From NCBI GenBank assembly GCA_965203465.1, contig CBDBCR010000001.1, positions 32,001-96,000 on the forward strand: DNA of 64,000 nucleotides, in the 5' to 3' direction. The notes under the pieces were generated by a model. That model saw only the letters and a program-made list of their open reading frames with translations, searched no databases and was not told where the DNA came from. Positions 1 through 64,000 of the stretch are shown in pieces. How positions within the stretch are numbered: position 1 is the first letter of the stretch; every line of letters begins with the position of its first letter. The DNA comes from Nitrosopumilaceae archaeon. Lineage in GTDB: Archaea > Thermoproteota > Nitrososphaeria > Nitrososphaerales > Nitrosopumilaceae. The position numbers and the translations under genes are program-made.

Positions 1-132
1 GTCGAGAGGCTCGAGGGCACGCCGAGCGTCTCGGAGGCGGCCGCCATCTCGGCCTCGGGCGGCCGGCTGGCCGTGCAGAAGCGAAAGTTCCCGCCCGACC
101 TGACGGTGGCCATAGCGAGGGTGCCGGTATGA
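1..132 (+). CDS. cbiG: Cobalamin biosynthesis protein CbiG, C-terminal end (partial, runs off the window)
   Basis: Frame 1 reads VERLEGTPSVSEAAAISASGGRLAVQKRKFPPDLTVAIARVPV*, the typical CbiG C-terminal 'GTPSVSEAAA...TVAIA' motif; ATGA overlap with cbiX. Confidence 0.8.
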   Translation, partial: VERLEGTPSVSEAAAISASGGRLAVQKRKFPPDLTVAIARVPV

Positions 133-881
133 GGCGCGGCATGCTGATAATCGACAGGGGCAGCAGGCAGCGCGAGGCCGGCGAGGAGCTCGAAAAGATA
201 TGCGGCGCTATCGAAAAAGGGGGGCGCTACGAGTACGTCGGCTACTGCTTTCTGGAGGTCGAGCCGCCGTTCATCGAAGACGGCCTGCCCAGGGCGCTCG
301 CGCAGGACTTGGACAGCCTCACCGTCGTCCCATACTTTCTGTACCCGGGCAGGAAGGTAAAGATCGCCGTGGCCGAGGCCATGACCTACCAGGAAAAGAC
401 CGAGACGAAACTGTGCGTGACGCGGGCCATGAGCATGCACCCGGCCATGGTGGAGCTTGCCGACATGCGGGTGCGCGAGGCGCTGCAAGAGGGCGGCGAT
501 CTACCCAGGGGGAGGGTCGACGTGCTCGTCATAGGCCACGGCAGCAAGGATCCCAACGCGCAGATGGCCCTCAAATACGTGGCCGTCGGCCTCGAAAAGA
601 TGGGGTACAGGAACGTATCGCACTGCTTTTTAGAGATAGAGCAGCCCGACATCGCCGCCGGCGTGTCCGCCTGCGCGGCCAGGGACCCCGAGGCGCTGGC
701 GATAGTGTTTTACTTTCTGCACGAGGGCGCGCACGTAAAGACCGACATCAGCGCCGACCTGGATCCGGTCTTGAAAGAGTCCGGCCTGAAGCGCGTCTGC
801 GTAACGAAGCACCTGGGCGCCGACGAGCGCATGGTAAAGCTGATACTGGAAAGAGCTAGGGAGGTCGAGGATGCAGACTGA
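129..881 (+). CDS. cbiX: Sirohydrochlorin cobaltochelatase (two CbiX domains)
   Basis: Duplicated CbiX motifs (CFLEVEPP..., GHGSKDP...CFLEIEQP...HEGAHVKTDI); cobalamin operon context. Confidence 0.88.
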   Translation: MRRGMLIIDRGSRQREAGEELEKICGAIEKGGRYEYVGYCFLEVEPPFIEDGLPRALAQDLDSLTVVPYFLYPGRKVKIAVAEAMTYQEKTETKLCVTRAMSMHPAMVELADMRVREALQEGGDLPRGRVDVLVIGHGSKDPNAQMALKYVAVGLEKMGYRNVSHCFLEIEQPDIAAGVSACAARDPEALAIVFYFLHEGAHVKTDISADLDPVLKESGLKRVCVTKHLGADERMVKLILERAREVEDAD

Positions 882-1488
882 AAAGGGGCAGTCCATAGAG
901 GACGCGAGCATGCGGATGATAGAAGACGAGGTGGGCCCGCACTCCTACGGCGAGCTACAGTGGCCTATAGTGAGGCGCATAATACACACCACGGCCGACT
1001 TTGACTTTGCCGGGGCCAACGCGGTGCTGTTCTCGGACGGGGCCGTCGAGGCGGGCGCCCGGGCCCTGCGCTCCGGGGCCACCGTGGTGGCCGACGTGAA
1101 CGGGGTGTACGGCGGCATGAACAAGCAGAACCCCGCGCGGTGCGGCAACGAGATAGTGTGCAGGATATCCGATCCGGACGTGGCGGCGCGCGCGGCAGAG
1201 CTCGGCCTGACCAGATCGGAGGCCGCCATGCGCATGTCCGCAAAGGACATCGACGGGGGCGTGGTCGCGGTGGGCAACGCGCCGACCGCGCTACTCGAAG
1301 TAATCCGCATGCACAAAGAGGGCCTGGCCACGCCGGCCCTGGTGGTGGGGATACCGGTCGGGTTCATATCGGCCCCCGAATCGAAGGAAGAGCTGGCCTC
1401 GACGGACATGCGCTACATCACCAACAGGGGCCGCAAGGGCGGCAGCGCGGTGGCCGCCGCGGTGATCAACGCCCTGTACAAGACTTGA
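871..1488 (+). CDS. cbiC: Precorrin-8X / cobalt-precorrin-8 methylmutase
   Basis: RRIIHTTADFDF, VGNAPTALL, GIPVGFI, GRKGGSAVAAA motifs. Confidence 0.95.
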   Translation: MQTEKGQSIEDASMRMIEDEVGPHSYGELQWPIVRRIIHTTADFDFAGANAVLFSDGAVEAGARALRSGATVVADVNGVYGGMNKQNPARCGNEIVCRISDPDVAARAAELGLTRSEAAMRMSAKDIDGGVVAVGNAPTALLEVIRMHKEGLATPALVVGIPVGFISAPESKEELASTDMRYITNRGRKGGSAVAAAVINALYKT

Positions 1489-2806
1489 CGCACCGGCGCA
1501 CGAACTCTGCCGCAAAGCCGCCGCCGCCAAAGTACAGGTGGCCGTACGAGGCAAGCAGCCCGTCCTGCACGATGCCGTCGCGGCCCCCCGCTATGCCCTC
1601 CCCCGCGGAGAGCTCGTAGGCGAACTTGGCGTCGCGCGGCGCGTCGGTGCGCGAATAGTGGAACTCGTGGCCGCGGAACGGAGAGCGGGCCGGCGAGACG
1701 GCGCAGTCGCGCACCACGCGGCCCTCCGTGTAGTTGAGCGTGAGCTTGCCGGTCATGCGGGAATCGGCCTCGATCACGCCGGCCATGGCGCGGCTTTTTC
1801 CGTCGCGTATCGACCTTGCCAGGTACATGAGGCCGCCGCACTCTGCGTACGCCGGCGCGCCCCCCTCTATCTTTTCCTTTACGGACGAGAGCATGGGGCG
1901 GTTCTCCGAGAGGCGCTGCGCCATCACCTCCGGGAATCCGCCGCCTATGTACAGCCCGTCGCAGTCCGGCACCTTTTGGTCCGAGAGCGGGCTGAAAAAG
2001 ACCGTGCGCGCCCCGCAGCGGCGCAACTCTTCGAGGTTGGCGGGGTAGTAAAAGTTGAACGAGTCGTCTAGGGCCACGGCCACCGTGCACTCTGGGGGAG
2101 CGGGCCCGGGCCGGGCGCGCTGCCGGATGGGCTCTGCGCGCGCAAGCTCCAGCACCCTGTCCAGATTTATGAATTCAGAGGCCGCGCGCGCTCTCTCCAC
2201 CGTGAGCCGGGATGTGGAGGCCTCGCGGGCCGGCACCAGCCCGAGGTGCCGCGACGGCAAAGAAGAGCCGGGATCGTGCGGTATCGCGCCGAGCACCTCG
2301 ATGCCCGACTCCGCCATGGCCTCGCGGCACATCCTCTCGTGCCTTTCGCTCTTTACCCTGTTGAGCACCACGCCGCGCACGCGCGCGTCCTCGCGGAACC
2401 GCGAAAACCCCAAAGCCGTGGCCGCCAGCGACCTGGCCGTCCCCGACGCGTCGAGCACCAGCACCACGTTGCAGCCGAGCAGCGAGGCCACCTGGTACGT
2501 GCTGGCAAGGTCGCCGCGCCCCGAGGCCCCGTCGTAATATCCCATGACGCCCTCTATGACGGCCACGTCTGCCTCGCGCGAGGCGAACGCGCGCAGCAGC
2601 TCCTCTTCGCCCATCAGCCACGCGTCGAGGTTGAGCGCCTCGCGGCCCGAGGCCGCGGCCAGGTGGCCCGGGTCTATGTAGTCGGGGCCCACCTTGAAGG
2701 GCTGCACCGAATAGCCGCGCCGCGCCAGGCCGCTGCACACGGCGCAGGCCACCGACGTCTTGCCCGAGCCGCTCGAGGCCCCCGCCACCACTATGCGCGC
2801 GTCCAA
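1466..2806 (-). CDS. cbiA: Cobyrinate a,c-diamide synthase
   Basis: SGSGKT P-loop, FKVGPDYIDP, IEGVMGYYDG, GGGFPE, AECGGLMYL, GHEFHYS. Confidence 0.95.
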   Translation of the reverse strand: MDARIVVAGASSGSGKTSVACAVCSGLARRGYSVQPFKVGPDYIDPGHLAAASGREALNLDAWLMGEEELLRAFASREADVAVIEGVMGYYDGASGRGDLASTYQVASLLGCNVVLVLDASGTARSLAATALGFSRFREDARVRGVVLNRVKSERHERMCREAMAESGIEVLGAIPHDPGSSLPSRHLGLVPAREASTSRLTVERARAASEFINLDRVLELARAEPIRQRARPGPAPPECTVAVALDDSFNFYYPANLEELRRCGARTVFFSPLSDQKVPDCDGLYIGGGFPEVMAQRLSENRPMLSSVKEKIEGGAPAYAECGGLMYLARSIRDGKSRAMAGVIEADSRMTGKLTLNYTEGRVVRDCAVSPARSPFRGHEFHYSRTDAPRDAKFAYELSAGEGIAGGRDGIVQDGLLASYGHLYFGGGGFAAEFVRRCVKSCTGR

Positions 2807-2867
2807 AGCCGGGGCGGGCCCGGCCCGCGCGTCTATAAACCGTTCAGGGTTTCCGAGAGCCGGGCCC

Positions 2868-3188
2868 TCAGAGCTCGCTTTCGACCCTGTCGATCATCTC
2901 CTGCATCTTTGCCTCGCTGGGCCGGTTCAGTATCATCCCGTGCTCCTCCATCAGCGCGAACCAGGAATCCTGCCTGTCCGGCGGCATGCGGACCCGGACC
3001 GTCTCGAAGGCGAGCCCGAACAGCAGGTCCGCCTCGGCCGGCGACTTTGCCTTCCTCTGGCAGAGCACGCGCAGCTCGCACAGATCGCAGTGGCCGCGTA
3101 TGCCCTCCCACTCCAGGTACGCCTCCATCGTGAACGCGCCGTCCGGCCCGCAGATCCCCCTGGCCCGCAGCAGCTCTTTGGAGTTCAC
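2868..3188 (-). CDS. Conserved hypothetical protein (CDLC motif)
   Basis: ORF with host-like codon usage; likely GTG start at 3188 (MNSKELL...) about 25 nt downstream of a TTATAT box. Confidence 0.65.
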   Translation of the reverse strand: MNSKELLRARGICGPDGAFTMEAYLEWEGIRGHCDLCELRVLCQRKAKSPAEADLLFGLAFETVRVRMPPDRQDSWFALMEEHGMILNRPSEAKMQEMIDRVESEL

Positions 3189-3282
3189 GCCCGCCTCCCG
3201 CGCCGCAAGGATATAAGCCGCGCGCAGCCGCGGCCGCCGGGGCCCGCCAACTCTTTTTACACGGCCGCGCGCGCAGCCCCGC

Positions 3283-3807
3283 GTGGGCCTGCTGATAGTG
3301 TACACCGGGGGCGGCAAGGGCAAGACGACTGCCGCGCTGGGAATGGCGCTGCGCGCAGCCGGCCACGGCAAGCGCGTCTGCATGGTGCAGTTCATCAAGG
3401 GATCGTGGCGCTACGGCGAGATGGACTCGGCGCCCATGCTGGCCCCCCACTTCGAGCTGGTGCCGGCCGGCAGGGGGTTCGTCGGGATAATAGACGATAC
3501 GAGCCCCAAAGAGGTCCACCGAGAGGCCGCGCGCGCGGCGCTCTCCGAGGCGGCCGCCCGCATAGCCTCGGGCGCCTACGGCATCGTCATGCTCGACGAG
3601 GTAAACTACGCCGTGGACCTGGGCCTGGTGGACGAAGAAAAAGTGCTCGAGGCGGTGCGTGCGAGGCCCGAGGGGACCGACGTGGTGCTGACGGGCAACC
3701 GCGCGAGGCCCGCGATAATAGAGGAGGCCGACCTGGTCACCGAGATGAGGGAGGTAAAGCACCCGTACCGCTCCGGCATAAAGGCCAAGCGCGGCGTCGA
3801 CTTTTGA
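3283..3807 (+). CDS. cobO: Cob(I)yrinic acid a,c-diamide adenosyltransferase (CobA/CobO/BtuR)
   Basis: YTGGGKGKTTAALG, QFIKG, LDEVNYA, ADLVTEMREVKHPY. Confidence 0.95.
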   Translation: MGLLIVYTGGGKGKTTAALGMALRAAGHGKRVCMVQFIKGSWRYGEMDSAPMLAPHFELVPAGRGFVGIIDDTSPKEVHREAARAALSEAAARIASGAYGIVMLDEVNYAVDLGLVDEEKVLEAVRARPEGTDVVLTGNRARPAIIEEADLVTEMREVKHPYRSGIKAKRGVDF

Positions 3808-3841
3808 AACACTTTTACCCGCCGGCCCCGGCGCGCCGCCC

Positions 3842-4630
3842 GTGCCCGAAGAGATGCCCGAGCAGGGCGAGATAGTCATGGCCACGGTCTCGCGCATAAT
3901 GGACCACGGCGCGTACGTGACCCTAGACGAGTACGACGGCATGCAGGGGTTTCTGCACATAGGCGAGATAGCCCCCGGGTGGATAAGGTCGGTGAGCAAG
4001 TTCGTGCGCGAGGGCGAAAAAAAGGTGCTGCTGGTCAAAAAAGTCAACCGCAACAGGAGGGACGTGGACCTGTCGCTCAAGCAGGTCTCGGCCGACCAGC
4101 GCAAGAAAAAGCTGCTCGACGCAAAGCGCGAGGAGCGCGGCAAGACCCTCATGGCCAGCGTGGCCGAAAAGGCGGGCCTCGACGGCGCGGGGGCCGAAAA
4201 GGCCGAGGAGATCCTGTACTCAAAGTACGAATCCCTGCACGACGCGTTCATGGACATGGCCGCCAAGGGCCCCGAAGCTGCGGGCCTGAAACTGCCCGAG
4301 GCCGTCTCGGCGGCCATAACGGAGGTCTGCTCCAAGATACGGCTGCCCTCCGTCGAGATCAGGGGGATAATGGAGATAACCAACCCGCGCCCCGACGGCG
4401 TCGAGATAATCAAAAAGGCGCTCGGCTCGGCGTCCGGCGAGGGGGACGTGGGGGTGGAGGTGACCTACCTTGGCGCCCCAAAGTACAGGCTCGGCATCAC
4501 CGCGCCGGACTTCAAGTCGGCCGAGCGCGCCATAAAGCCGGTCATATCGGGCATACAGCAAAAGGTGGAGAAAAAGGGCGGCACGTTCAGGTTCGACCGC
4601 GAGGAATCCAAAAAGACGAGGGCCGCCTGA
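3842..4630 (+). CDS. eif2a: Translation initiation factor aIF-2 subunit alpha
   Basis: N-terminal S1 domain (GAYVTLDEY...HIGEIAPGW), YLGAPKYR; followed by nop10 as is conserved in archaea. Confidence 0.95.
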   Translation: MPEEMPEQGEIVMATVSRIMDHGAYVTLDEYDGMQGFLHIGEIAPGWIRSVSKFVREGEKKVLLVKKVNRNRRDVDLSLKQVSADQRKKKLLDAKREERGKTLMASVAEKAGLDGAGAEKAEEILYSKYESLHDAFMDMAAKGPEAAGLKLPEAVSAAITEVCSKIRLPSVEIRGIMEITNPRPDGVEIIKKALGSASGEGDVGVEVTYLGAPKYRLGITAPDFKSAERAIKPVISGIQQKVEKKGGTFRFDREESKKTRAA

Positions 4631-4631
4631 G

Positions 4632-4787
4632 ATGAAGTTCGTGCTCAGGAGGTGCGGCGCGTGCGGCAGGTACACCCTGGCGGCGGGGTGCCCCGCCTGC
4701 GGGGCCGAGACTGCCTCTGCGCACCCCGCGAAGTTCTCGCCAGACGACAAGTACGCAAGGTACAGGCTAGCCGGGAGGTACCGGTGA
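4632..4787 (+). CDS. nop10: H/ACA RNP protein Nop10 (not in ORF track)
   Basis: MKFVLRRCGACGRYTLAAGCPACGAETASAHPAKFSPDDKYARYRL: zinc knuckle plus the HPAKFSPDDKY signature. Confidence 0.93.
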   Translation: MKFVLRRCGACGRYTLAAGCPACGAETASAHPAKFSPDDKYARYRLAGRYR

Positions 4788-6875
4788 GTACGCGTCGTTG
4801 ACCTCGTATATCATGACGGCCAGCACGGTCTCTGCGCCCTCTGCAAAGCTGGGCGAGGCGTACGCCAGCCTGAACGGCCCGTCCCCGCCGGGCGGGTACT
4901 TTACAGACGGGGCGTAGAGGGGCAGCGAGCCGTCGAAGAACTCGTCGGAGGCAAGGTCGTCGGCGTAGAAAGAGTGCTCCTCGTACGGGAACATCTTGCC
5001 CATGGCCGTCTCCCAGAACGCGTCGTTGGGCGAGAGGCCGTCCGAGTGCAGGAACCTCTCCAGCGGCTCGCCGGCCACCGGTATTATGGACGGAAGCTTG
5101 CTCTCCTCGCCGCCGCCGGCAAGCGCGAAGACCTTTTCGCCGTTGAGCGTGTAGCGCTCGGCGGCCACGAAGACCAGCACGTAGTCGGCCCCCTTGGACT
5201 GGAAATACCGCCACGCCTCGTCGGGCTCGGAGAGCAGGGCGGCTGCCATTTGCTTTATGCGCGTCCAGCTGAGCGTGGCGTTGTCGGCCAGCGTCGGGCG
5301 CTCCGATACGGCCGTTATCCAGTACCCGTAGTCCCACCAGGCGGCCACCACCGAGCCGGGCGGCGTCTCGTGCTTTATCCACGCGAGCGCGGCGGGCCAG
5401 TCCTGGAAGGTCCCCTGGAACCACGTGCCGCCGTTGAGTATGTTGGGCGGCACCGAGGCGGCATCGGCCCGGGTCTGGTCTTCGGGCAGGGCGAGCGGGG
5501 CGGCCAGCAGAGCTACCAGGCCGGCGGCGACCGCGCACTTTAGGGCGAGCCGCGCGGGCCGGCGCCCCGTTCTGAGCGCGCCGGCCAGGCGCGCAGCGGA
5601 CTTGTCCAGCCCCCCCGAAGAGAGGATCTCCGAGACCGCGACGCCTGCCAGCATCGCCAGCCCGAGCGAGGCGAGCAGTTCCAGGCGCACCAGCGAGGCG
5701 CCCACGTACACGCCGGCCAGGGCAAAGACCAGCGCGAAGGCGGCCGCGTGCCGCCCGGGCCGGGCGGGCCCGAGGCGCGAAAACAGGTACCAGGCGCCGG
5801 GCAGGGCCAGCACCATCGCGGTCGAGTGGTAAAAGAACGAGACGCCGGCGGTCGGGACCGCGTGCTCCGAGACCGAGTCGCCGGTGGCCGACTGCTCCAG
5901 GAACGGGGCCACCGCGTACAGGTACCTCCCTACCCAGCTCGCCGAGGCGTCCGACGAGGCCGGCCCGGCTGCCATGGCCAGCGCGCCCGCCGCCACCACG
6001 GCGGCCAGGACCAGCGCGCCGTTGCGGGCCGACTTTTCCGGCGCGCTCCTTTGGCGGGCCAGCGCGGCGGCCAGCGCGGCCGCGGCCGACGAGGCCAGGG
6101 CTATGCCCCCAAAGCCGGCGGCCAGGTCGGGGCCGGGGCGCTCGAAGAGCAGCGAGACGGCCAGCACCGCCGCGGCGAACGGCACGACCACCCGCGCCAG
6201 GCGGCCCGCCCGGACGCCGGCGAACGGCAGCACGGGGAAGAACAGAGCCGCCACCAGCAGAAAGAACGTGGCCCCGCCCCACGCCGAGATGCCCAGCACC
6301 AGGACCGCTCCGCCCGCGGCCGAGCACGCAAGCGCCCGCCTGTCGCCCTTTGCGCCTACCGCGTACAGCAGCAGGCACATGGCGATGAGGCCGTAAAAGA
6401 CGCCGAGCGGCTCGGACTTGAACCAGCCCAGCGAGCCGCGCAGCACCACCGGCAGCGAGACAGAGTACAGCAGCGCGGCGGCCAGCCCGGCGGCGGTGCC
6501 GCCCACGAGCCGGACCAGCGCGAATACGACCAGCACCGTCAGCGAGCCGACCACCACCGGGAACATTACCGCAAAGTCGTACAGGTCCGAGCCGGCGCCG
6601 AACGCGGCGTACGCGCCGGCCGCCGTAGCGTGCAGCATCACCTGGGACGTGGCCGATATGTCGCGGCCGTGCCCGTACCAGCTCAGCTCGTCGTGCCACT
6701 CCATGTACTCGGCGAGGCCGTTTTCGACCATGAACTCGGTGGCGCGGTAGTTGAAGAACGGATCGAACTCGTGCAGATCGTAGCCGTGCTGCGCGACCGG
6801 CAGCGACCTCATCGCCAGCGACGCAGAGACCGCGAGGGCCAGCACCCCGACCACCAATAGCGCGCGCCCGTTCAA
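4767..6875 (-). CDS. aglB: Oligosaccharyltransferase AglB (STT3 family)
   Basis: EFDPFFNYR, many TM helices, SVSEH, WWDYG and TLADN motifs. Confidence 0.93.
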   Translation of the reverse strand: MNGRALLVVGVLALAVSASLAMRSLPVAQHGYDLHEFDPFFNYRATEFMVENGLAEYMEWHDELSWYGHGRDISATSQVMLHATAAGAYAAFGAGSDLYDFAVMFPVVVGSLTVLVVFALVRLVGGTAAGLAAALLYSVSLPVVLRGSLGWFKSEPLGVFYGLIAMCLLLYAVGAKGDRRALACSAAGGAVLVLGISAWGGATFFLLVAALFFPVLPFAGVRAGRLARVVVPFAAAVLAVSLLFERPGPDLAAGFGGIALASSAAAALAAALARQRSAPEKSARNGALVLAAVVAAGALAMAAGPASSDASASWVGRYLYAVAPFLEQSATGDSVSEHAVPTAGVSFFYHSTAMVLALPGAWYLFSRLGPARPGRHAAAFALVFALAGVYVGASLVRLELLASLGLAMLAGVAVSEILSSGGLDKSAARLAGALRTGRRPARLALKCAVAAGLVALLAAPLALPEDQTRADAASVPPNILNGGTWFQGTFQDWPAALAWIKHETPPGSVVAAWWDYGYWITAVSERPTLADNATLSWTRIKQMAAALLSEPDEAWRYFQSKGADYVLVFVAAERYTLNGEKVFALAGGGEESKLPSIIPVAGEPLERFLHSDGLSPNDAFWETAMGKMFPYEEHSFYADDLASDEFFDGSLPLYAPSVKYPPGGDGPFRLAYASPSFAEGAETVLAVMIYEVNDAYSPVPPG

Positions 6876-6902
6876 CCGCCCCGCTCCGCGGGCGCGTCTT
6901 TT

Positions 6903-7358
6903 TTACTCTTTATCAGGCTCGTAGGTGCCCTCCAGCCGGGCCTCGGCGAGCACGTGCCCCCGGGCGGCCCCGTCCAGCTCTTGCCGCGAGGCGCCGGGCG
7001 GCAGGTGCAGCAGCGCGTCGAGGGCGTACGCGCGCAGCACGTACCTGTGCCGCTTGTCGGGTGGGGCGGGCCCGCCGTAGCCGCTGTGGCCAAAGTCGGT
7101 CACCCCCTCCACCGAGCCGGGCGGCAGGGTGGAGCCGGGAAGCTCTTCGAGTGGGGCCACGTTCCAGACGGTCCAGTGGACCCAGATCTTGCCCGCCGGC
7201 TCTAGCGCGTCGGGATCGTCCAGTATTACGGCCAGGGAGCGGCAGCCTTCCGGCACGCCCGAGAAGCGCAGGGCCGGCCTGACGTTGCCGTTCTTGTAGC
7301 CGTGCCTGAGGGGGATCGGCTCGCCGTGGGCGAACGATGGGCTCGATACTTCGAACAC
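6903..7358 (-). CDS. YbhB/YbcL family PEBP (Raf kinase inhibitor-like) protein
   Basis: DDPDA...WVHW, GYGGPAPP..HRY..RAYALD; probable GTG start at 7358. Confidence 0.9.
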   Translation of the reverse strand: MFEVSSPSFAHGEPIPLRHGYKNGNVRPALRFSGVPEGCRSLAVILDDPDALEPAGKIWVHWTVWNVAPLEELPGSTLPPGSVEGVTDFGHSGYGGPAPPDKRHRYVLRAYALDALLHLPPGASRQELDGAARGHVLAEARLEGTYEPDKE

Positions 7359-7449
7359 GGCCGCGTTCGGGGGCCCGCAAAAATATGTCTTGCGCCGGGA
7401 TCCGGGCGCGCCTAGTGGCAAGCGGCGGCGCGGTGCCGGGCCGGGGCGC

Positions 7450-8714
7450 TCACGCGGTCGGATCCGACACCCGCCCCATGAACAGCACCATGCCGCTCTG
7501 CTCGTCGTATATGGCGAACAGGAACGGGCGGTTCGCGTTAAAGTGGAGTGGGGGTGGGGGTTCTGATTCTGTTATGGTCATAGCCGCAGCATCTTCCGAT
7601 GTCTCGGTCCCGTTTTCGTTTACCGTCAAGTACGCGCTGTGCCCCGCTCCATCCAGGTAGCAACCGCCTTCGTTGAATCCGTTCAGATGTGGAAAAATGG
7701 AACTGTCGTCGCTTTTGTGCTCGACGATGTAGGACCACACGCCCGGATGCGTCGAGACCCGGAACTTCGCGTCCTCGGTACGGGCTCCGGCGTCGAGATG
7801 CACGCCGTGGTACGTCGCGATCTGAAACTTTGGCAGCGACACCGAGATGTTCCTAGATTCCAGCATGCCGAGCCACTCCCCCATCCGTGCGCCAGATCTT
7901 TCCGCCAGCCTTTCTAGGCCGCCCGCCTCGTACGGCAGTACCACCAGCATGGAGAGCCGGTCCCCTTCGTACGGCAACCGGAGGACTTGGGCGTCCTCCG
8001 CGTTTGCGTAGTCAAAGCCGCCCTTTGCGTGCATAAAGTATGCATAGACGCCGTCCCCTTCGCCCCTCCAAAACTGCCCCTTTCTAGTGTCTTCTTTCGG
8101 GAACTGGATCGTCCAGGCTCCCTAAGTTGACCACGTTTGCGACAATCGCCAACAGTTTGCCGCATTGGACTACGGCGATGGACGTAGGCGCGATCTTGCC
8201 GCCGGCCTTTTCGGACGCCCGGTAGTCTATTTCCCTCCACACGGGTTTTGGCTCCCCGAAGTAAAATTCGTCCGCCTCGATCGGGTACGTCTCGGCCTCG
8301 ACCAAGTATGCCTGGCGCACAACGTCCAAGTACGATTCGAACCAGTCCGACATCCACAGTGCGTTGGCCATCTCCAAGACCGCGCGCGGGTCTTCGGCGT
8401 TGAGCGCGGCCATCATGCGCGCGGAGGCGGCGCGGCGCTCTTCATCGTCGGGCTCGAACCCGAACAGATCGATCATCCGGGAGGACGTAGAACCGCCCGC
8501 CCCCTCGTAGACTATGGAAAACACGGTGTGGGTGCCGACCGGCGAGAAAAAGACGTTGCCCTCGGTTTCCGACAGATTTCTGTAAAAATCAAAGGCGAAT
8601 TCGTTGACCGACTCTGCCGTCCGGGGGGGGCACCTCGGCCGTCCCTGAAGTCTCAAGCGCCAAGACAAAGGCAACCGCCGGCGCGGCAGACAAGGCCGCG
8701 CGCGTCCGCTTCAT
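7450..8714 (-). pseudogene. Serpin (serine protease inhibitor family), disrupted by two frameshifts
   Basis: Serpin motifs in three frames: signal-like MKRTRAALSAAPAVAFVLA from 8714; NEFAFDFY..NVFFSP..ANALW; GAWTIQFPKEDT..QVLRLPY..SMLVVLP..LPKF..VNENGTE..FNANRPFLFAI..VLFMGRVSDP. Breaks at the C8 run (8623-8630) and near 8122. Confidence 0.85.
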
Positions 8715-8763
8715 GGCGCCGGCCCGCGCGTCTCGGCTAAAAGAGTGCCGGGCGCGCAAACGG

Positions 8764-9132
8764 CTAGGAGAGCACCATCCTGTCCTGCCACAGCGTCAGG
8801 ACGCTGCCGCCGGCGCGCCGCACGCGCCCGCGCAGCCTCTTGTCCAGGGTGGCCACCGTGCCCCCGCGGCGCTCCACGTACCCCACGATGGCGTCGTCCG
8901 CCGGAACCGCGCTGATCTCCTCCAAGAGGCGCATGGAGCCGGCGCGCTCCAGGGCCGCCCCGGCGGCCGCCCGCTTGGGGCCGCGCTCCAGCATGGCCTC
9001 CAGCTCCGATACGACCGAGCGCGGCGCCACGAACGATATGCTGCCTATCTCGGCGCAGACAGAATCGATGTTGTGTATCCTGCCCGAGGCGAGCCTCACC
9101 AGAAAGTCCGTATCGCAGATGACCTCAGCCAA
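8764..9132 (-). CDS. PIN-domain protein (Fcf1/Utp24-like, usually downstream of aIF2-gamma)
   Basis: VICDTDFL, SVVSEL, ADDAI, VATLDKRL; TTG start overlaps the aIF2g stop. Confidence 0.85.
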   Translation of the reverse strand: MAEVICDTDFLVRLASGRIHNIDSVCAEIGSISFVAPRSVVSELEAMLERGPKRAAAGAALERAGSMRLLEEISAVPADDAIVGYVERRGGTVATLDKRLRGRVRRAGGSVLTLWQDRMVLS

Positions 9133-10381
9133 CCGTGCCAGCACCTATCAGCCGCCAGCGGTCCGATATCCTCCGGCTGATGGCCACGTTGCCGCCCGAG
9201 AACAGGCAGACGGGCCTGCGGAACTCCACGTCCACCCTGTCCCCCTTTACCGACGAGACCTTGGAGAGCAGCGGCGCGGTCCCTATGTTGAGGCGCAGGT
9301 TCTCGCCCTTTTGCACCGGCGAGACCTTGGCCTCGCCCTCCAGGCCCACCGCCAGATCGAATAGCTTTACGGTCAGCGCGGCCCGCGTGGAGTTGTCCGG
9401 CAGCGTGCCGGGCCTGCCGACCACCGAGCCGATGAACGAGTCGCTCCGGGTGAGCGAGGGGTCCAGCGATGTGCCTATGGCCACCAGGCCGCCGGGCCTT
9501 ATCGAGCCGACGGTGCCCGCGCCGGTGCCCAGCGAGACGGCCTTAGTCCGCACCGGCTCGTAGCCGCTCTTTGCCTGTATGCCCGGCTTTATCTCGATCT
9601 CCTCGCCCTCTTCGAGGCGGCCCTGCACCAGGCTGCCGCCCAGCACGCCCCCCTTTACCTTTGGTATGGCGGTGCCGGGCCTGTTTACGTCGAACGAGCG
9701 CAGCACGTGCATTATCGGATCCTTTTTCTCGTCGCGCTCGGGCGTGCGTATGCCCGTCTCCACCGACTCTATGAGGGCGTCCACGTTGAGCCCGGCCTGC
9801 GCCGAGACCGGCACCACCGGGGCCTCCTGGGCGGCGGTCCCCTTTACGAAGCCGCCGATCTCCGCGCGGTTCGAGACGGCCTCCTCGTAGGTCACCAGGT
9901 CCACCTTGTTCTGCACCACGACCATCTGGTCTATGCCCAGCGTCTGCAGCGCCAGCAGGTGCTCCTTTGTCTGGGGGCGCGGCACCTTTTCGTTGGAGGC
10001 CACCAGCAGCAGCGCGCCGTCCATCAGGGCCGAGCCGGAGAGCATGTTGGCCATGAGGCTCTCGTGGCCGGGGCTGTCCACAAAGCTGACCACGCGCGAA
10101 AACTCGCTCTGCCCGCCGCACGAGGGGCACTTTGGGGAGGTGGAATAGCCCTCGGGCGCAGAGCAGCTGGGGCACTTGTAGAACGCCGCGTCCGAGTACC
10201 CCACCCGTATGGTGATGCCGCGCTTTAGCTCCTGGCTGTGGACGCTGGTCCAGCTGCCCGTCATGGCCTGTATGAGCGTGGTCTTGCCGTGGTCTACGTG
10301 GCCGGCCGTGCCGATGTTGACGCAGGGCTGGTAGCCGTACTTTTTGACGTACCATTCGGGGAGGGTGTCCTTCCAGTGCAC
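9125..10381 (-). CDS. eif2g: Translation initiation factor aIF-2 subunit gamma
   Basis: NIGTAGHVDHGKTT, ELKRGITI, zinc ribbon, DSPGHE, QNKVD, RWRLIGAG; real start is GTG 10381 (MHWKDTLP). Confidence 0.96.
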   Translation of the reverse strand: MHWKDTLPEWYVKKYGYQPCVNIGTAGHVDHGKTTLIQAMTGSWTSVHSQELKRGITIRVGYSDAAFYKCPSCSAPEGYSTSPKCPSCGGQSEFSRVVSFVDSPGHESLMANMLSGSALMDGALLLVASNEKVPRPQTKEHLLALQTLGIDQMVVVQNKVDLVTYEEAVSNRAEIGGFVKGTAAQEAPVVPVSAQAGLNVDALIESVETGIRTPERDEKKDPIMHVLRSFDVNRPGTAIPKVKGGVLGGSLVQGRLEEGEEIEIKPGIQAKSGYEPVRTKAVSLGTGAGTVGSIRPGGLVAIGTSLDPSLTRSDSFIGSVVGRPGTLPDNSTRAALTVKLFDLAVGLEGEAKVSPVQKGENLRLNIGTAPLLSKVSSVKGDRVDVEFRRPVCLFSGGNVAISRRISDRWRLIGAGTVG

Positions 10382-10413
10382 GCCGGCCGGCCGGCGCGGT
10401 GCCTTAAGAGTAT

Positions 10414-10791
10414 TCACTCGGCCGGCTTTTCCTCGGCGGGCTTTTCGGGCAGCCGGCCGTCGAGCAGGCAGTTGATCTGGTAGATCTCTTCGGATATCGA
10501 GCCGCCGCGGACCAGCTTGCGCACGCGCTGGCCCGTCTCGGCCTTCCTGAGGCCCACCCCGCGCGAGAGCAGCACGCGCTTGCGCGCGGCGCCGTGGACG
10601 TCGCCGCGGATGGGCACGCCGGACTTGTCGCTGCCGCCCGTTATGGTCAGCTTGCCCTGCAGGCCGGCCAGCGCCGCGTCGGCCGTGCCGCCCACCTCGA
10701 GCCCTATCAGCGAAGAGGCCTCGGGGTCCTTTACCTCGCGCGAGACCGAGCGGCCCCCGGCGTCCGATATATTCAGCTTGAAGCTCACCAA
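10414..10791 (-). CDS. rps6e: 30S ribosomal protein S6e
   Basis: ITGGSDKSGVP...GQRVRKLVRG...QIN. Confidence 0.95.
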   Translation of the reverse strand: MVSFKLNISDAGGRSVSREVKDPEASSLIGLEVGGTADAALAGLQGKLTITGGSDKSGVPIRGDVHGAARKRVLLSRGVGLRKAETGQRVRKLVRGGSISEEIYQINCLLDGRLPEKPAEEKPAE

Positions 10792-10863
10792 GCGCGCGGG
10801 CGCCGGGCCGGTCTAATTTTAAGGGATCGGCACGTTTGTAAAGCCCCCGCCGGGCCGCCTCCC

Positions 10864-10977
10864 GTGGAGGGGTGCCCGCGGTGCGGCGAAAAGATGCTGC
10901 AGATTCAGGCGTGCCACATGATGTGCCCGCGGTGCGGGGCCCACTTGGACTGCTCGGACAAGGGCACCTTTTGGTAG
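10864..10977 (+). CDS. Small CPxCG zinc-finger protein (37 aa)
   Basis: MEGCPRCGEKMLQIQACHMMCPRCGAHLDCSDKGTFW; two CPRCG knuckles; TTTGTAAA box about 25 nt upstream. Confidence 0.75.
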   Translation: MEGCPRCGEKMLQIQACHMMCPRCGAHLDCSDKGTFW

Positions 10978-11151
10978 TCAGAGGCCGGGGCGGTCGGGTA
11001 TGTAGTCGGCTGCCATGTTGACCGCCTGGTCTTTCATGATCTCGAGGTATTTTTCGTAGTCGGCCTCGAACCCGCAGTGCGGGCAGGCCACGCGCGTGAC
11101 CTCGTCGTCCAAGACGGCGGGCTTTTCGCACTCGGGGCACCTTGCGTCCAC
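10978..11151 (-). CDS. Small zinc-ribbon protein (57 aa; not in ORF track)
   Basis: MDARCPECEKPAVLDDEVTRVACPHCGFEADYEKYLEIMKDQAVNMAADYIPDRPGL; TTAAATA box upstream. Confidence 0.75.
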   Translation of the reverse strand: MDARCPECEKPAVLDDEVTRVACPHCGFEADYEKYLEIMKDQAVNMAADYIPDRPGL

Positions 11152-11197
11152 GCCCCTCTTTGCGGGCCCGCGTATTTAATGCAATGGAACCGGCGGG

Positions 11198-12133
11198 CTA
11201 GCCCAGCTCGCGCAGCGCCCTGTCTATCGAGCCGCGATCCTTGGCGTCCGGCGAGAGCCTGACATACTCGCGCAGGTCCGAGCGCGCCCCGTCCCTGTCG
11301 CCCGTCTCGAGCCGCGCGACGGCCCTGTTCTTGTACGTCGAGCCGCTGCGCGCCGGGTTCACCGATATGGCGTCGGTGTAGCAGGACACAGCCTCCGCGT
11401 ACTTTTTCTCCTTTAGCATCCTGTTGCCCAGCCCGCGGTGCGCCGAGTACGCGCGCGGGTTGAGCCGCACGCACTCGCGGTACAGCCCTTCGCACTCTGC
11501 CGAGCCCCCCTCGTTGAGCATGCCGGCCAGCAGCGAGAGCGCGCACGGGTTGGACGGATCTTTTGAGACGGCCTCGCGCAGTACCGAGACGGCCCCGTCG
11601 GCGTTGCCCGAAAGCGAGTGCTTTTCGTACTCGAAGCAGAGCCGGTTGGAAAAGTCGTGCGGGCCGGGCGGCGGTATGACGTCGGGCGGCGCGATCATCA
11701 CCATCATGCGCCCCTCTTCTGCCCACATGCCGTCGAACTGCCTTTCCGGTATGGCCCCCACGTGGAACGAGCCGTCTTTTTCCATCTTTGGTATGTAGTG
11801 TATGACGGTGCCCTCTTTCGGATCGTAGCCGGATATCACCGAGGCGTGCTGAGAGGCGCCGCGCACGCCGGGCAGCACCACGATGGGCGGCACGCCCGAG
11901 TCGAGGCACTTTTTGAGGCCGGCGAGGTCTGACCTCTCAAAGCGCGCCGACAGGCCGGCCCCCTCCGCGCGCTCGACCCCCTCTATCATGACCGCGATGC
12001 CCGGCGGGTACTTGGACGCGGCCCCGGCGTCTAGCGGCAGCTTTGCCCCCCAGTAGCTGCACACCACGTTTACCGCCAGCGGCATGCACGCGTTCTCTTC
12101 CTCCACCAGAGGCAGCTGCAGGTCGTGGTCCAC
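11198..12133 (-). CDS. Peptidase C39-like domain plus TPR repeat protein
   Basis: N-terminal Cys (ENACMP) and His (QHASVISGYD) pattern; C-terminal TPR helices (AHRGLGN...YKNRAVA). Confidence 0.75.
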   Translation of the reverse strand: MDHDLQLPLVEEENACMPLAVNVVCSYWGAKLPLDAGAASKYPPGIAVMIEGVERAEGAGLSARFERSDLAGLKKCLDSGVPPIVVLPGVRGASQHASVISGYDPKEGTVIHYIPKMEKDGSFHVGAIPERQFDGMWAEEGRMMVMIAPPDVIPPPGPHDFSNRLCFEYEKHSLSGNADGAVSVLREAVSKDPSNPCALSLLAGMLNEGGSAECEGLYRECVRLNPRAYSAHRGLGNRMLKEKKYAEAVSCYTDAISVNPARSGSTYKNRAVARLETGDRDGARSDLREYVRLSPDAKDRGSIDRALRELG

Positions 12134-12233
12134 GGGCGGGGGCGCGGGCGCCGGTAAAAAAAGTCTTCAGGCGTGCGGGCGCCGTCTCCGGACAAGAGGC
12201 GCCTAGCCGGACCGGACGGGGCGCGAGCCGCCG

Positions 12234-12782
12234 CTACCCCTGATCCCGCTTGCCCGGCAGCTTTGCGAACGCGCGCAGCAGGGAGCGGCCGTCCGCCGTC
12301 ATCTCGGGGTGGAACTGCGTGCCGTACGCCAGGCCGTTGCGGTGCGCGACGATCTCGTGCATGCAAGAGTCGGAGCTGGCGACCGCCTCGAGGTGCGGGC
12401 CCGGCCGCGCTATCTCGTAGCTGTGCGATTCGAACACGTCCATCTCGGCGGGGAACAGCGGGCCGGCCGAGAGCGCGCGCACCCTCTCGGGGCCGGAGCG
12501 CCGGGCGCAGCGGCGCAGCGTGCCGCCCAGGGCCAGCGCCATGATCTCGGCCCCGTAGCATATGCCCAGCAGCGGCTTTGACTCTTTTACGCAGTGGCGC
12601 ACGACGGCCGAGTTGGCAGCGTTCATGGCCGCGTCGTTGGCGCGCCTCCCCGACAGCACGAACCGGTCGTACCTGTCCAGGGGGCCGAGCCGGTCGAAGC
12701 GGGCCGTCTCCAGCTCTGTCCCGCGCAGCGCCCCGGCTATCCGCGGGCAGTACAGGGAGCCGTTGTCGACGACAAGCAGCAA
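12234..12782 (-). CDS. Class I glutamine amidotransferase (GMP synthase GATase-like)
   Basis: VVDNGS, PLLGICYG nucleophile elbow, GTQFHPE. Confidence 0.88.
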   Translation of the reverse strand: MLLVVDNGSLYCPRIAGALRGTELETARFDRLGPLDRYDRFVLSGRRANDAAMNAANSAVVRHCVKESKPLLGICYGAEIMALALGGTLRRCARRSGPERVRALSAGPLFPAEMDVFESHSYEIARPGPHLEAVASSDSCMHEIVAHRNGLAYGTQFHPEMTADGRSLLRAFAKLPGKRDQG

Positions 12783-15626
12783 TCAGCTGCCTACCTCGAC
12801 TGCCACGTAGTGGATCTCGGGTATGGAATCGCGCACCACGATGGTGCCCACGCGCACCTCGTCGCCCTCCTCCCACATGAACACCCTGTCGCTGCGCGGC
12901 GCCACGTAGTCGTCTATGAAGCCGCCCACCAGATCCTCGGTCTGCTCCACCTCGGCGGCCGTGTAGAATATGATGCTGCCCTCCTCGAACGAGAGCGGCA
13001 CCTGTATCGAGGCCGGCTCGACCACCTCCAGGCCGGCCGCCTCGAAGGCGGCGCGCACCAGCGCCACGCGGGCCTCGCGGTCGAGCTCTTCGAGCTGCGA
13101 GCCGTCCGACGGGGCTATCCCGGACAGCTTCTGCAGGTACGCCCGGAACGCGTCCTGCTGCGTGTCGCCCAGCCCCACGTAGTATTCGCCGGTGAACGAG
13201 GCGCCCACGGCCGCTATGGTGCCGAGCTGCGCCACCACGCCGCCGGCGCCGGCCGTATATACCGGGATAAAGTACGTGTCGTGCTCGCCGACCCTGTACA
13301 GTATGTTGTCGCCCACGCGCGGGTTGCGCAGCAGCGTCTTTAGCTGGGCAAAGTCGGGATCCCTGTCGAGCGCCTCGCTGACGGCGGTCGGCCCTATCAG
13401 TTTGGTCTCGGAATCGAGGGGCACCTCGTAGAACTGCATGCGGCCCAGGTTGGGCGGGTCGTTCTGCACTATCATGTAGCCGGCCAGGTTGCGGCCCTGC
13501 GAGCCTTTCAGCTCCAGCGAGAGCAGCCCGATGAACTCGGTCTCGTCGAAGCCGGGCGGCTTTGCCTCGATGTAGTACGTCTCCAGCCCGCGGGGTATCT
13601 CGTAGAACTCGTTGGCCTGTATGAACGTCTCTACGTCGGTCACGTGGTAGGTGTTGTAGCGGTCCGTCTTCCAGTTGAACATCTCGGAGGGGTACCTCAT
13701 CTGCCCCTTTAGCCACTCGGGTATCTCCTGGAACTGGGCGCTGTACTGCGCCTCGAACATCTCGGTGAAAAAGTCGTCGCCCGTCTTTAGCAGCGCGATG
13801 TCGCCGTCGTAGACGTCGACGAGCGCGTAGCCGACCAGCCGCAGGTATGGGCTTCCCGCCGACCAGGGCACGTTGTTGGCCTGGAAGCCCACTATGAGGG
13901 GGACCAGCCAGTACGAATCCTCGCCGTCGGTGACCGGCAGGGCGTCGAGATCCTCGCCGAACATCTGGTACAGAAAGTACGGGTACAGCGTCGACATGCG
14001 GTCGTTGATGTCCTTGTACCGCATTATGTGCATCGATTCGCCGGGGAACGAGAGCAGGAAGTTGGGCTCGAAGACCCAGCTGAGCGGCGGCGGCACGTCC
14101 AGGCCGCCGGCGCCCGCGTAAAAGACCTGCTCCAGCTCCGCCGACTCGGTCCGGTTCAGGGGGTATGCGGACCACGTCTCGCTGAGCAGCCCGCCCTCGC
14201 CGTAGTATATGGAGCGCTGGCTGAAGAACTCGCTGCTGTCGACTATCTGCCCGCCGGTGGCCTCGAGCGTCAGGAACCCGTTGGGCACGTGCGTGTACAC
14301 CAGGTGCTCGTTGTACCACCTGTCCTCGAGGGTGACCGCGTCGGGTATGATCGGCTTCATGGACGCGGTCCAGTAGAGCGTGTCGTTGAAGCGCAGGATG
14401 TCGTTGTCCTCGAAATCGACGTACGGTATCAGGCCTATCTCCGGCTTTAGTTTCGCAAAGGCGGCCTCCCAGTCCCAGACCCGTATGGAATCGAGCACGT
14501 CGGTGTTGTCGTCCACGTACGCCTCTATGCTGTTGGGCGATATCGATTCGAGGCCCACGTCGTGCGTGGTCTCGTCTATGCGGTCCAGCTCCGCCAGGTA
14601 CCTGTTCACGCCTATCTCCTGGGCCTTGTACGGGCCGAGGTACTCTATCTTGCGCGCGTCGGCGATGCTGTTGTTGACCGCCAGCAGCGAGCCCATCACT
14701 ATGGCTATGACTATGACCACGCCTATCCTGACCAGCAGGTCGCGCTGGAACATGTGCGTGAGCACGCGCGCGCGCACCCTGTCTATCACCGAAAAGGCCA
14801 CCATGGCGAAGCCGATGAGCAGCGTGCCGGCGATGACGTAGCGCGTGTTGTAGTCTATAAAGTCGGTGAAGAACATGTTGAAGCCGGTCCAGATCAGGCC
14901 GGCGCCGATGACCGCCTCGACCGTCGAGACGTAGCTGAGGTAGCGCGGCTTGCCGTCCGACGAATCGCGTATGTACGAGGTTATCACGCGTATGACGGAG
15001 CCGACCCCCACGTACAGGACCAGGCGCATGCCGACGGCCGTCAGCAGGGGGGGCGCGAGCATCAGCAGCGCCGGGGCCATGGGCAGCACGTTGTCGGCGG
15101 CGAACGCGGGGTCGGTCGGCGGCGTCACGAAGGGCAGCGCGAAGAGGGCCGGCAGGCTGGCGGTCCCCATGTCGGCCCCGTCGGCCATGGACATGATCGC
15201 GAACCCGAACATGATGTTGGTGAAGAACGCGCCGAGCAGCAGCACCTTGGTTATCTGCCAGACCGCGTACGAGACCGGGGGGAGGCGGTAGTCCGAGAAC
15301 GCCACGACCGCCTTGGAGGCCGAGTCGCTGCGCTCGCGCGAGGACAGGCCGAGGCCGACCGAGACGCTGTACCAGAACATCGAGGAGCGCGCCACCGGGT
15401 TGACGCGGACCAGCGCGACGGCCGAGAGGGCCAGCGCCGAGACCAGCGAGTAGTAGAGCGGCTTTGAGAACTTTTCGCCGAACTCGGCGAAGTTCATGTA
15501 GATGCTGACCGCCTGGTTGCCCGCTATGAGGAATATCACCACGGCTATGACGGCCGTGATCCCCAGCCTGACGTACTTTCCGGTGTCTGCCGGTGGCCGC
15601 TCGCTGCTGGCCGCTGCGCTATACAA
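12783..15626 (-). CDS. UPF0182 family membrane protein
   Basis: 947 aa; N-terminal multi-TM region; IRVWD, WYNEHLVYTH, IYYGE, VDVYDG, RYP..F motifs. Confidence 0.88.
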   Translation of the reverse strand: MYSAAASSERPPADTGKYVRLGITAVIAVVIFLIAGNQAVSIYMNFAEFGEKFSKPLYYSLVSALALSAVALVRVNPVARSSMFWYSVSVGLGLSSRERSDSASKAVVAFSDYRLPPVSYAVWQITKVLLLGAFFTNIMFGFAIMSMADGADMGTASLPALFALPFVTPPTDPAFAADNVLPMAPALLMLAPPLLTAVGMRLVLYVGVGSVIRVITSYIRDSSDGKPRYLSYVSTVEAVIGAGLIWTGFNMFFTDFIDYNTRYVIAGTLLIGFAMVAFSVIDRVRARVLTHMFQRDLLVRIGVVIVIAIVMGSLLAVNNSIADARKIEYLGPYKAQEIGVNRYLAELDRIDETTHDVGLESISPNSIEAYVDDNTDVLDSIRVWDWEAAFAKLKPEIGLIPYVDFEDNDILRFNDTLYWTASMKPIIPDAVTLEDRWYNEHLVYTHVPNGFLTLEATGGQIVDSSEFFSQRSIYYGEGGLLSETWSAYPLNRTESAELEQVFYAGAGGLDVPPPLSWVFEPNFLLSFPGESMHIMRYKDINDRMSTLYPYFLYQMFGEDLDALPVTDGEDSYWLVPLIVGFQANNVPWSAGSPYLRLVGYALVDVYDGDIALLKTGDDFFTEMFEAQYSAQFQEIPEWLKGQMRYPSEMFNWKTDRYNTYHVTDVETFIQANEFYEIPRGLETYYIEAKPPGFDETEFIGLLSLELKGSQGRNLAGYMIVQNDPPNLGRMQFYEVPLDSETKLIGPTAVSEALDRDPDFAQLKTLLRNPRVGDNILYRVGEHDTYFIPVYTAGAGGVVAQLGTIAAVGASFTGEYYVGLGDTQQDAFRAYLQKLSGIAPSDGSQLEELDREARVALVRAAFEAAGLEVVEPASIQVPLSFEEGSIIFYTAAEVEQTEDLVGGFIDDYVAPRSDRVFMWEEGDEVRVGTIVVRDSIPEIHYVAVEVGS

Positions 15627-15653
15627 AACCGCCCTGCGGCCGGGCGTGGCAAA

Positions 15654-16763
15654 TTAATGCCTAACGGTCTCAGGCACGCGGGCGAACCCCTTGCAGATCA
15701 TGTAGGCCGCCGCGTAGCGGGGGACCGTCGCCTCGCCGGAGTACGGCCCGAAACTGCGCCCGCGGAGGCGGAACTGGAGGGGGCAGTCGGAGACAACGTC
15801 GGCCGGCTCGTCGTCTATGAGGCACGCCTCCGAGTAGGGGTCGAAGGCGCCGGGGTCGGCGCAGCGCACCTTGGCCATGCCGCTCTTGCTGTTGAGCGTG
15901 CCGGGCAGCCTGAATATGCGGTGCACGTCCATGGTGACGCGGTGGTCTATGACGGCCCCTATCAGGGGCGAGAGCTCCTCGAGCCTTTTCTGCATGGCGC
16001 CCCTGCCGGCAAGCTCGGCCTCCTTGAGGGCCTTGTTCCTCCTAGAGCGCGGGAACAGCCGCGCGGCCGCCCTGCCGCGCCAGCCCGGCTCGCCGTGGCG
16101 CGCCGGATCCGCGAGGCCCGAGCGCGCAAAGCCCACCGATTCGGGCGTGGCGCCGCGGAACGACAGGTAGTCGCACAGCTCGGCGCGCGCGCGCGAATCC
16201 AGCCGCGCGTAGGCCGGCTCGTCGACGTGCACGTGGAACCCCTCGTTGCCCGAAAAGTACACCGCCGCCCCCCCTATCCCCAGGTCCTCGCGCATTATCT
16301 CCAAAAGTTTGGAGACCTCTTTTTTGGCGGCCCCGATGCAGCGCCGGCACGGGAACGAGGCGCTCTCGGTGGCCCCGCCGCACTCGCACGGCCCCCGGCC
16401 CCGCCGCGCCGCGCCGCACGAGGCGCACCGCGAGCAGGCGTGGCCGGGCCTGCACTCGAGATCCAGGTCCTTTGCGTCCACGTCGAATATGAGCTCGGCG
16501 CCCCGCCAGTCCTTCTGGCCCATCTGCGCCTCCGGAAAGGCGTACGCCGCGTTGGAGCAGTACGCGTCGGCCGGCGACTGCTCGAGCATCATGGCGGACA
16601 GCTCGCCGGGCGTCTTTACGGACAGGTGCCGCACCATGCCGGAGCCGAATGGCACGTAGCCGAACTCGCGCTCGGCGATGCGGCCGGGCGGCTCGACCGA
16701 CTCTATGTTGTCGAAATAGTACTTGCGGAACGCCGACTGGAGGAACTCCAGCTCGGGGCTCAC
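15654..16763 (-). CDS. priS: DNA primase small subunit
   Basis: REFGY, ELIFDVDAKD, YFSGNEGFHV, VTMDVHRIFRLPGTLNSKSG; GTG start 16763 overlaps the priL stop. Confidence 0.95.
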   Translation of the reverse strand: MSPELEFLQSAFRKYYFDNIESVEPPGRIAEREFGYVPFGSGMVRHLSVKTPGELSAMMLEQSPADAYCSNAAYAFPEAQMGQKDWRGAELIFDVDAKDLDLECRPGHACSRCASCGAARRGRGPCECGGATESASFPCRRCIGAAKKEVSKLLEIMREDLGIGGAAVYFSGNEGFHVHVDEPAYARLDSRARAELCDYLSFRGATPESVGFARSGLADPARHGEPGWRGRAAARLFPRSRRNKALKEAELAGRGAMQKRLEELSPLIGAVIDHRVTMDVHRIFRLPGTLNSKSGMAKVRCADPGAFDPYSEACLIDDEPADVVSDCPLQFRLRGRSFGPYSGEATVPRYAAAYMICKGFARVPETVRH

Positions 16764-17758
16764 GCGCGGCGCACCCCGAACTGCCCCGGGTGGAAGATGC
16801 CGTCGCACTCGGCGGTCGCGAAGCACAGGTCGTCGCGCTTTATCTTTTCGCACGAGGGGCACGAGTACGGCCCGCCGTCCCGGCCCCGTATTATCTGGCC
16901 GAGCTGGTAGCGCGTGACCCGCTCGTTGTAGTCGGGCGCGTTCTTGAAGAGCGGCGCTATCTGGTCTGCGCCCTGCCCGCGCGATATCAGGTAGGTGGCC
17001 AGCATGAACCGGCCCGAGTGGGGCAGGTTCTGCCCCTTTTCGAGCACCTCTATGGCGTGCTTTACGCACGGGGGGTACTCGCCGGACTGCGCGGTGGGCA
17101 CGTGGAAGCGGGCGGCCAGCTCTTCGAGCCGGGCGACTGCCCCCGAAAAGCCGGCGGCCTGCGGCGGTGCCGGCGCCGAGGTTATGCGCTCGGAGATGTA
17201 CTCTGATATGCCGGCGCGCAGCAGCCGGACCGTCTCGTGGGCGGTCAGCAGGACTTTGCCGGAATCGACCCGCCGGTTGACCAGCTTCCACTCGCGCTCG
17301 TGGAAACTGGAGGCGCGCGCAAGATAGTCGGGGGCCGCGATGGCGACGCCGTCTTCGGTCTTTGATACGGATATCGAAAAGAGCTCTTCTATTATGCCCA
17401 GCGCCAGCCTTTCGCGCTCTCCGTCCTGCATGGAGCCGAGGTCGCGCTCCAAGTGCCTCTCGGCCCTGCGCGCCTCGGCCAGCGAGAACCTGCGCACCAG
17501 CGTCATGGCGTGCGTCATGCGCAGCAGCACCACGGCCAGCAGAAACGAAAAGACCGAGGCGTCCAGCGAGCTGTCGGGCGGCGAGTACACGCGCCCGTCG
17601 GCTGCCACCTCTATTCTTTTGACCGCCTCTTCCATGAACCCGGCGAGGTCGGGGTCGGTCCCCAGGTCCTCGAGGGTGAACCCCTGGTCTGCCAGGTATT
17701 TGCCCGCGTCGGGCAGGAACGGGTACTTTGCGAGCTCGTCGCGGCCGAGGCGGATCAC
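16760..17758 (-). CDS. priL: DNA primase large subunit
   Basis: AKYPFL, WKLVNR, YPPCVK, NLPHSGRF, PDYNERVTRYQ, YSCPSCEK Fe-S cysteines; GTG start at 17758. Confidence 0.95.
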   Translation of the reverse strand: MIRLGRDELAKYPFLPDAGKYLADQGFTLEDLGTDPDLAGFMEEAVKRIEVAADGRVYSPPDSSLDASVFSFLLAVVLLRMTHAMTLVRRFSLAEARRAERHLERDLGSMQDGERERLALGIIEELFSISVSKTEDGVAIAAPDYLARASSFHEREWKLVNRRVDSGKVLLTAHETVRLLRAGISEYISERITSAPAPPQAAGFSGAVARLEELAARFHVPTAQSGEYPPCVKHAIEVLEKGQNLPHSGRFMLATYLISRGQGADQIAPLFKNAPDYNERVTRYQLGQIIRGRDGGPYSCPSCEKIKRDDLCFATAECDGIFHPGQFGVRRA

Positions 17759-17834
17759 GGGGGGGCGGTATGCCCGGGCCTTTAAATCTGTGCGGGCCGC
17801 GGGCGCGGAAACCGGCCGGGATCGCGCTCCCGGA

Positions 17835-18266
17835 TCAGGCCCATTCAATCGGCAAGAAAGAGAGCATTCTGTTGGTTGAGATTACGGGAATTCCCTCCAC
17901 CGCCTTCATCTGGCGAAAGCGTTGGTTGTCGGTGACGATGTAGTCCGCGCGGCCGTCGCGCGCGGCGCTGAGCACGATGGCGTGGTCTTGATCGCCCACT
18001 ACGGTGAATAGAGATGTCGGGCGAACGAGCTCGATCGAACCTGTCGCCGACTCGAATCTTTCAAGCGCGCCGCGGCTCGCTTCGGATCCCAACCCGCTCA
18101 GAGTTTTGTTTACCGCGGTTATGATGCCCGGGGAGCCGAGCAGGACGTATTGCTTGCCAGATACGGCCCCGTCTACGAGCCGTCTGGCTTTTCCGTTGCG
18201 GATAGCTGCGCTGACGGGCACGCCGGTGTCCAAGACTGCGCGGTGCTTCGTCTCTGCTGTTTCCAG
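17835..18266 (-). CDS. PIN-family (VapC-like) toxin, copy 1, degenerate active site
   Basis: VLDTGVPVSA (versus DTNVLVSA), GDQDHAI (versus DPDDDI), IVTDNQRF (versus IVTGDRHL); start uncertain (CTG 18266 or TTG 18233). Confidence 0.7.
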   Translation of the reverse strand: METAETKHRAVLDTGVPVSAAIRNGKARRLVDGAVSGKQYVLLGSPGIITAVNKTLSGLGSEASRGALERFESATGSIELVRPTSLFTVVGDQDHAIVLSAARDGRADYIVTDNQRFRQMKAVEGIPVISTNRMLSFLPIEWA

Positions 18267-18281
18267 TTTCTGTACTTGCAG

Positions 18282-18590
18282 CTAAGGCTGCGCCTTTGAC
18301 GCGTTCAGCGACGCCTGCATTCTCTTCTCCCTTTCTTCCCTCCTGTGTTTGTGAACCAGTTCTACGACTTCCTCTTCGGACATTGTTATGTTGTGTTTGT
18401 CCATTTCCTCGCAAAGCTCGGCCCACGCGGCCTCTGCGCTGTTGGCCGGGACCACCATCATCATGATCTTGCCGTTTTCGCGCCAGGCGACGGCCTTTAT
18501 GGGGGCCGCCAAGCCGATCTCCTTGAGCAGGGCCTCGGGGACGGTCACTCGATCCTTTTCGTCCATGTCGGTCACTATCGGCTTAACCAT
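18282..18590 (-). CDS. AbrB/MazE-type antitoxin, copy 1
   Basis: DEKDRVTVPEALLKEIGL AbrB fold start; acidic MSEEEVVELV tail; lies upstream of a PIN gene. Confidence 0.8.
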   Translation of the reverse strand: MVKPIVTDMDEKDRVTVPEALLKEIGLAAPIKAVAWRENGKIMMMVVPANSAEAAWAELCEEMDKHNITMSEEEVVELVHKHRREEREKRMQASLNASKAQP

Positions 18591-18613
18591 TCGCCGTTCT
18601 GCGCATCGCGGGA

Positions 18614-18624
18614 CTTAATATTTT
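18614..18624 (-). promoter_or_regulatory. Archaeal BRE/TATA promoter of TA unit 1 (repeated near 19470 and 20490)
   Basis: Minus strand AAAATATTAAG about 24 nt upstream of the antitoxin ATG in all three copies. Confidence 0.65.
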
Positions 18625-18704
18625 GAGCGGATCCTACCCGCACGAGGGCCCCGACGGGGCGCCGGTATCGGCCGGAATCGCGCATACGGATCTGCATATG
18701 CCGA

Positions 18705-19115
18705 TCAGGACTGCAAGAGATCGAGCATCCGGGCGATCGTGATTATGGGGATCCCCCGGAACTCTCCCATCCCGAGAAGGTGCCTATCGCCGGTGACTAT
18801 GTAGTCGGCATGACCGTCGTGCGCTGCGTTGATCACGATGTCATCGTCCGGATCGGCTCGTACCTCCCTGAATTCCGACTCTGTGGCCACGATCTCGGCC
18901 GAAGTCGTCACTAACTGGAATATTCCAAGCGCGTCTGGGTGCATTTCGAATTTAGGCCTGCTCAGGACGTTTTCTGTTTCACTGATGATCTCTGGAGAGA
19001 TGATCAGATCGTATTGTTTGTCATCCATGGCCTTGTTTACGAGTTGTCTAGCTCTTCCGTTTTTGGTAGCGGCACTGACTAACACGTTGGTGTCCAAGAC
19101 TGCACGATACTTCAA
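18705..19115 (-). CDS. PIN-family (VapC-like) toxin, copy 2, intact
   Basis: VLDTNVLVSA, IISETENVL, DPDDDIV..A, ADYIVTGDRHLL: full acidic tetrad. Confidence 0.9.
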   Translation of the reverse strand: MKYRAVLDTNVLVSAATKNGRARQLVNKAMDDKQYDLIISPEIISETENVLSRPKFEMHPDALGIFQLVTTSAEIVATESEFREVRADPDDDIVINAAHDGHADYIVTGDRHLLGMGEFRGIPIITIARMLDLLQS

Positions 19116-19159
19116 GGTCTCTGCTGTTTCCAGTTTCTGTACTTAAAGACAGCTAAAAC

Positions 19160-19447
19160 CTACGCTTTTGAAGCGTTCAATGCCGCCTGTCTCTTCTCTC
19201 TTCTGTACGCGCGAACCTCTTCTACGATCTCCTCTTCGGACATCGTTATGTTCTTTTTGTCCATTTCCTCGCAAAGCTCGTGCCACGCGGCCTCTGCGCT
19301 GTTGGCCGGAACCACCATCATCCGAATCTGATCGTGTTCGCGCCAAGCAACAGCCTTTAGGGGGGCCCCCAAGCCGATCTCTTTGAGCAGGGCCTCGGGG
19401 ATGGTCACTTGGCCCTTGTCCACGGCGGTCACTATTGGCTTTGCCAT
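19160..19447 (-). CDS. AbrB/MazE-type antitoxin, copy 2
   Basis: MAKPIVTAVDKGQVTIPEALLKEIGL...MSEEEIVEEVRAYR. Confidence 0.83.
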   Translation of the reverse strand: MAKPIVTAVDKGQVTIPEALLKEIGLGAPLKAVAWREHDQIRMMVVPANSAEAAWHELCEEMDKKNITMSEEEIVEEVRAYRREKRQAALNASKA

Positions 19448-19633
19448 TCGCCGCTCTGCGCATCGCGGGCTTAATATTTTGAGCGGATCCCTTTGCACGA
19501 GTTTAGCCTCGACTGGGTGCCAAGCGCGAAAAGGCGCCGGCGGCAGGCCCCGGCCGGGCGCCCGCATAAGCCTGATGTGGCACCGGGTCATTATGTTCCG
19601 ATAGTTTGCCGGAGTCGCGCATCCGGGTCTGCA

Positions 19634-20149
19634 TCATGCCAGCCAAGACTGCAAGAGATCGAGCATCCGGGCGATGGCGATTATGGGGCTCCCCCGGAAC
19701 TCTCCCATACCGAGAAGGTGCTTGTCGCCTGTGACGATGTAGTCGGCATGGCCGTCGTGCGCTGCGTTGATCACGATGTCGTCGTCCGGATCGTCGGGCA
19801 CCGCTCTGAATTCTGACTTTGTGGCCACGATCTCAATGGATGTTTTTATTGACTTGAATCTTTCAAGCGCGCCTTGGAGCGTTTTGAATTTTGGCCTGCT
19901 CAGGACATTTTCTGTTTCGTTGATGATGCTTGGTGAGCTGATCAGAATAGAGTCTATGCGTAAACGCGCCGGGTGGGGTTTTCTAGGCACGGATCTGTGA
20001 GATTTGGGAGATTACGCATAACCTCTAATGTGTTGTTTACGGTATACGGCATCGTGTACGAGCTGCCTCGCTCTTCCCTTATTCTTGGCGGCACTGACGA
20101 ACACGTTGGTGTCCAAGACTGCGCGGTACTTCGTCTCTGCTGTTTCCAG
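19634..20149 (-). pseudogene. PIN-family toxin, copy 3, interrupted by a MITE carrying an in-frame stop
   Basis: VLDTNVFVSA...KQHI | 81-bp insert | LISSPSIINETENVLSRPKF...DPDDDIV...ADYIVTGDKHLL; both halves are in the same frame. Confidence 0.85.
19949..20026. mobile_element. 78-bp MITE-like element with 15-bp terminal inverted repeats and a 3-bp target duplication
   Basis: AGAGTCTATGCGTAA ... TTACGCATAACCTCT (13/15 complementary); AAT on both sides (19946-19948 and 20027-20029); removal restores colinearity with toxin copy 2. Confidence 0.85.
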
Positions 20150-20175
20150 TTTCTGTACTGAAAGACAGCTAAAAC

Positions 20176-20466
20176 CTACGCTTTTGAGGCGTCCAATGCC
20201 GCCTGCCTCCTCTCTCTCCTGTACGCGTGGACCTCTTCCACGATCTCCTCTTCGGACATCGTTATGTTCTTTTCGTCCATTTTCTTGAAAAATTCGTCCC
20301 ACGCGGCCTTTGCGCCATTCGCCGAAACAGTCTCCATCATAATCTTGTCGTTTTCGCGCCACGCTACGACCTTGACGGGCGCCTCCAGACCGAGCTCCTT
20401 GAGCAGGGCCCCGGGCACGGTAAACCGCCCCTTTTCGTCCGTGGCGGTCACTATCGTCGTGCACAT
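20176..20466 (-). CDS. AbrB/MazE-type antitoxin, copy 3
   Basis: TDEKGRFTVPGALLKELGL...MSEEEIVEEVHAYR. Confidence 0.83.
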   Translation of the reverse strand: MCTTIVTATDEKGRFTVPGALLKELGLEAPVKVVAWRENDKIMMETVSANGAKAAWDEFFKKMDEKNITMSEEEIVEEVHAYRRERRQAALDASKA

Positions 20467-20602
20467 CCGCCGCCCTGCGCGACGGGGGGCTTAATATTCT
20501 GCGCTGGATCCCGCTCCACGAGACACGGCCGGGCGCGGCCCGGCCGCGCGGGCGCGCCTCCCCGAAACCGCGTTTAAATTGGACGCCCCGGGGGGCGCGG
20601 CC

Positions 20603-21442
20603 GTGAAGATAGGCTGCCACGTGTCCATAGCCGGCTCGATAGACCGCGCCGTCGACAACGCGCAGGAGCGCGGCTGCACCGCCTTTCAGATATTCACGAG
20701 CAACCCGCGCGGCTGGCACGCGCGGCCCATACCCGAGGCCGACGCGGCACAGTTCCGCAGGAAGGTGGAGGAGACGGGGATCGGCGCCGGGGCCACGGTG
20801 GCCCACATGCCGTACCTGCCCAACCTGGCCTCGCCCGACGACGAAAGGTTCGCAAAGTCCTCGCAGGCGCTGGCGAGGGAGGTGCGCCGGTGCGGCCAGC
20901 TGGGCATACCCTACCTGGTCACTCACCTGGGCAGCCACATGGGCTCGGGCGAGGAGGCCGGCATGGACAGGCTCGTAGAGGGCCTGACCGGCGGCGCCGA
21001 GATAGACAACGGCGTGACGATACTGCTGGAGAACACCGCGGGCCAGAAAAACTCGGTCGGCTCGGACTTTGGGCAGTGGGGGCAGCTGCTGCGCCGCCTG
21101 AGGCCCGCGCGCAGGTTCGGCGCCTGCCTGGACACGTGCCACGCGTTCGCCGCCGGCTACGACATGCGGAGCGCGGAGGCGGCAAAAGCCGCGCTGGCCG
21201 AGTTCGGCCAAAAGGTCGGCATGGGCCGCCTCAAGGTGCTGCACCTCAACGATTCAAAGGGCGGGCTCGGAAGCCGGCTGGACCGCCACGAGCACATAGG
21301 CATGGGCGGCATCGGCAAGGAGGGCATGCGGGCGGCCGTGCGCGCCGCCGCAAAGGCAAAGATACCGGTAATACTCGAGACGCCCATAGACGACGTGCGG
21401 TCCGAGACCGACGACATCGAGGCGGCGAGGGGGCTGGCGTGA
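20603..21442 (+). CDS. nfo: Endonuclease IV
   Basis: IGCHVSIAG, FQIFTSNPRGW, HMPYLPNLAS, LLENTAG, CLDTCHAFAAGYD, HLNDSK, DRHEHIG, ILETP; GTG start 20603 after TTTAAAT. Confidence 0.96.
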   Translation: MKIGCHVSIAGSIDRAVDNAQERGCTAFQIFTSNPRGWHARPIPEADAAQFRRKVEETGIGAGATVAHMPYLPNLASPDDERFAKSSQALAREVRRCGQLGIPYLVTHLGSHMGSGEEAGMDRLVEGLTGGAEIDNGVTILLENTAGQKNSVGSDFGQWGQLLRRLRPARRFGACLDTCHAFAAGYDMRSAEAAKAALAEFGQKVGMGRLKVLHLNDSKGGLGSRLDRHEHIGMGGIGKEGMRAAVRAAAKAKIPVILETPIDDVRSETDDIEAARGLA

Positions 21443-22869
21443 CCTACGAAGAGGTGGCCAAACTGGCCCTGGAGCGCGGGTTTTACTTTCCCAGCTGCGA
21501 GGTGTACGGGGACGCGCAGGCCGGCTTTTGGGAGTACGGCCCGACGGGGACCGCCTTCAAGGCCAGGTTTTTGGATCTGTGGAGGAGGCAGCTGGTGCGG
21601 CGCGACTCCATGATGGAGATAGACGGCTCGCAGATAATGTCCGGGTCGGTGTTCGAATCCTCGGGCCACCTTTCGAGCTTTGCCGACCCCGTGACAAAGT
21701 GCTCGGAGTGCGGCTCTACGTTCCGCGCCGACAAGCTTTTAGAAGAGGCGTGCGGCGCAAAGATCCCCGAGGCCGCCGAGCCGTCCGAGTTCGACGCGGC
21801 CATAAAATCAAACTCGGTATCGTGCAGGTGCGGCGGCGCCCTGGGCCCGGCCAAAAAGTTCAACATGATGTTCCGCGTCGGCATCGGGCCCGACTCGGAG
21901 CCGGCGTACCTGCGCCCCGAGACCTGCCAGTCCATATTCGTGGACGCCCCCCGCCTCTTCAAGACCATGAGGGTGCGGCTGCCGCAGGGCGTGGCCCAGG
22001 TGGGCAAGAGCTTCCGCAACGAGATAGCCCCCAGGCAGGGCCTGCTGAGGCTGCGCGAGTTCTACCAGGCCGAGATAGAGGTTTTCTGCAACCCCGGCAG
22101 GCTCGACGAGGCGCCGCGCTTCGCCGAGGTGGCAGATACGGCCGTGACCATAGACGGCGAGGACACCACCTGCTCGGGGGCGCTCGAGTCGGGCCTGCTC
22201 CCCAACAGGCTGGTCGCCTACTACGTGGGGCTGCTGGCCGAATTCTACGGCAAGACCGGCATCGACATGTCCAGGGCGCGCTTTAGGAAGCTGGGCGAGA
22301 AGGAAAAGGCGTTCTACGCGCAGACCGCGCTGGACCTCGAGGTGGAGACCTCGACGGGCTGGCTGGAGCTGGTCGCGTGCAACTACCGCTCCGGCCACGA
22401 CCTGTCCGGGCACGCGAGGGGCAGCGGCGAGCGCTTTGAGATCATGGACGGGGAGGAGAAGGTGCTGCCCCACGTCTTCGAGATATCGATGGGCATCGAC
22501 CGCAGCCTGTACGCGATACTGGAGCATTCCATGCGGCGCGACGGCGAGCGTGCGGTTCTGTCGGTGCCGCCGCGCCTGGCGCCGGTCCAGGTGGGCGTGC
22601 TCTCGCTGGTCAAAAAGGACGGCCTAAAGGAGAGGGCCGACGAGCTGTACGAGTCCCTAAAGTACGACTTTGCCGCGTTCGCCGACCACTCGGGGGCCGT
22701 CGGGCGCCGCTACAGGAGGCTCGACGAGATAGGCTGCCCGTTCGCGCTGACCGTCGACCACCGGACACTCGAGGACGGCACGGTCACCCTGAGGGAGCGC
22801 GACACCATGGAGCAGTCGCGCGTGCCCGCCTCAGGGGTTGCCGGCATCCTCCGGGAGCGGCTGGCCTGA
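21439..22869 (+). CDS. glyS: Glycine--tRNA ligase
   Basis: SGHLSSFADP, YLRPETCQSIF, QVGKSFRNEIAPRQGLLRLREFYQAE, PHVFEISMGIDR, GRRYRRLDEIG. Confidence 0.96.
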   Translation: MTYEEVAKLALERGFYFPSCEVYGDAQAGFWEYGPTGTAFKARFLDLWRRQLVRRDSMMEIDGSQIMSGSVFESSGHLSSFADPVTKCSECGSTFRADKLLEEACGAKIPEAAEPSEFDAAIKSNSVSCRCGGALGPAKKFNMMFRVGIGPDSEPAYLRPETCQSIFVDAPRLFKTMRVRLPQGVAQVGKSFRNEIAPRQGLLRLREFYQAEIEVFCNPGRLDEAPRFAEVADTAVTIDGEDTTCSGALESGLLPNRLVAYYVGLLAEFYGKTGIDMSRARFRKLGEKEKAFYAQTALDLEVETSTGWLELVACNYRSGHDLSGHARGSGERFEIMDGEEKVLPHVFEISMGIDRSLYAILEHSMRRDGERAVLSVPPRLAPVQVGVLSLVKKDGLKERADELYESLKYDFAAFADHSGAVGRRYRRLDEIGCPFALTVDHRTLEDGTVTLRERDTMEQSRVPASGVAGILRERLA

Positions 22870-24750
22870 GCCGTCGCCCAGCTCCACCACGTGCGAGCCG
22901 CCGGCCGGCAGGGCCCGCACGAACTCGTCGAGGGGGACCGCGCGCGCCTGCTCCTCGTGGGAGCGCAGGAATTCGGCGCGGATCTTTTTGGCCGCCTCGG
23001 CCATGTCGCCGCTAGACGGCTCTATCACCGCGTAGCAGAGGCTGTGCTTCTTGACCGGCGCGGGCGGCCCGCAGACCAGCGCCAGCGAGCCGGAGCGCTC
23101 CAGCACCCCGACGGCCAGGCGCAGCGGCGAGGCGCGCACGTAGTTGCGCTGCCCCTCTATGACGAACGAGCCCTTGGGGAGGAACTGCCCGCTGGGGGCG
23201 GCCCTCTTTACCTGCCCCGGGGCTATCCAGTAGGCCCCGCTGCCGTGCGCCGCGTCGCGCCACGCCCTGCTGAAGCAGACGGTCGCGTCGGCCGCCTCCT
23301 CGATGCTCATGGTTCCGGCCCCGCCCGAATCCTTCAGCACGAAGAACGGCGAGCCGAACGTGTCTGCGTGGAAGACCCTGTCTTGGGGCTTCATCTGCTT
23401 GCGTATGAGGGCCGAGTTGGACGAGGAATCGCGCCCGCCCACCGCGACGAACCCGTCGCTGGTAAAGAACCACCTGTACCTCTGAAACCAGGCGCGCTTT
23501 GCTATCCGGCGCGAGCCCAGCTGCTCGCGCTCGGCGCCGGCCCTGCTTTCCAGCTCGGCCAGCCTGCCTTGGGAGCGCAGGCGCTGCGCCTCTATGGCCT
23601 TTACTGCAGAGGCCTGCCTTTTGGATTCGTCGAACAGGGCCGAGGCGGCCGCGTGGAGCGACGCGTCCGGGTTTATCTTGGCCTTTACGCCCGAGACGGA
23701 CAGGTGGGGGACCCCGCGCACGCGTATCAGCTCGGCGCCCAGCTCCTTGAGGCGCGCCCCGGCGCGCGGGTCCGAAAGCGACTGCGCGCCTGCCGATGCC
23801 AGCTCCGAGAGGGCGCGCGCGAGCTCGGAGATCTGCCCGGAGCGGCGCACGACGGTCTCGGCGGCCTTTTCCTGCTCTTCGAGGCGCGAGCGGTACTCGC
23901 GGATCTTCTTTTCGGTGGCCTCGGACTGCGCGTCCCTGCCCGCCGCCGTTATCTTGGAGCAGAGCGCCTCGTCTACGGCCTCCATGAACGAGGGCGCGGG
24001 CCGGGCGCCGGGCAGCATCACGGGGTGCGCGCCGGTCTCCGAGACGCACGGCTCGTGCCTGCCCTCGGCAATGTCGGAGGCCAGCGAGCGGGCCGCCTCG
24101 AATATGCGGCGCGCCTGTTCGGCGGAGAGCCCGTCCGCGGGGGCGCGCGGGTTCTCGCCGGCCCTGCGGAAGACCTCCTCGGCGTACCTCTTGGGCAGGC
24201 CCAGCGTCCTGCCCGCCCAGCGCACCGACTCGGTCGCCGAGACGGTCTTTGCGAACTCTTCGGGGCTCGCCTCCAGCACGTCGATCCCGTTGGGCGGCGG
24301 CGGCGCGTACTCTAGGCCGACTGCCAGCTTGCGGTGGCGCACCTCGATGGAGTGGAGCAGCGCCAGTATCTTCATTTTATCGTCGCACAGCACCAGGTTG
24401 CCGCCGCCGAACAGCTCGGCTACCAGCACGTATTCCTTGTCAAAGCTGGAAAAGTGCAGGTAGGCTATGCGCTCGGCGCCCTCTTGGCGCGCGGCCGTCA
24501 GCCTCGCGCGGCCGAGCGCGTCGCGCAGGCGCCTCTGCAGCCTGTTGGGTTCGGACTGGTCCAGGCGCCTCGAGGTGAGCCAGAGGCCCGAGGTCGAGAC
24601 CATCAGGTAGGCGTCGGGCTTTTCGGTGTGGTGGAGCTTGAAGAGCAGCGAGGAGCGGTCGATGCCGTAGATGTTGCTCACGTAGTGGCCGGCGGTCTCG
24701 GAGCCTATCTTGGAGACGAGGTAGCGCAGCTCTATCCCGGCGATGTCCAT
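22831..24750 (-). CDS. rqcH: Ribosome quality control protein RqcH (NEMF/NFACT family)
   Basis: ELFGGGNLVL NFACT-N; coiled coil; WFQRYRWFFTSDG..GGRD, FHAD..GSP, SGQFLPKGSFVIEGQRNY. Confidence 0.92.
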   Translation of the reverse strand: MDIAGIELRYLVSKIGSETAGHYVSNIYGIDRSSLLFKLHHTEKPDAYLMVSTSGLWLTSRRLDQSEPNRLQRRLRDALGRARLTAARQEGAERIAYLHFSSFDKEYVLVAELFGGGNLVLCDDKMKILALLHSIEVRHRKLAVGLEYAPPPPNGIDVLEASPEEFAKTVSATESVRWAGRTLGLPKRYAEEVFRRAGENPRAPADGLSAEQARRIFEAARSLASDIAEGRHEPCVSETGAHPVMLPGARPAPSFMEAVDEALCSKITAAGRDAQSEATEKKIREYRSRLEEQEKAAETVVRRSGQISELARALSELASAGAQSLSDPRAGARLKELGAELIRVRGVPHLSVSGVKAKINPDASLHAAASALFDESKRQASAVKAIEAQRLRSQGRLAELESRAGAEREQLGSRRIAKRAWFQRYRWFFTSDGFVAVGGRDSSSNSALIRKQMKPQDRVFHADTFGSPFFVLKDSGGAGTMSIEEAADATVCFSRAWRDAAHGSGAYWIAPGQVKRAAPSGQFLPKGSFVIEGQRNYVRASPLRLAVGVLERSGSLALVCGPPAPVKKHSLCYAVIEPSSGDMAEAAKKIRAEFLRSHEEQARAVPLDEFVRALPAGGSHVVELGDGSGQPLPEDAGNP

Positions 24751-24789
24751 GCCCCGCGCCGCGGGGGGGCGGTTAATACCCCTAACGGT

Positions 24790-25461
24790 TCAGTGCCGCT
24801 TGGGCAGGAACGGCACTATGGCCCGCACGAACTCCATGAGGTTCTTGGTCTGCAGGTACACCTTGCCGGGGCCGGTGATCTCCAGCGTGAGGGCCTCGCC
24901 GCCGAACAGCGTGGTCTTGAAGCCGCCGTGCTTTGCCACGCGGTACGAGGCGGTGGAGCTGAGCGCGACGAGCTGGTAGTTGTCCAAGACCATCTTTTGG
25001 CCCGCCCGCAGCTCCTTTTGGAGGATGCCGCCCCAGGCGTTGACGAACATGGTCCCCGAGCCGACCGTCTTTAGCATGAAGAGGTTGTTGCCGAATATCC
25101 CCTTGGTAAAGCCCTGCCACTTGGTGTCCAGGGTCAGGCCGGTCGTGGAGCAGACGAACGCGCCCGACTGGACTATGAACTCTTCGGAGACCTCGAGCGC
25201 CTCGATGTCGCCTAGCATGTTGCCGGTCAGGCCCAGCAGGCACCCGTCCTCGCGGGCGGTGAACTCGTTGACGAAGAACGACTCGCCGCCCAGGGCCGCC
25301 GCCTTCAGGGACTTTAGGAAGCCGCCCTTTCGCATGCGCGTCTCGGTGCCAATGTCGCCCTGCATGAAGACCATGGCCGCGGCCTCGGCGGTCACGCCCT
25401 CGCCCCTGTCCAGCTCGAATTCCACGAGGCCCGTCGGGTTCTTTACTATCCGGTGCTTCAC
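24790..25461 (-). CDS. TIGR00266 / AIM24 family protein
   Basis: AEAAAMVFM, GGESFFVNEF, NAWGGI, LFGGEAL..TGPGKVYLQT; GTG start at 25461. Confidence 0.9.
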   Translation of the reverse strand: MKHRIVKNPTGLVEFELDRGEGVTAEAAAMVFMQGDIGTETRMRKGGFLKSLKAAALGGESFFVNEFTAREDGCLLGLTGNMLGDIEALEVSEEFIVQSGAFVCSTTGLTLDTKWQGFTKGIFGNNLFMLKTVGSGTMFVNAWGGILQKELRAGQKMVLDNYQLVALSSTASYRVAKHGGFKTTLFGGEALTLEITGPGKVYLQTKNLMEFVRAIVPFLPKRH

Positions 25462-25537
25462 GGCGCGGGGGCGGGGGGCGGCGTAATAAGTTGCGCGGTG
25501 CGGCAGGATCAAATATGCCGGGCGCGGGGGGCGGGGC

Positions 25538-25969
25538 GTGAACACGGTGAAGGAGCTGCGCGACGAGCTGGCGAGGGCAAAGGGCGAGCTGGCCAAGGAG
25601 GCGCGCCGCCGTGCCGAGGCCGAAGAGCACATTGCCGAGATGGCCTGCCGCGCGGAAAATCAGGACGAAATAAACAACATACGGAAGGAAATGATATCCA
25701 GCATGGAAAAAAAGTTGTCCATACAAGAAAAACTCATAGACCTGCAGAAAGATCAGATAGGCGAGCATGCAAAGGCGGCGTCCATACGAAATGCCCTCAT
25801 AGCAAACCTGGATCGCGAAGCGGAAGAGAAGAATGCCAGAATGGCCGATCTCGAACGCCGCCTCGCAAAATACGAGGCCGATCCGCCAAGCGAACAGGGC
25901 GAGGGCGCAGAAAAAGCCAGGGCGGCTGAGCTTGCGCGAAACCGTAAAAGCGTCGAACGGTCAAGCTAG
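25538..25969 (+). CDS. Hypothetical coiled-coil protein
   Basis: 143-aa E/K/R-rich heptad ORF; AAATAT box upstream. Confidence 0.6.
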   Translation: MNTVKELRDELARAKGELAKEARRRAEAEEHIAEMACRAENQDEINNIRKEMISSMEKKLSIQEKLIDLQKDQIGEHAKAASIRNALIANLDREAEEKNARMADLERRLAKYEADPPSEQGEGAEKARAAELARNRKSVERSS

Positions 25970-28900
25970 GCTCGCGGTTTCAGCCCTTTGGCCGGCTCTA
26001 ACCCGTCCATGACAAACATGGCGCCTACCAGCACGAGCTGCGAGTCTGCCTTTACGGGCGCCGCCTTGTCCACGGCTCGATCCGCCAAGTATATCCTGTC
26101 TGCAAGCTGCCGGATCTCCCTGCACATGCGCGCCGGATCCTCCTCGTATTCGCGCAAGATGTCCTTGACGGTGACCGTCCACGGCCCCATCTCGTGTGAC
26201 GAGAGTATCTGGTACGCCTCGTCTGCGTCCTCCTGCGGCAGCCTACCACCGGCTACGGCCTCTACCAGCACGTTCAAGTCGAGGTCGCTTTGGGATTTCT
26301 TTTTAAGATCGAGCACCTTTTTCTTGCCCGCCTCGTTCATGTCACGTATGGCCCCGTGCGCCTCTGCGTCTATTCGCAACAGCTCCTCGAACGATTCGCG
26401 GTGCTCCTCGCCGTCCATGGGCAGATACAGATCCGTCCCCTTGGCGCACGAGATCAGCCCGATTGCCTCCGAGTCGTTCTCGGGCACCTCGGCCCGACCC
26501 TTGGCATAGTCGTACACGACAAAGTGCACCCTGCGGGTCTGACCGTCCTCCTGTAGGTATGCGAGCACCGCCTTTCGACCCTCGCCTTTTTTGCCGCTGC
26601 GCCTGCCCATGGGCACGTCGCCCATGGCCTCGAAGCCTATCTCCTTTACGTGCCGCATGATCTCGTTGATCGGCGTAGACTGCGGCATCAGGTCAGATTC
26701 CGATTCCAAGCGCGCTATCGTCGCGTCCGAATCGCCCTTTTGGCCTGCAAGGGTTCTGATGGTGGGGGCCAAGTTTCCGTTGAAATCTTTTGGGCAGGGC
26801 ATCTTGTCCAAGATCTCGATGTCGGTGCCGACCACGTTGGCTGCCGTGTCCACTTTGGCCAGCAGCTTGCCCACCAGCTTCAACAGGGCATCCAGCTGCT
26901 TGTCCGGATAGCATGCCCGCGAGCGTATCGTCTTGTGGGCGCTGGTAAGCCTGTCTATCCTGCCGGTGCGCTGCACTATCCTCATGGGGTTCCACGGAAG
27001 GTCGTAGTTTACCACATAGTTGCAGTCCTGCAAGTTCTGCCCCTCGGAGAGCACCTCGGTAGATACGAGTATGTCCGCTTCCTTGTCATGCAGATCTTCG
27101 TCCTCAGGCAGGTTGGCCATGGGCGAAAACTGTATGATGTACTTTTGTCTGACTTGCTGTTTGGTGTTGCCGTGTATGAGCAGCACCTCCTTGTCCGGAA
27201 ACGCCTCGCGCATCTTTTCGCGTAAGTGCTTGGCGGTGACCGTGTATTCGGTAAAGACTAGCACCTTGCAACCCTCTTTTTGCAGGGCCCCGTCTGAAAC
27301 GATGGCATCGCGCACGGCCTCGAATTTTTTGTCGATGGTGACCTTTTCAAGCTCTTGGAGCAGGTTGCGCAGTATCTGCAGATCCGACCGCATGTCGGAG
27401 AGCATCGAGCGCTTGTCGTAGCCGGATCCGAGTTTTTCGGTGGCCATCTCTCTGACCATCTGCGCTAGATCTTCTTCCGAATCTTGGCCGTCGATCTCGT
27501 CGTTGCTACACCTTGCAATGGCCTTGTTAAAGTCCCGCACGCGCAGTATTCTGTTCTGTTCGAGCATCTGCTCCACATGCTCGTACATGCGTATCTTGTT
27601 GCCTATGCTTATTCGCACCGCCTCGGTGCTAGACTCGAACCTCTTTAGCAACAGCAGCACTTGTAGGTGGGCCAGCGTCCTGTGCGCCTCGCGCTCCTCC
27701 TTGGGCAGATCCGTGTTGTATCTCTCCAGACCGTACGGGGCCATGGTGAGCGACTTTATGTCTTCGAATAGCCTGCCGAAGATGTCACCGAAGAGCTCCG
27801 CAAGATCGTACCTTATCGGCCTGTACTCGTGCGTCGGAAAGCTTATCAGCTTGCCGGCTATCTTGTCGTCCTTGTACACATCGCGTATGAACGACCGGGT
27901 CCGCCTGATCATAACAGAGTCGAGCAGCTGCTGTATCTTTTCTAGGCCCTGGCTTAGATCTTTGTTGGTCGCATCGCGCATGTGCTTGTACAGATCCACG
28001 ATGCCCACAGTCTCCCAAAAATAGTCGTCTTTGCCCTTTGTGATTATGGACAGCTGATAGTACAGATCCATGAGCGAGTTGTTGATGGGGGTGGCCGTGA
28101 GCAGCAATACCTGCTTGGGCTTGCCGATTGACAGCATCTTCATCAGGTTGAGACGCCTCTGCGCGTTCTTTGAGCGGAAGTTCTGCGACTCGTCTATTAT
28201 CACAAAGTCGATGTTGCGATATTTCCGCAGCTCGTCCAAAAAGCCCTCCCGGCCCATGGACTCCATGCTAGCTGTCTGCCTCACCGTAATGCCCATCTCT
28301 TGGAGCTTTGCGCCCCACATGCTGTCTAGCACCTGCGCGGGGGCCACCAGCATGGCCTTTCTGCCCTCGTAGAATATCTTTTGTCGTATTATCTCAATGC
28401 CCATGTTGGTCTTGCCCAAGCCCGTCGAGTCGGCGATTATGGCCCCGCCATAGCTGCCTATCAGGTGCAGCGCCGTGTCGACCGCGTCCTGTTGAAAGGC
28501 GGTCAGCGACGCGCCCCGCCGGTACGGCCGATCTGACCTCCTTAGGAACTGCTTGAACTTTTCAAACAGCATCTTCATGTAGACATCGTGCGGCTCTGCC
28601 GGCGCACCGAATTTCGACTGCTTTAGCACGCGCATCAGGTCCTCTTTCGCGTCAGACGCGTCGGCCCACATGCGGTCGAACCACTTGCGGGTCTGGGTGG
28701 TCACGCTAGGCTGGTACAGGCCGGCGTTGAGCTCGTAGTTGCCCGCAAGCCCGGCGCCGGTCAGGTTGCTGGAGCCGATAAAGACCGAATTGTCCCCCAG
28801 TATGTAGCATTTGGAGTGGTTGAACCTGCTCTGGCCGAGCCGCACCTCTATGTTGGGCCTTTCCAACAGCCGTATGAGGCTCGCCGCGTCCCCGTACGAG

Positions 28901-29208
28901 CTCGGCTCCAGATCCTGCACATCCAGCTGGGCCTTTACCGAGCGCGGCTCGTCGAACCTGCTTGCCAGTTCTTCGAACGTCTCTTCTGAAGGTAGCATGG
29001 CGCCCTTGCCCATGAGCAGGCGCATTTTGAACGAGCCGTCCTCGGCCGCCTTTTCGATGTTTTCGCGCAAGAGGCCGTACCCGGCCACGTCGAAATACCC
29101 TGTGGACACATCAAACTGTTTCGCGTGCGGGATCTCCGAATTGAGCACATCCCGCATGGTGACATCCGACGAGTTGTCGATGATGTCGCGCTTGATGCGT
29201 TCGGTCAT
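25966..29208 (-). CDS. PLD-nuclease / SNF2-type SF2 helicase fusion
   Basis: STGYFD, HSKCYI..IGSSNLT (PLD); IIADSTGLGKT, IIDESQNFRS, LLTATPINN, KRFESS, VFTEY, STEVLSEGQNLQD, NYDLPWNPMRIVQRTGRIDR. Confidence 0.93.
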   Translation of the reverse strand: MTERIKRDIIDNSSDVTMRDVLNSEIPHAKQFDVSTGYFDVAGYGLLRENIEKAAEDGSFKMRLLMGKGAMLPSEETFEELASRFDEPRSVKAQLDVQDLEPSSYGDAASLIRLLERPNIEVRLGQSRFNHSKCYILGDNSVFIGSSNLTGAGLAGNYELNAGLYQPSVTTQTRKWFDRMWADASDAKEDLMRVLKQSKFGAPAEPHDVYMKMLFEKFKQFLRRSDRPYRRGASLTAFQQDAVDTALHLIGSYGGAIIADSTGLGKTNMGIEIIRQKIFYEGRKAMLVAPAQVLDSMWGAKLQEMGITVRQTASMESMGREGFLDELRKYRNIDFVIIDESQNFRSKNAQRRLNLMKMLSIGKPKQVLLLTATPINNSLMDLYYQLSIITKGKDDYFWETVGIVDLYKHMRDATNKDLSQGLEKIQQLLDSVMIRRTRSFIRDVYKDDKIAGKLISFPTHEYRPIRYDLAELFGDIFGRLFEDIKSLTMAPYGLERYNTDLPKEEREAHRTLAHLQVLLLLKRFESSTEAVRISIGNKIRMYEHVEQMLEQNRILRVRDFNKAIARCSNDEIDGQDSEEDLAQMVREMATEKLGSGYDKRSMLSDMRSDLQILRNLLQELEKVTIDKKFEAVRDAIVSDGALQKEGCKVLVFTEYTVTAKHLREKMREAFPDKEVLLIHGNTKQQVRQKYIIQFSPMANLPEDEDLHDKEADILVSTEVLSEGQNLQDCNYVVNYDLPWNPMRIVQRTGRIDRLTSAHKTIRSRACYPDKQLDALLKLVGKLLAKVDTAANVVGTDIEILDKMPCPKDFNGNLAPTIRTLAGQKGDSDATIARLESESDLMPQSTPINEIMRHVKEIGFEAMGDVPMGRRSGKKGEGRKAVLAYLQEDGQTRRVHFVVYDYAKGRAEVPENDSEAIGLISCAKGTDLYLPMDGEEHRESFEELLRIDAEAHGAIRDMNEAGKKKVLDLKKKSQSDLDLNVLVEAVAGGRLPQEDADEAYQILSSHEMGPWTVTVKDILREYEEDPARMCREIRQLADRIYLADRAVDKAAPVKADSQLVLVGAMFVMDGLEPAKGLKPRA

Positions 29209-32200
29209 TTGCCGATCTCCTCGAAGAACGGCATCGCCGCTTTGCGCACCTCGCCGTAGAACCGTTTGAGCGTCCTGTTGTCTGACCAGTCGGCAGTCTC
29301 TGCGTCGCGTAGCGAGGGATCCTCGTCAAACTTGAACGAGTCCAGCACGGTCTGGTATTCGTCTTTGGAGAGGCCGTAGGCGTGCGCTACGAGCGCGTCC
29401 AGCCGAGCGGTGGCGTCTATGCGGGTTGCGGGAGACAGCGGTTCTGGTTTGAGGCCGAACGAGTCGCCAAACGATTCAAAAGACCTCCCCCCCCCCCCCC
29501 CCGGCTGGCAACGCCAGAGTCAAAACGGCCGCCATGGTTGTTATTTCTTGGTCATGTTTTGAGGGGTTTGGGGCGAACAGGTGCTTGAATATAGTAGATG
29601 CGTCCATTTGGATTTTTGCCCGTGCAATAAAATCAAACGTCATGGAGTTGAGCACTCCTGTCAAGTACGCAAGTTTGTGGTGGTATAGGTCGCCAAACGC
29701 TACTTGGTGGTTCCGAGTCAATATGATGCTACGTAATGCGGTTGTGTGAAATGTGTGCGGCGGTATAATCGATGAGAGCATAGTTCTCATGTCAGTGGAA
29801 CGGGCTATGTTACGAAATACTATCATAAACGATTCATGGAAATCACTACAATGCCCTATATATAGTTTTTTCTTTTCTAGCCTATTCAAGCCGGCAGATT
29901 TGTTTGCGGTAAAATCAGGAGTTCTAAAAGCGGAATTGAACTGGTGCATGTCCTTCCCTTTCATTACGGGCCAATCTTTACCATCTTCCTTGAACAGATC
30001 AGAATCATTGGAGGCGTCGAAACAACGGGAAATTGATATTTGCCATCCATCACTTGAAACTGATCCAAATGTTGGACATTCTGACAGTTTTGTAAGTAGT
30101 GCGTATGCTTTTGTAGAAACTTCCGGTATGGCCAAATCTATGGGTGAAATTTTGTTTATAGAATTTTTAGAGCAGATCGTAAATTTGTTGTTTTCGGTAG
30201 ATTTGTCTTTTAGAGAAGATAGGTCGTGTAGATAGAACGCCGCGGGAAATTGATCTGATCCAGATCGATTTCGTACAGTAAGTAATGCAAATCTGTAGCT
30301 TGAGTGAATGTCAAATATTTTTTTCTTGTTTTCAAACACATACACCTGCATAACATCCATATCAAGTAGTCGCCTGCGCATATCTACAGATCCCGCGTTT
30401 GAAAGAATTTGGGATGGCAATAACACAGAGATTATTCCGTCGTCTGAAACTAGATTTAGCATGCGCTCCAACACTAGTTGCCATAAATCTTTGTCACCGG
30501 GGCCCTGTAGTTCGTAAGTCTTGTAAAAGTAGGCTTTGTCTTTAAACGACTCGATATACGCTTCATGCGATCTGTGTAGGTTAGAATCTTGGAGTAGCTC
30601 TTTGACTCTCTTTTGTTTTTTGGTATTAGGTGTCAAATAATTAAAATTGTGATCATGTGGCGTAAAAAATTCGTCAATTGACGGCTTTGATTTTTCCCAC
30701 GGAGGGTTACCCACCACAAGATCAAATCCATGCCGTGAATCAGTGAAAGCATCCATCATCTCCAGCTCCCAATGGAAAAATGAATGTTGTTCTGCCAGTT
30801 TTACTATCCGCTGTTTGGCTACGACGATCGCCTCATCTGTTGAAGGTCTGGTCAGTCTAGAGATGAACTCTATTTTTCCCTTTTTCGGAAAAACGGATGG
30901 ATCTATACGCGAAGCGGTCAGCGCATCCAATGCCTCTTGATGTATTCTAACTTGTTCCTTGTATTCTGTGTATTCCGTGCGGCTCGCACGGGCCTGTTTT
31001 ATTGTAACATCAGGACTGTAGCTTACTCGAGCTAGAGTGCTACCGTGTTCTGTAGGATCTGGCAACCACTCGTCAAGCGAGTGGGTTTGTGGATCTCTCA
31101 TACAAACCATCCATTCGCCAATAGTTGAATCTCCCTGTTTGATATGGTGATCTAGATAGGTCAACGGCACCCCAATTGCGAACGAGTCTAGCCAGAGAGA
31201 CAACCGCGCTAGGTCTACTGCGAGGGGGTTTAGATCCACGCCGAATATACACCGCTTCATGACTCTACGTTTGAGTAACACATCAGCGGTCAACAGGTTT
31301 TCGTCGATCGTGATATTCTTGTCTGCTTGCGCACGTACGACAGCCTGTCTGTCTGCTTCGATCTCTGCCACAAGTGGATGATCGGGGTGCGAGTTGAGCA
31401 TCTCGGTGGCCCATTGCGTTATCTGGTTCAGCGCTTCGACCAAAAAGTGGCCCGAGCCCATCGCCGGATCGAGCACCTGTAGATCGAGTAGCCGGTCTAT
31501 GCAGGCAAAGTAGTTTTTGTTGGACGGATCAGCTTTGTGTTTTTCAATGTCGCCGGCGACCAAGCGTCGGCGCTTTGCGAGTAGCGGTTCCAAGCCCCGC
31601 CTGACCAAGAAAGAGACTATTTCTGTCGGCGTATAAAAGCTGGCCGACATCTTACGCGAGGCGATTCCTCTGCCGGATACCAGATACAAGTCGTTTTTCT
31701 TGTACGAGTAGGTCGATTCTTCCTTTGATTCTACTTCTCGCACGCCATTCTCGTCCTCTAACAACATAATGTCCCTATCAGCTTGTCTTATGTCGAATTC
31801 CAATAGCGCCTCGTATATGTTGCCCAAGTGCCGGACGCCCAAGTCCCCATAGTCTACCGGCAACCCGTCTGTCTCCGACAGCGACCGCAGCGCCCGCGCC
31901 ATGAACCGGTTGCGTACGCGGCCCGCATCGAGCCGCTTCTGAAACAGGTCGCCGGCGTACTGCGGCAGGTTGTGCTCCGGGCTGCCGTCCCTAATGCCGT
32001 CAAACAGGGCCGACAGGTTGCTCCAGCAGCTGTCGCCGTCCGGGTCTTGCTCGTAGCCGTCCAGTTTGGCGCGCATCGACTGGAGGGAGAGCTTGCCGTA
32101 GCGCGGATCCGAGACGGGCAGTAGGTTGCGCGACTCTGCATACAGGATAAACCACGTGCGATACAGGACCGTGAGCGCGTCTTCTTTTGCTTTTGCGAGA

Positions 32201-33219
32201 TCTGCCATGTCGAATTTTGTCTTCATGTCGTGATCCAGCATCCCTTTCGCGATGTCCAGGAACAGCCCGTCGGTGGCCAGTATCTTGGAGCGCAGGTCTT
32301 CCTCCAGCGACTGGGCCTTTGTGCGGGACTGTTCAAGAATCTCTTTGATCTGCAGGGGCTTGCCTCTGTACGTGTCGGCGCCGAAGAACACTGCCAGGCA
32401 CTTTAGCGTCTCCAGATCCCCGTCTCCCACGTAGACTGCCAAGTAGTTGGTCGTGGACGCGGAGACGTGTCTGGTGTACAGCCTCCACTCCTCGCCGTTG
32501 GTCAGCACCACCCAGTCGGCGTGCTTCAGCTCGGCCACGGCCGTATAACTCGGCGCCACGTCGCTCCTCGTCCTCACGCTTAGGTCGCCGGCCGGTGCCA
32601 CGATTACCGACGCATTCTCGAACCTGTATGTCTTGCCGTCTTTTTCCGCGCGTTCAAGGGACCACCCGAGCGCCTCCAGCACAGGCTCGGCACTGTTCCC
32701 GAGTGCGCGCCGCGCCGCCTCCGCTTCCGGCTTCACGTCGCGCCTTAGATCATCCCACAGCCTGTTCTTCAGGTAATGGTTCGAAAAGATGCCCCGGTTG
32801 TCCCAGCACGTGCTGTCTTGTGTCTGGAGTTTGTCGATAGCCTTGCTGAGGCCCACCCTATACCCGATCTCCGTCGCGGCCGAAATGTTGCACGACTCGA
32901 GTGTCTTTTTGATGCGCCTGCACTCGGCCTCGCGATCTGCCAGCACCGAGCAGCTCTTGTTGGCGGCCCTGACGAGCAGCATCTCTTTGGGCGCAAACAG
33001 CACCACGCATTGGTCGGTCTTTACCTCTTTTTTGAGCTCGGCGAGGCTCTTGGGTCCTGCGGCCACCAAGATGACCGGCACGGGCGGGTCGGCGCCGTCC
33101 GTCCTCTGGATGCTGTAGCATTCCCACCCGCGCCCAAACTCCAGCCTCTGCCGCTGTTTCGGATCAACGTCGAACAGAGGCAGCAGGCTTTCTACGCAAG
33201 ACGCGGTTTGCCCAGACAT
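29205..33219 (-). CDS. Type IIG/Eco57I-like N6-adenine DNA methyltransferase, frameshifted at a G16 tract about 94 codons before the true C-terminus
   Basis: LGNIYE, SFYTP, VLDPAMGSGHFL, GVDLNP, FHWELE..FDLVVGNPPW; after the tract another frame gives RLDALVAHAYGLSKDEYQTVLDSF...EEIGK* with an ATGA overlap onto the helicase; ATG 33219 lies downstream of TTAATTAT. Confidence 0.9.
29487..29502 (-). repeat. G16 homopolymer (C16 on the plus strand) inside the methyltransferase gene
   Basis: Sixteen consecutive C at 29487-29502, by far the longest homopolymer seen in the window. Confidence 0.95.
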
Positions 33220-33391
33220 CGGGCGGGCCCGACACGTGCCATAATTAAGAGTAGGTTCGGCGCCTGCACGGGCAGACCTCTTGTATCGAAATTTGGTCTG
33301 CCTAAGCCGCGGATCTCCTATAACATCCAATCATACCTTATAGATCTGACCGCGAGGAAAGGCATTAATTCCACACGTTCCGATCGGCTGC

Positions 33392-35239
33392 ATGGACAAG
33401 ACCGTCGACATCACCCCCGACAAGAGCCTCGTCAGCAAGCTGGGCCGCACGGGGTACCGCACCGAGCAGGCCGTCGCGGAACTGATAGACAACGCCATAG
33501 ACGCGCGGCTGGACGGCAAGACTAGCATCGAGGTGACGCTGAACTTTAGGATGGGCCGGATCACCGTCTCGGACGACGGGCGCGGGATGGGTGCCAAGGC
33601 CCTGGCAGACGCGTTCACCATCGCAAGAGAGACGGGCGGAACGGGCCTGGGGCGGTTCGGCATGGGGATGAAGAGCGCCTGCTCGAGCCTCGGCAAGGCG
33701 TTCACGGTGACCACCACGGAGGCCGGCTCGGGCGCAGAGCTGACCGCAGAATACGACGAGGATGAGTGGCTGAGAGACGACTCGCGCGGATGGGAGAGCT
33801 TTGCAATCGCCGAGAACGCGGCGGACAGGAAAAGCCACGGCACGACCGTGGCAGTCAGCAACCTCAGGGTCCCGCTGTACCCAAACCAGGCGCCCAACTT
33901 TCGGAGCAGGTTCGGCGTGCGCTACGGCCCCTACATGGAGGGCGGGCAGGTCGAGATCACGGTCAACGGGCGCGCGTGCAAGCCCGCGAGGCAGGATCTC
34001 CGCGAGGGCACTCGGCGCGAGATCGCCGCAGAGCTGCCCGGCGGCAGAAAGATCGGCGGCTGGGTGGGCGCGCTGGACAAGAGATCCGCAAAGGGCGACG
34101 ACGGGATACACCTCTACTGGAACGGCAGGCTGATCAAGTCCCACGCAAAGTTCGGCGTACGGGACCACCCCGAAGTGGCGGGAATAGTGGGCGCGCTGTC
34201 CCTGGATCACGTGCCGGTGAACTTCCACAAGACCGGGTTCATAGAAGAGTCCCCGCTGTACGCCGAGGCAGAAGAGTGGTTCAGAAAGAGCCCCGCGCTG
34301 GCGGACGCCCTCAGGGCCTGTGCGCGCAAAAGCGGCAAGCCGGACGCGCGGGACGCCTTTGCCGGACCCAAGGCGCTGGAGGCTAGAATGGGCATGGGCA
34401 GGGCCGAATCCTTTCTGCGCGGCGCAAAGGGGTTCGCGGCGGAGAAGGGCGGCTTCAAGATGGACGTGAGTTTCGGAGACGGCGGCGGGGGCATATACGA
34501 GACAGAAAAGGCGCCCGGCGGGGCGCGGATAAGGATAGAGAGGGACAGCCCGGCGTTCAGGGCGTTCCGCAACCCCCTGCTCCTGCTCGGCTGGATAGGC
34601 ATAGAGGCGGAGCTGCTGGCCTCGGGCCCGCGCGACGCGGAGGCGTTCGTGCGCGAGCGCAACAGGCGGTGGGCCGAGTTTGCAAAAGAGTCGCTTCCGC
34701 GCGAGGCGGCGGCGGAGCGGCCGCGCAAAATCCGACCGCGCGCCCCCGGCTATTCGCTCGCAGACGATCTCGTGGGGCTGCACGACGAGCTTGTGGAGGA
34801 CTTTAGGCACCGGTTCCAGTTCACCGCGGCAAGCACGCTCTCGCCCTTTATGCGGATCTCGCACGCCAAGGCCGTGTACACGCTCCATGTCGCCAGGGGG
34901 ACCGGAGACCAGATGGCAGAGGCCATAGGCGGCGAGTTCGTCGCCCTGCTCAACCCAGCGAGCGCCGAGGTGTACACGGCACTGGATCTGGGGCACGACA
35001 GGATCGTCGTGGTGAGGGAGCGCTCCGAGAGGATGCCCGAGACGTGGGCGCCGCCCGAAAAGGCGTGGCTGGATCTGTACCGCGAATCCACAAAGGGCAA
35101 TCTGACCATGTACGCAGACGAGCTGGACTGGGTGCTCGAGGATCTGGTCGACAAGGGCCTTGCCAGCACGGCCAGAATCAAGTCCCTCGCGAGGCGGTAC
35201 GGGATGGCTCGCGACATAGAGGCGTTTCTGGAGGAGTAG
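33392..35239 (+). CDS. MORC-like GHKL ATPase with an uncharacterised (AbiEi-like) C-terminal region
   Basis: ELIDNAIDA, SDDGRGM, GRFGMGMKSA, HGTTV Bergerat-fold motifs; S5-like GIHLYWNGRLI..VNFHKTGF; C-terminal PPEKAWLDLY. Confidence 0.85.
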   Translation: MDKTVDITPDKSLVSKLGRTGYRTEQAVAELIDNAIDARLDGKTSIEVTLNFRMGRITVSDDGRGMGAKALADAFTIARETGGTGLGRFGMGMKSACSSLGKAFTVTTTEAGSGAELTAEYDEDEWLRDDSRGWESFAIAENAADRKSHGTTVAVSNLRVPLYPNQAPNFRSRFGVRYGPYMEGGQVEITVNGRACKPARQDLREGTRREIAAELPGGRKIGGWVGALDKRSAKGDDGIHLYWNGRLIKSHAKFGVRDHPEVAGIVGALSLDHVPVNFHKTGFIEESPLYAEAEEWFRKSPALADALRACARKSGKPDARDAFAGPKALEARMGMGRAESFLRGAKGFAAEKGGFKMDVSFGDGGGGIYETEKAPGGARIRIERDSPAFRAFRNPLLLLGWIGIEAELLASGPRDAEAFVRERNRRWAEFAKESLPREAAAERPRKIRPRAPGYSLADDLVGLHDELVEDFRHRFQFTAASTLSPFMRISHAKAVYTLHVARGTGDQMAEAIGGEFVALLNPASAEVYTALDLGHDRIVVVRERSERMPETWAPPEKAWLDLYRESTKGNLTMYADELDWVLEDLVDKGLASTARIKSLARRYGMARDIEAFLEE

Positions 35240-35315
35240 CGCGGGGCGCCCCGGGTGTTTTTCCGCAAGGGCGGCCCACAAAGGGTTTTAACCGGAGCGC
35301 GCCGGCCGCGGATGG

Positions 35316-35792
35316 TTGGCCAAGTTCAAAAAGCGCCGCCACGGGCCCACCCAGAGCAGGGACCCGCAGAGGCCGCCGGCCGAGGCAAAGCCCGATCCCC
35401 CCCCGGAGGCAAAGCCCGAGCCGGAGGCGCCCGCGGAACAGCCCCCCGAGATACCCATCGGCGCGGTGCAGCAGGACGAAAAGGACACAAAGCTCAACAT
35501 TCTCTTTTGGCTGCGCGTGGCCTGCGCGGTCGGGGCCGGCACGGCGGCCACGTTCCTGTTCGATTCCTACGAGGGCGAGGAGAGGCGGTGGGCCTCGATA
35601 GGCTTCATGATAGCCGTGTTCATAGGCACCATCATCTACGCAAAGTCCATGAGGATACCGTTCTCGCTGGCCGACAGGAAAAAGCTGGTCACGCAGGGGA
35701 TAGGCAGCTACATCTTCCTGTACCTGTTCGTCTGGATCATAACGTACACGCTGGCCAACCTGGACGGCAACCCGCAGGTGCCGTTCCCCTGA
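35316..35792 (+). CDS. Conserved membrane protein with a Pro/Glu-rich N-terminus
   Basis: Three TM segments; DRKKLVTQGIGSYIFLYLFVWI; imperfect PPAEAKPD/PPPEAKPE repeat. Confidence 0.75.
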   Translation: MAKFKKRRHGPTQSRDPQRPPAEAKPDPPPEAKPEPEAPAEQPPEIPIGAVQQDEKDTKLNILFWLRVACAVGAGTAATFLFDSYEGEERRWASIGFMIAVFIGTIIYAKSMRIPFSLADRKKLVTQGIGSYIFLYLFVWIITYTLANLDGNPQVPFP

Positions 35793-36382
35793 CGTGGCCG
35801 CACGGCACGCCGGGCATCCCCGACGAGATGTTCGAGCGCGACGAAAAGGTCCCCATAACAAAGGAGGAAGTCCGGGCCGTGCAGATCTCAAAGGCGCGCC
35901 TCTCAAAGGGCTGCACGGTCCACGACGTGGGCTGCGGCAGCGGCTCCATGACCGTCGAGGCGCGCGTGCAGGCCGGCCCGGCCGGCTCGGTCCACGCCAT
36001 AGACCGCGACCCCAGGGCCGTGCTGCTCACCCGCAAAAACCTGGAGCGCTTCGGCCTCGAGGCGCGGGTCTCCGAGGCCGAGGCGGCCGACATAATACCG
36101 GACTTGCCAGAGGCCGACGCGATACTGGTCGGCGGCACCGGCGGGCAGACCCCCGACATAATGCGGCTGTGCCGCGGCAGGCTCAAAAAAGGCGGCCGGC
36201 TCGTGGTCGGCGTCATACAGATAGAGACGCTCAACGCGGCCCTCGGGGTGCTCTACGAACCGGGTCTCAAGGAACCCGACGTAGTCCAGATATCGGTCTC
36301 CAAGAGCAGAAAGACCTCGACGGGCACCATGATGCTCGCGCGCAACCCCGTGACCGTGCTCTCGGCGACCAGAGATTTTTAA
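35789..36382 (+). CDS. cbiT: Cobalt-precorrin-6B C15-methyltransferase (decarboxylating)
   Basis: TPGIPDEMFER..PITKEEVRA, DVGCGSGS, MLARNPV; the start is probably a CTG overlapping the upstream TGA. Confidence 0.92.
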   Translation: MTWPHGTPGIPDEMFERDEKVPITKEEVRAVQISKARLSKGCTVHDVGCGSGSMTVEARVQAGPAGSVHAIDRDPRAVLLTRKNLERFGLEARVSEAEAADIIPDLPEADAILVGGTGGQTPDIMRLCRGRLKKGGRLVVGVIQIETLNAALGVLYEPGLKEPDVVQISVSKSRKTSTGTMMLARNPVTVLSATRDF

Positions 36383-36404
36383 CGGGAGGCGCCGGGCGGC
36401 GGCC

Positions 36405-37121
36405 ATGGCGGGCATAACCGGCATAGGCGTGGGGCCCGGCGACCCCGACCTGCTGACAGTAAAGGCCGCGCGGACAATACGCGAAGCCGACGTGGTGATG
36501 TGCCCGGCCTCGGCTGAGGACAGGCCGAGCATAGCCCTCTCCGTGGTAAAGGATCTGGTCGACGAGTCGCGCCAGCGCGTGATAAAGCTGATCTTTCCCA
36601 TGACAAAGGACAAAGAAGTGCTCCAAGACACGTGGAAGAGAAACGCCGAGACGATGGCAGAGACGGCGAGGGGTGGCCTCGACGTGGTATATTTGACGGT
36701 CGGCGATCCGTTCCTGTACAGCACCTGGATATACATGGACAGGCACCTCAGGTCAAAGCACCCCGAGATACCCGTATCCGCCATACCGGGCGTGGTCTCC
36801 ATCTTTACGTTCGCCTCAAAGGCGGGCGTGAGCATAGCGGAGGGCGCCGAAAAGGTGGCCATCATACCGTCCTGCTACGACCTCTCCGCGGTGCGCGAGG
36901 TCGCCAGAAACTCCGAGGTCATGGTGTTCCTAAAGGACGGCAGGTACTTCGACCAGGTGATACAGGTTCTCAAAGAGTCTGGGTTCCCGGGCGGTTCCAC
37001 GTTCGCCATAGGGCAGGACCTCGGCACGAAAGACGAGCTCATAACAAAGACTACGCTGGCCGAAGCCGCCGACGGCATCGCCTCAAAGTACTTTTCGGTG
37101 CTGGTGGTAAAGCGTGCATAA
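36405..37121 (+). CDS. cbiL: Precorrin-2 / cobalt-factor II C20-methyltransferase
   Basis: GIGVGPGDPDLLTVKA, FPMTKD, TVGDPFLYST, IPGVVS. Confidence 0.93.
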   Translation: MAGITGIGVGPGDPDLLTVKAARTIREADVVMCPASAEDRPSIALSVVKDLVDESRQRVIKLIFPMTKDKEVLQDTWKRNAETMAETARGGLDVVYLTVGDPFLYSTWIYMDRHLRSKHPEIPVSAIPGVVSIFTFASKAGVSIAEGAEKVAIIPSCYDLSAVREVARNSEVMVFLKDGRYFDQVIQVLKESGFPGGSTFAIGQDLGTKDELITKTTLAEAADGIASKYFSVLVVKRA

Positions 37122-37878
37122 GGTGCGGTTCGTGGGGTGCGGGCCCGGCGATCCCGACCTGATCACCGTAAAGGCCAAAAAGGTGGTTCAGAGGGCGCGC
37201 ACCGTCGTGTACTCGGGCTCCCTGATACCCGAGCCGATAATATCGATGTGCAAAAGGGCCCGGCTACACGACGCCTCGGGCCTGGTCAGGGAGCAGATAA
37301 CCGAGCTGCTCTACGAGGGCGCCAAAAAGGGGAGCACGGTGCGCCTGCACGACGGGGATCCGGCCATATACGGCGCCATAAAGGAGCAGATCGACGCGCT
37401 AGCCGAGAGGGGCGTGGAATCGGAGGTAATACCGGGCGTCACGGCCCTGCTGGCAGCCTCGGCCGCGCTGGGCGTGCAGCTGACCCTGCCGGGCGTCACG
37501 CAGACCGTAATACTGAGCAGGGCCGAGGCGCGCACAAAGGTGCCCGAGCGCGAATCCACCAGGTCGCTTGCAGGCCACGGGGCCACCATGGCGTTCTACC
37601 TGAGCGCCCACCTGCTGCCGCGCATAGCAAAGGAGGCCGTGGACGGCGGCTATCCCAAAGACACGCCGGCGGCGGTCGTGTACAGGGCGAGCTGGCCGGA
37701 CCAAAAGATAGTGAAAGGGACGCTGAAAGACATCGCCGCAAAGACCCGCAAGGCCGGCATAACCCGCACCGCCGTTGTCCTGGTGGGCGCGGCGCTCGAG
37801 CCGGACGAGTACGAGCACTCGCGCCTCTACGACAGCTCGTTCAGCCACGGGTACCGGCGCGCCTCACGCGGCGCCTGA
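37114..37878 (+). CDS. cbiF: Cobalt-precorrin-4 C11-methyltransferase
   Basis: GPGDPDLITVK, RLHDGDPAIYGAIKEQ, LTLPGVTQTVIL, YRASWPDQ, SRLYDSSFSHGYR. Confidence 0.95.
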   Translation: MHKVRFVGCGPGDPDLITVKAKKVVQRARTVVYSGSLIPEPIISMCKRARLHDASGLVREQITELLYEGAKKGSTVRLHDGDPAIYGAIKEQIDALAERGVESEVIPGVTALLAASAALGVQLTLPGVTQTVILSRAEARTKVPERESTRSLAGHGATMAFYLSAHLLPRIAKEAVDGGYPKDTPAAVVYRASWPDQKIVKGTLKDIAAKTRKAGITRTAVVLVGAALEPDEYEHSRLYDSSFSHGYRRASRGA

Positions 37879-38575
37879 CGCCGAGCCTTCGCAGCGCCAC
37901 CTCGAACTTTTCGGGGTCCGCGTTGGCGTATATCCGCATGGACGCGCGGCGGGACGGCGCCGCTCTTGCGGCCACGCGGCGCGCCACGCAGTCGGCCGGA
38001 TCCACGAACCGGACGCGCGGCATCTGCCTTTCCATGCCGCCCCGCAGCAGGGCGAGGTGCGTGCTGGACAGCGTGGCCGCGTCCACCCCGAGATCTTTCA
38101 GCCTGGCCGCCAGTTCCCTGATCTGCGCGCGCCCCCCGCGGCCCGACTGGGCCGCGTCGATCAGCTCGGAGCAGTCCAGTTTGTACACGCGCGCGGCCAC
38201 CCCCTGACCCCGGACGTACCCCGCCAAGGCGCGGCTCCTGGCCGCAGACTTGGTGGTCAGCACGGCGACGCTGCCGGCGCGCGACAGGCGCGCGGCCTCG
38301 CGGATCGGCGGATAGACCCCTATCACGCCGCGCGGCTCGCCCAGAAGCAGGGTGGGCGTATTGGAGGCCATGACCGTCACGTCCGGGCGAAAGAGCCTGC
38401 GGATCTCCGAGAGGGTGCCGCGTATGGTGCGGGCCAGCTGCGCCTTGGAGCGCCCCCCGTACGGGTACCCGGCCAGGTCGGCGTACCATATCAGCTCGCA
38501 CCTCAGGCGGCGCCTGACGGCCCGCGCCACCGAGAGCGAGCCTGTCCCCGAATCGAATACGGCCACCCGCGCCAC
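37841..38575 (-). CDS. Glutamate racemase (MurI)-like protein with Ser at both catalytic Cys positions
   Basis: VFDSGTGSLSV, YADLAGYPYG, ASNTP, LSSTHL, FVDPA. Confidence 0.85.
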   Translation of the reverse strand: MARVAVFDSGTGSLSVARAVRRRLRCELIWYADLAGYPYGGRSKAQLARTIRGTLSEIRRLFRPDVTVMASNTPTLLLGEPRGVIGVYPPIREAARLSRAGSVAVLTTKSAARSRALAGYVRGQGVAARVYKLDCSELIDAAQSGRGGRAQIRELAARLKDLGVDAATLSSTHLALLRGGMERQMPRVRFVDPADCVARRVAARAAPSRRASMRIYANADPEKFEVALRRLGVRRRVRRAGTRG

Positions 38576-38666
38576 GCCCCGGGCACGGGCGGGGTCAGAT
38601 AAAGCTGACCCCGTGTCATAGATAGTAGACGCAGGCCATTAAAACCGGATCCCATGATAAGGGGGC

Positions 38667-39314
38667 ATGCCGAACTTTGACAAGACGTGGTCTCAAAAGC
38701 AGTCCTCCAGCATGACCGACCGCCTGCGCGGGGCGGTAAAGCCCCAGGGCGCCCTAAAGCCGCGCATCGAGGAGGCCGTCCACAGGTTGGATGTGCAGAC
38801 CTCCAAGATGGACGCCATGCTGGGCAAGCTGCGCGAGCGCGACGCGTCCCTCTTCCAGAGGGTCGTGGACGCCATGCAGAGGCACGACGCGTCGGAGAGC
38901 AGGGTGCTCTCCAACGAGCTGGCCGAGATCCGCAAAGTCTCAAAGATGCTGGGCGGCGCAAAGATGTCGCTGGAGCAGGTGAAGCTGCGCCTCACCACGA
39001 TCCACGACCTGGGCGACGCCATGGTGGCGATAGGCCCCGCGATGGGCACCATGAAGGGTCTGAAATCGTCGCTGGGCAAGTTCATGCCCGAGGCCGACTC
39101 GGAGCTGAGCGCGATGACGCAGACCCTCAACGGCCTGATGATGGACTCGCTCGCGGGCGACTCGTTCACCGTCGAGGCCGAGGCCTCCAACGCGGACACC
39201 GAGCGGATCCTCGCAGAGGCCGCCGCCGTCGCCGAGCAGCAGGTCGGGGCAAAGTTCCCGTCCGTGCCCGGTCCTGCCGGGATGCAGTCGGAGAACACGT
39301 CCACCTACGAGTAG
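38667..39314 (+). CDS. cdvB: ESCRT-III / CdvB family (Snf7) cell division protein paralogue
   Basis: Helical Snf7 core: ELAEIRK...SLEQVKLRLTTIHDLGD...MPEAD...ILAEAAAVAE...KFP. Confidence 0.88.
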   Translation: MPNFDKTWSQKQSSSMTDRLRGAVKPQGALKPRIEEAVHRLDVQTSKMDAMLGKLRERDASLFQRVVDAMQRHDASESRVLSNELAEIRKVSKMLGGAKMSLEQVKLRLTTIHDLGDAMVAIGPAMGTMKGLKSSLGKFMPEADSELSAMTQTLNGLMMDSLAGDSFTVEAEASNADTERILAEAAAVAEQQVGAKFPSVPGPAGMQSENTSTYE

Positions 39315-39315
39315 G

Positions 39316-39720
39316 CTACTTTTTCATTTTTTTGAGCTCGCCTGGCGCGCCGGCCCGCGCGCCGTCGAGCCAGACGCGCTCGCCGTCGCGCAGCGAATCG
39401 AACTCTGAGTCTTCGGCTATGAGCAGCGGTATGCCCGAGACCGCGCAGCCGGCTACGACCGTCGCGTCGGCTTTTCTGCACACCATGGCCGCCGGCGCCA
39501 CGCCGTTGGCGCGCAAAGCGTACACCGTGTAGGCGCCCACGCTGCTGCCGGACCCGTGCGGGAAGGCCAGCACCGCGCCGGCAAAGTGTCTGCCGTGCAG
39601 CGGGTGCGACGGGTCCTTGACGGCGCCGGAGGCCGCGTCTACGGCGCCGAGAAAATTTATGGGCTCGTCGGACTTTAGCACCGCGCCGGAGGCGGCGCCG
39701 GCCACTATCACGCGGCCCAT
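39316..39720 (-). CDS. Aconitase X swivel subunit (DUF126), phosphomevalonate dehydratase small subunit
   Basis: PINFLGAVD..G...FPHGSGSSVGAY, AP.AMV, GCAVSGIP; ATG at 39720. Confidence 0.9.
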   Translation of the reverse strand: MGRVIVAGAASGAVLKSDEPINFLGAVDAASGAVKDPSHPLHGRHFAGAVLAFPHGSGSSVGAYTVYALRANGVAPAAMVCRKADATVVAGCAVSGIPLLIAEDSEFDSLRDGERVWLDGARAGAPGELKKMKK

Positions 39721-40859
39721 TCGGTCTCCTCCTCGAGTATCTTGGAGAGCGGCCTGAGCGAGACGCCCACGCCAGACGACTTTAGGTAGTAGGCGCCCTT
39801 TACGCTGTTGGTGGTGACCGCATCGAAGCGGTCCGCCGAGAGCAGCGGGCTGAGGCACGCGCAGCAGTCCGAGAGCAGGCGCGCGCCGGCCTTTTCTATC
39901 GTGCCGGCCTCTCCGCTGCGTCGGGCCGCCTCGGCCGCGGGCCGCGGGCAGAACACCACGCAGTCTTTGCGGAACTTTCTGCCCTCCAGCATTCTTGCAA
40001 GGTCGGACAGCTCGGAGGGGCCAAGCTGAGGGCTGCCCAGCACCACTACATCGCCCTTTTCGGCGGTGTCCAGCTCGTCGCGCACCGCCGAGAGCTCTGT
40101 TTTGCCGAACGGTACCTTTTCGGCGCACGAGCCGCCCAAGGTAAACTTTGAGCAGGCCCCCGACGTACCCATGCCGCCGCACAGCGCCTTGCACGAGCGC
40201 CTGTCCGGCTCTGCGGTCCCCGATATGGCTATCGAGGTGCCCGTCCTGCCGGCAAAGAACCCGAGCAGCCCCCAGTCCAGCTCGTCCATCCTTCCCAGCT
40301 CCGAGCTGACCTCTATGTCGGGCAGGTTCTGCCCGCGCGCGCGGGTCAGCGGGCTCTTGCCGGTCAGCGCGCTGGCGAGCGCGCTAAAGGCGCTCTCCTT
40401 GTCCGTTTTCAGGCCGTTTACGGAATTTGCGTGTATGGCAGCGTTGCTCTCGGCAAAGGCCACCTGCTCGCCCGGCCCGGGCATGCCGAACACGTCGTAG
40501 GGCACGCAGGTGAACGAAGGTTCCACTCCCATGCGCGCGTACGAATCAGATATGCTCTGCTGCTTTTCGAGGAATTCGGCCGAAAGGCCCGACGGGCTGC
40601 GCATGTCCAGGCCCATCGGGTTGAGCGTGGTGCGCACGCGCACCCGGGCGCCCGGCTTGCGCGATATGGAATCGAGGAACCGCTCGCCGGCGTCCCCTAT
40701 GGTGTTGTAGTTTACGCCCGACAGGTGGGCCCAGGATACCGGCACCAGTTTTTCGGCGCCAGAGGCCTCGCCGACGGCCGAGAGCACCCGGTAGGCGGTC
40801 TGCTGCACCTCGCCGTGCTCGCCGCGCAACGCCGCCTCGCCGTACCTGTCCAGCTCCAC
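39708..40859 (-). CDS. Aconitase X catalytic subunit (DUF521), phosphomevalonate dehydratase large subunit
   Basis: AHLSGVNYNTIGDAG, TLNP, SFTCVPY, AFAESNA, GSPQL, DCCACLSP, TNSVKGAYY; GTG at 40859. Confidence 0.9.
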   Translation of the reverse strand: MELDRYGEAALRGEHGEVQQTAYRVLSAVGEASGAEKLVPVSWAHLSGVNYNTIGDAGERFLDSISRKPGARVRVRTTLNPMGLDMRSPSGLSAEFLEKQQSISDSYARMGVEPSFTCVPYDVFGMPGPGEQVAFAESNAAIHANSVNGLKTDKESAFSALASALTGKSPLTRARGQNLPDIEVSSELGRMDELDWGLLGFFAGRTGTSIAISGTAEPDRRSCKALCGGMGTSGACSKFTLGGSCAEKVPFGKTELSAVRDELDTAEKGDVVVLGSPQLGPSELSDLARMLEGRKFRKDCVVFCPRPAAEAARRSGEAGTIEKAGARLLSDCCACLSPLLSADRFDAVTTNSVKGAYYLKSSGVGVSLRPLSKILEEETEWAA

Positions 40860-40935
40860 GGGGGCGGGGCCGGGGCGTCCCAAAAATAGGCTTGCTCCGC
40901 CGCAGATATAGCGGGGCCCGGCGGGGGGCAGGGCG

Positions 40936-41580
40936 TTGCGCAGGATGCTGGACGGCATGAGAAAGACGATGGAGGAGGTGCGCCCCCCCAGGATGACGGC
41001 CCTGCGCGAGCTCCACGAGGCCGAATGCGGCCCGTTCCAGATACTGGTGGGGACCATACTGTCGGCGCGCACGCGCGACGAAAACACCGCCGAGGTCTCA
41101 AAGAGGCTCTTTGCTAGGTATCCGGATCCGGCCCGGCTGGCCCGCGCCAAAAAAAAGGACGTCGAGCGCGTCATAAAGTCCATCGGGTTCTACCGCGTAA
41201 AGGCGGGCCGCATAATCGAGGTGGCCAAGATAATAGACGGCAGGTACGGCGGCCGGGTTCCCAAAGATCTGGAAAAGCTGGTAGAGCTGCCCGGCGTGGG
41301 CCGCAAGACTGCAAACTGCGTGCTGGTGTACGCGTTCGGCGAGCCGGCCATACCCGTAGATACGCACGTGCACCGGATATCCAACAGGCTCGGCTTGGTG
41401 GAGACCCGCACGCCCGAAGAGACCGAGGCCGCGCTGGCCAAAAAGATCCCCAAAAAGTTCTGGCTGGAGATAAACGACACGTTCGTGATGTACGGGCAGA
41501 ACATATGCAGGCCCGTCTCGCCCATGTGCGGCAGGTGCAGGATACGGCGCTCGTGCAGGTACGCTAGCGGCGCTTCGTGA
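40936..41580 (+). CDS. nth: Endonuclease III
   Basis: ILSARTRD, HhH LPGVGRKTAN, VDTHVHRISNRLG, C-x6-C-x2-C-x5-C cluster. Confidence 0.96.
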   Translation: MRRMLDGMRKTMEEVRPPRMTALRELHEAECGPFQILVGTILSARTRDENTAEVSKRLFARYPDPARLARAKKKDVERVIKSIGFYRVKAGRIIEVAKIIDGRYGGRVPKDLEKLVELPGVGRKTANCVLVYAFGEPAIPVDTHVHRISNRLGLVETRTPEETEAALAKKIPKKFWLEINDTFVMYGQNICRPVSPMCGRCRIRRSCRYASGAS

Positions 41581-42247
41581 GGTACAGCACGCCGACCAGC
41601 GTGCCGATGGAGGCGGCCAGCACGAACGGGTACAGGCTGAATATGTTCTCCGACGGATCGCCGGAGAGGAACTCCGCAGAGTAGGTGCCGGAAGATACGG
41701 ACGGCGGATCCGTAGAACCGGCGAGGCCGTGGACCGAATACGAGTCGATGGCGAACGTGCCGATGTCCAGATTTGTCACGACGATGCGCGAGCCGTTGTT
41801 TACGGTCAGGCCCGCCCTGTCGGTGTACGAGACTATGGTCTTGGAGCTGGGGCTCCAGCCGCGCTCCGCATCGTTGTAGATGGGAACGTAGCCTTCCTCG
41901 GGAAGCTGAACCGTCACCCAGAAGGGGCGGTCCGGCGGGGCCCCCATGCCCGTCTCTATGAATACGTCCTCGCGCAGCGCGTCGTATATGCGGAATACGG
42001 CCATGCCGTCCTGGTGGGCGTAAAGCAGGCCGTTGTCCAGCGTCACCTGCCAGCTGGTAGAGTGCGTCTGATCCAGCTCTACTATCTGCGCGTCGCGGGC
42101 CACCACGTTGAACGAGGACGGCTCTACCTGCACGTTGACTATGTTCAGGGAGGGGTTGATCTGGCTGTCCTGGGCGGCCGCCGGGGCGAGCAGTGCCAAC
42201 GCCAGCACCGCCAAGAGCTTCACGGCCACTTTCCGGGCAGGGCCCAT
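41564..42247 (-). CDS. Conserved exported protein with a C-terminal membrane anchor
   Basis: Signal peptide (LLAVLALALLAPAAA); C-terminal TM followed by TKRR; start uncertain. Confidence 0.7.
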   Translation of the reverse strand: MGPARKVAVKLLAVLALALLAPAAAQDSQINPSLNIVNVQVEPSSFNVVARDAQIVELDQTHSTSWQVTLDNGLLYAHQDGMAVFRIYDALREDVFIETGMGAPPDRPFWVTVQLPEEGYVPIYNDAERGWSPSSKTIVSYTDRAGLTVNNGSRIVVTNLDIGTFAIDSYSVHGLAGSTDPPSVSSGTYSAEFLSGDPSENIFSLYPFVLAASIGTLVGVLYLTKRR

Positions 42248-42461
42248 TTATTTCATGGGTGGGCGCATTCGTACAGGATGCGCCACCCTGCGATCAACAT
42301 GTGGGCTATGGCCTTCAGGGTAACCCCCAGTTCCCAAACACAACCAGTGTGTGCACAAGGTGTCTAGGAAAGAAACAGTCAAATGTGTTGTCATGGGGGA
42401 AATGTTTCATGTATACGGAGCGGAATAATTGTGACTGTCCACGGTGAATCATGGTAGGTAG

Positions 42462-43184
42462 ATGTTGTTGGATCTTGTGGGTTGGTTCTTTGAAACTGGG
42501 ATCTTTTCGTTGGTTTTGTCAATAGTAGCTGGTGTAATATCGGGCCTTGTTGTAACTGTATTGATGAAGACCAGAGCTGACAAGATTTTTGACAAAAATG
42601 CAAAAATCGTGTATGGGGACTTGTTTTCGCACATAGATAGGATAGATGCCTATAAAGAAAACATGTTCAGACTATGGCAACCACGTTTACGTAACAACGG
42701 ATCTGCTAAGATAGTGCTCGAACCCCACATATACCGTGAAATCCGTCAATTGAGAAGCTTGATACTTAAGGAAGTTGAGTATATGTCCCTGTACAGAAAC
42801 TCTCCATATGTTTCGTTGTCAGAGTATCTTTTGTTGCAACAATACGCACTAAGTGCATATTCTCATCTAACCGAGATCTCCAACGTAGAGGATGAGGCGA
42901 GTGTAAATGAAAAATCTCTGGAACACCACATGTTTTATGCAAAAGAAATAATTGAAAATCTCCCAAAACGCGTAGTTCCGAAACATTTTGTCTATAAATG
43001 GGACCAAGAATTCCAAAGAAGAGGCGGGATACAGGCCGTAAGGAGGCCTTTGATGGAGCCGGGAGATTCTTTTGGATCGTATCACAATTTTAACAACGAA
43101 GTGCGGTATTTTGATGCTCAATATGTGTCTATAATCAAAGCGTTAAACGATATAAAAGATGCCGTCTCACGCCAAAACGCATGA
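42462..43184 (+). CDS. Low-GC hypothetical protein with an N-terminal TM helix
   Basis: 240-aa ORF in an AT-rich patch; hydrophobic residues about 14-34. Confidence 0.7.
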   Translation: MLLDLVGWFFETGIFSLVLSIVAGVISGLVVTVLMKTRADKIFDKNAKIVYGDLFSHIDRIDAYKENMFRLWQPRLRNNGSAKIVLEPHIYREIRQLRSLILKEVEYMSLYRNSPYVSLSEYLLLQQYALSAYSHLTEISNVEDEASVNEKSLEHHMFYAKEIIENLPKRVVPKHFVYKWDQEFQRRGGIQAVRRPLMEPGDSFGSYHNFNNEVRYFDAQYVSIIKALNDIKDAVSRQNA

Positions 43185-43361
43185 AGTGTTCACTGTAAGC
43201 GTTGTAAAAGTAGGGATGGTTCCAAACGTTTGAATTCTGTGTGCCCATTACACGGTCGCCATCATTCTTGGGCTGGTACACAAGTTTAAGACATTATTCG
43301 ACTTTGTGGCCAACGCTCTAGGTGAGGATATCTAGAATACAAGACACGGTGAAGGTCCACA

Positions 43362-44021
43362 TCATGCACAGGTTGACTTGGATGGAGGTAAAAACTCCTC
43401 CATGTCCTCTGGATCCCGCAGCGTCATGGCCCCGTACTTGCGCAGCTTTACCACCCACGGCGCGTCGGGCACCGTCTCCATCAGAAACAGCGGCCGCCCG
43501 AGCCGGACCGCCTCCCAGCCCAGGTGCTCGGTTCCGCTCTTTGCGCCCGCCTCCACTATCACCACGGCGTCCGATATGAGGGCCATCGTGCGGTTGCGCA
43601 TCACAAAGTTGCCCGGCCCCGTGGGCGAGCCGGGCGCAAACTGCGACACGGCGAGGTGCTCTTTCATGATCTGCTCTTGGAGCGCGCGGTTCTGCGCCGG
43701 ATACGCCTTTTCCGGCGGGGTGCCCAGCACCGCCACGGTGGAGCCGCCGCGCATCGAGGCGCGGTGCGCCGCCGTATCGATTCCGGCCGCAAGCCCGCTC
43801 ACGACCGTAGCGCCCCGCCCCGCCAGAAAGCCGGCGAGCTTTTCCGCGTTTTCCACGCCCCGCGCGGACGGATTCCGGGTGCCGGCTATGGAGACGCGCG
43901 GGCGTTGGAGCGGTACCTTCAGCGGGCCGCGGGCGTACAGCTGGCGCGGCGCGTGTTTTCGTTCTGCGTCGTTTGGGGGGCGGCCCAGCAGCTCCTCTAA
44001 CGAAATCCTGCGCGCCTCCAA
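43362..44021 (-). CDS. DprA/Smf-like Rossmann-fold protein (short form)
   Basis: LYARG, VSIAGTR, VVSGLAAGIDTAAH, AVLGT, SQF.PG..NFVMRNRTMA, VEAGAKSGT. Confidence 0.9.
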   Translation of the reverse strand: MEARRISLEELLGRPPNDAERKHAPRQLYARGPLKVPLQRPRVSIAGTRNPSARGVENAEKLAGFLAGRGATVVSGLAAGIDTAAHRASMRGGSTVAVLGTPPEKAYPAQNRALQEQIMKEHLAVSQFAPGSPTGPGNFVMRNRTMALISDAVVIVEAGAKSGTEHLGWEAVRLGRPLFLMETVPDAPWVVKLRKYGAMTLRDPEDMEEFLPPSKSTCA

Positions 44022-44027
44022 GCGCCG

Positions 44028-45149
44028 TCACTTTACGAACGGCTCGGGCGAGTTCATAATGACGCGGGCCACCTCGGGGCGCAAAATGTACTCGGAGGGC
44101 GCCTCGCCGGCCTGGAGCAGCTCGCGCAGCTTTGTCCCGCTTATCTGCTCGCGCGAATCCTCGTGCGGGCAGGCGCGCGGGTTGGTGAACGTCAGGCATT
44201 TGCGGCAGTAAAAGAACGCCGGGAAAAAGACCGGCTCTATTTCCAGATCTGGATACTGGTCGAATATGCGGTGCGCGGCGAACGGATCGTAATAGCTGCC
44301 CACGCCGGCGTGGTCCCTGCCTATGATGATGTGGGTGCAGCCGTAGTTTTGCCGCATGATGGCGTGGTGTATCGCCTCCTTGGGGCCGGCGTACCTCATC
44401 TCGGTGTGCAGCGTGGCCATCATGCACCTGTTTGCGGGATAGTAGTGCCGTATCATCTCCTCGTAGGCCTCCACTATGACCGGGTCGGCAAAGTCTCCCG
44501 GCTTTTTGCGCCCGATCAGCGGGTTGACGAACACGCCGTCGCGCGTCGTGATCGCCGCCTTTTGGAGCATCTCGTGGGCCACGTGGGGCGGGTTGCGCGT
44601 CTGGAACGCGCAGACGCTCTTCCATCCGGCCTTTTCGAACGCGGCGCGCGTCTGCTCCGGCCTCAGCCTGTACCCGCGCAGCCCGTCCTGGCCCGGCCTG
44701 CCCACCAGCGTTATCTTTCCGCCGGCCAGCACCGGCTTCATCGATCCGGTGCGCGCCACGCCCGGGTGCGCCGGATCCGAGGTCCCGTACACGCCCTCGG
44801 ACATTTTCTTCTTGTCGAACCCGAACGTCTCCTCCACTTTCATGACGGCGCGGCACGAGCCCGACGGGTTGCGCAACAGCACCTCGCCGGCCTCCTTTGC
44901 GCGCCGCGCCTGCTCCTCGCCCAAGTCCAGCACTATGGGTACCGTCCAGGCTGTCCCGCCGGCCAGGCGCCCGCCAGAGACGACGGCCTCAAAGTCGGCG
45001 GATCCCAGAAACCCCTCGAGCGGGCTGAATATCCCGTCCGCGACGTTCTCGACGTCGTTGGCCAGGTCGTCGGATATCTCGAGCTCTTCCATGCCAGAGG
45101 TATCCTGCTCCGAGACGCGGCCCACCAGGCGGCCCCCGTGCGGCTTCAT
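44028..45149 (-). CDS. sat: Sulfate adenylyltransferase
   Basis: [53 protein letters not shown]; ATG at 45149. Confidence 0.96.
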
Positions 45150-45844
45150 TGCCCCTCCAGGTGCAGGCCGCACTCTGTGTGCGCCTGGGCCTCCCACCAC
45201 CAGCGGCCCGACCGCTCGGCCTGCCCCTCCTCTACGGGGCGCGTGCACGGCGCGCACCCGATGCTTTCGTACCCCCTGTCCAGCAGCGCGTTGTAGGGGA
45301 CCTCGTGCTTTCGTATGTACTCCCAGACCATGCCCCGCGTCCAGGACACCAGCGGATTAATCTTTACTATGCCCCCGTGCGGGCGGTCTATCTCGAACAT
45401 GCGGGCGCCGCTGCGCTCGGCGTTGTGCTCGCGGCGCAGACCGGTTATCCAGCCGTCCAGACGCGAGATGAACCTGTCGAAGGGGCGCGTCTTGCGCACC
45501 CGGCAGCACAGCATCCTGTTGTCGACGCTGTCGTAAAAGAGGTTGAGGCCCTTGGAGTTGACCATCTCGGTGACCTCCCCCGAATCGGGAAAGAGCACCT
45601 CCAGGCGCATGTTGTACTTTTTGCGGGCCCTGTCCATGGCCTCGTACGTCTCCTGCGGCAGGCGGCCCGTGTCGAGCGTGAAGAACCGGAACTCTGGGTT
45701 TATCTTTATCATCATGTCAGTGATGACCGCGTCCTCAGCACCGAAACTCGACGCCTTTGCCACCCTGGGGTGCAGGTTGTCCGAGGCCCACTGCAGGGCC
45801 TCCTCGGCAGATTTGACCGTCCCGTTCAGGCGCTCCACGTCCAC
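45146..45844 (-). CDS. cysH: APS/PAPS reductase
   Basis: [48 protein letters not shown]. Confidence 0.94.
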
Positions 45845-45920
45845 GGCCGGCGCCGGCGGCGCGTTTTATAATATGGTTGCCCGGCGTGAGTTATAAGCGG
45901 GCGGGCCGGGCGCGCCCCCG

Positions 45921-46997
45921 ATGCAGGAGGACGCGTTCGTGGTCGTGTTCCCGTCCGCGGCCGGCTCGGCCCAGATGCCGGCGCTCGCGCGCAACGTAAA
46001 GGCCTGGCTGCGCCTGCGCGGCCAGCCCTTCGAATCGGTGGGGCGCGACTGCGGCGTGCTGGTAGTAAAGGCGCACGATCCGGTCTTTGCCTCCACCGCC
46101 ATAGGGCAGCTGTTCGGCGTGGCGCGCGTGGCCATCGCCAGGAGGGCGGAGCCGTCCCTCGACAAGATAGTCGAGGCTACCGCGCGCCTCGGCGGCAGCC
46201 TGCTGCTGCGCGGCGACCGGTTCCTAGTCAAGGTGGAGGGCAAGACGACGGGGTTCGTGCCGGCCGACGCCGAGCTTGCCGCCACCTCCGCGATAATAGA
46301 AAAGTCCGGCCACGCGCCCGGCACAGAGTCCTCGCACGACAAGCTGCTCCGGGTCCACGTGACCAAAAAGAGCGCGTACGTCTCGATATTCGAAGACGAG
46401 GGCCTCGGCGGCGTGCCGAACCGGACCGGCGATCCCGCGGCGTGCCCCGTCTACGGGGCGCTCTCGGCCCTTTCGTGCATAGAGGCGGCCAGGCGCGGCC
46501 TGCAGCCGAGGATACTGGTCCCCTACAGGACAAAGGCCGATGTCGCGAGCACGGCCAAGTCGCTGGCAAGGGCCGTGCCTTCCATGATGGGCGAGGCAGA
46601 GCTGCACTTTTGCAAGATTACGGTCCCGGCAGCGGAGCTGGACTATGCGGCCGCGCTGCTGTGCGCGCACGCCGCCGGCAGGCTCGGAGCAGGGAGGGTC
46701 TGCCTGCCCCTCTCGGCGCCGCTCCACGGCCAGCGGCTGGTCGACGACGCGTGCGGCGCCGTCTCGGGCGCCGGCCTGGTGGCGCACCTGCCGATAGAAT
46801 TCAGGGAGGACGAGCTGGAAGCGATGGCCAGCAGGTTCGGCGTAAAAGCGCCGGCCCTGAGGCCGGCCCGGATCCGCAAGAGCCCGTGGCGGGGCGCGCC
46901 GGCGGCCTGGGAGGCGCGCAAGACCGTGGCGGTCGTGCCGGGCCCCAACGTGCTGCACGATATATTGGACGGGCTGGGCGATACAACCAAGGTTTAA
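45921..46997 (+). CDS. THUMP-domain ThiI-like protein (degenerate PP-loop)
   Basis: LFGVARVAIA, FLVKVEG THUMP core, EGLGGVP linker; no SGGxDS motif. Confidence 0.7.
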   Translation: MQEDAFVVVFPSAAGSAQMPALARNVKAWLRLRGQPFESVGRDCGVLVVKAHDPVFASTAIGQLFGVARVAIARRAEPSLDKIVEATARLGGSLLLRGDRFLVKVEGKTTGFVPADAELAATSAIIEKSGHAPGTESSHDKLLRVHVTKKSAYVSIFEDEGLGGVPNRTGDPAACPVYGALSALSCIEAARRGLQPRILVPYRTKADVASTAKSLARAVPSMMGEAELHFCKITVPAAELDYAAALLCAHAAGRLGAGRVCLPLSAPLHGQRLVDDACGAVSGAGLVAHLPIEFREDELEAMASRFGVKAPALRPARIRKSPWRGAPAAWEARKTVAVVPGPNVLHDILDGLGDTTKV

Positions 46998-47022
46998 ACC
47001 GCCAGCGCGGCGGGGCGCGCGC

Positions 47023-64000: not shown

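Follow-up and report, generated by a model that had tools for sequence, protein, structure and literature searches.

We propose that a run of sixteen guanines near the 3′ end of a Type IIG-like DNA methylase gene, in a high-GC member of the Nitrosopumilaceae, is a slipped-strand contingency switch (a hypermutable simple-sequence repeat), and we give this reading a probability of roughly 0.72. Host-adapted bacteria are the textbook case of phase variation driven by repeats. For archaeal genes a literature search turned up no account of it, and a 2025 review of the subject names archaea once, as a topic for future surveys (PMC11868660). On the sequence comparisons set out below, the predicted defence methylase of this ammonia-oxidising archaeon bears the full comparative signature of a phase switch. 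The window analysed is a stretch of 64,000 nucleotides, in which the methylase gene has the following features:

29476..33219, minus strand: Type IIG-like N6-adenine DNA methylase ORF, in its OFF form as assembled (1247 aa from the ATG at 33219)
29487..29502, minus strand: poly-G tract, G16 in the assembly and G13 in near-identical public contigs; predicted ON length 3n
29205..29486, minus strand: distal reading frame, 93 codons plus TGA, encoding conserved C-terminal TRD helices and read only at 3n
32320..32742, minus strand: putative N-terminal PD-(D/E)XK-like (restriction-nuclease-like) domain, residues ~160-300, with D212, E230 and K232; a moderate assignment (VIA Z 5.4-6.7)
30670..31572, minus strand: methyltransferase catalytic region, with the SAM motif DPAMGSGH and NPPW
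29208..30162, minus strand: TRD of the M.BseCI / CamA / BrxX / MmeI type, the tract falling in a loop that precedes its last five helices

The sequence bears out what a preliminary description had claimed of the tract itself. Sixteen G (G16) lie on the minus strand at 29487-29502, in the 3′ part of the methylase ORF, which ends GGGGGEVF (tail ...ALPAGGGGGEVF) at a TGA (29476-29478) three codons past the run. The distal frame (29486..29205, minus strand), which reads RSFESFGDSFGLKPEPLSPATRIDATARLDALVAHAYGL...FFEEIGK before its stop, has no internal stops, and its 93 open codons are rejoined to the upstream frame at any 3n tract length; the stop of the joined frame overlaps the helicase ATG as ATGA (29205..29208, minus strand), as had also been stated. 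A 3n+1 tract brings a stop 3 codons after the run, and a 3n+2 tract one 23 codons after it. Upstream of the tract the gene is stop-free over 1276 codons, its longest ORF opening at a TTG (33330, minus strand), and no homopolymer frameshifts were seen elsewhere in the ORF.

Two further features of the locus lie downstream of the methylase gene, and one is divergent from it:

25966..29208, minus strand: fusion of PLD (HKD nuclease-like) and SNF2 helicase, 1080 aa, the partner gene at every homologous locus examined
29205..29208, minus strand: ATGA overlap of the in-frame methylase stop (TGA 29207-29205) and the helicase start (ATG 29208-29206)
33392..35239, plus strand: divergent GHKL-type ATPase gene (HATPase_c_3), with a weak MzaB match

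The ATGA overlap, through which translational coupling might extend the control to the helicase, is common in the methylase family, but the helicase ATG is preceded, 8 nt upstream, by a Shine-Dalgarno-like GAGGAG. The GHKL-type ATPase gene may belong to the same defence island as the methylase.

The labels ‘archaeal’ and ‘IIG-like’, under which the gene had been introduced, both hold. A gamma-class N6-adenine methyltransferase domain is present (Pfam Eco57I, 2.9e-19; MmeI_Mtase, 8.3e-8), and the best PADLOC matches are REase_MTase_IIG (1.6e-93), for the methylase, and a candidate ‘HKD+Snf2’ model. The C-terminal TRD lies in the same chain: a model of the last 319 residues of one homologue (P0126; pLDDT 89.8) matches M.BseCI and CamA (E about 2e-6) as well as BrxX, PglX and MmeI, and the tract maps to a loop ahead of helices 218-318 of this model. 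The distal piece, earlier taken for the C-terminal helix of IIG-type enzymes, corresponds in the model to the last five TRD helices; taken alone, its 93 residues gave no family in Pfam or PADLOC. For the N-terminal domain, Foldseek with the first 340 residues returned no match at E <=0.001. The top four VIA-align matches were the nuclease domains of an HsdR fragment, DrdV, BpuSI and EcoR124I HsdR, with Z of only 5.4-6.7, and conservation among homologues is 43/45 for D212, 38/45 for E230 and 28/45 for K232. Among solved structures searched by sequence (phmmer with P0016 and with a 27-sequence profile) there was no match.

Comparison with orthologues shows that the site of the tract is kept, and that homologues free of it carry a C-terminus like that encoded by the distal frame. 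Within the same genome, a paralogue (64% identity) has G9 at the same site, out of frame, and a third paralogue is intact and has no tract. A G run stands at the site in all 15 of the closest database homologues, and both wrong frames occur among them, with a single gene in frame, the tract state in the closest orthologues being read from protein tails alone. Adding the two copies of this genome, of which one already counts among the 15, gives 16 tract genes in three orthologue groups, 60-68% identical to one another (groups 1 and 2 being internally 78-89% identical); the only gene in frame (1/16) is the one in group 3, and groups 1 and 2 each contain both wrong frames. More distant homologues have no G run, and their C-termini are 54-75% identical to the distal frame (58-75% for the full-length homologues). 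Other, independent repeats (C15, C12, (CT)n and an A run) break homologues within the last ~130 codons. The apparent concentration of such sites near the 3′ end is partly a matter of ascertainment. Against the paralogue, dN/dS is 0.154 for the distal frame (91 codons) and 0.094 upstream (398 codons); the cut-off tail is under purifying selection. Two scans of metagenome contigs (with alignment A1 and with P0013) found no relative, and a scan of genome contigs with A1 recovered mostly distant bacterial homologues, none closer than 50%.

Contigs of two public runs are identical to the assembly over the rest of a 2001-bp stretch and lack three bases of the tract, giving G13; the comparison is between assembled (Logan) contigs, and with a homopolymer of this length part of the difference could come from errors of the assembler or of sequencing. 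Both G13 and G16 are 3n+1, and thus in the same wrong frame. In a further run (X9) the contig stops exactly at the tract, at a depth of about 2, and is uninformative. With the paralogue, the homologues, the dN/dS values and the tract repertoire described next, these contigs support the earlier proposal that the frame of the methylase depends on tract length and that the locus is hypermutable.

This tract is one of many. The 2.26-Mb genome (65% GC) holds 45 G/C runs of at least 11 nt, where 0.9 would be expected by extrapolating the decay of runs of 3-7 nt. Over the whole genome the lengths of G/C runs are bimodal, the second mode lying at 11-16 nt. Runs of 8-9 nt are fewer than expected, and those of 11-16 nt exceed expectation more than 50-fold, which is a sign of selection rather than of composition. 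The repertoire amounts to some 50 poly-G tracts, 12-15 nt being the modal length. Further ones fall inside or ahead of the genes for four N6_N4 methylases, DndB, a ParB_N protein, FG-GAP giants and beta-helix/PKD proteins, the last of these reaching giant size. Genes for methylases, defence and surface proteins are the classic classes of phase-variable loci. GC skew gave no clear replichore signal that would account for the strand bias of the tracts. A crude genome-wide ‘frameshift signature’ test was dropped as non-discriminating: random positions scored at 6.6%, 7-8-nt runs at 13% and longer runs, of at least 9 nt, at 5.8%. It also overlooked the known G9 break.

We suggest that slipped-strand mispairing at replication alters the length of the run. 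At a 3n length the product would be an enzyme of about 1340 aa whose TRD is complete (ON), and a 3n+1 length (as in the assembly and the public contigs) or a 3n+2 length would give an early stop and the loss of the last five TRD helices (OFF). By comparison of folds, the OFF product would have lost recognition of its DNA target, in methylation and restriction alike, and the adaptive role of such switching may be bet-hedging against viruses. Unbiased switching would leave about one third of genes ON, whereas 15/16 are OFF (a rough binomial p of about 0.014, for sequences that are not independent). This suggests that either OFF is strongly favoured, or ‘OFF’ alleles are expressed by another route.

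In another account the out-of-frame allele is the normal one, RNA polymerase and/or the ribosome slipping on the G run to yield a low dose of full-length, costly defence enzyme. Polymerase slippage at long homopolymers is described as rescuing frame-broken genes (reviewed in PMC5009743; see also PMC1088944), the five GGG codons of the run would permit perfect re-pairing of tRNA in the P site, and expression of this kind would reconcile a distal frame under purifying selection with so many alleles being out of frame. We nevertheless consider it unlikely, since the shift that is needed differs from gene to gene (+1 here, -1 in the paralogue, and from both wrong frames among the orthologues), so that no single programmed direction fits; the breaks at (CT)n and at other sites are also better accounted for by slippage at the level of DNA. 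Slippage in expression and a DNA switch can coexist.

The same scarcity of in-frame alleles could be read as gene loss: the methylase would be in decay, long G runs would be places of frequent mutation where GC is high, and the frameshift would be a dead end with no part in switching; in one related genome (G011) the homologue is indeed in four pieces. This we hold to be quite improbable, given that both the upstream 1276 and the distal 93 codons have stayed open at dN/dS of 0.09-0.15, that the tract site is retained across three groups as divergent as those described above, and that runs of 8-9 nt are scarce while those of 11-16 nt are in more than 50-fold excess. It could also be that the true tract is stable and in frame (G15, for example) and the break an error of homopolymer consensus. 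All platforms make errors at long homopolymers, and here the two reconstructions of near-identical DNA do differ (G16 and G13). Both, however, are 3n+1 and neither is 3n; the paralogue, whose G9 is short enough for a reliable call, is out of frame too, as are fourteen independent homologues from other assemblies at the same site, and the remainder of the methylase ORF has no such frameshift. An artefact of assembly therefore seems to us very improbable, and we retain the contingency switch as the preferred reading.

Taking the tracts together, a wider interpretation is that this archaeon and several of its Nitrosopumilaceae relatives run a ‘phasome’ in the style of bacterial pathogens, in which about fifty poly-G contingency loci would have restriction/modification methylases, DndB and giant surface proteins under their control. 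One class of these loci would be specific to archaeal promoters (with the tract 3-12 nt past the TATA box). The methylase switch would then have evolved repeatedly within the last ~130 codons, disabling the TRD, so that methylation and restriction are lost together, and uncoupling the downstream helicase-nuclease; simple-sequence-repeat phase variation would be a major strategy in a probably host-associated lineage. We regard this wider interpretation as evenly balanced between true and false. Association with a sponge or other host is probable, judged by the GC content of 65% alone (PMC7848895). Among the runs, those annotated as ‘sponge metagenome’ have only small shares (0.09-0.21) and were left out of the evidence.

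Were reads to confirm the switch, the Archaea would join the organisms that practise stochastic bet-hedging against viruses and hosts. The switch would also provide a natural system for studying the replication and repair of long G runs in archaea, and frameshifted ‘pseudogenes’ in the genomes of high-GC archaeal symbionts would have to be re-read as switches.

Several known systems share parts of this arrangement. Class 1 DISARM (DrmD SNF2 protein, DrmMI methylase, DrmA, DrmB and the PLD protein DrmC) is similar in its PLD domain and in the PADLOC models matched here, those of DrmMI (E 9e-64) and of DrmD (E 8e-36), but in the archaeon PLD and SNF2 are fused in one protein, and neither drmA nor drmB (DUF1998) had a match among the neighbouring ORFs (13 of at least 200 aa with Pfam, 3 with PADLOC). 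In the Pgl system (BREX type 2) of Streptomyces coelicolor, pglX is described as undergoing G-tract phase variation at 10^-2 to 10^-4 per generation (PMC4365076). It too is a defence methylase with a G tract in a high-GC genome, and the archaeal TRD model resembles BrxX/PglX; however, the archaeal partner is a PLD-SNF2 protein, PADLOC matches to PglX are weak (E about 1e-7), and the same set of neighbouring ORFs gave no match to the BREX/Pgl partners PglZ, PglW, PglY and BrxC. The Type III mod phasevarions of Haemophilus, Neisseria and Helicobacter, in which repeats drive the methylase ON and OFF and the gene for the Res helicase-nuclease lies directly downstream (PMC3711429), are similar in having a repeat in the methylase gene and a helicase-nuclease gene next to it, and differ in methylase family and domain order.

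The closest parallel is with Cj0031 (CjeFIII-type) of Campylobacter jejuni NCTC11168, reported as a phase-variable Type IIG R-M enzyme of 1243 aa with G9 in its ORF, in a genome with 12-29 poly-G/C tracts, where changes in poly-G length split the gene into two frames (PMC4889913). ON/OFF switching and a methylation motif are established for Cj0031, whereas for the archaeal locus switching is proposed from sequence. Apart from the archaeal host, the differences lie in the tract, which is G16/G13 rather than G9 and sits 93% of the way along the gene, within the TRD, as against about 69% in Cj0031; in the PLD-SNF2 helicase gene that always trails the archaeal methylase, unlike Cj0031; and in the number of tracts in the genome, ~50 with a modal length of 12-15 nt, against 12-29. 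Both enzymes are nonetheless single large Eco57I/Type IIG polypeptides, of the same size and with the same predicted order of domains.

The methylase ORF, on the minus strand, enters a run of sixteen G near its 3′ end and stops three codons past it (...ALPAGGGGGEVF, then a stop). A tract one G shorter, or of any length 3n, leads into a distal frame of 93 open codons (RSFESFGDSFGLKPEPLSPATRIDATARLDALVAHAYGL...FFEEIGK, then TGA), the TGA of which overlaps the ATG of the downstream PLD-SNF2 helicase gene as ATGA. The G16, the early stop, the open distal frame and the overlap are all present as the preliminary description had them; we use ON for frames joined by a 3n tract and OFF for 3n+1 or 3n+2. 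The features concerned are:

33330 (-), TTG start of the methylase ORF (database form: ATG at 33219, 1247 aa)
29487-29502 (-), the G16 tract (29487 is C1:61487 on the four contigs, C1-C4, of the source genome)
29208-29205 (-), ATGA junction of the distal frame and the helicase gene
33392-35239 (+), GHKL ATPase gene (HATPase_c_3; weak PADLOC match to MzaB), divergent, upstream of the methylase
24782-25768 (-), 328-aa ORF directly downstream of the helicase gene, without a Pfam or PADLOC family

The methylase looks like a Type IIG enzyme, with a putative nuclease-like domain, a methylase domain and a recognition domain, on the basis of family matches, N-terminal structural comparison and residue conservation. 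Pfam finds Eco57I (2.9e-19), MmeI_Mtase and N6_Mtase, and the best PADLOC match is REase_MTase_IIG (1.6e-93), in keeping with the IIG-like label first given to it; this match ends at profile position 1167 of 1250, with about 80 positions absent. The N-terminal 340 residues were modelled (pLDDT 84.9); Foldseek returned no match for this model, and VIA-align, over residues about 160-300, placed at its top the N-terminal nuclease domains of an HsdR fragment, DrdV, BpuSI and EcoR124I HsdR, at middling Z values (5.4-6.7). Putative nuclease residues recur among 45 homologues (D212 in 43, E230 in 38, K232 in 28).

For the C-terminal part we turned to an intact homologue, P0126, whose final 319 residues were modelled from a 50-sequence alignment (pLDDT 89.8, pTM 0.90). 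The model aligns over roughly 295-306 columns with the target-recognition domains (TRDs) of M.BseCI and CamA (E about 2e-6); the resemblance extends to BrxX/PglX, MmeI, M.TaqI and Type I S subunits. The tract site lies in a loop between helices 201-213 and 218-228, and the OFF product is without the five helices at 218-318; the distal frame, as had been proposed, is the helical C-terminus of a IIG-type methyltransferase, here the last five helices of the TRD. Because these helices are absent, the OFF form would be predicted to lose DNA recognition and hence methylation and any restriction too.

The helicase ORF (1080 aa) carries PLDc_2, SNF2-related and Helicase_C domains (Pfam) and matches the PADLOC 'HKD+Snf2' and DrmD models. 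Since a PLD-SNF2 homologue lies 3′ of the methylase, on the same strand and 0-54 nt away, in all 34 related loci in which the methylase C-terminus could be located, the two genes form a conserved module; the ATGA overlap is frequent among these loci and occurs in all three copies of the source genome. Through translational coupling at this junction the tract may also control the helicase; however, GAGGAG lies 8 nt before the helicase ATG, so helicase initiation independent of methylase translation is possible. No DISARM core (DUF1998) or BREX (PglZ) family was matched among the 13 neighbouring ORFs tested; the GHKL ATPase gene may be part of the same defence island as the methylase.

The source genome holds three paralogous methylase and PLD-SNF2 pairs, of which that on C3 is intact and has no tract, while the paralogue L012 (C1:358052-361756, 64% identity) has G9 (C1:361748-361756) at exactly the site of the G16 and is likewise out of frame, its in-frame length being 3n+1; it too joins its PLD-SNF2 gene by ATGA. 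A Gly run occupies the tract site in all 15 closest database homologues (P0004-P0018, the window's own protein included); adding L012 gives 16 genes, which fall into three orthologue groups:

Group 1: the window gene and five others, 82-88% identity, 6 of 6 out of frame
Group 2: the paralogue and five others, 78-89% identity, 6 of 6 out of frame
Group 3: four members, of which P0016 is in frame

Groups 1 and 2 contain both wrong frames, so the tract length has changed many times among orthologues. The G run is absent from homologues whose identity is about 60% or lower; in these the frame continues into a C-terminus that shares 54-75% identity with the distal frame. For the distal frame against the paralogue, dN/dS is 0.154 (91 codons, dS 0.85), and upstream of the tract 0.094 (398 codons); the former value argues that the distal frame has been translated over evolutionary time, though the window copy and the paralogue are both out of frame in the assembly. 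Paralogue dS is lower distally (0.85, 91 codons; window 29205-29486 (-) vs C1:361759-362058) than upstream (1.97); gene conversion, or signals for the helicase start that overlap this stretch, could account for the difference. Over the first 340 residues (window 32200-33219 (-)) the group-1 orthologues share 94-98% identity with the window protein, against 82-88% overall, which suggests that the central and recognition parts change faster, as when specificity diversifies.

Other homologues are broken at different repeats near the tract site: poly-C at an 'APPPS' site (eight proteins and locus L032, C15), poly-C at a 'PPPERI' site (P0088, P0100 and L038, C12), a (CT)n repeat (L036 and P0087) and an A run (P0031). 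Where both flanks could be matched (34 loci), the frame is broken between them in 6, five times at a repeat. The 3′ clustering of breaks is partly ascertainment, because the protein search covered only proteins of 706-2247 aa, scored over residues 850-1284, and 5′-end breaks would escape it. In a related genome (G036, C6:17258-17327), G23 and C36 runs precede the matched start of its methylase homologue by about 40 nt.

We weigh a slipped-strand contingency switch of the methylase frame, to which we give a probability of roughly 0.7, against three other accounts. The varying frames, the kept tract site and the distal dN/dS all favour the earlier proposal that tract length would set the frame at a hypermutable locus. 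The main point that such a switch leaves unexplained is that 15 of the 16 tract-bearing genes are OFF; it may be that OFF is mostly favoured because the system is costly, ON being selected only under viral attack. This excess could alternatively be accounted for if polymerase or ribosome slippage on the G run yielded full-length protein from OFF alleles, which we consider unlikely; the shift required differs in direction between genes, which speaks against a programmed event, though not against leakiness. Plain decay of the methylase gene, improbable in our estimation, is at odds with dN/dS values this low and with conservation of the tract site.

That the frameshift is purely an assembly artefact is a very remote prospect, given the G9 paralogue and 14 independent out-of-frame homologues. 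Part of the locus is present, as Logan contigs, in ten public runs, four of which were compared over 28500-30500. In two runs from one sample, possibly the source (X7 and X8), one contig each spans this interval and is identical but for three bases fewer at 29487, giving G13 vs the assembly's G16, both 3n+1 and in the same wrong frame. Tract length therefore varies from one reconstruction to another of near-identical DNA, through true heterogeneity or homopolymer error; minority alleles are invisible in contigs.

The tract is not a chance run. The source genome (Nitrosopumilaceae, 2.26 Mb, 4 contigs, 65% GC) has 52 G/C vs 8 A/T runs of at least 9 nt; G/C runs drop in number by a factor of 4 with each added base up to 7 nt, are rarer than expected at 8 nt (20 vs 48) and 9 nt (3 vs 12), and form a second mode at 11-16 nt, with 45 runs of at least 11 nt observed vs 0.9 expected. 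Of 61 related genomes, 16 contain an eleven-G pattern, all 4 genus mates among them; the other 45 have none. GC content is 32-34% in free-living members of the group and 47-67% in 7 of 11 sponge-associated ones (PMC7848895, in part), so a host-associated lifestyle is likely. On C1, 20 of 21 tracts read G on the plus strand (the window tract being the exception) and on C3 23 of 24 read C; GC skew in this genome gave no clear signal. Poly-G recurs at the same internal position in a four-copy repeated sequence (C1:313680, C1:689437, C1:812532, C3:87241) and a three-copy one (C1:584527, C1:903000, C3:85262); small mobile elements and RNA genes are possible identities for both.

A Pfam scan of 40 of 47 tract-flanking ORF pieces, in the poly-G sense only, found a family in 16 and none in 24: N6_N4 DNA methylase (five pieces at four tracts), DndB (one), ParB_N (one), FG-GAP giants (three), beta-helix/PKD proteins (four), Big_5 (one) and EPTP (one). 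All pieces with a family thus read in the poly-G sense, the sole orientation tested. One N6_N4 DNA methylase gene is broken at G12 (C3:314273-314284; L152, L153), its domain halves lying in different frames. Several tracts lie a few codons 3′ of an ATG, and a TATA-like hexamer stands 3-12 nt before 12 of 52 tracts vs 0.7% of random positions (p about 2e-15):

C1 and C2: C1:505630, C2:85243, C2:92781, C2:113230
C3: C3:193317, C3:277247, C3:442058, C3:507089, C3:519272, C3:609216
C4: C4:2644, C4:5436

Most of the 12 precede ORFs of >500 to >2000 codons, and they may be promoter-type switches between TATA box and start. Bacterial phase-variable repertoires are dominated by two classes, defence/methylase genes and surface proteins (PMC11868660, in part).

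The literature searched, supplementary files excluded, contained no report of an archaeal gene subject to repeat-driven phase variation, which agrees with the initial impression that it is barely documented in archaea. The consulted part of a 2010 homopolymer survey of 18 archaeal genomes did not find poly-G/poly-C tracts toward gene 5′ ends (PMC2831843), and 'homopolymer', 'frameshift' and 'phase varia' have zero occurrences in the text of the sponge Thaumarchaeota paper (PMC7848895). The phase-switch reading of the methylase tract is supported by the comparative data, and would place a known bacterial mechanism in a new domain of life, with a genome-wide repertoire. The known systems nearest to it are Cj0031 of C. 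jejuni and pglX of S. coelicolor. Cj0031 (1243 aa) belongs to Type IIG and carries G9 at nt 2573 of 3732, its genome having 12-29 tracts (PMC4889913, in part); for the G tract of pglX the switching rate per generation is 10^-2 to 10^-4 (PMC4365076, in part).
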